The notes beneath the pieces are model-generated. The model was not told the origin of the DNA, did no database searches, and was given only the letters and a program-made list of their open reading frames with translations. A stretch of DNA of 64,000 nucleotides from an uncultured Candidatus Binatia bacterium (GTDB taxonomy: Bacteria > Desulfobacterota > Binatia > UBA9968 > JAJDTQ01), in the NCBI GenBank assembly GCA_965242525.1, contig OZ251459.1, forward strand, positions 1,024,001 to 1,088,000. The letters run 5' to 3'. Below are positions 1-64,000 of this stretch, in pieces. The position numbers were made by a program, and so were the translations under genes. Within the stretch, counting starts at the first letter, position 1. Each line of letters opens with the position of its first letter.

Positions 1-3
1 GGC

Positions 4-789
4 ATGCTGAGCTATGCGGTCTTCCTGCTGCTCCGGGGCGCGGCGTCGCGCAGCACGTGGCTGCTCCTGTCCTGTCCCGTATTCAAATGGACGGCCGCGT
101 GCTCGCTGGCGCCGGTGATGCTGTACGCCGCCCTGGCCGGCGCCCGGGTCCCCACGGTGCGCGCGGCCATCATGATCGCCCTGTACCAGTTGGCGGTGCT
201 CACGGGACGCCGCGCGAGCGTGCTCGGGGCCGTGGCCGTCGCCGCGGCCATGGCCGCCCTCTACTGGCCCGGAGCGGTCATGGAAGTCTCGTTCCAGCTT
301 TCCTTCCTGGCCGTGCTCTCCATCGTCGGCGCCCTGAGGCTGTTCCGGCACACTCCCCTGCTGCAACCCCCCGGCCCGGGGGAGAAGGGAAGGTTCCCGC
401 GGCTGAAGCGCGGCGTCCTGCTGTCCATACTGGTGCCGTTCTTCGCCACCCTGGGAACCGGACCCCTCATCGCCCACTACTTCGGATACCTGTCGCTGGC
501 GGGACTCGTCGCCAACCCCGCGCTCGTTCCCCTGGTGGGCTTCGTCATCGTGCCCGGCGGCTTGCTGACGGGTTTCCTGTCCCTGTTCTTCCCCGCGGGG
601 TCGTTGCTGGTTGCCCGGCTGGTCGAGCCGTTCGCGTCGCTGCTCCTCGGCGCAGTCAGGCTCCTTGCGGACGCGCCCATGGCCGCAGTGCCGCTGCCGA
701 AACCCGGCTGGGCCGCGGTCGCACTGGCCTACCTCGTGATCCTCTTCGCCCTCTGGCAGGCAAGCCGCATACGGCCGAGAGCAGCGTAG
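4..789 (+). CDS. comEC: ComEC/Rec2 competence membrane protein, 3' part (5' end lies outside the window)
   Basis: Motifs GARVPTVRAAIM, SFQLSFLAV and GLVANPALVP in a hydrophobic protein. No C-terminal metallo-beta-lactamase domain is visible. Confidence 0.85.
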   Translation: MLSYAVFLLLRGAASRSTWLLLSCPVFKWTAACSLAPVMLYAALAGARVPTVRAAIMIALYQLAVLTGRRASVLGAVAVAAAMAALYWPGAVMEVSFQLSFLAVLSIVGALRLFRHTPLLQPPGPGEKGRFPRLKRGVLLSILVPFFATLGTGPLIAHYFGYLSLAGLVANPALVPLVGFVIVPGGLLTGFLSLFFPAGSLLVARLVEPFASLLLGAVRLLADAPMAAVPLPKPGWAAVALAYLVILFALWQASRIRPRAA

Positions 790-839
790 CCGAACCGGGA
801 GGTTTTGACCCCTCCCCGGCAAGGGGTTATGGTATCCCC

Positions 840-2411
840 ATGAGCCTTCCCGAAGACAGCGCCGCCAAGCGCAAGCTGCCCATCGGCGTCCAGACCTTCC
901 GCGAAGTCCGCGAAGAAGGCTACTACTACGTGGACAAGACCGCCTGGGTCCGGCGGTTGGTGGACGGGGGCAAGCACTACTTCCTCTCCCGCCCCCGGCG
1001 CTTCGGCAAGAGCCTGCTGCTGGACACCATCAAGGAACTGTTCCAGGGCAGCGAGGAACTCTTCCGGGGACTCGCCATCCACGACCAATGGGATTGGGAC
1101 GCGCGCTTCCCGGTGGTGCGGCTGGACTTCAGCGTGGGACCCTTCGACGAGCCGGGGCTGGCGGACAGGGAGGCCATGATCCAGTTGGACCTCATCGAAA
1201 GGGAGGCCGGGGTCGAAGCCCGCTACGATACGGCGCCGGACCGTTTCCGGCATTTGCTGGAGACCCTGCACAAGCGCAGCGGGCAACGGGTGGCGGTATT
1301 GGTGGACGAGTACGACAAGCCGATCCTCGACGTGCTGGACGCGCCCGAGATGGCCAAGGCCAACCGCAGTTTCCTGCGCAACCTGTACTCCGTCATCAAG
1401 TTCAGCGACGCCCACGTCAAGTTCACCTTGCTCACTGGCGTGAGCAAGTTCTCCAAGGTGAGCCTCTTCTCCGGCCTCAACAACCTGAAGGACATCACCC
1501 TGGACCCGCGCTATTCCGCGGTCTGCGGCTACACCGACCGGGACCTGGACGCCGTGTTCGCGCCCGAACTCCCCGGCCTGGACCGGGACGAGGTACGCCG
1601 CTGGTACAACGGCTACTCCTGGCAGGGCGACGAGAAGGTTTACAACCCCTTCGACGTCCTGCTGCTGTTCGACACCCGCAAGTTCGAGGCCCACTGGTTC
1701 GAGACCGGCTCCCCCAAGTTCCTCATCGACCTCCTGATGGAGCGCCGCGTCTCCACCCTGGACCTGGAACGCATGGCCGGCAACGAGACCCTGCTGTCGG
1801 CCTTCGACGTGGGTGAAATGGCCACCGAGGCCCTCCTGTTCCAGACCGGCTACCTCACCATCCTGGACGCGGATGACCGGAACGGACGCACCCGCTACCG
1901 CCTGGGCTATCCCAACCAGGAAGTGCGCGAGAGCCTCAACGAGCGTTTGCTCATGGCCCTGCTGCCCGACGCCTCGAGGAAACTGGCGGACCAAGGCTCC
2001 CTGCGGGAACTGCTGGCCGCCAACGACTTCGCCGGCCTGGAAGCCCTGTTCCGGTCCATCTTCGCCGGCATCCCCTACGAGTGGCACGTCAAGAACGCCA
2101 TCCAGAAGTACGAGGGCTACTACGCCAGCGTGGTCTATTCCTGTTTCGCCGCCCAGGGCCTGGATCTGATCGCCGAGGAGAGTTCGAGCGCGGGCCGCGC
2201 GGACATGACCGTGCGCTTCGACGGCAGGATCTACCTGTTCGAGTTCAAGACCGTGGACAAGGAACCCACCGGGGAGGCCATGCGGCAACTCAGGGAGAAG
2301 GGCTACGCGGACAAGTACCGCAGCATGGGCCAACCCGTCCGCCTCATCGGCGTGGAGTTCAGCAAGCACGACCGAAACCTCGCCGCCTTCGAGGTGGAGC
2401 AGGTCGCGTAG
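840..2411 (+). CDS. AAA-ATPase-like protein with C-terminal PD-(D/E)XK nuclease domain (PDDEXK_9 type)
   Basis: KLPIGVQTF..YYVDKT start, Walker A RPRRFGKS, Walker B LVDEYDKP, C-terminal GRAD..YLFEFK..QLREKGYADKY. ATG at 840. Confidence 0.88.
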   Translation: MSLPEDSAAKRKLPIGVQTFREVREEGYYYVDKTAWVRRLVDGGKHYFLSRPRRFGKSLLLDTIKELFQGSEELFRGLAIHDQWDWDARFPVVRLDFSVGPFDEPGLADREAMIQLDLIEREAGVEARYDTAPDRFRHLLETLHKRSGQRVAVLVDEYDKPILDVLDAPEMAKANRSFLRNLYSVIKFSDAHVKFTLLTGVSKFSKVSLFSGLNNLKDITLDPRYSAVCGYTDRDLDAVFAPELPGLDRDEVRRWYNGYSWQGDEKVYNPFDVLLLFDTRKFEAHWFETGSPKFLIDLLMERRVSTLDLERMAGNETLLSAFDVGEMATEALLFQTGYLTILDADDRNGRTRYRLGYPNQEVRESLNERLLMALLPDASRKLADQGSLRELLAANDFAGLEALFRSIFAGIPYEWHVKNAIQKYEGYYASVVYSCFAAQGLDLIAEESSSAGRADMTVRFDGRIYLFEFKTVDKEPTGEAMRQLREKGYADKYRSMGQPVRLIGVEFSKHDRNLAAFEVEQVA

Positions 2412-2522
2412 GGTTCAAGTGATCAGCGACATCAACATGCTCTCATTCCGGGGCAAGGCACATCCCCTTGACCCTGCCGCGGCCAGGGGACGGAAAGACG
2501 CGGGAAGGGAGGGAGACACGCA

Positions 2523-2882
2523 ATGACGGAGTTCGAAGCCGCAACACTGGCGCTACAGCAGCAACAGCTTTGGGCCGCTATCGCCATCCCGCTTGTCACC
2601 GGACTGGTGGGCCTTGGTCAGATCCTCATCGTCCACCACGGGATCGGGGTCATGGACAGGGCCAACAGGGACCGCGCCCGCCAAGTCGAAACGCAACGCG
2701 TCGAAGCTGACCAGCGCCACGCCGAAGCAATGGCCGCCCTCCAAGCGCTCATCAAGGGCATGGAGCAGCAAGGCGAATCCTTGCGCGCCGCGGTCAAGGG
2801 CATGGAGCAGCAGGGCGAATCCCTGCGCGCCGTGATCAAGGGCATGGAGACCGTCATCGAACGGACCGTGCCGAAGGGTTGA
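2523..2882 (+). CDS. Small hypothetical protein: one TM segment plus coiled coil with a 14-aa tandem repeat
   Basis: GGAG upstream, hydrophobic N-terminal segment, repeat (I/V)KGMEQQGESLRA. Confidence 0.7.
   Translation: MTEFEAATLALQQQQLWAAIAIPLVTGLVGLGQILIVHHGIGVMDRANRDRARQVETQRVEADQRHAEAMAALQALIKGMEQQGESLRAAVKGMEQQGESLRAVIKGMETVIERTVPKG
2751..2849 (+). repeat. 42-bp coding tandem repeat, about 2.4 copies
   Basis: Unit (a/g)tcaagggcatggagcagca(a/g)ggcgaatcc(t/c)tgcgcgccg(c/t)g. Confidence 0.9.
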
Positions 2883-2995
2883 CCGCGCCACCCGGTCCCG
2901 TCTTCGATGGCGGGGCCGGGCCCACTTCCTCCGCCCGCCCGGTCCATCCTGTCCGTGTTCCCTGCAAATGCGGAGCCGGCACAGGGCGGCTTTCG

Positions 2996-3024
2996 TTGAC
3001 TTTCCCGTGAGCCTCTGTTAGCTC
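2996..3024 (+). promoter_or_regulatory. Possible sigma70 promoter for hisS-aspS
   Basis: TTGACT followed by a weak, possibly extended -10 (TGTTAGCT). Confidence 0.35.
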
Positions 3025-3096
3025 GGATGGACCCCGTTTCCATGCCGTGCGGCGGGTTCTCGCTGCCCGGACAAGCTCCCAGGCGCCCGTGTGCGT

Positions 3097-4389
3097 ATGA
3101 AACTGACTCGAATCAAGGGATTCTCGGACGTTCTGCCCGGCGAGGTCGAGACTTGGCAAAGGATCGAAAGCGCGGCGCAACGGGTATTTGCCTGCTACAA
3201 CTTCAAGGAGATCCGAATCCCCGTGCTGGAGAAGTCGGAGCTCTTCTCGCGCTCCCTGGGGGAGTCCACGGACGTCATCGAGAAGGAGATGTACACTTTC
3301 GCGGACCGGGACGCCAAGGCGACGCTCCTGAGCCTGAGGCCCGAAGGCACCGCGGGAGTCGTTCGAGCCTATGGAGAAGGAAAACTCCACCAGGTCGAGC
3401 CGGTTCGCAAGCTCTACTACCTGGGTCCGATGTTCCGGCGGGAGCGGCCGCAGAAGGGGAGGCTGCGGCAGTTCCACCAGATCGGCGCCGAGGTCTTCGG
3501 GCGCACCGACCCCTTCATCGACGCGGAGCTCCTGCTGCTGCTGCGGGACCTGTTCGAGGAACTGGGGTTGGAGGACGCGGCGCTGGAGCTCAACTCCATC
3601 GGCTGCGGCGAGTGCCGTCCCGGGTACCGCGCCGCCCTGGTGGACTTCCTGGAATCGTGGCGAGGGGAGCTGTGCGTCGATTGCGACCGCCGGCTGGCCG
3701 CCAACCCGTTGCGGGTGCTGGACTGCAAACGGGACTCTTGCGCCGAGACCGTGAAGGCCGCGCCATCCATCCTCGCGCACCTGTGCGCGGACTGCCGGCG
3801 CCACTTCGACACGGTGCGGGACCTGACGCGGGACGTCCGTCCGGAGCCGGTGGTCAACGGCCGCCTGGTGCGCGGCCTGGACTACTATTGCCGCACCACG
3901 TTCGAGTGGAAGAGCGCGGGTCTCGGCAGCCAGAACACCGTGGCCGCGGGCGGCCGATACGACGGGCTGGTGGAGACTCTGGGCGGGCCGCGGGTGGCCG
4001 GAGTCGGCTTTGCCCTGGGGGTAGAACGGCTGTCGCTGCTGCTTTCGGGCGGTGAGGCCGCCGCGGCCCCGCTGCTGTACGTGGCCTGGATGGGGGACGA
4101 GGCGCAACGCTGGGCGTTCTCCCTGGCCCAGCGGATTCGCCGGCGGGGGGTGCGGGTGGACATGGAAGGGGAGGGGAGGAGCCTCAAGAGCCAGATGAGG
4201 CGCGCGGACAAGCTGGGGGCCGCCGCGGTGCTCATGGTGGGCCCCGACGAGACCGCCAGGGGGAAGGCCGCGGTGCGCCGCATGGCCACCGGGGAACAGT
4301 TCGAGGTGGATTTCGCCGACGCCGACGAAAGCCTGGTCGAGCGCTTCGGCCCGCCTCGCCAACCGCAGGCTTCCGGGCGGGACACGTGA
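3097..4389 (+). CDS. hisS: Histidine--tRNA ligase
   Basis: LRPEGTAG, FRRERPQKGRLRQFHQ, LVRGLDYY, GGRYDGL and GFALGVERL motifs. Confidence 0.97.
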   Translation: MKLTRIKGFSDVLPGEVETWQRIESAAQRVFACYNFKEIRIPVLEKSELFSRSLGESTDVIEKEMYTFADRDAKATLLSLRPEGTAGVVRAYGEGKLHQVEPVRKLYYLGPMFRRERPQKGRLRQFHQIGAEVFGRTDPFIDAELLLLLRDLFEELGLEDAALELNSIGCGECRPGYRAALVDFLESWRGELCVDCDRRLAANPLRVLDCKRDSCAETVKAAPSILAHLCADCRRHFDTVRDLTRDVRPEPVVNGRLVRGLDYYCRTTFEWKSAGLGSQNTVAAGGRYDGLVETLGGPRVAGVGFALGVERLSLLLSGGEAAAAPLLYVAWMGDEAQRWAFSLAQRIRRRGVRVDMEGEGRSLKSQMRRADKLGAAAVLMVGPDETARGKAAVRRMATGEQFEVDFADADESLVERFGPPRQPQASGRDT

Positions 4390-4439
4390 ACTTAAAGTAA
4401 TTATTGGAACATAGGAGCAACTACTTGAAATCCGACAGA

Positions 4440-6227
4440 ATGACATTGGATTCCATCGGTGATTGGCGGCGAAGCTGCCGCTGCGGCGAGCCGCGGGAGC
4501 CCGACGTGGGCCGCGAGCTCACCTTGATGGGCTGGACCCAGTCCCTCCGGGACCACGGCGGCTTGCTGTTCATCGACCTTCGGGACCGCGCCGGCGTGGT
4601 GCAGGTGGTGGTGAACCCCGAGGTGACGCCGGAGGCCCACGAAAAGGCCAGGAAGGCGCGTTCCGAGGACGTGCTCGCGGTGCGGGGGCCGCTGGTGAGC
4701 CGTTCGGCCGAGACCGTGAACCCCAACATCCCCACCGGCGCGGTGGAGCTCATGGCCCGGGAGCTGCGCGTGCTCAACGTCTCGCGGGTGCCGCCGTTCC
4801 CCATCGACGACGATGTGGATCCCACCGAGACCAGCCGTTTCCGGTATCGCTACCTGGACCTGAGGCGTCCTCGCAGCCTGCGGCCGCTGGAGGTCCGCCA
4901 TCGCATGCTGGCCGCGGTCCGCCGCCACCTGGACGACCTGTCGTTCCTGGAGGTGGAGACCCCCATACTCACCAAGAGCACGCCGGAGGGGGCCCGCGAC
5001 TACTTGGTGCCCAGCAGGATGCACCCGGGCAAGTTCTACGCCCTGCCGCAATCGCCGCAACTCTTCAAGCAGACCCTCATGGTGGGCGGGGTGGACCGCT
5101 ATTTCCAGGTGGTGCGCTGCTTCCGGGACGAAGACCTGCGCATGGACAGGCAGCCCGAGTTCACCCAGCTCGATATCGAGATGTCCTTCGTGCAGCCGGA
5201 GGACGTCTTCGCAATGGTCGAAGGCATGATGGCCAGGGTGTTCCGGGAGGTCCGGGGGGTCGAGCTGGAGACGCCCTTCCCCCGCCTCGGTTGGGACTCG
5301 GCCATGTCGCGCTACGGGACGGACAGGCCGGACCTCCGCTTCCGCCTGGAGCTGGTAGAGTTGTCGGACCGGTTCCGGGACTCCAAGGTGGGCATTTTCA
5401 CCCGGGCCCTGGCCGCGGGGGGCATCGTCAAGGGATTCAAGGCGCCGGGGGCCGGTGACCTGTCGCGCAAGGAGCTCGACGACCTCACCGGCCTGGTGGG
5501 CCGCTACGGCGCCAAGGGGCTGGCGTGGATCAAGGTGTCGGAGGGCGAATGGCAGTCGCCCCTGGCGAAGTTCCTGGGCGACGGCGAGAAGGACGCCCTC
5601 CGGGAGTTGACCCAGGCCCGGCCGGGGGACGTGATCTTCCTGCTGGCCGACGCCCCGCACGTGGTCAACGAAGGGCTGGCCAACCTGCGCCTGGAGATGG
5701 GCAGACGGCTGGGGCTGGTCGGGGAGGGCCTCCTTGCCTTCTCGTGGATCGTCGATTTCCCGCTGGTGGAATGGAAGGCGTCGGAAGGCCGTTATACCGC
5801 GGTCCACCATCCCTTCACCGCGCCCAGGGACGAAGACCTGCCGCTCCTCAGGGAAGACCCCGCGCGGGTGAGGTCCCGCGCCTACGACCTGGTGCTCAAC
5901 GGCATGGAGCTGGGCGGCGGCAGTATCCGTATCCATTCGCCGGAACTCCAGCGGGAGGTGCTTTCCCTGCTGGACGTGGGGCCGGAGACCATGGACGAGC
6001 AGTTCGGCTTCCTGCTGGAAGCCCTGGAACTGGGCGCTCCGCCCCACGGCGGCATCGCCTTCGGCGTCGATCGCCTGGCCATGCTCCTGAGCGACTCCCC
6101 GGCCATCCGGGACGTCATCGCGTTCCCCAAGAGCCAGCGGGCCGTGTGCATGTTGACGGACGCCCCCACCCGGGTGGACTCTCGCCAACTCTCGGAGTTG
6201 CAGATACGGAGCCTGGCGGACCCCTGA
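4440..6227 (+). CDS. aspS: Aspartate--tRNA ligase (probably non-discriminating)
   Basis: [35 protein letters not shown] and [14 protein letters not shown] motifs. Confidence 0.97.
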
Positions 6228-6252
6228 CCCCCTGCAAGGGAACGTCCGGTTG

Positions 6253-6798
6253 CTAGTCCCTGCCGGCCGGGGCGGCCCGGAAGCGTGAAAGCTCGGTCAG
6301 GTAGGTCAGGGTCGAGAGGTCGGGCATGCGGTCTAGGAAGATCCGGCCCCGCAGGTGGTCCACCTCGTGCTGGATGACCCGGGCATGGAACCCCGAGGCG
6401 GTGAAGTCGAGATCGTTCCCGTCACGGTCCAGCGCGGTCACCCGCAGGCGCCGGTAACGGGGCACCCTGCCGCGCAACTCCGGGATGCTCAGGCATCCTT
6501 CCCAGTCGTCCTCGGTCTCGTCGCCCAGCGGGAAGATCCTGGGGTTGATCAGGACCGAGAGCGGCACCGGCGCCTTTCCCGGATAACGGGCGTTGTCCGC
6601 CACCTCCAGGACCGCTACCTGCCTGGGTTCGTGGACCTGCACCGCGGCGAGGCCCACCCCCTGGTACTCGCGCATGGTCGCCACCATGTCGTCGATGAAC
6701 CGCTGGAAGCGCTCCTCGCCCGCCTCCGCGGCCGGAACTTCCGCCGCGGGCGCACGCAACACCGGATGGCCGAGCCGCGCCACCTTGAGGATGGCCAT
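6253..6798 (-). CDS. def: Peptide deformylase
   Basis: GVGLAAVQ, EGCLS and QHEVDHL motifs. Start MAILKVARLGHP at 6798. Confidence 0.95.
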   Translation of the reverse strand: MAILKVARLGHPVLRAPAAEVPAAEAGEERFQRFIDDMVATMREYQGVGLAAVQVHEPRQVAVLEVADNARYPGKAPVPLSVLINPRIFPLGDETEDDWEGCLSIPELRGRVPRYRRLRVTALDRDGNDLDFTASGFHARVIQHEVDHLRGRIFLDRMPDLSTLTYLTELSRFRAAPAGRD

Positions 6799-6835
6799 TA
6801 CGGACGGGTAGCATACCGGACTTGCGGTCTTCAAG

Positions 6836-6918
6836 GTGGAGTCGCGGGAACATGTTCCCGGGCAGCATGTTCCCGGATCCATCGTGGAGTCGCAGCAACA
6901 TGTTCCCGGATCCATCGC
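6836..6918. repeat. Short repeat/palindrome cluster upstream of def
   Basis: CATGTTCCCGG x3, GTGGAGTCGC x2, and a perfect palindrome CGGGAACATGTTCCCG at 6845-6860. Confidence 0.8.
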
Positions 6919-6974
6919 CGGGCAGCGCCAACACGGGGGACTCCCGATGGGTAATCCTCCCTCACCCTGCCCAT

Positions 6975-7014
6975 CCCCGTTCGTCCTGAGCGTAGCGAAG
7001 CGAAGTCGAAGGAC
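6975..7014 (-). repeat. Family A core repeat
   Basis: CCGTTCGTCCTGAGCGTAGCGAAGCGAAGTCGAAGGAC. About 11 related copies occur in the window. Confidence 0.92.
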
Positions 7015-7920
7015 CCCGCTCTCCCTCTGGAAAAGGATCGGGAGAGGGCGCGGGCATGATGTGTAGTGCTTGTATGTGGGGCCGAGCTCGACGACAAAGG
7101 AGACGATGGTAGCAGCCAACGACACGAACCTGACGGCCGCGGCCGAAACGTACTTTGCCGACTTGGGGCGGGTGCGGGCCTCGGGCGGGGCCACCGGGGA
7201 GCGGTCGAGCTACGGACCGCTGGCGAACCTGCTCAACGCCGCGGGCGCGTCCCTCAAGCCCAAGGTGTTCTGCGTCGGCGAACTGGCTGACCAAGGCGCG
7301 GGCCATCCCGACTTCGGCATCTACGCGGCGAAACAGGTTCAGCGGGGCCAACCACGCGAGGGCCAGACGCCGGAGCGTGGCGTGGTGGAAGTGAAAGCCG
7401 CGGACGATGACGCATGGCTCACAGCGGCGGGCGACCAGGTAAGCCGCTATTGGGGCCGCTATCGCTTGGTGCTGGTCACCAACACCCGCGACTTCGTGCT
7501 GGTGGGCGAAGACACCGCGGGCCGTGCTGCGAAGCTCGAAACCTTCCGTCTGGCGGATGGCGCAGACGACTTCCGCCGCAAGTTGGAGCATCCCCGCTCC
7601 TTTGCCCGGGAGGTGGGCGCGGGCTTGGGCGAGTACCTGTGCCGGGCGCTGTCGCACCGGGCAGCGTTGGCCGAACCCAAAGATTTGGCATGGCTGCTGG
7701 CCTCCTATGCACGGGACGGCTTGGCCCGTGTGGAGGCCGCAGGCGACGCGCCCTCGTTGGAGTTGGTGCGCAAGGCGCTGGAAGAGGCGTTGGGCGTGCG
7801 CTTCGAGGGAGAGAAAGGCGCGCGCTTCTTCCGTTCGACCCTGGTGCAGACGCTCTTCTACGGCGTCTTCTCCGCCTGGGTACTGTGGGCAAGGGCCGGC
7901 AGTCCGAACGTCTCTGCCAA

Positions 7921-9778
7921 CCCAGATTCACCACCAAAAAGGGAGCACCTCGTTGGCGCCCGCAGTGGGGCGGGCTAAGATGGAGTTGAAAGAGAGAAGA
8001 ACCATCACCAACGAGGTGCAAGTATTATGCGGCAAGGACTGTTGGGAATCCAGTACCGGGAAGAGAAAAAGGGGTCGGGGACGACAGGGTTGGCGGGATT
8101 GGGGATGTACGTGGAGATGGCAGAGGGGATGGGTTTGGGGAGGATGGTGGACGAGTATGTGGGAATGCGAGCGGGGGGACAGGGTTGGCGAGACAGCGAC
8201 ATGGTGTTGTGGTTGATGCTGCTGAACCTGGTGGGGGGAGAGTCGGTGAGCGATGTGGAGAGGTTGGAGGGAGACGAGGGGTTGAGGCGAGTGATGGAGG
8301 AGGCGGCGGTGTACGGGATGGGGAGGCGGGAGCGGCAGGAGGTGGGGAAGCGGTGGCGGGTGAAGCGAGAACGAGTGGGGCCTTCGGTGTCGGCGTTGTT
8401 CCGTTATCCGGGAGGGTTCCACGAGGAGGAGGAAGAAGGGAAGCGGGAGGAGCACAAGGCATTCCTGCCGAGGGAGAACAAGTGGTTGCGGGGGTTGTGG
8501 AAGGTGAACGCGGGGATGATCGAGTTTGCGAACCGGCATGGGGGTGAGCAGGTAGCGACGCTGGACATGGATGCGAGCGTGGTGGAGACGCAGAAGCGAG
8601 AGGCGCAGTACAGCTACCGGAAGCGGAAGGCGTACCAGCCATTGACGACGTGGTGGCACGAGGCGGACATGGTGTTGCATTCGGAGTTTCGGGACGGGAA
8701 CGTGCCGGCGGGGTATCAGCAGTTGCGGGTGATGCGGGAGGCCATGGGGTATTTGCCGGAGGGTGTGGAGGAGGTACGGCTACGGTCGGACACTGCGGGG
8801 TATCAGCAGGAGTTGCTGAAGTACTGCGCGGAGGGGAGAGACGAGCGGTTCGGGGTGATCGAGTTTGCGGTGGGAGTGGACGTGACGGTGGAGTTCCGGC
8901 GTGCAGTGGTTCGGGTTCCGGAGGAACAGTGGCAACCGGTGGTTCGAGGGAACGGAGAGGAAGGGAGACAGGAGTGGGCGTAGGTGAACTTCGTGCCGAA
9001 CTGGGTAGCGCAGGGGAAGAAGGAAGCAGTGTACCGGTTCCTGGCCATCCGGGAGAGGATGGTGCAGGCGCCGTTGCCGGGCATGGGAGATCAATGGGAG
9101 CTCCCGTTTCCGGCCATGGAGATGGGCAGTCGGGGATGGTACAAGGTGTTCGGGTTGGTGACCAACCGGGAACTTCCCGGAGAAGAGGTCATCGCATGGT
9201 CTCGGCAGCGGTGCGGCAAGGGGGAGGAAGTTCACAGCGTTCTGAAGCGAGACTTGGCCGGGGGACGGCTTCCGTCGGGGAAGTTCGGAGGGAACGCGGC
9301 CTGGTGGGCGATTGCAGTGCTGGCCTTCAACCTGAACTCGATCATGAAGTGGCTGGTGTGGGGTGGGACGTGGCGCCACAAGCGGCTGAAGGCCATCCGG
9401 TTCGGCCTCGTGGCGCTGGAGGGTCGGGTGGTGCGGCACGCTCGCCGGTGGATATTCTGCCTGGCCCGAGGACATCCCTCGTACCCGGTGCTGCTGCGGG
9501 CCCGGGAGAGGATACGGGAACTGGCCGCCACACCCTCTCTCGCATAGCCCTCACCGAGCCTGTTCTCGCTGGTGGAAGGCGACTCCGCAGAGTCGCAAGG
9601 GCCAGGGCTTGCCCCGCACAGCACCCGTTCGCCTGAAAATCGGGCCAAACGCCAGTAACCAGCCCGTCTGTCCTCACCCGACAACCCACTCCTGCCCTGT
9701 CACACCCTGCAACACCACCTTCCTGTCCCGTTTGCCCCTGCCTACCAACCCCCACTTGGATTAGGTGGTGGATTTGGG
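7921..9778 (+). mobile_element. IS1380-family insertion sequence, 1858 bp
   Basis: Imperfect TIRs CCCAGATTCACCACC (7921-7935) and GGTGGTGGATTTGGG (9764-9778). 4-bp target duplication CCAA (7917-7920 and 9779-9782). Removing it restores the R-M frame (..VSANVPPG..FHWREAVW). Confidence 0.92.
8027..9547 (+). pseudogene. IS1380 DDE transposase with an in-frame TAG at 8981-8983
   Basis: ATLDMDAS, YQPL, EFRDGNVPA, RLRSDTAG, RQRCGKGEEVHSVLK and FGGNAAWW motifs. The two ORFs are in the same frame, separated only by the stop. Confidence 0.88.
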
Positions 9779-9789
9779 CCAACGTCCCC

Positions 9790-9815
9790 CCTGGGAACGC
9801 GGGCATCCCGCCCGC
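9790..9815 (+). repeat. Family D REP-like element read in frame within the R-M gene
   Basis: CCTGGGAACGCGGGCATCCCGCCCGC (PGNAGIPPA). Related to the copies at 11958-11984 (inverted) and 12035-12060. Confidence 0.75.
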
Positions 9816-11957
9816 TTCCTTCCACTGGCGCGAAGCGGTTTGGCACCTGCGCGCGCCGGTGCTCCGAGCGTTGTTCCAGCAACTATCCGACCCCGGCCGC
9901 CTGCAACCGCTGGGTCTCGTCGAAGTCCTGGACTGGACCGCGGCGGCGCTGGATCGGGTGGACCACGCGACCTTCTTCGCCCGCTTCCACGAGGGCGAAG
10001 CCGTGCCCTACTTCTACGAACCCTTCCTCGAAGCCTTCGACCCCGAACTGCGCAAGCAACTGGGGGTCTGGTACACCCCTTCCGAAGTGGTGCGCTACAT
10101 GGTGGCGCGGGTGGACCGGGCCCTGAAGGACGACCTAGGCATCCCGGAGGGGCTGGCTGCGGAGAACGTCTATGTGCTGGACCCGTGCTGCGGCACCGGG
10201 GCTTACTTGGCGGAAGTGCTGCGCCGCATCGCAGCCAACCTGGAAGGGAGCGGCCTGGGGGCGCTGTCCGGGGCGCGGGTGAAGCAGGCGGCCACCGAGC
10301 GGGTGTTCGGCTTCAAGATCATGCCCGCTCCCTTCGTGGTGGCTCACCTGCAAGTGGGACTGACCATGCAGGACCTGGACGCGCCGCTGAAGGACGACGG
10401 AGCGGAACGGCCCGGCGTCTTCCTCACCAACGCCTTGACCGGCTGGGAGCCGCACACCACCAAGCCCTTGCCCTTCCCAGAATTGGAGGAGGAGCGGGAC
10501 CGGGCCGAGCGGGTGAAGCAGGAGACGCCCATCCTGGTGATCCTGGGCAACCCGCCCTACAACGGCTTTGCCGGCATGGCGGTGGACGAGGAGCGGGAAC
10601 TCTCGGAGTCCTACCGAAGGACGAAGCGGGTGCGGAGACCGGAAGGGCAGGGACTGAACGACCTGTACGTGCGCTTCTTCCGCATGGCGGAACGGCGCAT
10701 TGCGGAGAAGACCGGTCGGGGCGTGGTCTGCTTCATCTCCAACTACTCGTGGCTGGACGGTCTGTCGTTCACGGGGATGCGGGAACGGTACCTGGAAGCC
10801 TTCGACGCGGTGCGCATCGACAACCTGCATGGCGACCGCATCGTCTCGGAGTACGCTCCCGACGGACGGACCAGCGAAACGGTGTTTGCCCTGCAAGGAC
10901 AATCACCGGGGATCAAGGTCGGAGCCAGCATCGCATTGTTGTCGAGGTCGGGAACCGGCGCGTCAGCGAGGGGACGCATCCTGTACCGGGATTTCCATCA
11001 GGCGCGTGCTGCGGAAAGACGGCAAGCGATGTTGGAGAGCCTTGACGCTCCCGACATGGATTCCGGTTATTCGACGCTGGAACCCGCGCTTCGCCTCGGT
11101 TTGCCGTTCAAGCCGATGGCGGTCAGCGAGGATTGGTTCGACTGGCCATCCCTCCCCGACCTGTTCCCGGTGTCGTTCCCGGGGGTCAAGACCAGCCGGG
11201 ACCCATTCCTCGTCGATGTGGAACTCGACCTGTTGAAAGCGCGGGTCGGGGACTATTTCGATCCGGCTCTCCGCCATGAAGAGATCACGCGGCGGTATCC
11301 ATCTGTCATGAAGGATACCGCACGGTTCGATGCACGAGCAGTGCGAGACGCTTTGCTCTCACGGGGCGGCCCGAATGAAGACGGCTTCGTTCGTCATGCC
11401 TACCGCCCGTTCGACAACCGGTGGCTGTATTGGGAGGCGGATACCAAACTGCTCGACGAGAAGCGCGCTGACTATAGACCGCACGTGTTCGAAGGGAACC
11501 TGTGGCTCTCCACCGCTCAGCATCTACGAAAGGATGCGTCGGAACCTCAGGCCTGCTTCACGGAACATCTCGCATCCCTGCATTTATCGAGCGGGGCGCC
11601 ATGATGTTTCCTGCTTGGCTCCGCGACGAGAACATCGGGATTGAGGAAGACGGCCCCCGAAACCCCGAAACGTGGCCGCTCGCTCCCGCTGCGCGCAGTA
11701 TCGGAAGCGACACCGGCGACCCCCGCAATCGCCCCAACCTCTCGGCCGCCGCCCGGCGCTACCTGGACCGCTTCGGCTTGAGCGTCGAGGACCTGTTCCA
11801 CCACGTCCTGGCTACCTTGCACGATCCCGCCTACCGGGAAGCCAACGCCGGGGCGCTGCGCATGGAGTGGCCGCGCATCCCGCTTCCCGGCTGGCCTGCC
11901 CCCGGGACCGCAAGGGTCTCCTCGGCTTCCACTCGCTCTGCCTTACCCCCCCACCCC

Positions 11958-12060
11958 TGCGGGCGGGACGCCCGCGCTCCCAGGGGGGTCCCTCGCTTAT
12001 GAGGGCCATGAGCCAGCCGTGGATAGCGCCTTTCCCGGGAATGCGGGCGTCCCGCCCGCA
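11958..12060. repeat. Inverted pair of family D REP-like elements inside the R-M gene
   Basis: TGCGGGCGGGACGCCCGCGCTCCCAGG ... CCGGGAATGCGGGCGTCCCGCCCGCA. Confidence 0.8.
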
Positions 12061-12749
12061 TTCGAACGAGGTCTCGCATCCCCCAACAACCACGCGGCGG
12101 ACGCCCTCGCCCGATCGGCCGCCCGGGGCCGCCAACTCGCGGCCCTGCTCGACCCCGATGAGCCGGTTCCCGGCGTCACCACGGGCGCGTTGCGCCCAGA
12201 GATCGCCGCCATCGCCGTGCCTGCCACCACGGACGGGCGCAACATGACTGGCGACGACTTCGCGCTGACCGCAGGCTGGGGCCACTTCGGAGCGGGCGGC
12301 GCAATCATGCCCGGCCAAGGCCGCACCGTCGAACGCGCCCTTGCACCGGACGAACGCGCCGCCATGGGCGATACCCGCCCCGCCCTCGGCAACACGACGT
12401 TCGACGTATGCCTGAACGACCGCGCCTTCTGGCGCAACGTCCCCGCCCATGTCTGGCTCTACAAGCTCGGAGGCTACCAGATCCTCAAGAAATGGCTTTC
12501 CTACCGCGAACGCGGCATCCTCGACCGCCCGCTGCGCCCAGAGGAAGTCCGGCGCTTCACCGATGCCGCCCGTCGCATCGCCGCGATCCTTGCAGCCACG
12601 GCCTGAACTTCCCGTCACCTATCGGGAAAGGCGGGAAATCCCGGAAGCCAAGCATCGGAAACTCTGGCCAGTGGCGGCATCGAGGGATATGCCTGCACTC
12701 AGTCAAAGCGATGGAGTCAATGGCCGGGTTGGGGGGACCTGTGGACCCT

Positions 12750-12780
12750 TTGACCACCACTGGATAATGGGTTATCCAGT
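12750..12780 (+). promoter_or_regulatory. Candidate operator palindrome next to a -35-like hexamer
   Basis: TTGACC, then ACTGGATAA-TGGG-TTATCCAGT (perfect 9-bp arms, 12759-12780). Confidence 0.45.
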
Positions 12781-12861
12781 ACTTGTTTGGAGAGACCGAT
12801 GAACGGGCCGTGTCGGTCAAAATCGCCACCTGGACAGGGTGGTGACGTTCCGATCGGTAAA

Positions 12862-12971
12862 GGAAACCCTGAACAATTCCGGCTCGAACTCCCTCTCCCT
12901 GCGGGAAAGAGCGTCCTTCGACTTCGCTTTGCTACGCTCAGGACGAACGGGGATAATCGTTCAGGGTCTCC
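12862..12971 (+). mobile_element. Family A MITE with 17-bp TIRs
   Basis: GGAAACCCTGAACAATT ... AATCGTTCAGGGTCTCC (15/17 match) enclosing the family A core. Flanks are TAAA and TGAA. Confidence 0.8.
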
Positions 12972-13003
12972 TGAACTGATTTCGTGCCGTAGATGAGGTC
13001 GTC

Positions 13004-14170
13004 ATGGTTGCAGTCGATTCCTTGCATGTTGGCAAAATGGACGTAGATCAAGAAGGGCAAAACAGCGGCGTCGAACCTGAACCGGAGGATACCGACGGCG
13101 AGATCAAAGGGACCTTCGATCCGGAAAAGATCAAGGTCCGCACGGTCAACGTCGTGGTGGACCAGCTCATGTCGCGCGTCGATCATGGCGAAGTCGATCT
13201 GGCGCCGGATTTTCAGTGTATGGCGGGTATTTGGGACGAGAAAGACCAGAGTCGGCTCATCGAATCGCTCTTGCTGCGCATTCCAATACCTGTTTTCTAC
13301 GTAGCCGCGGACGGAAACGACAAATGGTCCGTCGTCGATGGAATCCGGAGAACCTCAACCATCCACGCCTATGTGAAAGGCTGCTTTCCTCTGACGCGAC
13401 TCGAATACCTGACAAGGCTTGACGGCTTGCGCTACGAAGATCTTCCGCGGCCCTTGCAAAGGCGGATCAGCGAGACCCAGCTCGTCGTGAACATCATCGA
13501 ACCTGGAACACCGAAGGAAATAATGTTCAACATCTTTCGGCGTATCAATACCGGTGGGAAGATGCTCAACGGGCAGGAAATCCGCCATGCACTGCATCCT
13601 GGACCGGTCAGGGATTACCTCAAGGAGATGGCTGGCGCCACGGAGTTCCTGGAAGCCACCGATGGATCGATCAGGACAGACCGCATGGCTGACAGGGAGT
13701 GCGTCCTTCGATTCCTGGCCTTTCACATCAATCCCTGGGATGAGTACGCCGCCAATGACCTAGACGGCTATCTTGGCCGTACCATGGAGAAGGTCAACGC
13801 AATGGGTTCGCCTGAACGAACCCGTGTTTCGGAAGACTTCAGGAAGGCCATGGAAGCGGCATTCCGTATTTTCGGAAACGATGCCTTCAGGAAGCGTTAC
13901 GACCGCACCGGCCACCGCCATCAGATCAGTAAGGCGTTGTTCGAAGCATGGAGCGTCGGATTGGCGCGCCGCTCGGGTAACGAGATCGACGTCCTTGCGG
14001 ATAAGCGGACACAGGTCAAGGAGCGGTTCATTTCGTTGATGAACGAGGATCAGGATTTCGATACAGCGATCTCCTATTCCACGGGCAATCCCGTCCGGGT
14101 CAAAAAGCGCTTTCAGGCCATCGACACACTGATAGAGGAATGCCTCCAATGTTCAGGCGACTCAAACTGA
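13004..14170 (+). CDS. DUF262 (ParB/GmrS-like) domain protein, probable defence gene
   Basis: LAPDFQC..W..SRLIESLLLRIPIPVFY, VVDGIRR and IFRRINTGG..LNGQEIR motifs. Lower GC than the flanks. Confidence 0.85.
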   Translation: MVAVDSLHVGKMDVDQEGQNSGVEPEPEDTDGEIKGTFDPEKIKVRTVNVVVDQLMSRVDHGEVDLAPDFQCMAGIWDEKDQSRLIESLLLRIPIPVFYVAADGNDKWSVVDGIRRTSTIHAYVKGCFPLTRLEYLTRLDGLRYEDLPRPLQRRISETQLVVNIIEPGTPKEIMFNIFRRINTGGKMLNGQEIRHALHPGPVRDYLKEMAGATEFLEATDGSIRTDRMADRECVLRFLAFHINPWDEYAANDLDGYLGRTMEKVNAMGSPERTRVSEDFRKAMEAAFRIFGNDAFRKRYDRTGHRHQISKALFEAWSVGLARRSGNEIDVLADKRTQVKERFISLMNEDQDFDTAISYSTGNPVRVKKRFQAIDTLIEECLQCSGDSN

Positions 14171-14241
14171 CGAACTTCAAGTGCTTCAAGAACGCGGAGT
14201 TGCGTTTTGCCCCGCTGACCCTGCTATGCGGTCTGAACGGG
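14149..14241 (+). pseudogene. 5' fragment of an ABC/AAA ATPase (DUF3696/AAA_21-like), cut at Walker A by a family B repeat
   Basis: MFRRLKLTNFKCFKNAELRFAPLTLLCGLNG, overlapping the DUF262 stop and followed within a few bases by GGATTCCCGCTTTCGCGGGAATGAC. Confidence 0.75.
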
Positions 14242-14244
14242 GAT

Positions 14245-14381
14245 GGATTCCCGCTTTCGCGGGAATGACGGAGGTGGGCGTGCACGGGAATGACGGGGCA
14301 GGCGTCTGCGGAGCAATGCCGGCGTGACCCCTTTCGATCCCCTTTTCCTCCTGCCTTACCCAGGCGAAAGCCGGACGAGTC
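14245..14381 (-). repeat. Family B palindrome with partial tandem units, plus a degenerate family C end
   Basis: GGATTCCCGCTTTCGCGGGAATGACG, CGGGAATGACG, then ACCCAGGCGAAAGCCGGACGAGTC. Confidence 0.85.
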
Positions 14382-14384
14382 CCC

Positions 14385-14492
14385 CTGTGAACGCCCGTTG
14401 GGATGGCGGGTCTGTGGCACCATCCTGTTCCCAGACATGGACCGAGCCGAAGCCCCGGCTGTGAACGCCCCTTGGGATGGCGGGTCCGTGGC
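14385..14492. repeat. Two 34-bp direct repeats with a 40-bp spacer
   Basis: CTGTGAACGCCC(G/C)TTGGGATGGCGGGTC(T/C)GTGGC at 14385-14418 and 14459-14492. Confidence 0.85.
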
Positions 14493-14506
14493 GCGGTGGG
14501 GGCGTG

Positions 14507-14536
14507 TTGACAATTCGGATGCTTTAAGTCTATATT
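14507..14536 (+). promoter_or_regulatory. Sigma70 promoter of the suf operon, possibly overlapping an Rrf2 operator
   Basis: TTGACA-18 nt-TATATT in an AT-rich patch. Confidence 0.65.
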
Positions 14537-14677
14537 CAAGCTCCGGTCGATCCGAAGACTTGGGTACGCGGGGGACGCGCCGTCCGCGGCCCCGGCAGAG
14601 GCGAGGCCAACGGGGGATACGGCATGCAGGAATCCGCGCTGGGCGCCGTCCGGGCCACGGCGGACCGAAGCTCGCTG

Positions 14678-15118
14678 ATGAACGTGGGCAGGAGGGTGGA
14701 TTACGCGGTGCGCGCCTTGTCCTACTTGGCGGCCCGGCCTCGGCAGTGGGTCGTGGGGAGCAAGGAGATCGCCGGGCGGCAGGACATCCCGACCCACTTC
14801 ATGTCGAAGATCATGAAGGACCTTGCCGCGGCGGGTCTGGTGCGGTCCCACGTGGGCCGCAAGGGCGGCTTCAGCCTGGCGAGGCATCCCGACGCCATCA
14901 ACCTGAAGGAAGTTTACGAAGCGGTGGAGAAACCCCTGAGCCTGATGGAGTGCCTGGACAGGGAGCACAGTTGCTGCCCCTACGACACCGTGTGCAACCA
15001 GATCTCGGTGTGGGAACGGGCCCAGGGGCTGTTGGCGGAATACCTGTCGGGGATCTCCATCGGCAGCATTGCCGACCGGGAAGGCCTCAAGGGGCGGCTG
15101 ACCGGCCTCGACAGTTGA
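14678..15118 (+). CDS. Rrf2-family (IscR/SufR-like) transcriptional regulator (alternative start 14624)
   Basis: [23 protein letters not shown] and a Cys cluster [15 protein letters not shown]. First gene of the suf operon. Confidence 0.9.
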
Positions 15119-15155
15119 CCTTCCCGTCGGCGCACGCGCGGAGGAACCGGGAACC

Positions 15156-16604
<1,449 letters not shown>

Positions 16605-16620
16605 GGGGCGGGCGCGGACC

Positions 16621-17385
16621 ATGCTCGAAATCCGAAACCTGCAGGCGCGCGTGGACGGCAAGGAGATCCTGCGCGGCATCGACCTGACGGTGGGGGCCGG
16701 CGAAGTGCACGCAGTCATGGGCCCCAACGGCGCGGGCAAGAGCACCCTGGCCCAGGTCCTGGCCGGTCGCGACACCTACCAGGTGACCGGCGGCCAGGTC
16801 CGGTACAAGGGCCGGGACCTGCTCGACATGGCCCCCGAGACCCGGGCGGTCGAAGGCGTGTTCCTGGGCTTCCAGTACCCGGTGGAGATCCCCGGCCTGA
16901 ACAGCCTCTACTTCCTGCGGGCCGCGGTCAACGCGGCGAGGAGCCACCGCGGCGAAGAGGAGTTGGACGCCATGGACTTCATGGCCCTGGCCAGGGAGAA
17001 GATGAAGGCGATGGAGATGGACGAGGACCTGCTTCGACGCCCGGTCAACGCGGGGTTCTCGGGCGGGGAGAAGAAGCGCGCCGAGATATTCCAGATGACC
17101 ATGCTGGAGCCGAGCCTCGCGATCCTGGACGAGACGGATTCCGGCCTGGACATCGACGCCCTCAAGGTGGTGGCCCACGGCATCAACCTCTTCCGCAGCC
17201 CGGAAAGGGCCATCGTCCTCGTCACCCATTACCAACGGCTGCTCGACTACGTGGTCCCGGACGTGGTCCACGTGATCCACAACGGGCGGCTGGTGAAGTC
17301 CGGCGGCAAGGAGCTGGCCCGGGAGCTGGAGGACAGCGGTTATTCGTGGGCGGAGCAGGACGCGGACAGGGGGCCCGCGGCATGA
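16621..17385 (+). CDS. sufC: Fe-S cluster assembly ATPase SufC
   Basis: GPNGAGKST, FQYPVEIPG, FSGGEKKR and LDETDSGLDID motifs. Confidence 0.97.
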   Translation: MLEIRNLQARVDGKEILRGIDLTVGAGEVHAVMGPNGAGKSTLAQVLAGRDTYQVTGGQVRYKGRDLLDMAPETRAVEGVFLGFQYPVEIPGLNSLYFLRAAVNAARSHRGEEELDAMDFMALAREKMKAMEMDEDLLRRPVNAGFSGGEKKRAEIFQMTMLEPSLAILDETDSGLDIDALKVVAHGINLFRSPERAIVLVTHYQRLLDYVVPDVVHVIHNGRLVKSGGKELARELEDSGYSWAEQDADRGPAA

Positions 17386-18689
17386 CGGACACGGAGCGGC
17401 AGGGCTACGTGGAGGACTTCGAGAAGCTGGCCGCGCGGGCCGCGGCAACCGACGGCGCATGGGTCGCGGACTTGCGCAGCCGCGCCATGGAACGCTTCCG
17501 GTCCCTGGGCTTCCCTTCGACCCGGGAAGAGGAGTGGAAGTACACGAACCTGGACCCGCTTCGGGAGGCCCGCCTGCGGACCGCGGACCCTTCGGCGCCG
17601 GACGGGGCGCCGGACCCGGACCTTCCCGGTCTCCGTAGCTGGGAACGCTACGAGTTGACGTTCCCCCGGGCCAAGGGCGGCGCCGGAACCCCGGTGGCGT
17701 GCGGCGATGACGTCTTCGTGGGGCGTCTGGCGGACGCCATCCACCGCCGGCCGGACTGGCTGGCGTCGCATCTGGGACGCCACGCCGACTACGCGGGCCA
17801 CGCCTTCCGGGCTCTCAACACGGCCTTCCTGGAAGACGGCGGCGCCATCCGGCTGGGTCCCGGCAAGACCCTGGACAAGCCCGTGGAGTTGACCTTCGCG
17901 GCCGTTCCGGGGCGCTCCCGAAACCGGATCCTCCACCCGCGGACCCTGGTGGTGGTGGGTCCCCGTAGCCGGCTCACCCTGGTGGAAACCTACGCCGGGG
18001 CCGGCGACGAAGTGTATTGCACCAACGCCGTCACCGAGGTCGTGCTGGAGGAGGACGCGGCCCTGGACCACTACCGGGTGCAGCGGGAGGGCAGGGCGGC
18101 GTTCCACCTGGCCACGGTCCAGGTGCGCCAGGCGCGGAACAGCCGCTACCGGTCGTGCTCCGTCTCTTCGGGCGGCGCCCTGGCGCGGATCGAGATCAAC
18201 GCGCTGCTCGACGGCGAGGGCGCGGACTGCGAGCTCCACGGCCTCTACGTGGCGGGGGGCCGGCAGCACGTGGACAACCGCACGGCCATCGAGCACGCAA
18301 AGCCCCGCGGGACCAGCCGCGAGCTCTACAAGGGCCTGTTGCACGACCGGGCAAGGGCGGTGTTCAACGGCAAGATCGTGGTGCGCAAGGAGGCGCAGAA
18401 GACCGACGCCCGGCAGTCCAACCGGAACCTCATGTTGTCCCGGGACGCGGAGATCGACAGCAAGCCCCAGTTGGAGATACTCGCCGACGACGTGCGCTGC
18501 TCCCACGGCGCCACCATCGCGCAACTCGAGGAGGACGAGCTGTTCTACCTGCGCTCGCGGGGCCTGGACCGGACCCGGGCGAGGGAGCTGCTGGTCCGGG
18601 GCTTTGCCGGCGAGGTGCTGGACGGCATCGCCATCGATCCCTTGCGGGAAGGGTTGGCCGCGGAGGTATTCTCCGACCTGCGCCTCTGA
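17382..18689 (+). CDS. sufD: Fe-S cluster assembly protein SufD
   Basis: EEWKYT, AVFNGKI, KPQLEILADDVRCSHGAT and LFYLRSRG motifs. Confidence 0.95.
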   Translation: MTDTERQGYVEDFEKLAARAAATDGAWVADLRSRAMERFRSLGFPSTREEEWKYTNLDPLREARLRTADPSAPDGAPDPDLPGLRSWERYELTFPRAKGGAGTPVACGDDVFVGRLADAIHRRPDWLASHLGRHADYAGHAFRALNTAFLEDGGAIRLGPGKTLDKPVELTFAAVPGRSRNRILHPRTLVVVGPRSRLTLVETYAGAGDEVYCTNAVTEVVLEEDAALDHYRVQREGRAAFHLATVQVRQARNSRYRSCSVSSGGALARIEINALLDGEGADCELHGLYVAGGRQHVDNRTAIEHAKPRGTSRELYKGLLHDRARAVFNGKIVVRKEAQKTDARQSNRNLMLSRDAEIDSKPQLEILADDVRCSHGATIAQLEEDELFYLRSRGLDRTRARELLVRGFAGEVLDGIAIDPLREGLAAEVFSDLRL

Positions 18690-18712
18690 AGACACCGGAA
18701 CCCGGGCATCCC

Positions 18713-19978
18713 ATGCGACCACTCCAGATCCCCGAGCGCGACCGCTCGGACGACCCGTTCGACGTGGCGCGGGTGCGCGAGGACTTCCCCGTCCTCGCGG
18801 AGGAGGTCCACGGGAAACCCCTGGCCTACCTGGACAACGCGGCCACGGCCCAGAAGCCCCAGGCCGTCATCCGGCGTCTCGCCCGGTACTACGAGACCGA
18901 GAACTCCAACATCCACCGCGGGGTGCACCGGTTGAGCGAGCAGGCGACCCGGGCGTACGAAGACGCCCGGGGGACCGTGCGGCGGTTCGTCAACGCCGCG
19001 GAGGACAGGGAGGTCGTCTTCGTCCGGGGCGCCACCGAGGCCATCAACCTCGTGGCCCGCTGCTACGGCGGGGCGCGCCTGCAAGCCGGGGACGAGGTGG
19101 TCATCTCGGCCATGGAGCACCACTCCAACATCGTTCCCTGGCAACTCGTCTGCCGGGAGAAGGGCGCCCGGCTGCGGGTGGTCCCCATCGACGACCGCGG
19201 CGACGTGGTGATGGAGGAATACCATCGACTGCTCGGCCCCAGGACCCGCATGGTGGCCTTGCCCCACGTCTCCAACGCCCTGGGCACGGTGAACCCCGTC
19301 CGGGAGATGATCCGGGCCGCGCACGGAGTCGGCGCGCCGGTGCTCATCGACGGCGCCCAGGGGGCGCCCCACGCGGTCGTGGACGTCCGGGACCTGGACT
19401 GCGACTTCTACGCGTTCTCCGGCCACAAGCTCTACGGCCCCACCGGCGTCGGCGTGCTGTACGGGAAAGCCGACTTGCTGGAGGCCATGCCCCCCTACCA
19501 GGGGGGCGGGGACATGATCCTCTCGGTCAGCTTCGAGAAGACGGAATACAACGTGCTGCCCTACAAGTTCGAAGCCGGCACCCCCCACATCGCAGGGGTC
19601 ATCGGGCTGGGGGCCGCGGTGGAATACCTGGAGGCCCTGGGACTGGACGCGGTGGCGGCCCATGAGGACCGGCTGCTGGCCCATGCGTTGGAACGGCTGG
19701 CCCGGACCCCGGGCGTGCGGTTCGTCGGCACGCCGGAACGGAGGGCGTCCCTGGTCTCGTTCGTGCTCGACGGCGTCCACGCCCACGACGTGGGCACCAT
19801 ACTCGACCAGGAAGGGGTGGCGGTGAGGGCGGGACACCACTGCGCCATGCCGGTCATGGAACGGTACGGCGTGCCCGCCACCGTACGCGCCTCCTTCGCG
19901 TGCTACAACACCGAGACGGAGGTGGACGCATTGGCCGACGGCCTGGAGAAGGCGGGGAGGATATTCCGCGGTGTCTGA
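18713..19978 (+). CDS. sufS: Cysteine desulfurase SufS
   Basis: YLDNAAT, FSGHKLYGPTG and RAGHHCA motifs. Confidence 0.96.
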   Translation: MRPLQIPERDRSDDPFDVARVREDFPVLAEEVHGKPLAYLDNAATAQKPQAVIRRLARYYETENSNIHRGVHRLSEQATRAYEDARGTVRRFVNAAEDREVVFVRGATEAINLVARCYGGARLQAGDEVVISAMEHHSNIVPWQLVCREKGARLRVVPIDDRGDVVMEEYHRLLGPRTRMVALPHVSNALGTVNPVREMIRAAHGVGAPVLIDGAQGAPHAVVDVRDLDCDFYAFSGHKLYGPTGVGVLYGKADLLEAMPPYQGGGDMILSVSFEKTEYNVLPYKFEAGTPHIAGVIGLGAAVEYLEALGLDAVAAHEDRLLAHALERLARTPGVRFVGTPERRASLVSFVLDGVHAHDVGTILDQEGVAVRAGHHCAMPVMERYGVPATVRASFACYNTETEVDALADGLEKAGRIFRGV

Positions 19979-20423
19979 CCTGAGGGACCTCTACCAGGAA
20001 CTGATCCTGGACCGTAACCGCAAGCCCCGGAACTTCGGCCCCCTGTCCGACGCCAACCGGAGCGCCCATGGCGTCAACCCCCTCTGCGGCGACAGGATCA
20101 CGGTCCACTTGCAGTTGGACGACGAACGGGTGGAGGACATCCGTTTCGAGGGGTCGGGCTGCGCCATCTCCATCGCGTCCGCCTCGGTCATGACGGAGAG
20201 CCTCAAGGGGCAGACCGCGAGCGCCGCCATGACCCTGTTCGAGCGTTTCCACTGGATGGTGGCGGCCAACGGTGACGCCCCGGGCGGCGTCTCGGACATG
20301 GGCAAGCTGGCCGCGTTCGCCGGTGTCCGGGACTACCCCGCGCGCGTGAAGTGCGCTACCCTGGCGTGGCACGCGCTGCGCGCGGCCCTGGAGGGCGGCG
20401 CGCGAGCCGTCAGCACCGAGTAG
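19971..20423 (+). CDS. sufU: SufU-type sulfur-transfer/scaffold protein
   Basis: [14 protein letters not shown] and PARVKCA motifs. Confidence 0.93.
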
Positions 20424-20452
20424 CCGTCAGGGGCGCCAGGAGGAAGCATCCC

Positions 20453-20776
20453 GTGGAGACCGTTTCGGACCGGAAGGAAATGGAGGGCCGGGTGATCGAG
20501 GCGTTGCAGACCTGCTACGACCCGGAGGTCCCGGTAAACATCCACGAGATGGGGTTGATCTACGGGGTGGAGGTGGACCCCCTCGGCAACGTATCGGTCG
20601 CCATGACCCTTACCGCGCCCAACTGCCCCGCGGCCCAGTCGCTTCCCGCGGAGGTGGAAGAGAAGGTGAGGGCCGTGTCCGGCGTGAACGAAGTCAACGT
20701 CGAGATCGTGTGGGAGCCTCCCTGGGACCCCGGCCGCATGTCGGACGCCGCCAAGCTGCAGCTTGGCATGTTGTGA
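20453..20776 (+). CDS. sufT: DUF59/SufT Fe-S maturation protein
   Basis: [24 protein letters not shown] and WEPPW motifs. AGGAGG precedes the GTG. Confidence 0.88.
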
Positions 20777-20874
20777 CCGACGGGGGCCTCGGCGCCCCGA
20801 ATGCAAGGGGCTGCTCGCCCCTGCCGGCCGCCCCCGCGCCGGCCGCCCCTTGGCCCGGCCATCCGGAACCGAAC

Positions 20875-22356
20875 GTGGACGAGACCAACGAGCAGGACCA
20901 GATCAGGGCGCGCCGCCACAAGATGGCGAAGCTCAAGGCAGGGGGCCGCCCCGCCTACCCCAACGACTTCCGCCCCACCCACACGGTCCGGGCCATACGC
21001 GACCGCTGCGAAGCCCTGACGCAACCGGAACTGGAGGCGTTGCCCGAAGGTTTCTCGCTGGCGGGGCGCATCCGCGCCCTCCGGCCCCACGGCAAGGCCG
21101 CGTTCCTGGAGCTGCACGACGGCGCCGGGAGGTTGCAGGTGTACGCGCGCAAGGACCGGCTGGGGGAGGACGCCTACGAACTGGTCCGCTCCCTGGACGT
21201 GGGGGACATCGCGGGCGTGCGCGGACGGCTGTTCCGCACCCGCACCAACGAGCTCACCGTCGAGGCCGGGGAGGTCCGCCTCCTCAGCAAGTGCATCCGG
21301 CCGTTGCCGGAGAAGTGGCACGGCCTGAAGGACGTGGAGACGCGCTACCGGCAGCGGTACGTGGACCTGATGGTCAACCCCGAGGTCCGGGAGGTGTTCC
21401 GGAACCGGTCGCGGATCATTGCGCTGGTCCGCGGCTTCCTGGACCGGCGGGGTTTCCTCGAAGTCGAGACCCCGATGATGCAGCCCATGGCGGGGGGCGC
21501 CGCGGCCAGGCCCTTCGTGACCCACCACAACGCCCTGGACCTGGACCTCTACCTCCGGGTGGCGCCGGAGTTGTTCCTCAAGCGGCTGCTGGTGGGAGGC
21601 TTCGAGCGGGTGTTCGAGCTGAACCGCAGCTTCCGCAACGAGGGCCTCTCCACGCGCCACAACCCCGAGTTCACCATGCTCGAATTCTACCAGGCCTACG
21701 CCGACTACCGGGACATGATGGATCTCACCGAGGAGTTGTTCGTGATGCTCGCGCAAGAGGTCCGCGGGAGCCTGCGCATCCCTTGGGGCGACCACGAAGT
21801 GGACCTGGAAAGGCCCTGGCAGCGGCTTTCCCTGACCCAGGGCGTGGCCCGGTACGCCGAGGTGGAGGAAGCGGACCTGGACACGACGAAGGGGTTGCGA
21901 GAGGTTGCGGAGAAGCACGACCTGAAGCTCGATCCCAAGCTCGACTACGGCAAGCTGCTGGTGGAGTTGTTCGAGCGCCTGGTGGAGCCGCGGCTGGTCC
22001 AGCCGACCTTCGTGACGGACTACCCCCAGGAGGTCTCGCCCCTGGCGCGCCGGAACGACTCGCGCCCTCGTTTCGTCGATCGCTTCGAGCTCTTCATCGG
22101 CGGAAGGGAACTGGCCAACGCGTTCTCCGAGCTGAACGATCCGGACGACCAGCGGCAGCGGTTCGAGCAGCAGGCCGCGGCCCGGCGCGCCGGGGACCAT
22201 ACGGCCTGCGAGGTGGACGAGGATTACCTGCGCGCGCTGGAGTACGCCATGCCCCCGGCCGCGGGAGAAGGCGTCGGCATCGACCGGCTGGCCATGCTGC
22301 TCACCAACTCCTCCTCCATCCGGGACGTGATCCTGTTCCCGCTCCTGCGCTCCTGA
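20875..22356 (+). CDS. lysS: Lysine--tRNA ligase (class II)
   Basis: [33 protein letters not shown] and GIDRLAMLL motifs. Confidence 0.97.
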
Positions 22357-22358
22357 CC

Positions 22359-23603
22359 ATGCGGTACGAGTTCTTCGTGGGGTTGCGCTACCTCCGGGCC
22401 CGGCGCAGCGAACGCTTCATCTCCCTGCTCACCGTCATCGCCGTCCTCGGGGTGATGATCTCGGTGGTGACCCTCAACGTGGTGATCGCGGTGATGACCG
22501 GGTTCGAGGAAGTGTTGCGGGACCGGCTCCTGGGCCTCAACTCGCATATCCTGCTGGTCAAGCCGGCGAGTTACCTCACCGGATACGAGGGGCTCGCCCG
22601 GCGGCTGGAAAGGAGGGAAGACGTCACCGCGGCGGCTCCGTCCCTCAACGGGCAGATCATCCTCACCTCCGGGAACCGGGTGTCCGGCGCGGTGGTGCGC
22701 GGCATCGACCCGAACCGCTCCCACGTGGAGATCGACGAATACCTGAAGCAGGGGACGCTGCGGGACCTCACGCTGCGGACGCAGGTGCAGGTGGACGGCC
22801 GGGACCTGAACCTGCCCGGCGTCATCATCGGCGACCGGCTCGCGGAGCAACTCCGGGTGGACCGGGGCGACCCGGTGCAGGCGGTGTCCCCGGTGGGCAG
22901 CCCCACCGCGGTGGGGATCATCCCGCGCATCCGGCGGTTCGCGGTGGCCGGCATCTTCGATTCGGGCATGCGCGAATACGACAGCGGCCTGGTCTTCATG
23001 GGCCTCGGCGACGCCCAGGGGTTCTTCGGCGTTGCCGACGTGGCCACCAGCATCGAGATCACGGTGGCCGACGCGGCCCGTGCGCGGAGCATCGCCGACC
23101 GCATCCAGGAGGCGGTGGGGTCCGGGTACCGGGTGGAGGACTGGACGCGCCTTTGGCCCAACCTGTTCGCGGCCTTGCGCCTGGAGAAGACCGTCTATTT
23201 CCTGGTGCTGCTGCTGATGGTGCTGATCGCCGCGTTCAACATCGTATCGACCCTCATCATGGTGGTGATGGAGAAGCGCAAGGACATCGCGGTGCTGCGC
23301 TCCCTGGGCGCGTCCCGCGGCGGCGTCCGATGGATATTCCTCCTGAACGGATGGATCATCGGCGCGGTGGGCACCCTGTTGGGGGTGGTCCTGGGCTACC
23401 TCCTGGCCCGCTTGATCCAGACCTACCAGTTCATCGAGCTCCCGGACGACGTGTTCCTGGTCTCCACCGTTCCGGTGAGCATCTCGCCCCTGTACTTCGC
23501 GCTGGTGGGGCTGGCGTCGTTGGCCATCTGCTGCCTCGCCAGCATCTATCCCGCGCGGCAGGCGGCGAAGCTGCATCCCGTGGACGTGATCCGTTACGAG
23601 TAG
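22359..23603 (+). CDS. lolE: Lipoprotein-releasing ABC transporter permease LolC/E
   Basis: MRYEFFVGLRYLRA, AVMTGFE, AAFNIVSTL..VMEKRKDIAVLRSLGA and YPARQAA motifs. Confidence 0.92.
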   Translation: MRYEFFVGLRYLRARRSERFISLLTVIAVLGVMISVVTLNVVIAVMTGFEEVLRDRLLGLNSHILLVKPASYLTGYEGLARRLERREDVTAAAPSLNGQIILTSGNRVSGAVVRGIDPNRSHVEIDEYLKQGTLRDLTLRTQVQVDGRDLNLPGVIIGDRLAEQLRVDRGDPVQAVSPVGSPTAVGIIPRIRRFAVAGIFDSGMREYDSGLVFMGLGDAQGFFGVADVATSIEITVADAARARSIADRIQEAVGSGYRVEDWTRLWPNLFAALRLEKTVYFLVLLLMVLIAAFNIVSTLIMVVMEKRKDIAVLRSLGASRGGVRWIFLLNGWIIGAVGTLLGVVLGYLLARLIQTYQFIELPDDVFLVSTVPVSISPLYFALVGLASLAICCLASIYPARQAAKLHPVDVIRYE

Positions 23604-23609
23604 CCGCGC

Positions 23610-24332
23610 GTGTCGTTCCTGGTGGAAATACGGGGACTCGGGAAGTCCTACGTGGGCGGCGACAAGAGGGTGGACGTGTTGACGGACCTGGACCTGGCCT
23701 TGCGTCAGGGAGAGCGGCTGGCCATCATCGGCGAGTCCGGCGTCGGCAAGAGCACCCTGCTGTACATCATCGGCACCCTCGACCGGCCGGACCGGGGCGC
23801 CGTGTGCTACGAGGGGGTCGATGTGGCCACCTGGAGCGACGACGAAGTCTCCCGGTTCCGCAACCGGGCCATCGGCTTCGTGTTCCAGTTCCACCACTTG
23901 CTGCCGGACTTCACCGCCCTGGAGAACGTCATGATGCCCGCCCTCATCGCGCGATGGGACCGCGCCAGGGCCCGGGAGTCCGCCCGGGAGCTGCTGGAGA
24001 CCGTGGGACTCGCGCCGCGGTTGACGCACCGTCCCGGGGAGTTGTCCGGGGGAGAGCAGCAGCGGGTGGCCATCGCCCGTTCCCTCGTCCTCGGGCCGCG
24101 GCTCATGCTGGCCGACGAGCCCACCGGCAACCTCGACCCCGCGGCCGCAGGCGAGGTGGAGGACCTGCTCTGCCGCCTCAACGAGACCCGCGGCCTGGGT
24201 CTCATCACCACCACCCACAACCGGCAGTTGGCCGGGCGCATGAGCCGGCAGTTGGAGCTGCGCGACGGCCGGCTCTTCCCCGCGGCGGACCGGGCGGGGA
24301 GGGACGCAGGCCGCCGGGGACCGCCCCCGTGA
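23610..24332 (+). CDS. lolD: Lipoprotein-releasing ABC ATPase LolD
   Basis: [27 protein letters not shown] and ADEPTGNLD motifs. Confidence 0.93.
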
Positions 24333-24454
24333 GCGGCGCCGCTCCCGGCTGCGCGCTCTACCCGGATTCCCCGCCGGATGAGAGGGGGACCCTCTGGCAG
24401 TGGCCAACCCCGCGGATGGATGCTATGCACATGGCTGGAACAGCCAAAGGAAAA

Positions 24455-24543
24455 GCGCGTCCTTCGACTTCGCTACGCTACGCTCAGGACGAACGGGGCA
24501 ATTGTTCAGGGTTTCCCTTACCCACACGAAAGCCGGAAGAGCC
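24455..24543 (+). repeat. Family A core with right TIR, followed by a family C (ISL3-like) end
   Basis: GTCCTTCGACTTCGCTACGCTACGCTCAGGACGAACGG..AATTGTTCAGGGTTTCC, then ACCCACACGAAAGCCGGAAGAGCC (24520-24543). Confidence 0.87.
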
Positions 24544-24562
24544 GGAAAAGCGAATGGAAAAG

Positions 24563-24577
24563 CCCCCCCCCCCCCCC
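24563..24577 (+). repeat. C15 homopolymer upstream of the surface lipoprotein gene
   Basis: Direct count of 15 consecutive C. Confidence 0.9.
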
Positions 24578-24645
24578 AGTGAAACAGGCAGTCTGCTCAT
24601 CGGCACGCCAGCACTCGATGTTCCTGTTCCGGCCCTTCCGTTGAT

Positions 24646-24688
24646 GGATTCCCGCTTTCGCGGGAATGACGAGGCGGGCGCCTCGAAC
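24646..24688 (-). repeat. Family B palindrome
   Basis: GGATTCCCGCTTTCGCGGGAATGACGAGGCGGGCGCCTCGAA. Confidence 0.9.
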
Positions 24689-24777
24689 ATCCCCTCATTT
24701 TTGAGGATTCGAATTCGGGGAGGGTTCGACCCCGTTCGACCTCGGGCGCTTCGGATCAACCAGCAAGGAGACTTCAC

Positions 24778-26484
24778 ATGATCTCAACCAAAGACCATTT
24801 CCATCCGGAAACCTCCCGAACTCCCGCCTTGAACCGAAGCAAGGAGGATTCGACCCCATTTGGCCCCAAGAACTTCGGATTAAATCCCGCCTTCTGCAGA
24901 GGTCTTCGGACAATGATCCCCGTTCGTCTTGAGCGTAGCAACCCTCCCGTTCGTCCTGAGCGTAGCGTAGCGAAGTCGAAGGACGCCCTTTTCGTCCTCG
25001 CAACCGTCCTGATGATCGTGGCCCTGGCCGGCTGCGGCGGCGGCGGCAAGACCGCGGCGCTGCCCACGCCTGTTGCCATAGAGGAATTGCCTCGGGGTAG
25101 TATGCTGGAACCGGGCACGATCCTTCCGGGTATGAGCCGGACGCTCCAGAATGCCGACGGCACGAGGACCGTCGTTACGTGCCCGGATGAAGGCGATGCC
25201 TGCGTCGTCACCCTTGGCCCGGACGGCGCCCCCCAATCCACCGGCGGCACGCTCACGGTAACCACGTACACCACCCTGTACCTGCCGAGTGGTCATACCC
25301 TGACCGAAGGCACGATCCTTGCCGGTGAGAGGCGGCCGATAGGCTATTCCAGGGGCAGGAGCTACGACCTCGCGTGCCCGTTGGACGGCGAGGACTGTGA
25401 GATCATCCTTGGGGAGTACGACTTCGAATCCACGGGCGGCATGCCTTACCTCGATGTGGCCGCGAGCAACGAGATGGTCTGGCAGGCCAACAACGGCCCT
25501 GACGGGACTTCGAACGGAGCCCATGCCAGAGGCCTCGAAGCGAGGCTGCTGTTGGGCAACTCCCTCAACCCCCTGTACGGAGCAGGGGACGCAGGGGACG
25601 CCAGAAGGCACGGGGCAATCGTGACGAACACCAAGAGCCTCGCATCGGATACCCGTCGGACGGTGAACGCCTCCGCAAGCTGGGCCAGCAGCGACGCCGA
25701 GCCGACGTTGGGGTTGACCGTGTCGGACACGGGGGCCAACACCTTCTCGGTTGACGGGGACAGTGACGTCCCCAGCCTCGGAACGGGTTGGAACGGCGCG
25801 GCGCTGAGCAAAACCATCCCTGTTGGCGGAAGCACCGCGCATGCCGTCCTCTACTCGAACATCGAGAAGCAGCCTGACGGGGGAAACGCGGACGCATACT
25901 ACCTGGTCTTCGGAGCATGGCTGTCGTTGCCCGACGACCCCGCGTCCGCAGCACCCAGTGACTTGGGGGTCTTCGCGAACGGCTATTCATCGAATCCGGT
26001 CACCATAGGCCAAGTCATGAACCAGGCCGGCACGGCCACGTACAGAGGTCCGGCAACCGGTCTCTATTCGACGGCTACCTACACGGGCTCGGGCGGCTCA
26101 CGCACGCTGCAAAGCGCAAAGGTCGGCTCCTTCACCGCAAGAGCCACCATCCGGGTGAACTTCGGCGCCGGCATAGGGTCCTTCAACTCGGTGAGTGGAA
26201 ACGTCGCCAATTTCATGGAGAACGGCGAACCCCTCGGTAATTGGACGCTGAACTTCAACAGTACGTCCTCCCGCGACAGCTCCAGTCCAGCCATCTTCGT
26301 CGGCGCCGCTCGCGGTCAAGCGGACGGCCGCAGTTTTTCGGAGGGACGGTGGGGGGTCCAGTTCTACCGGGAATCGACCAGCGGCCATCCGGACTCGGCC
26401 GTGGGGACCTTCACTGCGTCCACCGCCGCTTCGAACAACGACGCCATGCGCTTGGCCGGCGTGTTCGGCGCCGACCGCCAATGA
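24778..26484 (+). CDS. Surface lipoprotein with two Cys-pair repeats and a C-terminal TbpB-like beta-barrel
   Basis: AAGGAG SD, lipobox LAGC, two ~60-aa repeats (LP.G..L..GTI..G..CP..G..C..LG..STGG), C-terminal ATYRGPATG..WGVQFY..AVGTF..GVFGA. Confidence 0.72.
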   Translation: MISTKDHFHPETSRTPALNRSKEDSTPFGPKNFGLNPAFCRGLRTMIPVRLERSNPPVRPERSVAKSKDALFVLATVLMIVALAGCGGGGKTAALPTPVAIEELPRGSMLEPGTILPGMSRTLQNADGTRTVVTCPDEGDACVVTLGPDGAPQSTGGTLTVTTYTTLYLPSGHTLTEGTILAGERRPIGYSRGRSYDLACPLDGEDCEIILGEYDFESTGGMPYLDVAASNEMVWQANNGPDGTSNGAHARGLEARLLLGNSLNPLYGAGDAGDARRHGAIVTNTKSLASDTRRTVNASASWASSDAEPTLGLTVSDTGANTFSVDGDSDVPSLGTGWNGAALSKTIPVGGSTAHAVLYSNIEKQPDGGNADAYYLVFGAWLSLPDDPASAAPSDLGVFANGYSSNPVTIGQVMNQAGTATYRGPATGLYSTATYTGSGGSRTLQSAKVGSFTARATIRVNFGAGIGSFNSVSGNVANFMENGEPLGNWTLNFNSTSSRDSSSPAIFVGAARGQADGRSFSEGRWGVQFYRESTSGHPDSAVGTFTASTAASNNDAMRLAGVFGADRQ

Positions 26485-26505
26485 AGCGGGTCGCCCTTCC
26501 TTCCC

Positions 26506-26605
26506 TCGAAGGCCCCGCCTCGTCATTCCCGCGCGACGAAACCGGATTCCCGCTTTCGCGGGAATGACGGAGGCGAGGCGTCTGCGGGAATGACGAGGCG
26601 GGGGC
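26506..26605. repeat. Family B cluster (inverted and tandem units)
   Basis: CGTCATTCCCGCG.., GGATTCCCGCTTTCGCGGGAATGACG and GCGGGAATGACGAGGCGG. Confidence 0.9.
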
Positions 26606-26796
26606 GTCTGCGACGCCAAACCGAGGACGGCATGTTCGGCCTGCACGGAGTTCCCCGCAAGGCCGAAATTCGAACTCGCCCAACCTGCCTGCCGCGGACC
26701 GGGCGGCGGGTCCGGGTTTACAACGGTGCGGGAACTTGTTAGCAGAACGGGGGAGACCCGTGTCTTTCCCGTGTACCGACCGTGTGGACCACTGAC

Positions 26797-29169
26797 ATGA
26801 GAATCGTGGCGGCCGTGGCGACCTGCCTGTGCTGGTTGGCGGGATGGCAGGGGCTCGCCCTGTCGGCCTCCCTCGTCAGCGAAGTCCGTGTGGAAGGCAG
26901 CCTGAGGGTCGAAGAAGACGCCATCCGGTTGAACATCGAGTCCCGGCAGGGCCGACCCTTCGACCGGGAGACCGTGGACCGGGACGTCAAGGCCATCTAC
27001 CGGATGGGTTTCTTCGACGACGTGACGGTGGACTTCTCGGACGACGGGATACTCACCTATACGGTCCGGGAACGTCCGTACGTCAAGCAGGTGGAGATCT
27101 TCGGCAACGACAACGTGGCCACCGAGGACATCGAGGCGGCCCTCGGCGTCCGGCCCCGGACGGCTCTGGACGGGGCGCGGCTCCAGGAAGGGCTGCAACG
27201 GGTCCTGAGGCTCTACGGCGAAGCCGGGCACGTCAACACCCGGGTGGACTATGCGCTGTCTCCCCTGGAGAACAACCAGACCATCGTCACCCTGACCGTG
27301 GTCGAGGGCGAGACCCTGCGCATCAGGACCGTCTCCTTCGAGGGGAACGGCGCGTTCTCGGACGACGAGCTCAAGGACGTCATGGCCACCACGGAGCAGT
27401 GGACCTTTCCGTTCTTCGGCCGGGGCTGGCTCGACCCGGACGTCCTGGCCAACGACGTCACCAAGCTGTCGTTCTTCTACAGCGACAACGGTTTCGTGGA
27501 CGTCAAGGTCGACGAACCCATCGTCCTGACGCGGCGCGACGGGCTGGAAATCGTCGTCCGCATCCAGGAAGGCGAGCGTTACCGGATCGGCGAGGTGCAG
27601 CTCGGCGGCGACCTCGGGCGCAAGCCGGAGCGGCTGCTGGAGCACGTGTCGGTGACCTCGGGCCAGATCTTTCGCAGCAGTCGGCTGCTGAACGACCAGG
27701 CCGCCCTCGAACGGCGGTACGCCGACCGCGGGTTCGCTTTCGTGGAGGTCGAGCCGCTGACCCGGACGGACCGCGAGGAACGCCTCGTGGACGTGACCTT
27801 CATGGTCAACCGCGGACCGGTGGTGTACGTGGACCAGGTGAAGATCGCCGGGAACGTCAAGACCGTGGACAAGGTGATCCGCCGGGAGTTGGAGGTGGCC
27901 GAGAAGGAACGGTTCTCTTCCGACGAGATCCGCGAGAGCCGGAACGCCCTGCTGCGCACCGGATTCTTCAAGGACGTGACCGTGACCACGGAGAAGGACG
28001 AGGATCGGGAGGACCGGATCGACGTCCTGGTCGACGTGGAAGAAGCTCCCACCGGGGTGTTCAGCATTGGGGTCGGGTACAGCACCGCAAGCTCCTTCTC
28101 CTTCCAGACGTCCCTGGAGGAGAGGAACCTGTTCGGGACCGGCCGGCAGGTATCTGCGGACTTCAAGATCAGCAACGTCGATCAGGACATCGTCCTCGGC
28201 CTGGTGGAGCCCCGGGTCTTCGGCAGCCGCGCCGACCTGGGCTTCGACCTCTTCCACACCACCTCCGAGTTCAGGACCTGGACCAACCGGAGGAGCGGGA
28301 TGGCCAGCCGCGTCAGCATACCGCTGCGGTACGTCCACCTGCCTTTCGTCGGCCGCCACGTGGACCGCAGGCGTCGGGAGGACCCGGACTTCGACGACGA
28401 ACCGCGCTTCTCCATACTGGACCACCTCCACGGGGGCCTCGGCTACACGTTGTTCCGCAGCAAGATCACGGACGTGGACGAGGACGCTCCGTCGGGCATC
28501 CGGCCCGGCAAGTCCATTACCAGCGCGGTCACGCCGAGACTGTGGTATGATACCCGCAACCACTTCTTCACGCCCACCGAGGGGACCCACTCGGTCCTGT
28601 CCGTCAAGTTGGCCGGGTTGGGAGGGGACACCCGGTTCATGCGCACCGACGCGTCCGTGACGCGGTACTTCCCGGTGTTCCGGAACGCCACCGACTTCGA
28701 GTGGGCGCAGAAGATCGCGTTGATGGTGGGCGGGCGAATCGGCTATGGGGCGAGCTGGACCCGCGACGAGCTGCCGCTGTTCGAGCGCTACTTCGTGGGC
28801 GGCATCGGTTCGGTGCGCGGGTTCGAGTACCGCACCCTGGGTCCGCGCAGGTGCCCGGACGCCCAGCCGGATTGCACCGACCCGGAAGTGGTGGGGGGCA
28901 ACAAGCAACTCATCCTGAGAACGGAGCTCCACTTCCCGATCCTGGACCAGTGGGGACTCAGGGGCGCCCTCTTCCTCGACCAGGGGCAGGCCTTCGGGCC
29001 GTCGGAGAACATCGCCATCGAGGATCTGAAACGGTCGGCGGGGGTGGCGGCCCAGTGGCTGTCGCCCATCGGCCCGGTCAAGTTGAGTTGGGGGTTCCCC
29101 CTCAACGCCGACGCCTCCGACCACAAGGAGTTGCTGGGGTTCACCATTGGCAGGGTCGGCGAATTCTGA
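26797..29169 (+). CDS. bamA: Outer membrane protein assembly factor BamA
   Basis: POTRA repeats, ERNLFGTG, SVRGF and WLSPIGPV motifs, terminal Phe. Confidence 0.95.
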   Translation: MRIVAAVATCLCWLAGWQGLALSASLVSEVRVEGSLRVEEDAIRLNIESRQGRPFDRETVDRDVKAIYRMGFFDDVTVDFSDDGILTYTVRERPYVKQVEIFGNDNVATEDIEAALGVRPRTALDGARLQEGLQRVLRLYGEAGHVNTRVDYALSPLENNQTIVTLTVVEGETLRIRTVSFEGNGAFSDDELKDVMATTEQWTFPFFGRGWLDPDVLANDVTKLSFFYSDNGFVDVKVDEPIVLTRRDGLEIVVRIQEGERYRIGEVQLGGDLGRKPERLLEHVSVTSGQIFRSSRLLNDQAALERRYADRGFAFVEVEPLTRTDREERLVDVTFMVNRGPVVYVDQVKIAGNVKTVDKVIRRELEVAEKERFSSDEIRESRNALLRTGFFKDVTVTTEKDEDREDRIDVLVDVEEAPTGVFSIGVGYSTASSFSFQTSLEERNLFGTGRQVSADFKISNVDQDIVLGLVEPRVFGSRADLGFDLFHTTSEFRTWTNRRSGMASRVSIPLRYVHLPFVGRHVDRRRREDPDFDDEPRFSILDHLHGGLGYTLFRSKITDVDEDAPSGIRPGKSITSAVTPRLWYDTRNHFFTPTEGTHSVLSVKLAGLGGDTRFMRTDASVTRYFPVFRNATDFEWAQKIALMVGGRIGYGASWTRDELPLFERYFVGGIGSVRGFEYRTLGPRRCPDAQPDCTDPEVVGGNKQLILRTELHFPILDQWGLRGALFLDQGQAFGPSENIAIEDLKRSAGVAAQWLSPIGPVKLSWGFPLNADASDHKELLGFTIGRVGEF

Positions 29170-29197
29170 CCGGCCCGCAGGTCTCAGGGAGGTTACG

Positions 29198-29719
29198 GTG
29201 GTTCGAGCATTCATGGCCGTGTTGTCGTTGGCGTTGCTGACGGTCCCCGCCTGGGGCCAGGAGCTCAAGGTCGGCTTCGTCAGCCTCCAGAAGGCCATCA
29301 GCGAGTCGAAGAGCGGACAGAGCGCCCGGGAGAGCTTCCAGACCGCCATCAAGGAAAGGCAGGAGGCGCTGTTGAAGGAGAAACAGGCCATCGAGAGCAG
29401 GCGGAAGGACCTGGAGAAGCAGGCCGTCCTGATGAAGGAGAGCGAGCGCGCCAAAGCCCAGCGGGAGTTCCAGCTCCGCGTGCGCGATTACGAACGCAAG
29501 ACGAGGGACATGCGCGAGGAACTGGCCCTCCGGGAACAGGAAGTGACCAACTCGATCCTCAAGGACCTCCAGAAGGTCATCGCGGAGGTGGGGAAGACCG
29601 GAAGGTTCACCATGATCCTCGAACAGGGCCAGTTGCTCTACACCGACAAGGGCATCGACATCACCGACGAAGTGATCCGGCTCTACAACGAGCGCTTCCA
29701 GAACGACAAGGAGAGGTGA
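29198..29719 (+). CDS. skp: OmpH/Skp periplasmic chaperone
   Basis: Signal peptide, KVGFVSLQ, coiled coil, DITDEVI. Lies between bamA and lpxD. Confidence 0.9.
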   Translation: MVRAFMAVLSLALLTVPAWGQELKVGFVSLQKAISESKSGQSARESFQTAIKERQEALLKEKQAIESRRKDLEKQAVLMKESERAKAQREFQLRVRDYERKTRDMREELALREQEVTNSILKDLQKVIAEVGKTGRFTMILEQGQLLYTDKGIDITDEVIRLYNERFQNDKER

Positions 29720-30771
29720 CGGCCTCGGGCAGACCACTTGCCGACCTGGCCGAGATGGTCGGCGGACGGGTTGTCGGCGATCCCCGCGTGATCATCGAAG
29801 GGGTGTCCTCCATCGACGAGGCCGGCCCCGGAGACATCACCTTCCTCGGCCACCCGCGGTACCGGAAGCACCTGGCGTCGTGCGCGGCGAGCGCGGTGAT
29901 CGTGGGCCCGGGGGCGTGGAGCGGGACCCCCTCGAACCTCCTCCAGGTGGACGACCCCTACCGCGCGTTCGCCCGTGTCCACGGGTGGTTCCATCCCCCC
30001 GCCGCACACGAACCCGGCATCAGCCCCCTGGCCTTCGTGGACCCCGCCGCGTCGGTGGGACCGGACGCCGCCGTCTATCCGCACTGCTACGTGGGGAGGG
30101 GGGCCCGGGTCGGGGAAGCCACCGTGCTCATGCCGGGGGTGGTCATCGGCGCGGACGCGCGGCTCGGCAAGCGCTGCGTGCTGCATCCCAACGTGACGGT
30201 AGGGGAGCGCTGCCGCATCGGCGACGGCGTCGTGCTCCACGCGGGCGTGGTCATCGGAAGCGACGGGTTCGGCTATGCCGGCCAGGGTCCCGGACGGGTC
30301 AAGGTGCCCCAGGCCGGCATCGTGGAAGTGGCGGACCACGTGGAGGTGGGCGCCAACACCACCGTGGACCGGGCCACCATCGGGAGCACCCGCATCGGCG
30401 CCGGCACGAAGATCGACAACCTCGTGCAGGTGGGGCACAACGTCGTCATCGGCGAACGCTGCCTGATCGTCGCCCAGACGGGCATCGCGGGCAGCGCGGT
30501 GGTGGGGGACGACGTGGTCCTGGCCGGGCAGGCGGGCGTCAAGGACCACGTGGAGGTGGGGAGCCGCTCGGTCATCGGGCCCAGGTGCGGGGTGACCCAG
30601 CCGGTCCCGCCGGGGTCGGTGCTGTCCGGGTTGATCCCGGTGGCCCCCCACAAGCAGTGGCTCCGGGTCATGGGGTTGCTGCCGAAGCTGCCGGCCCTGT
30701 GGCAGCGGGTCCGGCGGCTCGAGCGAACGGTCCACGGGCCCGCATCCCGGGGAGACGAGGGAGGCTCGTAG
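29716..30771 (+). CDS. lpxD: UDP-3-O-acyl-glucosamine N-acyltransferase
   Basis: GSDGFGY, GANTTVDRA and KIDNLVQVGHN motifs, hexapeptide repeats. Confidence 0.95.
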   Translation: MTASGRPLADLAEMVGGRVVGDPRVIIEGVSSIDEAGPGDITFLGHPRYRKHLASCAASAVIVGPGAWSGTPSNLLQVDDPYRAFARVHGWFHPPAAHEPGISPLAFVDPAASVGPDAAVYPHCYVGRGARVGEATVLMPGVVIGADARLGKRCVLHPNVTVGERCRIGDGVVLHAGVVIGSDGFGYAGQGPGRVKVPQAGIVEVADHVEVGANTTVDRATIGSTRIGAGTKIDNLVQVGHNVVIGERCLIVAQTGIAGSAVVGDDVVLAGQAGVKDHVEVGSRSVIGPRCGVTQPVPPGSVLSGLIPVAPHKQWLRVMGLLPKLPALWQRVRRLERTVHGPASRGDEGGS

Positions 30772-30775
30772 CGAG

Positions 30776-31204
30776 ATGATGGACACGACCGAGATATGCA
30801 AGCGGATCCCGCACCGGTATCCGATGCTCCTGGTGGACCGGATCCTGGAGGTCGAGCCGGGCCGGCGCATCGTGGGCCTCAAGAACGTCACCGTCAACGA
30901 AGGCTTCTTCCAGGGCCACTTCCCCGGGAAACCGGTCATGCCGGGGGTGCTGATCTGCGAGGCCATGGCCCAGGCGGGCGCCATCCTCGCGGGGTGCAGC
31001 GACGCGGAGACCGACAAGGTATTCTTCCTCACCGGCCTCGACGGGGTGAAGTTCAAGCACCCGGTGGAGCCCGGCGACCAACTGCGGATCGAGATGGAAG
31101 TATCGAGACGGCGCAAGAACTACTGGCGCATGAAGGGTTTCGTGGAAGTCGAAGGGAAGCGGGTGGCGGAGGCGGAGATCTCGGCCATGGAGATGCCCGC
31201 CTAG
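30776..31204 (+). CDS. fabZ: 3-hydroxyacyl-ACP dehydratase
   Basis: PHRYPMLLVDR and FQGHFPGKPVMPGVLICEAMAQ motifs. Confidence 0.96.
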   Translation: MMDTTEICKRIPHRYPMLLVDRILEVEPGRRIVGLKNVTVNEGFFQGHFPGKPVMPGVLICEAMAQAGAILAGCSDAETDKVFFLTGLDGVKFKHPVEPGDQLRIEMEVSRRRKNYWRMKGFVEVEGKRVAEAEISAMEMPA

Positions 31205-31222
31205 CCGCGGGGCGCGAAGCGG

Positions 31223-31999
31223 ATGGCGCGCAGGCATCCCGCCGCGGCGGTGGACCGGGCCGCGGAGCTCGACGACGACGTGGAGGTGGGCGCCTACTCC
31301 GTCATCGGCCCCGGGGCCAGGATCGGCAAGGGCACCCGGATCCACTCCCACGTGGTGGTGGAAGGCAACACCTCCATCGGCAGGGACAACGTCATCCACC
31401 CGTTCGCCACCGTCGGCTCCAGGCCCCAGGACCGGAAGTACCGGGGCGAGGACAGCCGGCTGGTCATCGGCGACGGGAACACCATCCGCGAGTTCGCCTC
31501 CCTCAACCCCGGCACCGCGGGGGGAGGCATGGTCACGCGGATAGGACGACGGAACCTGCTGATGATGCAGAGCCACATCGCCCACGACTGCACCCTGGGG
31601 GACGACAACATCGTGGCCAACGGGGCCATGCTCGGCGGCCACGTGGTGGTGGGGGACCGCGTCATCATCGGCGCCCTGGTGGGGGTGCACCAGTTCGTGG
31701 CCATCGGCAGCGGCGCCATCGTCGGGGCGGGGTCCATGGTCTCCAAGGACGTGCCTCCCTACTGCAACGCCACCGGCGACCGCGTGAGGCTGCGCGGACT
31801 CAACGTCGAAGGGCTCCGGAGGCTCGGCCTCGACAAGGGCCGGGTCGAAGCCATCCGGCGCGCGTACCGCATACTCTTCCGGTCGAGGCTGCGGCTCGAC
31901 CAGGCCCTGGAGCGGGTCCGCGGGGAAGTCCCCCGGACGTGCGAGGTGGACCGCATCATCGCCTTCGTGGAGAACTCCCGCCGGGGGGTCTGCCGCTGA
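31223..31999 (+). CDS. lpxA: UDP-N-acetylglucosamine O-acyltransferase
   Basis: PQDRKY, HIAHDC, VHQF and GLNVEGLRR motifs. Confidence 0.95.
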   Translation: MARRHPAAAVDRAAELDDDVEVGAYSVIGPGARIGKGTRIHSHVVVEGNTSIGRDNVIHPFATVGSRPQDRKYRGEDSRLVIGDGNTIREFASLNPGTAGGGMVTRIGRRNLLMMQSHIAHDCTLGDDNIVANGAMLGGHVVVGDRVIIGALVGVHQFVAIGSGAIVGAGSMVSKDVPPYCNATGDRVRLRGLNVEGLRRLGLDKGRVEAIRRAYRILFRSRLRLDQALERVRGEVPRTCEVDRIIAFVENSRRGVCR

Positions 32000-32838
32000 T
32001 GGGAACGGACCGCATGACCGTGGACAAGGTGGGCCTCATCGCCGGCAGCGGCCGTTTCCCGTTGCTGTTCGCCCAGAACGCACGGGAGTCCGGGGTGCGC
32101 GTGGTCGCGGTGGCGCACCGGGGCGAGACCGCGGAGGAGATCGAACGGTTCGCGGAAGAGGTGACCTGGGTCCACGTGGGACAGCTCGGAAAGATCATCC
32201 GCACCTTCCGGAACGCGGACGTCCGCAACGCCGTGATGGCGGGGGGCATCCGCAAGGGGCGTCTCCTGTCCCGCTTCAGGCCCGACCCCAGGGGCCTGGC
32301 CCTCCTGGCGCGGATGAAGCGCCGGGACGACGACTACCTGCTGCGGGGCGTGGCCGCGGAGCTCGAGCGCGAAGGGATCCGGGTGCTGGAGTCCACGCTG
32401 TTCTTGGATCGGATCGTCCCCGCGGAGCCGGGAGTGCTGACCCGGACCGAGCCCGACCCGGAGCAGTGGGAGGACGTGCGCCTGGGCGTCCCCGCGGCCA
32501 AGACCCTGGGGGGCCTGGGGATCGGCCAGACCCTCGTGCTCAAGGCCGGGGTCATCCTCGCGGTGGAGGCCATCGAGGGCACGGACGCGGCCATCCGGCG
32601 CGGTGGCGGGATGGTGGAGGGCGCCGTGGTGGTGGTGAAGATGAGCAAGCCGCAGCAGGACCTGCGCTTCGACGTGCCGGCCGTCGGTCCGGGGACCATC
32701 GAGGTCCTGAAGGAGGCGGGCGGGGGCGTGCTGGCGGTGGAGCCGCGGCGCTCGATCCTGCTGGACAGGGAGAAGCTGCTCGCGGCCGCGGACCACGCAG
32801 GGATCGCCGTGGTGGCGGCGGCGCCGGACCCGGCATGA
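31999..32838 (+). CDS. lpxI: UDP-2,3-diacylglucosamine diphosphatase LpxI
   Basis: GLIAGSGRFP, IGQT, AVEAIEGTD and KPQQDLRFDVPAVG motifs. Confidence 0.9.
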   Translation: MGTDRMTVDKVGLIAGSGRFPLLFAQNARESGVRVVAVAHRGETAEEIERFAEEVTWVHVGQLGKIIRTFRNADVRNAVMAGGIRKGRLLSRFRPDPRGLALLARMKRRDDDYLLRGVAAELEREGIRVLESTLFLDRIVPAEPGVLTRTEPDPEQWEDVRLGVPAAKTLGGLGIGQTLVLKAGVILAVEAIEGTDAAIRRGGGMVEGAVVVVKMSKPQQDLRFDVPAVGPGTIEVLKEAGGGVLAVEPRRSILLDREKLLAAADHAGIAVVAAAPDPA

Positions 32839-33776
32839 GCGGCCCCGGGACCAACGGCCGCGTCGCCGCGGGAGTCGTGGGCGTGGGCCATCTGGGGAGC
32901 CTGCATGCGTCCAAGTACGCGGCTTCGTCCTCGGCCGAACTGGTGGGCCTGGCCGACATCGACCCGCGGCGGGCCCGGGAGATGGGCCGCCGCTACCGGG
33001 CGCCGGCCGTGACCGACTACCGTGACCTCCTGGACAAGGTCCGCTGCGTCAGCATTGCGGTCCCCACCCGGGAGCACTACCGGGTGGCCCGGGACTTCCT
33101 GGCCGCGGGGATCGACGTGCTGGTGGAGAAGCCCATTGCCTCCGCGGTGCCCGACGGTCGCGAGCTGGTGGACTTGGCCCGACGGAACGGCTGCATCCTC
33201 CAGGTGGGGCACCTGGAACGGTTCAACCCGGTGGTGCGCGAGGTGGAGGGGTTCGTGTCCGCGCCCCGGTTCGTCGAATGCCACCGGCTGGCGCCGTTCG
33301 TGGCCAGAGGCACCGACGTGGACGTGGTGCTGGACCTGATGATCCACGACATCGACGTGATCTCGAGCCTCGTCCACGCGCCCGTGGCCGGCATCGACGC
33401 CACCGGCGTGGCCGTGCTCACGGACAAGCCGGACATCGCCAACGCGCGCATCCGCTTCGAGGACGGCTGCGTGGCCAACGTCACCGCCAGCCGGGTGTCC
33501 GTGAAACGGGAGCGCAAGATCCGGTTCTTCCAGCACGACGCCTATATCTCCCTGGACTACGACGCCAGGGAGGCGCAGGTCTATCGGATGGAAGACCGGA
33601 GCCGGGGATGGGAGGGGATCCGGAGCGAGACCATCTCCCCGGAGGACGGCGACCCCCTCCGGGACCAGATCGAGTCCTTCCTGGAGTCGGTGGCCACCCG
33701 CAAGAGTCCCCTGGTGGGCGGCGAGGACGGGCTGCACGCCCTGGAGATCGCATCGGCCGTCAGCGAGCGGTTGTAG
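32835..33776 (+). CDS. Gfo/Idh/MocA oxidoreductase, GnnA-like (UDP-GlcNAc 3-dehydrogenase)
   Basis: GVGHLG, VLVEKP, QVGHLERFNP and DVVLDLMIHDID motifs. Located between lpxA/lpxI and lpxB. Confidence 0.8.
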   Translation: MSGPGTNGRVAAGVVGVGHLGSLHASKYAASSSAELVGLADIDPRRAREMGRRYRAPAVTDYRDLLDKVRCVSIAVPTREHYRVARDFLAAGIDVLVEKPIASAVPDGRELVDLARRNGCILQVGHLERFNPVVREVEGFVSAPRFVECHRLAPFVARGTDVDVVLDLMIHDIDVISSLVHAPVAGIDATGVAVLTDKPDIANARIRFEDGCVANVTASRVSVKRERKIRFFQHDAYISLDYDAREAQVYRMEDRSRGWEGIRSETISPEDGDPLRDQIESFLESVATRKSPLVGGEDGLHALEIASAVSERL

Positions 33777-34955
33777 ATGGCCCGCCGCGCTTCCGCAGAT
33801 CCGCCCCGCAGGGTCATGCTGGTGGCGGGGGAAGCCTCGGGAGACGCCCGGGGGGCCGAGTTGGTGCGCATCCTGCGGCAGCGCAGTCCGTCGGTGGAGC
33901 TGTTCGGCATGGGCGGAGCCAACCTCCGGGACGCCGGCATGAAGGTGGCGTACGACATCGCCAAGGTGGCGGGGGTCGGGATCTGGGAGGTCATCGGGAA
34001 CCTCCGGCGCCTCTGGCTGGCGTACCGGCTGCTGCGGCGGCTGCTGCGGGAGCGCACGCCGGACCTGCTGGTCCTCATCGACTTCCCGGAGTTCAACATG
34101 CGGCTCGCGCGAGTCGCCCGGCGGCGCGGCGTCGCCGTCCTCTACTACGTCAGTCCGCAGGTATGGGCGTGGCGGCGCTACCGCATCCGCAAGATCGCGT
34201 CGAGGGTGGACGCCATGGCCGTGGTGTTCCCCTTCGAGGCGGACCTCTACCGCTCCTTCGGCATGAAGGACGTGGCTTTCGTCGGGCACCCGCTGGTGGA
34301 CGCCGTAAGCCCCGCAAAGGATCGGGCCGAGAGCCTGCGGGACATGGGACTGGACCACGGCAAGCTGACCGTGGCCCTGATGCCCGGCAGTCGGACCAAG
34401 GAGGTCGCATCCCTGACCGGTCCCATGATCGAAGCGGCCGGACGCCTGGCCCGGGAACGGGACGTCCAGTTCGTCCTGATCCGGGCCAGCACCATCGAGC
34501 GCGGCGACCTGGAGCGGGCGCTGGCCGGGGCGCCGGTCACGGTCCGCATCGCCGACGGGGACGGCTACGACGCCCTGGCCGCGGCCGACCTAGTGTGGGT
34601 GGCCTCGGGGACGGCGACGCTGGAGGCGGGCCTGCTGCGGAAGCCCATGGTCATCGCCTACCGGTTGTCGCCGTTGAGCTACTGGCTGGGACGCCTGCTC
34701 GTGCGGGTGGACCACATCGGCATGGTCAACATCATCGCCGGGGAGCGCGTGGTGCCGGAGCTGGTCCAGGACGAGGTCACCGCGGACCGGATCGTCGCCG
34801 AGACCCGGCGCATGCTCCGGCCGGAAGTCCGCCGGTCCGTGGTCCGGAAACTCGCCGCGCTGCGGCATCGACTGGGCCCGTCCGGGGCGCCCGGACGGGT
34901 GGCGGACATGGCCCTGGCGCTGCTGGCGCGGACCGGACCGGGGAGTTCCCCGTGA
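33777..34955 (+). CDS. lpxB: Lipid-A-disaccharide synthase
   Basis: AGEASGD, IDFPEFN, SPQVWAWR, PGSR and SGTATLE motifs. Confidence 0.96.
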   Translation: MARRASADPPRRVMLVAGEASGDARGAELVRILRQRSPSVELFGMGGANLRDAGMKVAYDIAKVAGVGIWEVIGNLRRLWLAYRLLRRLLRERTPDLLVLIDFPEFNMRLARVARRRGVAVLYYVSPQVWAWRRYRIRKIASRVDAMAVVFPFEADLYRSFGMKDVAFVGHPLVDAVSPAKDRAESLRDMGLDHGKLTVALMPGSRTKEVASLTGPMIEAAGRLARERDVQFVLIRASTIERGDLERALAGAPVTVRIADGDGYDALAAADLVWVASGTATLEAGLLRKPMVIAYRLSPLSYWLGRLLVRVDHIGMVNIIAGERVVPELVQDEVTADRIVAETRRMLRPEVRRSVVRKLAALRHRLGPSGAPGRVADMALALLARTGPGSSP

Positions 34956-36691
34956 ACGTCTATCGGCGCCTGCTCCGGTACCTGCGGCCCTACGTGTGGC
35001 CCTGGTTCTGCGGCGCGGTCCTGTGCATGCTGTCGTTCAGCGCCACCACCGCGGCGGGGCCTTTCGTGGTCCGGGACATCATGGACCAGGTGTTCGTCAA
35101 CCGGAACCACCAGATGCTGACGTTCATCCCCTTGGCGGTGGTGGCCTTCTTCACCCTTCGCGGGGTCTTCAGCTTCGGCCAGGTGTATCTCATGGACTAC
35201 GCGGCCGAACGGATCATCTGCGACCTCCGGTCCGCCCTGTGCGGGAAGCTCCAGCGGCTCTCCCTGGCCTACCTCCACCGGCACCCCACCGGCACGCTGC
35301 TGTCCCGGGTCACCAGCGACGTGGAGCTGGTGCGGAGCGCGCTTACCAGCTCGGTGGCCTCGGTGGCCCGGGACAGCGCCTCGGTGGCGGCGTTGACCCT
35401 GGTGGCGTTCTACATGGACTGGTTCCTGGCGGCCATCGCCTTCGTGGCGTTCCCCGCGGCCGTGCTTCCGGTCAGGCGGCTCACCAACCGGGTCCGGAAG
35501 GCGACCGGGAGGAGCCAGGCCAGCACGGGGATGCTCACCGCCATCCTCCAGGAGAGCCTCCAGGGCAGCTCTATAGTCAAGGCCTTCGGCATGGAGCGCT
35601 ACGAGCTGGCCCGGTTCGACCGGGAGAACCGGGAGATCCTGCGCCACGCGCTCAAGGCGAGCTGGGCCAAGGCCGTCATGCCCTCGGCCACCGAGTTCCT
35701 GGCGTCCCTGGGCATCGCGGGGGTGCTGTGGTACGGCGGCAACGCGGTCATGGAAGGCGGCCGCACCGCGGGAGAGTTCTTCGCTTTCATCACCGCGGTC
35801 TATCTCATGTACGAGCCTTTCAAGCGCCTGGCCCGGACCTTCCCCGCCATCTACCAGGGGATCGCCGGCGGCGAGCGCATCTTCGAGGTGCTGGACGCGC
35901 CGCTGGACGTGACCGACGCCCCCGACGCCGTGCCCGCGGCAGGTTTCGCCGACCGCATCGTCTTCCGGGACGTGGGCTTCGGTTACGGGAAGGAGCCGGT
36001 GTTGCACCGCGTCAACCTGGAGGTCCGGCGCGGCGAGATGGTGGCGGTGGTGGGGGTGAGCGGGGCCGGCAAGACGACCCTCTCCACGCTGGTCCCGCGG
36101 TTCTACGACGTGTCCTCGGGCAGCATCACCCTGGACGGCGTGGACCTGCGCAAACTGACCATCGAGTCCCTCCGACGCCAGATCGGCATCGTGACCCAGC
36201 ACACCTTCCTCTTCAACGACACCGTGAAGAACAACATCTCCTACGGGGACCCGTCCCGGGGCATGGACGACATCGTCGTCGCAGCCAAGGCGGCCAACGC
36301 CCACGACTTCGTCATGGAGTTGCCCGCGGGGTACGACACGGTGGTCGGCGAGCTGGGGCTGCGGCTCTCCGGCGGCCAACGGCAGCGCATCGCCATCGCC
36401 CGCGCGGTGCTGAAGAACGCCCCCATCCTGATACTCGACGAGGCCACGTCCTCCCTCGACTCGGAGTCCGAGCGGCTGGTGCAGGACGCTCTGGACGGCC
36501 TCATGAAGGACCGGACCAGCCTGGTCATCGCCCATCGGCTATCGACCATATGCAACGCCACCCGCATCGTGGTCCTGGCCGGGGGCGCCATCCTGGAAGA
36601 AGGGACGCACCGGGACCTGCTCGCGCGGGAAGGGGAGTACCGCCGCCTCCATGCCCTGCAGGCCGTGGATGACGGCGCGGGAAGCAGGTGA
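34952..36691 (+). CDS. msbA: Lipid A ABC flippase MsbA
   Basis: TMD fused to NBD (GVSGAGKT, LSGGQRQR, LDEATSSLD), in the lipid A operon. Confidence 0.88.
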   Translation: MNVYRRLLRYLRPYVWPWFCGAVLCMLSFSATTAAGPFVVRDIMDQVFVNRNHQMLTFIPLAVVAFFTLRGVFSFGQVYLMDYAAERIICDLRSALCGKLQRLSLAYLHRHPTGTLLSRVTSDVELVRSALTSSVASVARDSASVAALTLVAFYMDWFLAAIAFVAFPAAVLPVRRLTNRVRKATGRSQASTGMLTAILQESLQGSSIVKAFGMERYELARFDRENREILRHALKASWAKAVMPSATEFLASLGIAGVLWYGGNAVMEGGRTAGEFFAFITAVYLMYEPFKRLARTFPAIYQGIAGGERIFEVLDAPLDVTDAPDAVPAAGFADRIVFRDVGFGYGKEPVLHRVNLEVRRGEMVAVVGVSGAGKTTLSTLVPRFYDVSSGSITLDGVDLRKLTIESLRRQIGIVTQHTFLFNDTVKNNISYGDPSRGMDDIVVAAKAANAHDFVMELPAGYDTVVGELGLRLSGGQRQRIAIARAVLKNAPILILDEATSSLDSESERLVQDALDGLMKDRTSLVIAHRLSTICNATRIVVLAGGAILEEGTHRDLLAREGEYRRLHALQAVDDGAGSR

Positions 36692-36722
36692 ACGGGAAGC
36701 CCATGGACGGAGCGGCCGGCCG

Positions 36723-38039
36723 GTGACCAGCCTCTACAACGCGCTCCTGCACGCAGGGTTGATCCTGGGACTGTTGTTGTGGCCCCTGGGCCTGCTGGCG
36801 CCGCGGCGCCTCTGCCGCGGCCTGGGGGAGCGTTTCACTTGGTACGCCCCGGAGCTCACGGCCGCCCTCGCGGGCTCCCGCCCCATCTGGCTCCACGCCG
36901 CCTCCGTGGGCGAGGTGCGGTCCGCGGCGCCGCTGGTGCGGCGCATGAGGAGCCGATGGCCGGACCGCAAGCTGCTGGTATCCACAGTGACCGCCACCGG
37001 GAACCGGACCGCGCGGGAGGCGCTCCCGGAAGTCGATGGCGTGACCTACCTGCCCCTGGACCTGCCGTGGCTGGTCTCCCGGAGTTTGCGGCGCCTCCGT
37101 CCCGAACTGGTCGTCCTGCTGGAAACGGAGATCTGGCCCAACTTCATCCGTGCAGCGCACCGGCTGCGCATCCCCGTGGTGGTGCTCAGCGGACGCCTGT
37201 CGCCGGGCTGCGCCCGGACCTACCGGCGTTTCCGCGGCCTGTTCGGGCCGGTCCTGGAGCGGGTCTCCGGGTTCGGCATGCAGGACCGGGAGAACGCCGG
37301 CCGGGTCCTGGGGCTCGGGGTGGACCCGGACAGGGTCGCCGTGACCGGGAGCCTGAAGCAGGCGGAAGCCGTGACCGGCGCGCTCCCGGACCTCTTCGGC
37401 CCCGGGGGCCCGGGGCGCCCGGTGGTGGTGGCGGGGAGCCTCCACCGGGGCGAGGAAGAGGCGCTGCTGGACGTCCTGCCCGAGTTGCGCCGCGGTTTTC
37501 CGGCGCTCCTGATGGTCCTCGCCCCGCGGCACCCCCAACGGTTCGGCGAGGTCGAGCGCCTGCTGCGGCGGCGGAGCCTCCGCTACTCGAAGCGCAGCCG
37601 GACCCGCGGCGCGCCGCCCGATGACTGCTGCGTGCTGCTGCTGGACACCCTGGGGGAATTGCCGCAGCTCTACGGCTGGGCCGACGTGGCGTTCGTGGGC
37701 GGCAGCCTGGTCCCGGTGGGAGGGCACAACCTCATGGAGCCCGCCCGCTGGGGCAAGCCGGTGCTCTTCGGACCGCACCGGTCCAACGTCTCCGAGACCG
37801 CGCGGGAGCTGCTCGAGCAGGGCGGCGGCGCCGAGGTCCGGGACCGCAATGACCTGCGGAGGGAGATCGCGGACCTGCTATCGGACCGGACCCGTGCAGC
37901 GGCCATGGGGCGCCGGGCCCGGCAAGCGGCCCATGCGGACCGGGACGTGGTGTCCCGGAGCATGCAACTGGTGTGCGGACAACTGGGGCGCGCCTCCGGT
38001 CTCGAGGAAACCCCGGACGATCGAGACCGGGAGGCATGA
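36723..38039 (+). CDS. waaA: Kdo transferase
   Basis: IWLHAASVGE, ETEIWPN, APRHPQRF and GGSLVPVGGHNLMEPA motifs. Confidence 0.95.
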   Translation: MTSLYNALLHAGLILGLLLWPLGLLAPRRLCRGLGERFTWYAPELTAALAGSRPIWLHAASVGEVRSAAPLVRRMRSRWPDRKLLVSTVTATGNRTAREALPEVDGVTYLPLDLPWLVSRSLRRLRPELVVLLETEIWPNFIRAAHRLRIPVVVLSGRLSPGCARTYRRFRGLFGPVLERVSGFGMQDRENAGRVLGLGVDPDRVAVTGSLKQAEAVTGALPDLFGPGGPGRPVVVAGSLHRGEEEALLDVLPELRRGFPALLMVLAPRHPQRFGEVERLLRRRSLRYSKRSRTRGAPPDDCCVLLLDTLGELPQLYGWADVAFVGGSLVPVGGHNLMEPARWGKPVLFGPHRSNVSETARELLEQGGGAEVRDRNDLRREIADLLSDRTRAAAMGRRARQAAHADRDVVSRSMQLVCGQLGRASGLEETPDDRDREA

Positions 38040-38154
38040 ACGCGTCCTTCGACTCCGCTTTCCGCTACGCTCGGGACGAACGGGGACGGGAAACGGTGAC
38101 AGGAGGGTCAGGGTGAGGGAATCCATCCCCGATGTCCGGTGGTCCGGACGTTCC
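38006..38154 (+). mobile_element. Degenerate family A MITE spanning the waaA/lpxK junction
   Basis: GGAAACCCCGGACGATC..GCATGAACGCGTCCTTCGACTCCGC..GGACGAACGG..CAGGAGGGTCAGGGTGAGGGAATCCATCCCCGATGTC, collinear with the copy at 56183-56304. Confidence 0.8.
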
Positions 38155-39297
38155 CCGACCGGTACGTGGATACGGCTGGCGCTTCGCGCCTGGAGCCGTC
38201 GGGGCATGGCCGGAGGGGTCCTGTGGGGGCTGCTGTGGCCGTGGAGCGTGGGGTTTCGCCTGGCCGCCGCGGTGCGGAACCTGCTGTACGACATGAAGTG
38301 GCTGAGGACCCGGAGGCTGGCGCACCCGGTGGTGAGCGTCGGCAACCTGACCGTCGGAGGTACCGGAAAGACTCCCGCCAGCCTGTGGCTCGCCCGGAGC
38401 CTGGAGCGCGAGGGCGTGCGGACGGCGATCCTGACCCGGGGCTACGGCAGCCGCGGCACGGCCCGCGGGCCGGTCAGGATCGACCCGGAAGAGGCCCGCG
38501 GGTGGCTGGAACGGCCCGGGCGGGAGGCCCTGGACTACGGTGACGAGGCGGTCATGTTGAGCGCCCTGCACGGACGGACCGTGGGAGTCGGCGCGGACCG
38601 TTACCGGGCGGGGGTCGAGTTGGGACGGGAGGATCACGGCGTCCGGGCGTTCGTGCTGGACGACGGCTTCCAGCACCGCCGGGTGGCAAGGGACCTGGAC
38701 CTGGTGCTGCTGGGTTCCGACTGCCGCGGCTCCATGCTGCCCGCGGGACCGTTCCGGGAGCCGCTGCGCGCACTGGGGCGGGCGGACGTCCTCATCGTCA
38801 CCGGGGCCCACGACCGATGGCGGGAGCTGCTGCGCGGACGCTGCGACGCCTCCAGGGTGTTCTTCGCCTCCCTCCGGCCCGCGGGGGTGCTCGCGCGCAC
38901 GGACCGAGGCCTGGAGGAACTCTCCCTCGGCGTGCTGGCGGGCGCCGGGGTCATGGCGGTGTCGGCCGTGGCCAAACCGGAGCCGTTCCATGCAATGCTC
39001 CAGGAATGCGGGGCCCACATCGTGGATACGCTGGTGTTCCCCGACCACCATCCGTACGGGGAAGGGGACTGGCGCAGGATCAACCGCCACCGGAACGACA
39101 TCGAGAAGATCGTGACCACGGAAAAGGATTTCGTGAAGCTGGTCCGGTTTCCGTTCTTCACCGGCAGACTGCTGGCCCTGAGGGTGGAAATGGACATCGA
39201 CAGGCCCGAAGCGCTGCTGGACCGCGTCCGGGAGGCGGTGCGGCAGCCCGCCCGGGGTGTTGCGGCAGACCGGCGCGCTCCGACGGAGACCCCGTGA
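38113..39297 (+). CDS. lpxK: Tetraacyldisaccharide 4'-kinase
   Basis: SVGNLTVGGTGKTP, TRGYG, LDDGFQH, PAGPFRE, FPDHH and TTEKD motifs. Start inferred at GTG 38113 after AGGAGG. Confidence 0.93.
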   Translation: MRESIPDVRWSGRSPTGTWIRLALRAWSRRGMAGGVLWGLLWPWSVGFRLAAAVRNLLYDMKWLRTRRLAHPVVSVGNLTVGGTGKTPASLWLARSLEREGVRTAILTRGYGSRGTARGPVRIDPEEARGWLERPGREALDYGDEAVMLSALHGRTVGVGADRYRAGVELGREDHGVRAFVLDDGFQHRRVARDLDLVLLGSDCRGSMLPAGPFREPLRALGRADVLIVTGAHDRWRELLRGRCDASRVFFASLRPAGVLARTDRGLEELSLGVLAGAGVMAVSAVAKPEPFHAMLQECGAHIVDTLVFPDHHPYGEGDWRRINRHRNDIEKIVTTEKDFVKLVRFPFFTGRLLALRVEMDIDRPEALLDRVREAVRQPARGVAADRRAPTETP

Positions 39298-40055
39298 CGA
39301 CCGCGCCAAAGCCGGGCCGGGAGATCCCCGAGGGGTTCGAGAAAGTGGTCCCGGGACCCGGACTGACCATGCTGGCGGCCCGGGGCTTCGCCCACGCAGG
39401 TCTCGCGCCGCGGATCCTGGCGCCGGGCGATGGCGCCCCGGCCCGGCACGCGGGGCGCGCCGAGCTCCGTTCGATGACCCTTCCCGACGGAGGCAGCGCC
39501 CTGGTCCGTCCCTACCGCCACGGCGGCGTGCTGCGCCGGCTGACGGGCGACCGGTTCGTCAGCCGTCCGCCCAGACCCTTCGTGGAGCTGGCCGTCACCG
39601 CGGCGGCCCGGGACCGGGGAGTGGCCACCGTGGAAGTCTTGGCCGCCCTCGTGGCCCGGGGCCCGGGTCCGTGGTATCGGGGTTGGCTGGTCACCCGGGA
39701 GCTGGAGGGGGCGCGCAACCTCTGGGACGCGCTGCAAGGGGTACTCTCCGACGAGGAGAAACGGTCCATGCTCCGGAGCGTGGGGCGTTCGCTGCGCCTC
39801 ATGCACGAGTCCGGCATCGACCACCGCGACCTGAACCTCCGCAATCTCCTGGTCCTCCGCGGCGCCCCGGACCCGGAGGTTTACGTCATCGACTTCGACA
39901 AGGCCCGCCTGTTTCCCGGCCCGGCGCCGGCCTCCCGGGCGCGGCGGAACCTGCGCCGCCTGCTGCGCTCGGCCCGCAAGCTCGACCCCGACGGCGCGCT
40001 GCTGCGGCGCGCCGACCGGGATTGCCTGCTGGACGCGTACGGCGCCGAGCCGTGA
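39294..40055 (+). CDS. Kdo/LPS kinase (KdkA/InaA family)
   Basis: RPYRHGG, HRDLNLRNLL, VIDFDKA and NLRRLLRS motifs. Last gene of the LPS operon. Confidence 0.8.
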   Translation: MTTAPKPGREIPEGFEKVVPGPGLTMLAARGFAHAGLAPRILAPGDGAPARHAGRAELRSMTLPDGGSALVRPYRHGGVLRRLTGDRFVSRPPRPFVELAVTAAARDRGVATVEVLAALVARGPGPWYRGWLVTRELEGARNLWDALQGVLSDEEKRSMLRSVGRSLRLMHESGIDHRDLNLRNLLVLRGAPDPEVYVIDFDKARLFPGPAPASRARRNLRRLLRSARKLDPDGALLRRADRDCLLDAYGAEP

Positions 40056-40106
40056 ACCGGACGCCCGCCCCGGTCTGCATCGACTTGGGATGCCTCGAAA
40101 CACGAT

Positions 40107-40143
40107 CCCCGTTCGTCCTGAGCATAGCGAAGCCGACGGACGC
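40107..40143 (-). repeat. Degenerate family A core
   Basis: CCCCGTTCGTCCTGAGCATAGCGAAGCCGACGGACGC. Confidence 0.75.
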
Positions 40144-40166
40144 GCTGCATCCATCCTGCCTTACCA

Positions 40167-41555
40167 TCATCCGTCACCGCTATAGCGGATGCCCTGGAAC
40201 CACCTCCGTGCCGCCCGGGTGGCTCGTTCCTCCGGAAACTCCTCCGATTGCGACACGTCGTGGATCGAATCGAACACTACCAGCACCGCGCCATCGGCGA
40301 TACGGACCTCCACTGCCTTGCCCGCAGCGCTAATCGTGACGATGGCCCTGCTGCGGTCCGGGGAAATGTCAAGTCCGCCTGCTTCGTCGGTGTACAGTTT
40401 TCGCAAGTGGGCGGGAGTTCTGTGGTTCGGGAAGATCGTGGTCTCCTCGCCGCTTATCGTGTCCACCATCAGCAGCCGTGATATGAACGAGCCGCCGGCC
40501 GCGTTTCGGGCGCCCTGGTTGTCCAGCATGAGGAACCGGGAGCCTTTGAAATGCAGGACGTCGTGTTGCTTGAAGAAACTGCCGTGCATCAGTCGCTTCA
40601 ACCGATGGTCCCGGTGGTCCAGTATGGCGAACGCGTGAAAGTTCCTTATGGATAGCACGAGGTCTCCGGGTTCGAGCCACCCCTCCGTGTCTTTTCCCAG
40701 CCGCTGGATGGAATTGAGATGCGTCGGGTTGCAAGGATTCTGAAAGCGCAAGAGCGGGGCATAGGTAGAATTCCGTATGGCGTCGAAGAGGGAATGATCT
40801 TCCATCCTCCTCCCTCCCGGATCGATTACGTTCACGGTGTCGTGAAGCCATTGCGGACAAGGTGTGCTCGCGGTCTCCCTGGGCTTGCCGAGTCGCAGGC
40901 CGGGAACCAGAAGGACTTCGCCATCGGTCAGGTGCGGTCGATGGTGGCTGTAGTCCGGACGGTACCACACCGGCTTGCCGCTACGGTCGATGCGCGCCAC
41001 CCCGCCAGCGGAAGGGTGGCTATGAGCGAATTGGAAGACTGCCAGCAGGTCTCCATTGGCGTATTTCGATATTCCCTTTACGTACGCATGCTTGACGAAG
41101 GAGAACCCGATTGCGTGCTCGTACGGGAAATCCCCGGTGAACTCCTCCTTCTCCAGCCATTCCGCCAACTCCCCGGGGCGGTACGGCCAAGCATGCCGGA
41201 CTTCGCCCCGGCCGGCGTACTCCACCGCAATACAGCCCACGTGGCCCGGACAGTGCTCCCGGAAGTACCCCCGCCCTCCCGGAACCAGTATCGGATCGGT
41301 CAAGCGGTCGCTGCCGATGAACTCGAAGCGCCGGTCCGCCACTTGGTCGGGAGGGATATCCACCCACCGTAGTCTCTGGAAGGGTTCAGTAACCCTGGCC
41401 TCGTTCATCGCCAGGAAAGTTTTCCTGGCGGAAGACAGGATACCGTAGGGAAAGACCTTGTACCGAGCGACATACAGCCCACTGGCGAAGGCCGCCAGCA
41501 GGAGCGCCGCCACGAACAGGAAGAGCGGCGCCCTTTTCAGCAATGCCGAAACCAT
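40167..41555 (-). CDS. Arylsulfotransferase (ASST)-like beta-propeller protein with N-terminal anchor
   Basis: GLYVARYKVFPY, YSHH, PTHLNSI, LSIRN, QHD and LDN motifs. Confidence 0.72.
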   Translation of the reverse strand: MVSALLKRAPLFLFVAALLLAAFASGLYVARYKVFPYGILSSARKTFLAMNEARVTEPFQRLRWVDIPPDQVADRRFEFIGSDRLTDPILVPGGRGYFREHCPGHVGCIAVEYAGRGEVRHAWPYRPGELAEWLEKEEFTGDFPYEHAIGFSFVKHAYVKGISKYANGDLLAVFQFAHSHPSAGGVARIDRSGKPVWYRPDYSHHRPHLTDGEVLLVPGLRLGKPRETASTPCPQWLHDTVNVIDPGGRRMEDHSLFDAIRNSTYAPLLRFQNPCNPTHLNSIQRLGKDTEGWLEPGDLVLSIRNFHAFAILDHRDHRLKRLMHGSFFKQHDVLHFKGSRFLMLDNQGARNAAGGSFISRLLMVDTISGEETTIFPNHRTPAHLRKLYTDEAGGLDISPDRSRAIVTISAAGKAVEVRIADGAVLVVFDSIHDVSQSEEFPEERATRAARRWFQGIRYSGDG

Positions 41556-41708
41556 ACCGGCATGTACCCCATGTGAGCGTCGATGTCCAATCCACCACCT
41601 GATCATTTCTCCAACTTGGCCTGCTGCCTGTGGTAGCCCGTGGAGTGAGGCATGTTGTACGGATGGGACAGTTTGTCCAAACAGGCGTCGGTCTGTATGA
41701 TTTGGAGG

Positions 41709-43808
41709 ATGCCTCCCTCCCCGGATGTTCGGCCCCGACGCCTGCCCCTGCTGTTGCTGCTGATCGCGCTGTCCACGTCGTTCCTGTACGTGGTGGACAA
41801 GGGACACTTCTACCGTCCCGGCCACCATGCCCAGGTTTCCGCGAAGAACCTGGCCATCGCCGAGAACTTGTCCCCCGACCACGGTTTCCGGTTGTTCCGG
41901 GCGCGGCACCCGGGATCGGACGGCGCCCCCGCGTACCAGACGTACAGCCGCTTTCCCGTCGGCGGGTACGCACTCATCAAACTCGCCATCCTCCCCTTCG
42001 GAAACGACCTCTCCGCAAAGATCCTCTCCGCACGAATCCTCATGCTCCTCCTGTTCAGCGCCGCCGCCCTCCTGGCTTTCCACTCCCTCGCACGTATCAC
42101 CTCCCGCCCCTGGATCGCACTGGCCGCCACCCTCATGGCCTTCTCCTCCTACTACATGCTGTTCTACGGCGACGCGGTCACCACCGAGGGCAGCGTGGAC
42201 CTGTTCGCGGTCATGCTGGCCTTCCACGGCATGACCGTATTCGTCCAGGAGGGACGCTTCCCCCAGTTGCTTGCCAAGACCGGCGTCGCGCTGCTGCTGG
42301 GCTGGCACGTGTACGCTTTCCTGCTTCCCTTCATCCTCCTGGGCTTGGCTTGGCAAGCCCTTCGGGCATGGAAGCACGGAACTGCGCCTTGGCCCCGGCT
42401 GCGCTTCACCGCAGTGACGGTGCTGCGCAGCCGCTACACCGCCCTGGGCTTGGCCGCGCTGCTCTTCGGCGCGGCCCTCCTCACCTTCAACTTCGCCAAC
42501 GAGTACGCGGCTTTCGGAGGCGAGACCCCGGTGACCGAACTGCCATCGTTCCAGTCCATGCTCGGGCACACCGGACTGGATCGGGACTTCGTTCCGGTGG
42601 GTTGGTCCCCCGTGGGTTGGTGGCTGCGCTTCCTGCGCCAGCAGTTCTTTCGCGTCTGCGTGGCCTCCGTTCCCTTCCTGCTCACCGACCGGGCAGCCGA
42701 CATGGCGGGGTGGTTTCTCCACCTTTCCCCTTTGGCCCCGGGTTTCCTGGGCCCCGGGATGTCGGGGCTGACGTTGTCGATTTACCTCCTGGCGTTGCTG
42801 ACGGTCGTGGGAGCGGCCGCAGCCCTCGCTCGGTTTGCGGGGCCGATGCTGCAAGGGCGGCAACGCCTCCTGCTGGCCGCCCTTGCCCTGTCCGGGTTCT
42901 GCTGGGCCCTGCCCATGCGCAACGCTTCCGTAGACCACAACCACGAGGCATTGTTCTACGTGGGCGTCCCGCTGGTGCTCTACTCGCTGCTCCTGCTGTA
43001 CGTCCGCGAACGATGGGGGGCTCGTCCGGTAGCCGCCTTTGCCGCCGCGGCCCTGCTCGCCTTCGTGGCCTCCGCCTTCCGGATGGATCAACGATGGGGC
43101 CTCGACGCCCATGCGGCCGAGACCCAACGGACCGCCATGGCCGAACTCGGGGCCATCCGCGAAACCACCCGGGGCAAGGCGGTCCTGGTCCTCGACCCCA
43201 TGAATCCGGAATGGCCCACGCAGGTCACATGGGCGCACTACTATCTGGCGGGAAGCGTCCTGGTACGCATCTTCGACATGGAAGCCGCCGCCCGCGCCGC
43301 GGACTTCATCGTCACCCCCGACCGCGTGGAGAGCGACGCCCTGCTCACACCCCGGAACCAACAGGTGTTCCTGCATGATTCGTCGGGTATCGAGGACTTC
43401 GTCGAGTGGTACCGGGCCGCCTACCAAAGGGCAGTGTCCGCCGGAGACCCTGCGGCGCGCTCCCGCTTCGATGTCTATCTCGATGACGACACCCTGACCT
43501 TCGTCAGGGAGCCCTGCGTCCGGGAGGAGCTGGTAGCGGGACGGATACCGGGATGGAGACCGAGGGGGATCTTCGTGGACGTGACCCTGGAAGACCCGAA
43601 GGACCTGCCCCGACGATACAAACGGTACGGCTCGGACGATCCCGTCTTCCCGCTCATCACTTACCCCGTGCTGTTCGAAGGGAAGTGCGTCGCCATCGTT
43701 CCACTCCCCGGTTATCCTGTCTCCCGCATCAGGATGAGACAGAACCGAAGCCGATACCGACGCCCATGGTCAGTAGAGATGGACCTCCGGACGAACCGGT
43801 TCCGCTGA
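41709..43808 (+). CDS. Polytopic membrane protein (GT-C/ArnT-PMT-like glycosyltransferase) with an extracytoplasmic C-terminal domain
   Basis: About 11-13 hydrophobic segments, YSRFPVGGYAL loop, C-terminal RSRFDVYL..REPC..DLP..CVA..LPGY domain. Confidence 0.6.
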   Translation: MPPSPDVRPRRLPLLLLLIALSTSFLYVVDKGHFYRPGHHAQVSAKNLAIAENLSPDHGFRLFRARHPGSDGAPAYQTYSRFPVGGYALIKLAILPFGNDLSAKILSARILMLLLFSAAALLAFHSLARITSRPWIALAATLMAFSSYYMLFYGDAVTTEGSVDLFAVMLAFHGMTVFVQEGRFPQLLAKTGVALLLGWHVYAFLLPFILLGLAWQALRAWKHGTAPWPRLRFTAVTVLRSRYTALGLAALLFGAALLTFNFANEYAAFGGETPVTELPSFQSMLGHTGLDRDFVPVGWSPVGWWLRFLRQQFFRVCVASVPFLLTDRAADMAGWFLHLSPLAPGFLGPGMSGLTLSIYLLALLTVVGAAAALARFAGPMLQGRQRLLLAALALSGFCWALPMRNASVDHNHEALFYVGVPLVLYSLLLLYVRERWGARPVAAFAAAALLAFVASAFRMDQRWGLDAHAAETQRTAMAELGAIRETTRGKAVLVLDPMNPEWPTQVTWAHYYLAGSVLVRIFDMEAAARAADFIVTPDRVESDALLTPRNQQVFLHDSSGIEDFVEWYRAAYQRAVSAGDPAARSRFDVYLDDDTLTFVREPCVREELVAGRIPGWRPRGIFVDVTLEDPKDLPRRYKRYGSDDPVFPLITYPVLFEGKCVAIVPLPGYPVSRIRMRQNRSRYRRPWSVEMDLRTNRFR

Positions 43809-43952
43809 CCCTTTCGGACCGCATCGGCATACCTGCATTGGACAATCCCCTTCCTTGCATTGGAGGATGCATGGGGATAAGATGCTTCGCATTCGCGGCA
43901 TTGCGCCGCACCGGACCTCGACCTCGGCCCTCAACCTCGGACGGAGTTTCCC

Positions 43953-44216
43953 ATGGGTGACAGACTCTATGTAAGCGGACTGCCCTACGCCGTAACGGAA
44001 GAGCAGTTGAACGACCTCTTTGCCGAGCACGGGACCGTGGCGTCGGCCAGGATCGTCACCGATCGGTTCACGGGCCGTTCCCGCGGCTTCGGGTTCGTCG
44101 AGATGGGCTCCGACGCGGAAGCCCAGGCGGCCATGGAAGCCTTGAACGGAAGCGAGCTCCAGGGGCGCGTGCTCAAGGTCAACGAGGCCCACGAACGGCG
44201 GACCCGGGACACCTGA
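43953..44216 (+). CDS. RRM RNA-binding protein
   Basis: RNP2 LYVSGL and RNP1 RGFGFVEM. Confidence 0.93.
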   Translation: MGDRLYVSGLPYAVTEEQLNDLFAEHGTVASARIVTDRFTGRSRGFGFVEMGSDAEAQAAMEALNGSELQGRVLKVNEAHERRTRDT

Positions 44217-44323
44217 CGCGCCGCCGCGTCCGCGGGTCCGGCAGTCTCGCGCGGCCGACCGCGCCGTTCCCCCGCATCGCTCCCGCTTCCCGCGCCGCCT
44301 TCCGTCCCGACCCGGAGTCGGCA

Positions 44324-45694
44324 ATGAACGCACCGGCCATCACCTTCGCCGACTGCGCCATCCTTCCCATGACGAGCCCCGGCGCCGTCATCGAGTCCGG
44401 CTACGTGACCGCGGTGGACGGCGCCATCACCGCGGTGCAGGCGGGCGAGGCGCCGGCCGGGGAAGGGGACACGGTCATCGACGGGCGGGGGAAGGTCCTG
44501 CTGCCCGGCTTGGTCAACGCCCATACCCATCTCTACCAGGTGCTGTTGCGGGCGGTGTGGGAGGACCTGCCGCTGCTGGCGTGGTTGCGGCGCATCTACG
44601 GGGTGGCGGAGGCGTTGAACCCGGAGCACGTGCGCGCCGGCACGCTGCTGGGGTGCCTGGAGTCGCTGAAAGGCGGCGTCACCACCGTGTGCGAGCACAA
44701 CTTCCTCAACCCGGGTCCCGAATGCGCCGAGGCCGCGGTGGACGCCCTCTCGGAATCGGGCCTGCGAGGCGTGTTCGCCCGCACCGTCATGGACACCGGG
44801 GAGATGGTGCCGGACTGCACCCGGGAGACCCCGGACACGGCGTTCGCGCGCATCGAGGAGTTGATGGCGCGCCACCGGAAGAACGGCGCGCCGGACGCCA
44901 GCCGCCGGCTCACGTTCCGCACCGGACCCAACACCCCGCCCATCACCACATCCCCGGACCTCCTCCGGGAGATACGGCGGTTCGCGGACCACCATTCCAT
45001 GGGCATCAGCGCCCACGTGGCGGAGTCCGCGTCGGTGGTGGAGGCCACCCGGAGGGAGTTCGGACGGGCGGGGGTGGTGGCCCACCTGAAGGACTTCGAC
45101 ATACCCGGAGAGGACTCGATATTCGCCCACTGCGTGCACCTGTCGCCCGAAGAGATCCGGCACTTGGCGGACACCGGGACGGCGGTGTCGCACAACCCGG
45201 TGAGCAACATGATGCTGGGCGACGGCATCGCCGCGGTGGTGGAGATGCTGGCCGCGGGAGTCCGGGTCGCGCTGGGCTCGGACGGGGCCGCGAGCAACCA
45301 CGGCCAGGACCTGTTCGAGACCATGAAGACCGCGTCGCTGCTGCAGAAGGTGAAGCACCTGGACGCGGGCGTCATCGACCCCTGGACCGTGCTCCGCATG
45401 GCCACAGTGGACGGCGCCCACGCCCTGGGACTGGCCTCGGTCTGCGGCACCGTGGAGGTGGGCAAGCGCGCGGACCTGATCCTGGTGGACGTACGGAAGC
45501 CCCACTTCCAGCCCGTCAACGACCTGGTGAGCCAACTGGTCCACTGCGCCAAGGCCGCGGACGTGGACACGGTGGTGGCGGACGGGCGGGTGCTCATGCG
45601 CGGCCGCGAGTGCGCCTTCATGGACGAGGACGAAGTCCTGCGGCGCGCCGAGGCGGCCCGACGGGACCTCATGCAGCGCCTGTCCGCGGCGTGA
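44324..45694 (+). CDS. Amidohydrolase (MTA/SAH deaminase or chlorohydrolase-like)
   Basis: PGLVNAHTH, HVAES, AHCVHL, HNPVSN and LGSDG motifs. Confidence 0.88.
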   Translation: MNAPAITFADCAILPMTSPGAVIESGYVTAVDGAITAVQAGEAPAGEGDTVIDGRGKVLLPGLVNAHTHLYQVLLRAVWEDLPLLAWLRRIYGVAEALNPEHVRAGTLLGCLESLKGGVTTVCEHNFLNPGPECAEAAVDALSESGLRGVFARTVMDTGEMVPDCTRETPDTAFARIEELMARHRKNGAPDASRRLTFRTGPNTPPITTSPDLLREIRRFADHHSMGISAHVAESASVVEATRREFGRAGVVAHLKDFDIPGEDSIFAHCVHLSPEEIRHLADTGTAVSHNPVSNMMLGDGIAAVVEMLAAGVRVALGSDGAASNHGQDLFETMKTASLLQKVKHLDAGVIDPWTVLRMATVDGAHALGLASVCGTVEVGKRADLILVDVRKPHFQPVNDLVSQLVHCAKAADVDTVVADGRVLMRGRECAFMDEDEVLRRAEAARRDLMQRLSAA

Positions 45695-45731
45695 CCGACG
45701 CGGGCAGCCCGACGGCGGTCCGGGACGAGGG

Positions 45732-45953
45732 TCAGTTCCGGTGCCGGTAGGTAATCCGGCCCCGGTTCAGGTCGTAGGGAGACAACTCGAGGGTAACCCG
45801 GTCTCCGGGCAGGATCTTGATGTAGAACTTTCGCATCTTCCCCGCGGTGTAGGCGAGGATGTTGTGCTTGTTGTCCAACTCCACCTTGAACATGGCGTTG
45901 GGAAGACTCTCCCTTACCGTGCCGGTGACTTCTATGTTGTCCTGTTTGCTCAT
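45732..45953 (-). CDS. infA: Translation initiation factor IF-1
   Basis: [45 protein letters not shown]. Confidence 0.96.
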
Positions 45954-46190
45954 GGGGCGTGCTGCTGGCGCATGACCTCCTGTCTGGATCCCTGATGGCT
46001 CCGTTCCATGACGCCATAGATAGCCCAAGCGAGGCCGTTTGTCCATCCCCGTCCGACCCCGCTGCGGGACCGCGGCTCCGGCGTCCCCCGACCGCCGGGA
46101 CCCGGACCGTTGCAATCCGGGCGGCCGCATGGAAGACTACGCCGTGCCGTATGGGTCTCCAAGACGGACTCCGACGCGGGTGAGGTTCGA

Positions 46191-46565
46191 TTGAGCGCAG
46201 ATCGGTTGTTCCTGCTGCTGGGCTCCCTGTCCGGGTTCACCGGGGTGGCGTTGGGGGCGTTTGCCGCCCACGGTCTTCGGGGAAGACTGGCCGAGGACAT
46301 GCTGGAGGTCTTCCAGGTGGGCGTCCGCTACCAGTCGTACCACGCGCTGGCGCTGCTCTTCCTGGGCCTCGCCCTGGCCCGGTGGCCTCGCGCGGAGTTC
46401 TCCGCGGCAGGGTGGTTGTTCGTGTTCGGGACGGTGGTGTTCTCGGGCAGCCTCTACGCGTTGAGCCTTTCGGGGGCGCGGTGGCTGGGGGCCGTCACGC
46501 CCATCGGCGGGCTGGCGTTCCTCCTCGGTTGGCTCGCCGTCGCCTGGGGCGCCTGGAAGGGTTAG
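46191..46565 (+). CDS. DUF423 membrane protein
   Basis: GAFAAHGL, YQSYHALA, FSGSLY and GAVTPIGG motifs. Confidence 0.9.
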   Translation: MSADRLFLLLGSLSGFTGVALGAFAAHGLRGRLAEDMLEVFQVGVRYQSYHALALLFLGLALARWPRAEFSAAGWLFVFGTVVFSGSLYALSLSGARWLGAVTPIGGLAFLLGWLAVAWGAWKG

Positions 46566-46652
46566 CCGCGCCCGCGCCGCGGCGTTTCCCGTGCGTCGGA
46601 ACGGACCCCCGCCGACCCGGACAGGATCCCGGGCGGCCGGACGGGAGGGAAC

Positions 46653-47789
46653 ATGGCCAGGAACGGGTTTCGGATCCTCGACAGCGACATGCACATCATG
46701 GAGCCGCCGGACCTCTGGGAACGGTACCTGGAGCCGGAGTTCCGGTCCCTGGCGCCCCGGGGGGCCACCAGCGAGAATGTGCGCGACCTGCGCATGAAGC
46801 ATCCCGACGGAAGGCTCTGGGGGTTGCCCCCGGTCCATGCCGGCAACGTCACCCAGGGCCGCAACTTCCACAGGAACCAGGGAATCTACGGCAGCCACGC
46901 GGCCCGCGGCTGGGCCCCGGAAGTGCAGCTCGAAGCCATGGACACGGAGGGCATCGACGTGGCCGTGCTCTATCCCACCCGGGGGCTCCAGGCCCTGAGC
47001 GAGGGAGACATGGAGCCGCGTTTCGCCGGGGCGTTGGCGCGGGCCTACAACAACTGGCTCCACGACTTCTGCCGGGCCGACCCGGACCGCTTGCTGGGGG
47101 CCGGCATGGTTTCGCCCTTCGACGTGGACGAGGCCGTGGCCGAGGTCGAAAGGTGCGCCCGGGAGCTCGGCTTCCGCGGCGTCTTCCTGAGGTCGAACCC
47201 GGTCAACGGCCGCAACTTCCACGACGACTACTACGACCCCCTGTGGAGCGCGCTGGAAGAGCTCGGGATGCCCCTGGGGCTCCACGAGTCCTCGTCTTCC
47301 GGCGTGCCCCAGGTGGGCGACCGGTTCGAGCCCAACTTCATGCTGCGGCGAGTCTTCGCGCAGCCCGTGGAGCAGATGCTGGCCCTGGGCAGCATCTGCG
47401 CAGGGGGCGTGCTGGCCCGTCATCCCCGCCTGCGGGTGGCGTTCCTGGAGGCCAACTGCGGGTGGCTGCCGTGGCTCCTGTGGCGCATGGACGAAGCGTA
47501 CGAAAGGGAAGCCGACGTCTGGTCTCCGGACCTGGCCATGCCGCCCAGCGAATACTTCAAGCGGCAGTGCTTCGTCTCGGTGGAGCCGGACGAGGGTCCG
47601 GTCAAGTACGTCATCGACTACCTGGGGAACGAACGCATGGTCTTCTCCACCGACTACCCGCACGGCGACTCCAAGTTCCCCCACGCGGTGGAGAGCTTCC
47701 TGGAGCTCGACGCCATCAGCGAGGAAGACAAGCACAGGATCCTGTGGGACAACTGCGCCGCCTACTATTCGCTCCACCGGGACCCATGA
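46653..47789 (+). CDS. Amidohydrolase_2 family protein
   Basis: DSDMHIME, AYNNWL, LEANCGW and FSTDYPH motifs. Confidence 0.88.
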   Translation: MARNGFRILDSDMHIMEPPDLWERYLEPEFRSLAPRGATSENVRDLRMKHPDGRLWGLPPVHAGNVTQGRNFHRNQGIYGSHAARGWAPEVQLEAMDTEGIDVAVLYPTRGLQALSEGDMEPRFAGALARAYNNWLHDFCRADPDRLLGAGMVSPFDVDEAVAEVERCARELGFRGVFLRSNPVNGRNFHDDYYDPLWSALEELGMPLGLHESSSSGVPQVGDRFEPNFMLRRVFAQPVEQMLALGSICAGGVLARHPRLRVAFLEANCGWLPWLLWRMDEAYEREADVWSPDLAMPPSEYFKRQCFVSVEPDEGPVKYVIDYLGNERMVFSTDYPHGDSKFPHAVESFLELDAISEEDKHRILWDNCAAYYSLHRDP

Positions 47790-48943
47790 CCCGCCCGCCC
47801 CGGGGGGCGCTGTTCGCCAGCTCCCTGCTGTGGAACCTGTGCAACGGCATGTTGTTCGTGCTGACGCCGCTCATCGGCGTCACGCTGGGGCTGTCCGTGC
47901 TGGACATCGGCTCCCTGGTGGGCCTGCCCTACCTGGTGACCATCGTCATGCGGTTCGTGGGCGGCGCCCTGGCCGACCGCTACGGCGAGCACCGGATGCT
48001 CCAGGCGTGTTATTCCCTCAACCTCCTGGCCGCGGCGGCCCTCTCCCTGGCCGGCGGTTTCTACTCCCTCATGCTGTCCAGCTTCCTGGCCAACCTCTCC
48101 CGCAGCATGTTTTGGGTCCCCGCCCAGTCCATGGCCAGCCAGCTCTTCGCCCGGAACCCCGGAAAGATGCTCGGGCAGCTCTCCGCGGCCAACTACACGG
48201 GCCAGGTGCTGGGACTCTCCATGGGCGGGGTGCTGGCGGGTTGGCTGGGGTACGGACACACTTTCGCGGTGGTCGTGCTGGGCGCCGTGGTCGGCGTGCT
48301 GCTCGGGTTCGCGCTTCCGCCCGGCCGGCGGAAGCCAGGCGACCGCACCGTGTGGCAGATCACCGCGGGCATGGGCCGGCGGCTGCTGCAGAGACGGACT
48401 TGGCTGCTCATCTCCACCTCCTGCGCCGCGGCCGTGCCCTTCGGCATCACCCAGTCCGTCTATCCCGTGTACCTGAGCGGCCTGGACTTCTCCGAGGGAT
48501 GGATCAGCGTCGTCGTCTCGCTGCGTTCCGTCGGTCCGGTGGTCATCGGGCTCGCCCTGGGATCCATGATCGCCATCGAGCGGGAGAAGCTCTTCTACGC
48601 CCTCGGCATGGGGGGGCTCGGCGTGTGCATCCTCGGCAGCGCGTGGACCGGGGGATGGCCGGTGGGCCTGTGCATCGCCGGCCTGGGGATGGCCGGAGCG
48701 GTGGCGGACCTGCTCAACCAGGTCCAGGCGGTGGACCTCAGTCGAGCCAGCGACCGGTCCGCGGTGATGGCCAGCACCGGACTGGGCTGGAACATGTCGC
48801 CCATGGCCCTTCCCCTGGCCCTGGGCTGGGCCGCGGAGACATGGGGCTTCGGGACCATGTTCGCGGCCACCGGCGGTTTCTTCCTGCTCGTGGCCCTGGG
48901 GACTCCGCTGGTCTATCGGACCCTGGACGCGAGGGCCTATTGA
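47786..48943 (+). CDS. MFS transporter
   Basis: About 12 TM segments and the GALADRYG motif. Confidence 0.88.
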   Translation: MTRPPRGALFASSLLWNLCNGMLFVLTPLIGVTLGLSVLDIGSLVGLPYLVTIVMRFVGGALADRYGEHRMLQACYSLNLLAAAALSLAGGFYSLMLSSFLANLSRSMFWVPAQSMASQLFARNPGKMLGQLSAANYTGQVLGLSMGGVLAGWLGYGHTFAVVVLGAVVGVLLGFALPPGRRKPGDRTVWQITAGMGRRLLQRRTWLLISTSCAAAVPFGITQSVYPVYLSGLDFSEGWISVVVSLRSVGPVVIGLALGSMIAIEREKLFYALGMGGLGVCILGSAWTGGWPVGLCIAGLGMAGAVADLLNQVQAVDLSRASDRSAVMASTGLGWNMSPMALPLALGWAAETWGFGTMFAATGGFFLLVALGTPLVYRTLDARAY

Positions 48944-48968
48944 CAGGCGCACCGTGGGCCAATATAAA
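48940..48968 (+). promoter_or_regulatory. Sigma70 promoter for the second RRM gene
   Basis: TTGACA-17 nt-TATAAA. Confidence 0.7.
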
Positions 48969-49020
48969 CGCTCCTTTCGCCGGACCCGTCCCAGGGTCGA
49001 GCGGAAGGATGGAGGAAAGC

Positions 49021-49320
49021 ATGAACGAGAAGCTGTACGTGGGCGGTTTGCCGTATTCGACAACGGAAGATCAGCTCCAGGATATCTTCGCCGCCCACGG
49101 AACGGTGGTTTCCGCCAGGGTGATCACCGACAAGTTCACCGGCCGCTCCAGAGGGTTCGGTTTCGTCGAAATGGGTTCCGGGGAAGAGGCGCAACGGGCC
49201 ATCGACGCCCTGCACGACTCGGACCTCGGAGGCCGCAAGCTCACCGTCAGCGAGGCGCGTCCCCAGGAACGCCGCGGGGGGTTTGGGGAAAGCCGCGGCG
49301 GGGGCAGGAACCGCTGGTAG
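49021..49320 (+). CDS. RRM RNA-binding protein with Gly/Arg-rich tail
   Basis: LYVGGL, RGFGFVEM and a GGGRNRW tail. GGAGG SD. Confidence 0.94.
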   Translation: MNEKLYVGGLPYSTTEDQLQDIFAAHGTVVSARVITDKFTGRSRGFGFVEMGSGEEAQRAIDALHDSDLGGRKLTVSEARPQERRGGFGESRGGGRNRW

Positions 49321-49332
49321 CCGGCCTCCCGG

Positions 49333-50016
49333 TCAGCGCGGCGCGGTCCGCTCCTCCAGGGTCCCGTCGGACTTCCCGATGATGATCCGGGTGGCGAGCC
49401 GGGTGAAGAGGCCGCACTCCACCACGCCGCAGGCGCCGACGATCTCGCGCTCCAGCCCGGGGGGGTCGGCGATCTCTCCGAACGAGCAGTCCACGATGTA
49501 GTTGCCGTTGTCGGTCACGAACGGCCCCTGGTCGGTGGAACGGAACCGGGCGTCGCACCCGAGCGCCTGCAGGCGCCGCTGCGTGAGCTGCCAGCCGAAG
49601 GGAACCACCTCCACCGGGAGGGGAAACGCCCCCAGGCGCTCCTTGAGCTTGCCTTCATCGACGACGATCACCTCGGCTTCGCTGGCCGACGCAACGAGCT
49701 TCTCGCGCAACAGCGCGCCGCCGCCGCCCTTGACGAGGTTGAAGGCGGGATCCACTTCGTCGGCCCCGTCGATGGTCACGTCCACGCGCAGCACTTCGGC
49801 GAAGCCGGTCAACGGGATGCCCAGTTCCCGCGCCAGGGCGGCCGAGCGCTCCGAGGTGGGGATGCAGCGAACGCGGAGGCCTTCCTCGCGGATCCTCTCC
49901 GCCAGCCTGGCGATGGCGAAACAGGCGGTGGACCCCGTGCCGAGTCCCACGATCATGTCATGGGCCACACGGTCCGCGGCGCACTCACCCGCGATCTTCT
50001 TCGGGTTCGGAGCCAT
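49333..50016 (-). CDS. rpiA: Ribose-5-phosphate isomerase A
   Basis: GLGTGST, DGADEVD, KGGGGALLREK and TDNGN motifs. Confidence 0.96.
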   Translation of the reverse strand: MAPNPKKIAGECAADRVAHDMIVGLGTGSTACFAIARLAERIREEGLRVRCIPTSERSAALARELGIPLTGFAEVLRVDVTIDGADEVDPAFNLVKGGGGALLREKLVASASEAEVIVVDEGKLKERLGAFPLPVEVVPFGWQLTQRRLQALGCDARFRSTDQGPFVTDNGNYIVDCSFGEIADPPGLEREIVGACGVVECGLFTRLATRIIIGKSDGTLEERTAPR

Positions 50017-50192
50017 GTTTTCCTCCCGGTCCCGGGTACGGGTCCGCGGCAATTGTAGCGCACCCGCCCGTCTCGATAAACCGGCGTGGGTTCGTGACCG
50101 CCCGTCCCGTGCGCATGGCCGGTAAGCGGCCGCCACCGCCGCGGCGGGACCCCGGCGCTTGCAAGGGCGCCCGGCTGCGGTTAACCTTACGC

Positions 50193-51008
50193 ATGTCCTT
50201 GGCCCGTGCGATCCGGACGACGGCCGGCGCGCTCCTGGCCGCGGCGCTGGCCGCCTGCGGACCCTTGAGCGTGCAGGAGGAACGGGAGCTTGGCGCGGAC
50301 TTCTCGCGCAACTTCGAGCGCCGGGCCGACCTGGTCCGGGACCCCGCGGTCACCCGGTACGTAGCGGCCATCGGCAAGAGGCTGCTGATACCCCTGGGGC
50401 CGCAACCGTTCGCCTACGCCTTCCACGTGGTGGCGAAACCGGAGGTAAACGCCTTCGCCGCTCCCGCGGGCCGCATCTACCTGTACACAGGCACGATACT
50501 CGCGGCCCGGAACGTCAGCGAGCTGGCCGGGGTCATCGCCCACGAGATCGGACACGTGGCCCAACGCCACATCGCCGAGAACTTCAACCGCGCCATCGCC
50601 ACCAACATCCTGCACGGCGTCGGCGTAGCGGCCGCCCAGGCCGCGGGCGGACCCGACGCGGCCAGGGCCGCGCGCGACCTGGGCGGGCTGGCCGCCATGG
50701 GCTACCTCAACACCTTCAGCCGGGAAGCCGAGCACGAAGCCGACGCGTTCGCCGTACGCCTGCTGTTCCGGGCCGGTTACGACCCCCGGGGACTGGCGAC
50801 TTTCTTCGAGACCCTGAAGAGGAAGAAAGGGGACCGGCCCGGGCCGGACTTCCTCTCGAGCCATCCGGCCACCTCCGACCGCATCGCCAACGCCCGGGAG
50901 ATGATCCGGCGCCTGCCCGGACAGACGCGCCTGCAAGTCCGGGACCACGGAGAGTTGGAGCGGGTCCAGGGCATACTCGGTCGGGTCGGCAGCCGGCGCC
51001 GACGGTAG
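50193..51008 (+). CDS. M48-family metallopeptidase lipoprotein
   Basis: LAAC lipobox, NAFA, HEIGH, E.EAD and FLSSHP motifs. Confidence 0.88.
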   Translation: MSLARAIRTTAGALLAAALAACGPLSVQEERELGADFSRNFERRADLVRDPAVTRYVAAIGKRLLIPLGPQPFAYAFHVVAKPEVNAFAAPAGRIYLYTGTILAARNVSELAGVIAHEIGHVAQRHIAENFNRAIATNILHGVGVAAAQAAGGPDAARAARDLGGLAAMGYLNTFSREAEHEADAFAVRLLFRAGYDPRGLATFFETLKRKKGDRPGPDFLSSHPATSDRIANAREMIRRLPGQTRLQVRDHGELERVQGILGRVGSRRRR

Positions 51009-51033
51009 CCGCGGACGCGGGACCTTGGGAAAC

Positions 51034-52431
51034 ATGCCGATGACGGAGTTCCTCTACCTTGCGCTGGGGCTTGCCGCGGGCGCGGTCCTCACCTGGATGG
51101 CCGCCCGGTCGCGGCAGGCCGCAACGGCCCGCGAACTGGTGGCGCGGCAGGACGAGGTCCGACGGGAACGGGAGCGGGCCGAAGCCGCCCGGGCCGAGGC
51201 GCGTGAGCTCTCGGAGGCCAGGGCCCGGGCCGAGCAGCGGGCGGACCGGGTCCCGGGTCTGGAGGACGAGCTTCGGAACGCCCGGGAGACGTGTCAACGC
51301 CTGGAGGTCCGGGCCGCGGAGAGCGCCAAGGAGCGGGAGGCGGACGCGGAGAAGCTCCGCTGGGTGGAGACGGCCGAGGAGAAGCTGAGGGAGGTGTTCC
51401 AGGCGCTGGCCTCCCGGTCGCTCCGGGACAACACCGACGGGTTCCTGAAGCAGACCCGGGAACAGATGGGACGGCTGCTCACCGAGGTGCGGGGCGACTG
51501 GGGCGCGCACAAGGAAGAGCTGCGCAACCTGGTGGACCCCCTCGGCAAGAGCGTGCGCCAACTGGACGTCCAGGTGCAGCAGATGGAGCAGAAGCGCGAG
51601 GGCGCCTACCAGGGACTCCAGGAAGGGTTGCGCCAACTGGCGCCGCTGGCCCAGGCGTTGCGGGCGGCGCCCGCGGCGCGAGGCCGCTGGGGCGAGTTGC
51701 AGCTCCGCCGGGTGGTGGAGATGGCCGACATGGTCTCCCACGTGGATTTCGAGGAACAGGCGGCCACGGATGGCGGCCGCCCCGACATGATCGTCCGCCT
51801 GCCCAACCGGGGGATCCTGCCTGTGGACTCCAAGACCCCCATGCAGCACTACATGGACGCCATGGAGGGGGCCGAGGGGGAAGGGCGCGAGCGCAAGCTC
51901 AGGGAGCACGCCAGGGCCGTCCGCAACCGCATACGCGAGCTGCGCGACAAACGGTACTGGGAGCAGTTCGAGCGCGCCCCGGAAGTGGTGGTGATGTTCG
52001 TCCCCAACGACGCCTGCCTGGGCGCGGCCTTCGAAAGGGACTCGGACCTGTTGGAGTACGCCATGCAGCAGCGCGTGCTGCCCACCACCCCGGTGACCCT
52101 GCTGGCCCTCCTGAAGACCGTGGCCTACGGCTGGCAGCAGCACACGGTGGCGGAGAACGCCCGGGCCATCGCGGAGCAGGGGAAGGCCCTGCACGACCGC
52201 CTGGCCAAGTTCGTGGAGCACTTCCAGCGCGCCGGAAACGGACTGGAAGGCGCGGTCAGGGCCTACAACGACGCGGTGGGCTCGCTGGAGAGCCGCCTGT
52301 TCCCCGCGGCCCGGCGACTCAAGGAGATGGGCGCGGCCAGCGACGACCTATCCCTGCCGCCCACCGTCGACCGCGCCGTGCGCGCCCCCGGACAACTCAC
52401 CCTGACGGGCACGGACGACGAAGAACCATAA
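51034..52431 (+). CDS. rmuC: DNA recombination protein RmuC
   Basis: RGRWGELQL, RPDMIVRLP, VDSKTP and TPVTLLALL motifs. Confidence 0.93.
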   Translation: MPMTEFLYLALGLAAGAVLTWMAARSRQAATARELVARQDEVRRERERAEAARAEARELSEARARAEQRADRVPGLEDELRNARETCQRLEVRAAESAKEREADAEKLRWVETAEEKLREVFQALASRSLRDNTDGFLKQTREQMGRLLTEVRGDWGAHKEELRNLVDPLGKSVRQLDVQVQQMEQKREGAYQGLQEGLRQLAPLAQALRAAPAARGRWGELQLRRVVEMADMVSHVDFEEQAATDGGRPDMIVRLPNRGILPVDSKTPMQHYMDAMEGAEGEGRERKLREHARAVRNRIRELRDKRYWEQFERAPEVVVMFVPNDACLGAAFERDSDLLEYAMQQRVLPTTPVTLLALLKTVAYGWQQHTVAENARAIAEQGKALHDRLAKFVEHFQRAGNGLEGAVRAYNDAVGSLESRLFPAARRLKEMGAASDDLSLPPTVDRAVRAPGQLTLTGTDDEEP

Positions 52432-53571
<1,140 letters not shown>

Positions 53572-53584
53572 GGGGGTTGGCGCC

Positions 53585-55852
53585 ATGAAGATCGTCGGCA
53601 CGCCGCGGAACCGCATCGAGGGGGTCGAGAAAGTCACCGGCGCGGCCAGGTTCTCCGGCGACCTGGACATCCCCGGCGTCCTGGACGCCCGGGTCCTGCG
53701 CAGCCCCTTTCCCCACGCCCGCATCGCCTCCATGGACGCGGCCCCGGCCCTGGAGGCCCCGGGGGTGGTCGCCGTGCTCTGCCGGGACGACCTGGAGGGC
53801 ATGGACCCCTACTACGGCCACTGCCTCCGGGACCGGCCCATCGTGGCCATGGACCGGGTGCGCTACGTGGGCGAGCCGGTGGCCGCGGTGGCGGCCCGGG
53901 ACAAGCTCGCCGCGGAGGAAGCCCTCTCCCTCATCCGGGTGGACTACGAAGAACTCCCGTGCGTGGCCTCCATGGACGACGCCCTGGCCCCCGGGGCGCC
54001 GGTACTGCACGAGGACCCCGCGGGATCCGGGGACTTCCACGACGTCCAGCTCTCGGACACCCGGGAGCACGCCAACGTCTGCCACCACGAGCACATGGAG
54101 GTGGGCGACGTGGACCGGGGCTTCGCGGAGGCCCACGAGGTCTTCGAGGACGTGTTCCGTTTCCCCATGGTGTGCCACTACTCCATGGAGCCCCACACCA
54201 CCGCGGCGCAGGTCCGGGGGAGGCAGGTGACGTTGTGGTCCGCCTCCGCGCACCCGTTCCTCATCCGCTCGGAGCTCGCCCGGCTGTTCGGCCTTTCCAT
54301 GACCGACGTGCAGGTGGTGGTGCCCTACGTGGGCGGGGCCTTCGGCGGCAAGTCGTACCTCAAGATCGAACCCCTGGTGGTGGCGTTGGCGCGCAAGACC
54401 CGGGGACTTCCGGTGCGCCTGGAACATTCGGCCGCGGAGTCCATGTTGACCGCCCGGCGCCACTCGGCCCGGTGCCGGATCAAGACCGGGGTCAAGCGCG
54501 ACGGCGCCATCGTGGCCCGGGAAGTGGAAATCCACCTGGACACGGGCGCGTACGCGGACAACGGCCCGCGGGTGGTGGCCCGGGCGGTGCTGCGGGTGCA
54601 CGGGGCCTACCGGTGCGCGAACTTCCGTTCCGACAGCTACGGCGTCTATACCAACTCGGTGCCCGCGGGGTCCATGCGCTCCATCGGCGGCCCGCAATCG
54701 GTGTGGCCGGTGGAAGCCCAGATGGACCGCATTGCCGAGAGCCTGGGGCTCGACCCACTGGAGTACCGCATGGCCCAGTTGCTCGGCCGCGGCGAGCGCA
54801 TCCGGCCGGGTTCCCGGGGCATGGACTGCGACCTGCGCCAGGGCCTCGCCGCCGCGGCCGCAATGGTCCGGCGGTCCGGCGCGCCGAACCCCGGCGCCGG
54901 CGTGGGTCTCGCCGTGGGAATCACCGACAGCGAGGCCAACCCCGTGTCCACCGCCATCGTCCGGCTGTTGAGCGACGGCAGCGCGGTGGTCATGGCCGGC
55001 AGCACCGAGGTAGGGCAGGGGGCCCGCACGGTGCTGAGCCAGATCGCCGCGGAAGAGCTGTGCGTCCCGTTCGAGCGCGTGAGCCTGCGGGGCACGGACA
55101 CCCATACCACCCCGTTCGACCGCTCCACCGGGGCCAGCCGCTCCACCACGGTCATGGGCACCGCTGTCAGGTTCGCCGCGGCCGACGTCCGCGGCCAGCT
55201 CAGGGCCATTGCCGCGGAGCAGTTCGGGACCGACCTCGACAACGTGGCGCTGGAGGACGGCGCGGCCCGGTGCGGCGAGGCGCGGAGGAGTTTCGCCGAG
55301 GTGGTGGCCGCGTACTTCGGAATGCCCGGCGGCGAGCTCATCGGACGCGGCTACGTGCGGGCCGGGGGAGGGATCTCGCCGGTGCTGCCTATCTTCTGGG
55401 AGGTGGGCATCGGCGGCGCGGTCGCGTCCGTGGACGCGGACACCGGCCAAGTGACGGTGCAGCGCTACGCCAGCGTGGCCGACGTGGGCAAGGCCATCAA
55501 CCCCCGACAGGCCGAGGGACAGGACGAAGGGGCCGCGGTCATGGCCCTGGGGCACACCCTGTTCGAGTCCCTGCTCTATTCGGGCGGGCAGCCCCTCAAC
55601 CCCAACCTGGTGGACTACCGGGTGCCGGGGTTCGAGGACGTGCCGCGCGCCTTCGAGTCGCGCCTCATCGAGAACGGCGACGGGCCCGGCCCCTACGGGG
55701 CCAAGGGCATGGGCGAAGGCGGGATCATCCCGGTGGCGCCCGCGGTCTGCAACGCGGTGGCCCGGGCCAGCGGGGTGGTCGTCCGGGAGTTGCCCCTGAC
55801 CCCGGAACGGGTGTGGCGGGCGTTGCGCGCAGCGTCCGCGGAAGGCGGGTGA
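53585..55852 (+). CDS. Xanthine dehydrogenase-family molybdopterin-binding subunit
   Basis: KVTGAARF, GGAFGGK, EVGQG, DVGKAINP and GAKGMGE motifs. Confidence 0.9.
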   Translation: MKIVGTPRNRIEGVEKVTGAARFSGDLDIPGVLDARVLRSPFPHARIASMDAAPALEAPGVVAVLCRDDLEGMDPYYGHCLRDRPIVAMDRVRYVGEPVAAVAARDKLAAEEALSLIRVDYEELPCVASMDDALAPGAPVLHEDPAGSGDFHDVQLSDTREHANVCHHEHMEVGDVDRGFAEAHEVFEDVFRFPMVCHYSMEPHTTAAQVRGRQVTLWSASAHPFLIRSELARLFGLSMTDVQVVVPYVGGAFGGKSYLKIEPLVVALARKTRGLPVRLEHSAAESMLTARRHSARCRIKTGVKRDGAIVAREVEIHLDTGAYADNGPRVVARAVLRVHGAYRCANFRSDSYGVYTNSVPAGSMRSIGGPQSVWPVEAQMDRIAESLGLDPLEYRMAQLLGRGERIRPGSRGMDCDLRQGLAAAAAMVRRSGAPNPGAGVGLAVGITDSEANPVSTAIVRLLSDGSAVVMAGSTEVGQGARTVLSQIAAEELCVPFERVSLRGTDTHTTPFDRSTGASRSTTVMGTAVRFAAADVRGQLRAIAAEQFGTDLDNVALEDGAARCGEARRSFAEVVAAYFGMPGGELIGRGYVRAGGGISPVLPIFWEVGIGGAVASVDADTGQVTVQRYASVADVGKAINPRQAEGQDEGAAVMALGHTLFESLLYSGGQPLNPNLVDYRVPGFEDVPRAFESRLIENGDGPGPYGAKGMGEGGIIPVAPAVCNAVARASGVVVRELPLTPERVWRALRAASAEGG

Positions 55853-55891
55853 CCGCGGGCCTCCGGAACCTCCGCTCGACGTCCCTGTCCC

Positions 55892-56179
55892 ATGCGGTCG
55901 GCCATCGCTCTCGTCTGGTTCAGCCTCTTCTGGACCCTGCTCTGCTTCCTGTTCTACCGGGACAGGGCGTTGATCGTGCAAGCCAGCCTGCCCGTGTGGA
56001 TCGCCTCGGCCGCGGCTTGGCTCCTGTACCGCCTGGCGGCTTCCCTGCCCATGCCGTGGCGCCGGGCGCCGAAGCCGCGGGCCAGGAGGACCGCCAAGTC
56101 CAAACCCGCCCCCCGGACCCGCAGCCCGCGCCCGACCGCACGCGCCTCCACCGCCAAGCCGAGGAAGCGCAGGTCGTAA
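55892..56179 (+). CDS. Small two-TM hypothetical protein with a very basic tail
   Basis: Two hydrophobic segments, then a K/R/P/A-rich C-terminus. Confidence 0.55.
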   Translation: MRSAIALVWFSLFWTLLCFLFYRDRALIVQASLPVWIASAAAWLLYRLAASLPMPWRRAPKPRARRTAKSKPAPRTRSPRPTARASTAKPRKRRS

Positions 56180-56182
56180 AAA

Positions 56183-56304
56183 GGAGCCTCTGAACAATCG
56201 GAGGAGCATGAGCGCGTCCTTCGACTCCGCTTCGCTACGCTCAGGACGAACGGGGACAGGAGGGTCAGGGTGAGGGAACCCATCCCGGATGTCTCGATTG
56301 TTCA
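56183..56304 (+). mobile_element. Family A MITE whose right TIR is interrupted by a family C end
   Basis: GGAGCCTCTGAACAATCG..core..CGATTGTTCA, then GGCTCTTCCGGCTTTCGTGTGGGC (56305-56328). Confidence 0.8.
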
Positions 56305-56364
56305 GGCTCTTCCGGCTTTCGTGTGGGCAAGGCAGGAGGGAAAGGGGAGCGACAGAGGCCACTC

Positions 56365-56414
56365 CGTCATTCCCGCGAAATTTCACTCCGTCATTCCCGC
56401 GAAAGCGGGAATCC
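56365..56414 (+). repeat. Family B (partial copy plus full copy)
   Basis: CGTCATTCCCGCGAAA..CGTCATTCCCGCGAAAGCGGGAATCC. Confidence 0.9.
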
Positions 56415-56419
56415 ATTTT

Positions 56420-56680
56420 CATCGCTCTCGTTGTACAAACTTCTCCGGGTCGGATTACTCCTGGAACATCTGAACAATCCGGACAGGGGGCATGAGCGCG
56501 TCCTTCGACTTCGCTTCGCTACGCTCAGGACGAACGGGGATAGGGGCGTCAGGATGGAGGGAATCGGGAATCCACTCTGGATATCTCGATTGTTCAGAGG
56601 TTCCTCTTCTCGATCCACTCGATTTTCACGCCCGATTCCATTGGCGTGACACCGACATACATGCGCCATGAAGTTCGATG
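56420..56680 (-). pseudogene. Relic of a small GIY-YIG (YhbQ/UPF0213-like) nuclease gene, internally deleted and split by a family A MITE
   Basis: The minus strand encodes YVGVT, QWNRA[1-nt gap]KIEWIEK, and after the MITE SNPTRRSLYNE. Confidence 0.7.
56463..56604 (+). mobile_element. Family A MITE, 142 bp
   Basis: TIRs GGAACATCTGAACAATC and GATTGTTCAGAGGTTCC (16/17 match). Flanks TCCT and TCTT form an imperfect 4-bp TSD. Confidence 0.85.
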
Positions 56681-56689
56681 ATGAGGGAT

Positions 56690-56885
56690 GGATTCCCGCT
56701 TTCGCGGGAATGACGGGGTGAGCGTCTACGGGAATGACGAAGTGGGCTTTTCGCGGGAATGACAAGGTAAGCGTCCGCGGGAATGACGAGGGTGGGCTTT
56801 TCGCGGGAATGATGGGGTAAGCGTCCGCGGGAATGACGCGGTGGGATTTGCGGGAATGACGGGAGTGGGCGCCTGCGGGGATGAC
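56690..56885 (-). repeat. Tandem array of 8 family B half-units, period about 23-26 bp
   Basis: GCGGGAATGAC core with alternating linkers (..GT(G/A)AGCGTC.. and ..GTGGGCTTTTC). Confidence 0.92.
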
Positions 56886-56928
56886 GGGGCGGCCGATGGC
56901 GCGGAGCCTCCGGGCGGCCGGCGTACGG

Positions 56929-57741
56929 TTACCGGTGGTTGGCCAGGAACTTGCGGATGGCGGCGTGGGCCGCGTCGGGGTTCGCGAAGAAGTAGCTGTG
57001 CTTCTCCCCTTCGAGAGCGACGAAGACCGCTCCGGGTATCTCCGCGGCGAGTACGTCCGCGGCCTGCCGCAACGAGGTGTCGCTGGTCACATGGTGCTCT
57101 TCCTCGCCCACGAGGATGAGGGTCGGCATACGGATGTCCTCCAGCCGGTCCCTGACGTCGTGCTGCTGCCGCGCGATGACGTGGCGGAAGTAGTGCTCCA
57201 CCGGGTTGAGACGGGCCATGCGCGCCTCCAGGTACCGCTCCACCCGTCCGGGATGCCGCCGGGCGAACTCGTCGGTGAAGCCCACGACCCTGCCGTGCTC
57301 CCTCACGTACCGCTCGTAGCCCCATTCCACCATCTCCGCGGCGATGCGCAGCGGAATGCCCCGGGTGTGGGGATAGAAGGCGCGGCCCGACGCGCAGACG
57401 AGGGCGGACACCCGGTGGGCGTGGTCCAGGGCCATCACCTGGGCCACCGAGCCGCCCATGGAGTGGCCGCAGACCACCGCGCCGCGGACATCCAGATGCT
57501 CCAGGACCGCGGCCGCATCATCGGCGAAGTCCTTGACGCCATAGGGTTCCGACGGCCAGTCCGAGCGCCCGACGCCCCGGTAGTCGCACAGTATGACCTG
57601 GTGGTCCCGGGAGAACTCCGCCACCTGGTGGAGCTTCCACACGTCGCAATGGCAGGCGGTCTCGCTCAGGAACAGCAGCGGGCGACCGGCGCCGTGGGTC
57701 TCGTAGTAGATCCTCGCGCCTTCCCTGTGGATGAAGGGCAT
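56929..57741 (-). CDS. Alpha/beta hydrolase
   Basis: DYRGVGRS, GHSMGG and PTLILVGE motifs. Start MPFIHREG. Confidence 0.9.
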   Translation of the reverse strand: MPFIHREGARIYYETHGAGRPLLFLSETACHCDVWKLHQVAEFSRDHQVILCDYRGVGRSDWPSEPYGVKDFADDAAAVLEHLDVRGAVVCGHSMGGSVAQVMALDHAHRVSALVCASGRAFYPHTRGIPLRIAAEMVEWGYERYVREHGRVVGFTDEFARRHPGRVERYLEARMARLNPVEHYFRHVIARQQHDVRDRLEDIRMPTLILVGEEEHHVTSDTSLRQAADVLAAEIPGAVFVALEGEKHSYFFANPDAAHAAIRKFLANHR

Positions 57742-57749
57742 GAGGGCGC

Positions 57750-59199
57750 CTAAGGTTCCCGCACCGGGTAGCTCATGGGCGCCACGTCGTCGATGGTCTC
57801 CCCCAGGGCGCGCCATTGGGGGACCGAGTCCCACAGGGGCCCGGCCCCCTCCCGGATCCGGTCCAGCAGTTCGGCCTCGTCGAACCGGGTGGGACGGCCC
57901 TCCTCCAGCAGGGTCTGACCGTCGATGACGACGGTCTCCACGTCGCTGCCGCTGCCTCCCTCCACCAGCGACTTGATGGGATCGCGCACCGCGCCGAAGT
58001 GGGTCTGACGGAGGTCCACCACGATCAGGTCGGCCTTGGCGCCGGGGGCGAGCCGTCCCAGGTCGTCGCGCCCCAGGGCCCGGGCCCCTCCCAGCGTAGC
58101 CGCATCGTACACGTCCCGGGGCTTGCCCGCGCGGAAGCTCCCTTCCACGAGACGGCTGGCGAGCCCGGCCAGGCGCATCTCGTGCACCATGTCCTGTGGG
58201 AAGGTGTCCGTGCCCAGGGCCAGGTTGACGCCCCGTTCCCGGTACCGGTCGAAGGACTCCATGGCGATGCCCATCTTGGCGTACTTGTAGGGGGCGTGAG
58301 CCACGGAAGCGCCGCTGTCCGCCAGGATCGACAGGTCCTCCGAGTAGGGGTAGTGGCACCAGGAGTGCCGGGAGTGGAACACGCAGTGCCCCAGGATCAC
58401 CTCCTCGCCCAGGAAGCCCAGGTCGTGGAGGTAACGGATGGGCGTGACGCCGCGCTCCCGCAGCGTGGACTGGAACTCCACCACGTTCATGGCCGCGTGG
58501 AGCTGGATGCCGACGCCGAGTTCCCGGGCGGTCCGCCTGGTGGCCTGGAGGAGCTCGGGAGTGCAGGTGTCCAACTGTCCGGGGTAGAGCATGGCGCGCA
58601 CCCGACCGCCGTGCGCGCCGTCGTGCTCCCGGGCGTAGGTCTCGGCCCGGGCCAGCCCCTGCCTGCCGGCCTCCTCGTCCCAGTCCCACCGGATGCGTCC
58701 CCGGTCGTCGAGCACGTAGGCGGCGCTCCGGTAGCCCACCCCGAGGTAGGCGCGCACGCCCAGGGCGCCGACCATCTCGGTGAAACCCTCGATCATGGGG
58801 CCCCGGGTGCCCACGTCCAGGACGGTGGTGGCGCCCCCTCGCACCGCGGCCCACACGCCGAACTTGCCCTCCACGTCCGCCCGGGGGGGGCGGCCCCATG
58901 CCCTTGGCGTCCCGGCGCATGGCGCCGTAGGAGAGGAAGTTCATGCCCAGGTAGTCCGCCTTGCTGGCGTCGTTCAGCATCACGTGGCGGGCGTTGGCGC
59001 CGGCGTGGATGTGGCAGTTGACGAGGCCCGGACTCACCAGCCGGCCGCGGGCGTCGATGGTGCGGTCCACCGGCCCGTCGAAACCGTGGCCCACGTGGAC
59101 GATGCGGTCGTCCTCGTAAACCACCACGCCTTCGGGCAACAGTTCATGGCCGGCGCCGTCGTAGCCCACGACCCAGCCGCCTCGAACGAGAGTCTTCAT
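57750..59199 (-). pseudogene. Amidohydrolase (chlorohydrolase-like) frameshifted at a G/C run
   Basis: The N-terminal part (PGLVNCHIH) and the C-terminal part (QLHAA, GHC, ALGTD, GAKADL) are in different frames. Deleting one base from G8 at 58883-58890 joins them (MGPPPRADVEGKF). Confidence 0.8.
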
Positions 59200-59276
59200 G
59201 GCGTTCCACCTCGACCCGCGGGATGTTGCGCGGCGTCCTCCGGGAACCTTCGCTCAGTCGGGACAGGGAGAGACGA

Positions 59277-59354
59277 GCGCGTCCTTCGACTTCGCTTCGC
59301 TACGCTCAGGACGAACGGGGTGGGGGAACCCATCCTCCCTGTCCTGATTATTCG
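59277..59354 (+). repeat. Family A core whose right TIR is split by a family C MITE
   Basis: GCGCGTCCTTCGACTTCGCTTCGCTACGCTCAGGACGAACGG..CTGATTATTCG. Confidence 0.85.
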
Positions 59355-59600
59355 GGCTCTTCAGGAATTCGTGTGGGTTGTGACACTCCCCTCCCGTCCT
59401 CCCCGCGAAAGCCTCGCTCCGTCATTCCCGCGAAAGCGGGAATCCATGCTCTCGTTGTACGAATTCTGGATTCCCGCCCCCGTTTCCGCGAGGACATGCT
59501 TTCGCGGGAATGACGAGAGTGGGCGGCTGCGGGAATGACGGGGTGATCCCTTTCGCTCCCCTTTCCCTGCTACCTTACCCATACGAAAGCCTGAAGCGCC
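59355..59600. mobile_element. Family C MITE (ISL3-like ends), 246 bp, carrying a family B dimer
   Basis: 24-bp imperfect TIRs GGCTCTTCAGGAATTCGTGTGGGT and ACCCATACGAAAGCCTGAAGCGCC. Perfect 8-bp TSD ATTATTCG (59347-54 and 59601-08). Confidence 0.88.
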
Positions 59601-59636
59601 ATTATTCGGAGTTTCCTCCCAATCGTTTCGACATTC

Positions 59637-59777
59637 GGAATCCCTGAACAATTGAGACATCCGGGATGGATTCCCGATTCCATCATCCTGACGCCCCCAT
59701 CCCCGTTCGTCCTGAGCGTAGCGAAGCGAAGTCGAAGGACGCGCTCATGCCTCCCTGTCCCGATTATCGGAGTTTCT
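59637..59777 (-). mobile_element. Family A MITE
   Basis: GGAATCCCTGAACAATT..reverse core..GATTATCGGAGTTTC. Reverse-collinear with 56463-56604. Confidence 0.8.
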
Positions 59778-59822
59778 TCCCGATCTTTCCGACGTTCCTG
59801 TAGTCCAGGGGGACGCATGCTG

Positions 59823-62012
59823 TCAAACCGGAGGCTCCGCGGCCAGCCGCTCCCGGAGGCCGGTCAGGCGGCTGGTGGAGCGGAGGTTCTTCACCGCCAT
59901 CCCCAGGGCCCGGGGTTGTCCGATTACGACCACCAGCCGCTTCCCGCGGGTCACCGCGGTGTACAGCAGGTTGCGTTGCAGCAGCAGGTAGTGCTGCATG
60001 GCCAGCGGGATGACCACCGCGGGGTACTCGGAGCCCTGGCTCTTGTGCACCGAGGTGGCGTAGGCCAGCGCCACTTCGTCCAGCTCCCCGAAGTCGTAGG
60101 GGACCGTGCGGTCGTCGAAGGCCACCTGGACGCTGCCCTCGTCCGGGTCCACCTGCGACACCTGCCCGATGTCCCCGTTGAAGACGTCCTTGTCGTAGTC
60201 GTTGACCGTCTGGATGACCTTGTCCCCGGGCGCGTAGGTCCAGCCGAAACGCTGGACCTGCGGTTCGGCGCCGGCGTTGAGCCGTTTCTGGAGCTCCAGG
60301 TTCAGGGAGCGGGTCCCCAGGCTGCCGCGGTTCATGGGGGTCAGCACCTGGATGTCCCGGATGGGGTTCATGCCGAAGCGCCGGGGGATGCGCTCGGTCA
60401 CCACCTGGAACAGCTTGTCGCAGATATCCTCCGGGGACTCCGCGGGGATGAAGTAGAAGTCCTGCAACTCGGCGCCCTCCCGGGTCTCGATGGGCTCGCC
60501 GGCGTTGATGCGGTGGGCGTTGACCACGATGCTGGAGGAAGCCGCCTGCCGGAAGATCTCCGTCAGCCGCACCGTGGGCACGCGCCCGGACTCGATGACG
60601 TCGTGCAGCACCGCGCCCGGGCCCACCGAGGGGAGCTGGTCCACGTCCCCCACCAGCAGCACCGCGGCATGGGACGGCGCCGCCTTGAGGAGGTGGTTCA
60701 TCAGCAGCACGTCCACCATGGAGACTTCGTCCACGATCAACAGGTCCGCGTCCAGGGGGTCGGCGTCGTTCTTGCGGAAGCCCATCTGCCTGGGGTCGAA
60801 CTCCAGCAGGCGGTGGATGGTCCTGGCCTCGGCGCGGGCGGACTCCGACAGCCGCTTGGCCGCGCGCCCGGTGGGCGCGCACAGCAGCACCTTCCCGATA
60901 CGGCCTTCCAGCAGCGTGAGCAGGCTGTTGACGATGGTGGTCTTGCCCACCCCGGGTCCCCCGGTCAATACCGTGACCTTGCCCTCGAGCACCGTTTCGA
61001 GGGCCTGGCGCTGGGAAGGGGAGAGGGTGACGCCGGTCAGGGCCTCTACCCGCGGCAGGGCGCCGGCGGCCTCCACGCGGCCCCAGGGCGGAAGGCCGGC
61101 GAGCAGGCGCCGGAGGTGGCCGGCCACCCCCGCTTCGGCGTGGTGGAGGGGCGCCAGGAAGACCGCTGGCTCGCCGCGCAGGGGTTCCTCCACCAGGTTG
61201 GCGGCCGCGGTCTCCAGCTCGACGGCCCGTTCCACCAGCTCGGGCGCCACCTCCAGGAGTTGCGAGGTGCGCTCCGCCAGCCCGCGCCGTTCCGCGGCGC
61301 AGTGTCCTTCCGACGACGACTCCCACAGCACGTGGTGCAGGGCGGCCCGCACCCGGATCATGGAATCGGGCGCGATGCCCAGCTTCCGGGCGATGACGTC
61401 CGCGGTGACGAAGCCGATGCCGCCGATGTCCAGGGCCAGGCGGTAGGGGTTGTCCCGGATGCGCCGGACCGCGTCTTCGCCATAGACCCGGTAGATGCGC
61501 GCGGCCCGGGCGCTGCCGATGCCGTGGGAGTGCAGGAAGACCATGATGTCCCGGACCGCCTTCTGCTCGCGCCACGCCTCGGTGACCCGGGCCTGGCGCT
61601 TGGCGCCGATGCCCTCCAGCGACCGGAGCCGTTCCGGCGTCCGTTCGATGACGTCGAACACCTCCGCGCCGAAGGCCTCCACCAACTGGTGCGCGAAGTG
61701 CGGGCCGATGCCCTTGATGAGACCCGACCCCAGGTACTTTTTCACTCCGTCGAGGGTGGTGGGAGGGACGATCTCCAAGGTCTCGGCGCGGAACTGGAGG
61801 CCGTAGGTGGAGTCGTTCACCCAGGCGCCGCGGCAGTCGATCTCTTCGCCCGGACCCACCGACGCGGCGCTGCCCACCACGGTGGCCAGTTCCCGGCGCC
61901 CCCGCACCTTGACCTGCAGGACGCAGAAGCCGGTGTCCTCGCCGTGGAAGGTGATGCGCTCCACCAGCCCCTGCAGGCGTTCTTCCTCGTGTTCGACCGG
62001 GTTGGCCGTCAT
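59823..62012 (-). CDS. recD2: ATP-dependent RecD2-like DNA helicase
   Basis: YLGSGLIKGIGP, GGPGVGKTT, APTGRAAKR, DEVSM, GDVDQLPSVGPG, HKSQGSEY and LYTAVTR motifs. Confidence 0.94.
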   Translation of the reverse strand: MTANPVEHEEERLQGLVERITFHGEDTGFCVLQVKVRGRRELATVVGSAASVGPGEEIDCRGAWVNDSTYGLQFRAETLEIVPPTTLDGVKKYLGSGLIKGIGPHFAHQLVEAFGAEVFDVIERTPERLRSLEGIGAKRQARVTEAWREQKAVRDIMVFLHSHGIGSARAARIYRVYGEDAVRRIRDNPYRLALDIGGIGFVTADVIARKLGIAPDSMIRVRAALHHVLWESSSEGHCAAERRGLAERTSQLLEVAPELVERAVELETAAANLVEEPLRGEPAVFLAPLHHAEAGVAGHLRRLLAGLPPWGRVEAAGALPRVEALTGVTLSPSQRQALETVLEGKVTVLTGGPGVGKTTIVNSLLTLLEGRIGKVLLCAPTGRAAKRLSESARAEARTIHRLLEFDPRQMGFRKNDADPLDADLLIVDEVSMVDVLLMNHLLKAAPSHAAVLLVGDVDQLPSVGPGAVLHDVIESGRVPTVRLTEIFRQAASSSIVVNAHRINAGEPIETREGAELQDFYFIPAESPEDICDKLFQVVTERIPRRFGMNPIRDIQVLTPMNRGSLGTRSLNLELQKRLNAGAEPQVQRFGWTYAPGDKVIQTVNDYDKDVFNGDIGQVSQVDPDEGSVQVAFDDRTVPYDFGELDEVALAYATSVHKSQGSEYPAVVIPLAMQHYLLLQRNLLYTAVTRGKRLVVVIGQPRALGMAVKNLRSTSRLTGLRERLAAEPPV

Positions 62013-62035
62013 GGGCGGGATCCGTTGGGGAACGA

Positions 62036-62138
62036 GCGCGTCCTTCGACTTCGCTTCGCTACGCTCAGGACGAACGGGAACCTTCACTTCGCTACGCTCG
62101 GGATGAACCGGAACCTTCGCTACGCTCGGGATGAACGA
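62036..62138 (+). repeat. Family A core followed by two tandem partial copies
   Basis: Full core, then CTTCGCTACGCTCGGGATGAAC x2. Confidence 0.88.
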
Positions 62139-62160
62139 GGGGCGTTGTCCGGAGTTTCCT

Positions 62161-62322
62161 GACGCCTCGGGAATTCGTGTGGGTTGTGGGACCCTCCACC
62201 CACATGATGAGGTCGCTTCCCTTCCATTCCGTCCATGCCGTCCTCGGTTTGGCGCCGCAGACACCTCACCTCGTCATTCCCGCGAAAGCGGGAATCCATC
62301 CCGCTCGAAAGCCGGAAGAGCC
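62161..62322. mobile_element. Degenerate family C MITE containing a family B copy (62272-62297)
   Basis: GACGCCTCGGGAATTCGTGTGGGT ... GAAAGCCGGAAGAGCC. Flanks AGTTTCCT and GGTTTCCC match at 6/8. Confidence 0.65.
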
Positions 62323-62385
62323 GGTTTCCCGATGTATCACGGATCGAGGGTCACGGGTCGGGAGGATGTCCTGCCGGCGCGGACC

Positions 62386-63327
62386 TCATCCGAGATGGGG
62401 GGCCACGTCTTCGGCCAGGAGCTCCAGGTGTTCCATCTCGTCGAAGGCGGGGTTGAGCAACAGGTGGCGGGCGCCGCTGCGCACCAGTTCGTTCAGCCGG
62501 TCGATGACCTCCTGGCGGCCTCCCCAGATGCACACGCGCGCGCCCAGGTCGGCGTTCTGGTAGCGCACCGCGAAGAACTCGCGCAGGCGTCGTTCCGCCC
62601 GGTCCCTGTGAGGATCCACCGCAAGGTAAACCCGCTTGGAGACCGCGAAGGTCGCCGGATCCCTGCCCGCCTCGTCCAGGAGACGGGCGATCCGGTCGTA
62701 CTCCTTGACGAAACGTTGGGTGTCGGACGACCCGGCCCCCATCCAGCCGTCGCCCAGGGCCACGGCCCGCCGCAACGCCGGCTCGGCATGACCGCCGAAC
62801 CACAGCGGCAAGGGCTGCTGCGCGGGCTTGGGTTCCATGGCCACGTCGGTGAAGTCCCAGAACCGTCCCCGGAAGCTGGCCCTTTCGTCCCGCCACAACG
62901 CCTTCATGACCTCGATGCCTTCCACGAAGCGGGTGACCCGGCCCTCCGGGGAATAGCCGAAGACGGTCTCGTCCTCGGGCCACTGCCGTCCCCGGACCCC
63001 GCCCAGGCCCACGCCGACGATGACCCGGCCGCGGCTCAACTGGTCCAGGCTGGCCAGGCTCTTGGCCAGTTGCAGGGGGTTGCGCAGCACCGTGAGCAGC
63101 ACGGAGCTGCCGATCTTCAACCGGGAAGTGACCGCGGCCGCGTAGGTCATGAGGGTCACCGGCTCCAGCATCGAGAAGGGGCTGAGGATCCTCTCCTGGG
63201 TCCAGAGGCTGTCGTAACCGAGCTCTTCGGCCCTGGCCACGAACCTCTTGACGTGATCGGGGTCCACGGGCGCGTCGATGAACACCTGGGGGATCTCGAT
63301 GCCGCAGGGTATGCGGTTCTCCGTCAT
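62386..63327 (-). CDS. LLM-class flavin-dependent oxidoreductase
   Basis: AEELGYDSLW, LAKSLASLDQLSRGR..GVGLG, PKPAQ and GDGWM motifs. Confidence 0.9.
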   Translation of the reverse strand: MTENRIPCGIEIPQVFIDAPVDPDHVKRFVARAEELGYDSLWTQERILSPFSMLEPVTLMTYAAAVTSRLKIGSSVLLTVLRNPLQLAKSLASLDQLSRGRVIVGVGLGGVRGRQWPEDETVFGYSPEGRVTRFVEGIEVMKALWRDERASFRGRFWDFTDVAMEPKPAQQPLPLWFGGHAEPALRRAVALGDGWMGAGSSDTQRFVKEYDRIARLLDEAGRDPATFAVSKRVYLAVDPHRDRAERRLREFFAVRYQNADLGARVCIWGGRQEVIDRLNELVRSGARHLLLNPAFDEMEHLELLAEDVAPHLG

Positions 63328-63490
63328 GTCCTCACCTGAAAGACGCCCGAAGGGAGCGCGTTTCCGTTCCGGCATCTGTATAGGCCATAACCGCGGGGAT
63401 GCCAAGGGAGAGGGTTGTCCGATGCAGGATGCCGCTGAAGGGGTGCGTGATTCCAATGGGGAATCGGAATACGCTGCGAAACCGGTTCGT

Positions 63491-64000
63491 TCATAGGTCC
63501 ATATCTACTACCCAGTGGCGTTGGCCTCGGGTTCCTCCGGGTCGTTGTCCCGTCCAGATGCGGGAGACAGGATAACCGGGGAGTGAAAGGACGGCGACGC
63601 ACTTCCCCTCGAACAGCACGGGGTACAGGAGGAACTGGATGAGGGGATCGTCCGAGCCGTACCATTTGTATTGTGGGGGCAGGTCCTTCGGGTCTTCCAG
63701 GGTCACGTCCACGAAGATCCTTCTCGGGTTCCATCCCGGTATCCATCCCGTTACCAGATCCCCCCAGACGCAGGGCTCCCTGACGAAGGTCAGGGTGTCG
63801 TCATCGAGATAGACATCGAAGCGGGAGCGCGCCGCAGGGTCTCCGGCGGACACTGCCTGTTGGTAGGCGGCCCGGTACCACTCGACGAAATCGGCGATAC
63901 CCGACGAATCATGCAGGAACACCTGTTGGTTCCGGGGTGTGAGCAGGGCGTCGCTCTCCACGCGGTCGGGGGTGACGATGAAGTCCGCGGCGCGGGCGGC
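63491..64000 (-). CDS. 3' end of a paralogue of the 41709-43808 membrane protein (5' end lies outside the window)
   Basis: The reverse complement is near-identical to 43285-43520 and homologous to the end of that gene. Confidence 0.88.
   Translation of the reverse strand, partial: AARAADFIVTPDRVESDALLTPRNQQVFLHDSSGIADFVEWYRAAYQQAVSAGDPAARSRFDVYLDDDTLTFVREPCVWGDLVTGWIPGWNPRRIFVDVTLEDPKDLPPQYKWYGSDDPLIQFLLYPVLFEGKCVAVLSLPGYPVSRIWTGQRPGGTRGQRHWVVDMDL

Follow-up and report, generated by a model that had tools for sequence, protein, structure and literature searches.

The locus at positions 56183-56885 of the DNA stretch analysed here (64,000 nucleotides, hereafter the window, corresponding to C1:1024001-1088000 of the source genome, G000) is very probably a dead, internally deleted NTS-ssn-NTS cassette, that is, a gene for a small GIY-YIG nuclease between inverted NTS repeats, which was likely carried as ISL3 cargo and was later split by an IS5-type MITE. 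We read directly from the sequences how the unit is built and what has been deleted from it, that it has an ISL3 left end and contains the MITE, and that relatives are without it at the same site; from these we infer its history. Positions below refer to the window unless prefixed with C1.

The unit abuts an upstream IS5-type MITE (family A; 56183-56304, plus strand) whose right terminal repeat is truncated where an ISL3-type left end begins (56305-56356, plus strand); this end stands alone, its right-hand counterpart being absent beyond the unit. It is followed on the plus strand by a partial NTS copy, made up of tag and left arm and lying on the tag side (56365-56388), and by the left NTS hairpin, also known as dRS3 or CGTC-1 (56389-56416), which matches the published NTS at 27 of 28 positions and on the minus strand also codes for the final residues and stop of the relic. 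The pseudogene itself occupies the minus strand in three pieces. Its 3' piece (56391-56462, with SNPTRRSLYNE) was recovered by tblastn against the genome (65% over residues 82-104, E 5e-4), and the middle piece (56609-56642, WNRA-W-KIEWIE, one base missing) was recognised by alignment to an intact gene elsewhere in the genome and meets the 5' piece (56643-56690, YVGVT) across a deletion of 140 nt. Between the 3' and middle pieces sits an IS5-type MITE of 142 bp (56463-56604), with a core motif on the minus strand at 56502-56537. The right NTS hairpin (56688-56715, minus strand) is inverted relative to the left one, the two hairpins facing inward with their tags outward, and is followed by seven partial NTS copies (56716-56885, minus strand) spaced 23-26 bp apart, every one of them on the tag side; a similar two-unit array of partial copies adjoins the intact ssn copy.

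This arrangement bears out the first-pass annotation in its description of inverted family B repeats around a GIY-YIG relic. All three coding stretches that it named were found on the minus strand: the YVGVT codons (56645-56662), WNRA-W-KIEWIEK, in which one base is missing, and SNPTRRSLYNE. The 142-bp MITE that it reported is likewise present, but the accompanying 4-bp duplication is imperfect, reading TCCT at 56459-56462 and TCTT at 56605-56608. Each NTS hairpin is predicted to fold as DNA at -9 kcal/mol with a z-score of about -4 (-4.2 for the left one), and the core of the MITE shows no folding advantage over its shuffles (z -0.8 and +0.85). A search of 56100-57000 against Rfam returned no structured RNA match, and no tRNA was found in the window.

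The lesions of the relic are not peculiar to one assembly step, because contigs from run X1, which may be the source sample, agree with 56391-56498 and 56527-56713 at every position. Contig joints over the region were left out of this comparison, being largely derived from other repeat copies, and no contig covers the whole unit. In run X6, from a related strain, the left MITE edge and the right array are present, the right-hand contig having a 25-letter gap. Elsewhere in the window, a 95-aa ORF at 55892-56179 with a hydrophobic N-terminus and a basic tail is conserved in the genus and has no Pfam or NCBIfam match, a 455-bp inverted duplication (43287-43741 and 63546-64000) is 93% alike across 19.8 kb, and a helicase ORF at 59823-62264, which we take from its sequence to be RecD2-like, lies between members of the two repeat families.

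A PF01541 profile scan of the genome gave four matches, and the window relic is not among them. The search for an intact repeat-flanked GIY-YIG gene in the genome, as the first-pass annotation had proposed, yielded one, at C1:3303652-3303966, where a gene for a 104-aa protein lies between inverted arrays of the same NTS repeat. This protein contains the GIY-YIG domain (PF01541, E 1.5e-15) and no second Pfam family, and it matched no NCBIfam family and, by sequence, no solved structure. With the MITE excised, the relic aligns to the intact gene at 127 of 154 identical nucleotides, with a score of 110, where 1000 shuffles averaged 9 and did not exceed 32. As judged by this match to the intact, NTS-flanked paralogue, the relic is an ssn pseudogene, and its reading as a collapsed repeat-nuclease-repeat unit holds. 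Gene nucleotides 69-208 (about 140 nt) are gone from it, including the codons for Arg28 and the catalytic Glu65; the start and the Tyr7 region are eroded, one base is missing further on, and the ATG ahead of YVGVT is the codon of residue 17 and not a start. With the 140-nt deletion, the frameshift and the split by the MITE, the window relic can encode no enzyme and is not autonomous.

The same lesions rule out the window copy as the autonomous parent of the family B repeats, the role for which it had originally been named as a candidate. The surviving intact copy does not fill that role either. Over its 3' segment, the relic shows 83% likeness to 13 further relics, which were chosen for length, and 76% to the intact gene; among themselves the relics are 83% alike, compared with 78% to that gene. 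At 10 of 10 diagnostic columns the window copy has the relic state, siding with the other relics. The intact copy is thereby excluded as the direct parent, and the relics must go back to a sister copy of the surviving gene. In close homologues, moreover, a stop codon directly precedes the NTS. The intact gene is without this stop, so that its reading frame continues across the repeat and adds 9 extra residues, and such read-through is also common to the relics.

Several lines of evidence place the intact paralogue in the Ssn family, and the window relic as its pseudogene. As a stand-in for N. meningitidis SsnA we used a 94-aa N. gonorrhoeae protein, taken as its orthologue from its length, its Y6, Y17 and E64 residues and its NTS flanks. 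The intact protein shares 61.5% identity with it over 88% cover (E 2e-30) and groups with it in a tree (support 89/92), and Y6, Y17 and E64 of the gonococcal protein align to Y7, Y18 and E65 of the paralogue. In addition, 223 repeats in the genome differ from the published NTS at no more than one position. According to Chenal et al. (Nat Commun 2025, PMC11893778), SsnA binds the NTS and, on single strands, cuts a few bases to its 5' side, requires Y6, Y17 and E64 to do so, and shares this site-specific cleavage of single-stranded NTS with other members of its family, activity having been demonstrated for four homologues. The suggestion that an enzyme of this kind may cut these palindromes therefore agrees with published work, and the accompanying remark that no mechanism had been demonstrated is outdated by that same report. 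Chenal et al. also found repeats on both sides of 42% of ssn homologues and noted that NTS-ssnA-NTS resembles a mobile element, mobility being offered there as a hypothesis only; MITEs, tandem partial copies and deletion derivatives do not figure in the main text of their report. The repeat itself was classed as CGTC-1, identical to dRS3, by Di Nocera et al. (2013, PMC3733652), who reported no dedicated transposase for it. The terms GIY-YIG and YhbQ have 0 occurrences in that article, which is therefore not the source of the remark in the first-pass annotation that yhbQ genes have been noted beside CGTC repeats.

The association of gene and repeat is nonetheless readily seen in our own survey of 80 homologue loci. 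Among the 68 loci with full 300-bp flanks (the other 12 were dropped), flanking repeats (SRM) occurred on both sides in 29 and on at least one side in 45, compared with 0 and 4 of 61 distant control windows, in line with the enrichment at intact homologues that had been anticipated. As the pairing of gene and repeat and the cutting have both been described before, the locus amounts for the most part to a pseudogene from a known family. Its common features with the described Ssn/NTS system (PMC11893778) are the 28-nt repeat, the NTS-gene-NTS layout and, in the intact paralogue, the three catalytic residues; it differs in that the window copy is a pseudogene, the intact copy extends through the NTS, and the cassettes of this lineage are ISL3-wrapped and amplified as deletion derivatives. 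The repeats have the 8-bp stem, 4-nt loop, CGTC tag, CCA tail and mostly head-to-head dimers of CGTC-1 REPs and Neisseria dRS3 (PMC3733652), but the dimer spacers here are gene fossils.

These fossils form a series across the genome. The main contig holds 227 palindromes in 164 clusters, including 53 inward-facing pairs; one 27-mer is common to 208 of the 227, and the CGTC tag is present in 220 of 226 oriented copies. Spacers derived from ssn were found in 43 of the 53 dimers, the intact copy included (z>5, 30 shuffles each). Three deletion junctions recur among them. Junction 1 is present in 28 copies (22 with both ISL3 ends, 7 with 8-bp duplications), junction 2 in 12 (5 with both ends, 1 with a duplication) and junction 3 in 3 (all 3 with both ends, 1 with a duplication), and this recurrence indicates that deleted forms were copied after the gene had died. 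The junction of the window unit is unique in the main contig. Among 120 NTS singles, 50 are without ssn or ISL3 sequence and fall outside an explanation by ISL3. In seven other members of the genus, none of 31 dimers, which were the first-listed places and not a random draw, had ssn-like spacers or these ISL3 ends, and the generalisation that all CGTC dimers are collapsed ssn cassettes therefore fails outside this lineage. The genus NTS dimers (L067-L112) have G-rich/C-rich spacers of 45-51 bp, and several lie within other IS-like ends. Their outer flanks mirror each other in 8 of 27 cases versus 24 of 702, whereas those of G000 barely do so (7/52 versus 114/2652), and this symmetry was set aside as evidence.

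ISL3 ends, of which the one at 56305-56356 is absent from the first-pass annotation, best account for the spread of the relics in this genome. The window end matches the left end of an ISL3 transposase pseudogene at C1:3894787 in 42 of 52 columns, the first 16 exactly, and the outer end motifs of the relics correspond to the left end of that pseudogene and the right end of another at C1:2329256. Both ends were found in 29 of the 53 dimers and neither end in about 14, where the end finder has a background of 31 in 400 random windows. A target duplication of 8 bp is an ISL3 trait, and duplications matching at 7 or more of 8 positions flank 8 of the 29 double-ended dimers versus 6 of 812 mismatched pairs; the remaining 21 have no clear duplication, and the intact copy matches at 4 of 8. 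Because the 28-copy junction includes 22 units with both ends and 7 with 8-bp duplications, the relics were likely spread by an ISL3 transposase. For the window unit, no right ISL3 end and no target duplication were found, and since it has one ISL3 end, no duplication and a unique junction, its own transposition is one that we infer by analogy with its family.

All five ISL3 transposase matches in the genome appear broken or partial, and current activity of an ISL3 mover cannot be shown for that reason; the matches read included no IS5 or ISL3 transposase with its frame intact. The capture of the ssn cassette by ISL3 appears to be lineage-specific, because these ends occur at 0 of the 68 homologue loci elsewhere and the same ISL3-wrapped relic is carried by the relative G023. 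We propose that an ssn cassette would have been captured between ISL3 ends in this lineage, that the resulting transposase-less unit would have been copied in trans by the ISL3 transposase while its interior eroded through repeated deletions, and that the shortest forms of the cassette would have been copied most. A separate observation concerns an ISL3-ended mini relic at C1:677642-677917, which lies about 170 bp from the site of an intact ssn in G015, G017 and G021 and may be either a decayed orthologue or a chance reinsertion.

Comparison with relatives shows the window site without the unit. Among 27 genomes, 19 relative loci were located, 17 of them with both flanks, and in none of these 17 was an NTS or ssn present at the orthologous site. 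In 16 of the 17, a DoxX-family gene occupies the interval (window 56179-56929); it was not found in G000. A later deletion beside the insertion would explain the loss of both the doxX-type gene and the right ISL3 end. At the same site, G023 is additionally without the small membrane ORF, and three relatives (L039, L050, L052) have a different hairpin repeat family at the same intergenic spot.

The element that split the relic belongs to a large family. An exact 4-bp duplication flanks 54 of 117 paired copies on the main contig, and the terminal repeats agree with the termini of an IS5-family relic (C1:2465162-2466027), which encodes DUF772 and DDE_Tnp_1 and has a CAAA/CAAA duplication. With IS5-family terminal repeats and a 4-bp duplication, imperfect at this locus, 56463-56604 is an IS5-derived MITE. 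The core motif has 645 copies in the genome, including the one within the relic and one at 56218-56253. It is also found next to genes that form a second clade of small GIY-YIG proteins, which separates from Ssn in the tree (support 100/99): it lies on both sides of two such genes (L017, L023) and on one side of two (L001, L024), and is absent from three of the seven loci. The G000 copy of this second clade (C1:3870142) has two TAG stops, and yet a different hairpin, TGTC-tagged and with a longer loop, borders a third GIY-YIG type at L015 (G032; near 1500-1830). Like known ISL3- and IS5-derived MITEs, the elements of this genome have terminal repeats matching its ISL3 and IS5 relics and, in part of the copies, 8-bp and 4-bp target duplications, respectively, but here the cargo consists of recognition repeats and the remains of small GIY-YIG nuclease cassettes.

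An alternative that we consider improbable is that the cassette mobilised itself in the manner of a REPtron, Ssn cutting 5' of the outward NTS and host repair copying and reinserting the cassette and its derivatives, with ISL3 incidental. There is a resemblance to REPtrons (RAYT, GTAG REPs, REPINs), in which a nuclease gene also lies between tagged hairpins and dimers are dispersed genome-wide, but the enzyme here is a GIY-YIG protein and not an HUH tyrosine transposase, the tag is CGTC and not GTAG, and dispersal is tied to DDE (ISL3) ends. GIY-YIG nucleases hydrolyse DNA without a covalent intermediate, unlike HUH RAYTs, and we know of no strand-transfer chemistry for them, which speaks against self-mobilisation, as does the outward orientation of the tags, by which each strand would be cut at one end only. 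On the other hand, cassettes that carry a repeat variant of their own and no ISL3 ends do occur at scattered sites: G014 and G004 have one at a site that is empty in G000, and where G019 has its cassette, G011 has a dimer without the gene between flanks that match, a single case in which the change may have gone either way. The closest homologues (57-78% identity) are also spread across many phyla, and a near-full ssn was found in 5 of 8 genus genomes with more than 200 NTS versus 2 of 20 with fewer, although related genomes in these counts are not independent. Against this stand G001, G012 and G022, which have 436, 309 and 235 NTS, are 95-99% complete and gave no ssn match with two queries; NTS repeats can therefore persist without an ssn gene. 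It is also the 8-bp duplications at ISL3 ends that mark the amplified relics. Mobility of this kind is the hypothesis raised by Chenal et al. (PMC11893778).

A further observation in favour of this alternative is that partial copies lie almost exclusively on the cut side. A partial copy consists of flank, tag and left arm, and the tag side is the side on which Ssn cuts. In G000, partial copies are on the tag side in 106 cases versus 3 among 254 hairpins, these being largely inherited and not independent. At homologue loci the counts are 42 on the tag side versus 7 among 221 hairpins (23 versus 3 of 69 loci), and for genus dimers 20 versus 0 among 62 hairpins (16 versus 0 of 33 loci). Furthermore, the hexamer that precedes a partial copy recurs ahead of the full copy in 10 of 42 cases versus 55 of 1722 crossed pairs, which is what a local duplication would predict. 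Palindromes stall polymerase in both orientations. Because stalling alone would act both ways, the one-sidedness in these counts, which cover hairpins of the Ssn-linked repeats, may point to an oriented process such as nicking by Ssn. We therefore raise, as a speculative possibility, that Ssn may be the engine of the CGTC repeat superfamily, a nick 5' of the tag being followed by repair that duplicates flank, tag and left arm. The polarity would be its footprint, together with the site in G019 and G011, at which cassette and gene-less dimer would be alleles. Such repair would build outward arrays and would move NTS-ssn-NTS cassettes or collapse them into gene-less dimers, and the second small GIY-YIG clade would act likewise on the MITE core motif. 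In a search of literature listings with limited coverage of subscription papers, and of the main text of PMC11893778, neither this cut-side polarity nor the capture of ssn by ISL3 was found in print.

A spread of the relics by ectopic recombination or gene conversion among NTS and MITE copies that were already in place, in which Ssn would be either a passenger or a restriction factor domesticated against incoming ssDNA, is very unlikely: it could draw on the more than 200 near-identical hairpins and the MITE cores as homologous targets, and would fit the many units with mismatched or missing ends, the doxX loss as a local rearrangement beside the relic, and the restriction of Neisseria transformation by SsnA (PMC11893778), but conversion makes no 8-bp target duplications, and the site is repeat-free in every one of the relatives read.

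An ISL3-carried cassette that died, lost its interior and was later split by a MITE remains our preferred reading of the window locus. The hairpins of the relic would remain substrates for the one intact paralogue, if it is expressed. The genome as a whole offers a natural record in which one genome holds an intact cassette together with dozens of its deletion derivatives, and it makes a clear case for a DDE transposon being able to hijack ssn cassettes and multiply them. It also calls for caution, as high NTS counts or dimers containing ssn fossils are not in themselves proof of Ssn-driven mobility. The polarity of the partial copies, for its part, yields a concrete prediction on how CGTC repeats multiply, a matter treated as a hypothesis in PMC11893778 and left unanswered in PMC3733652. 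If that prediction is true, these repeats would be propagated by a hydrolytic nuclease without transposase chemistry.
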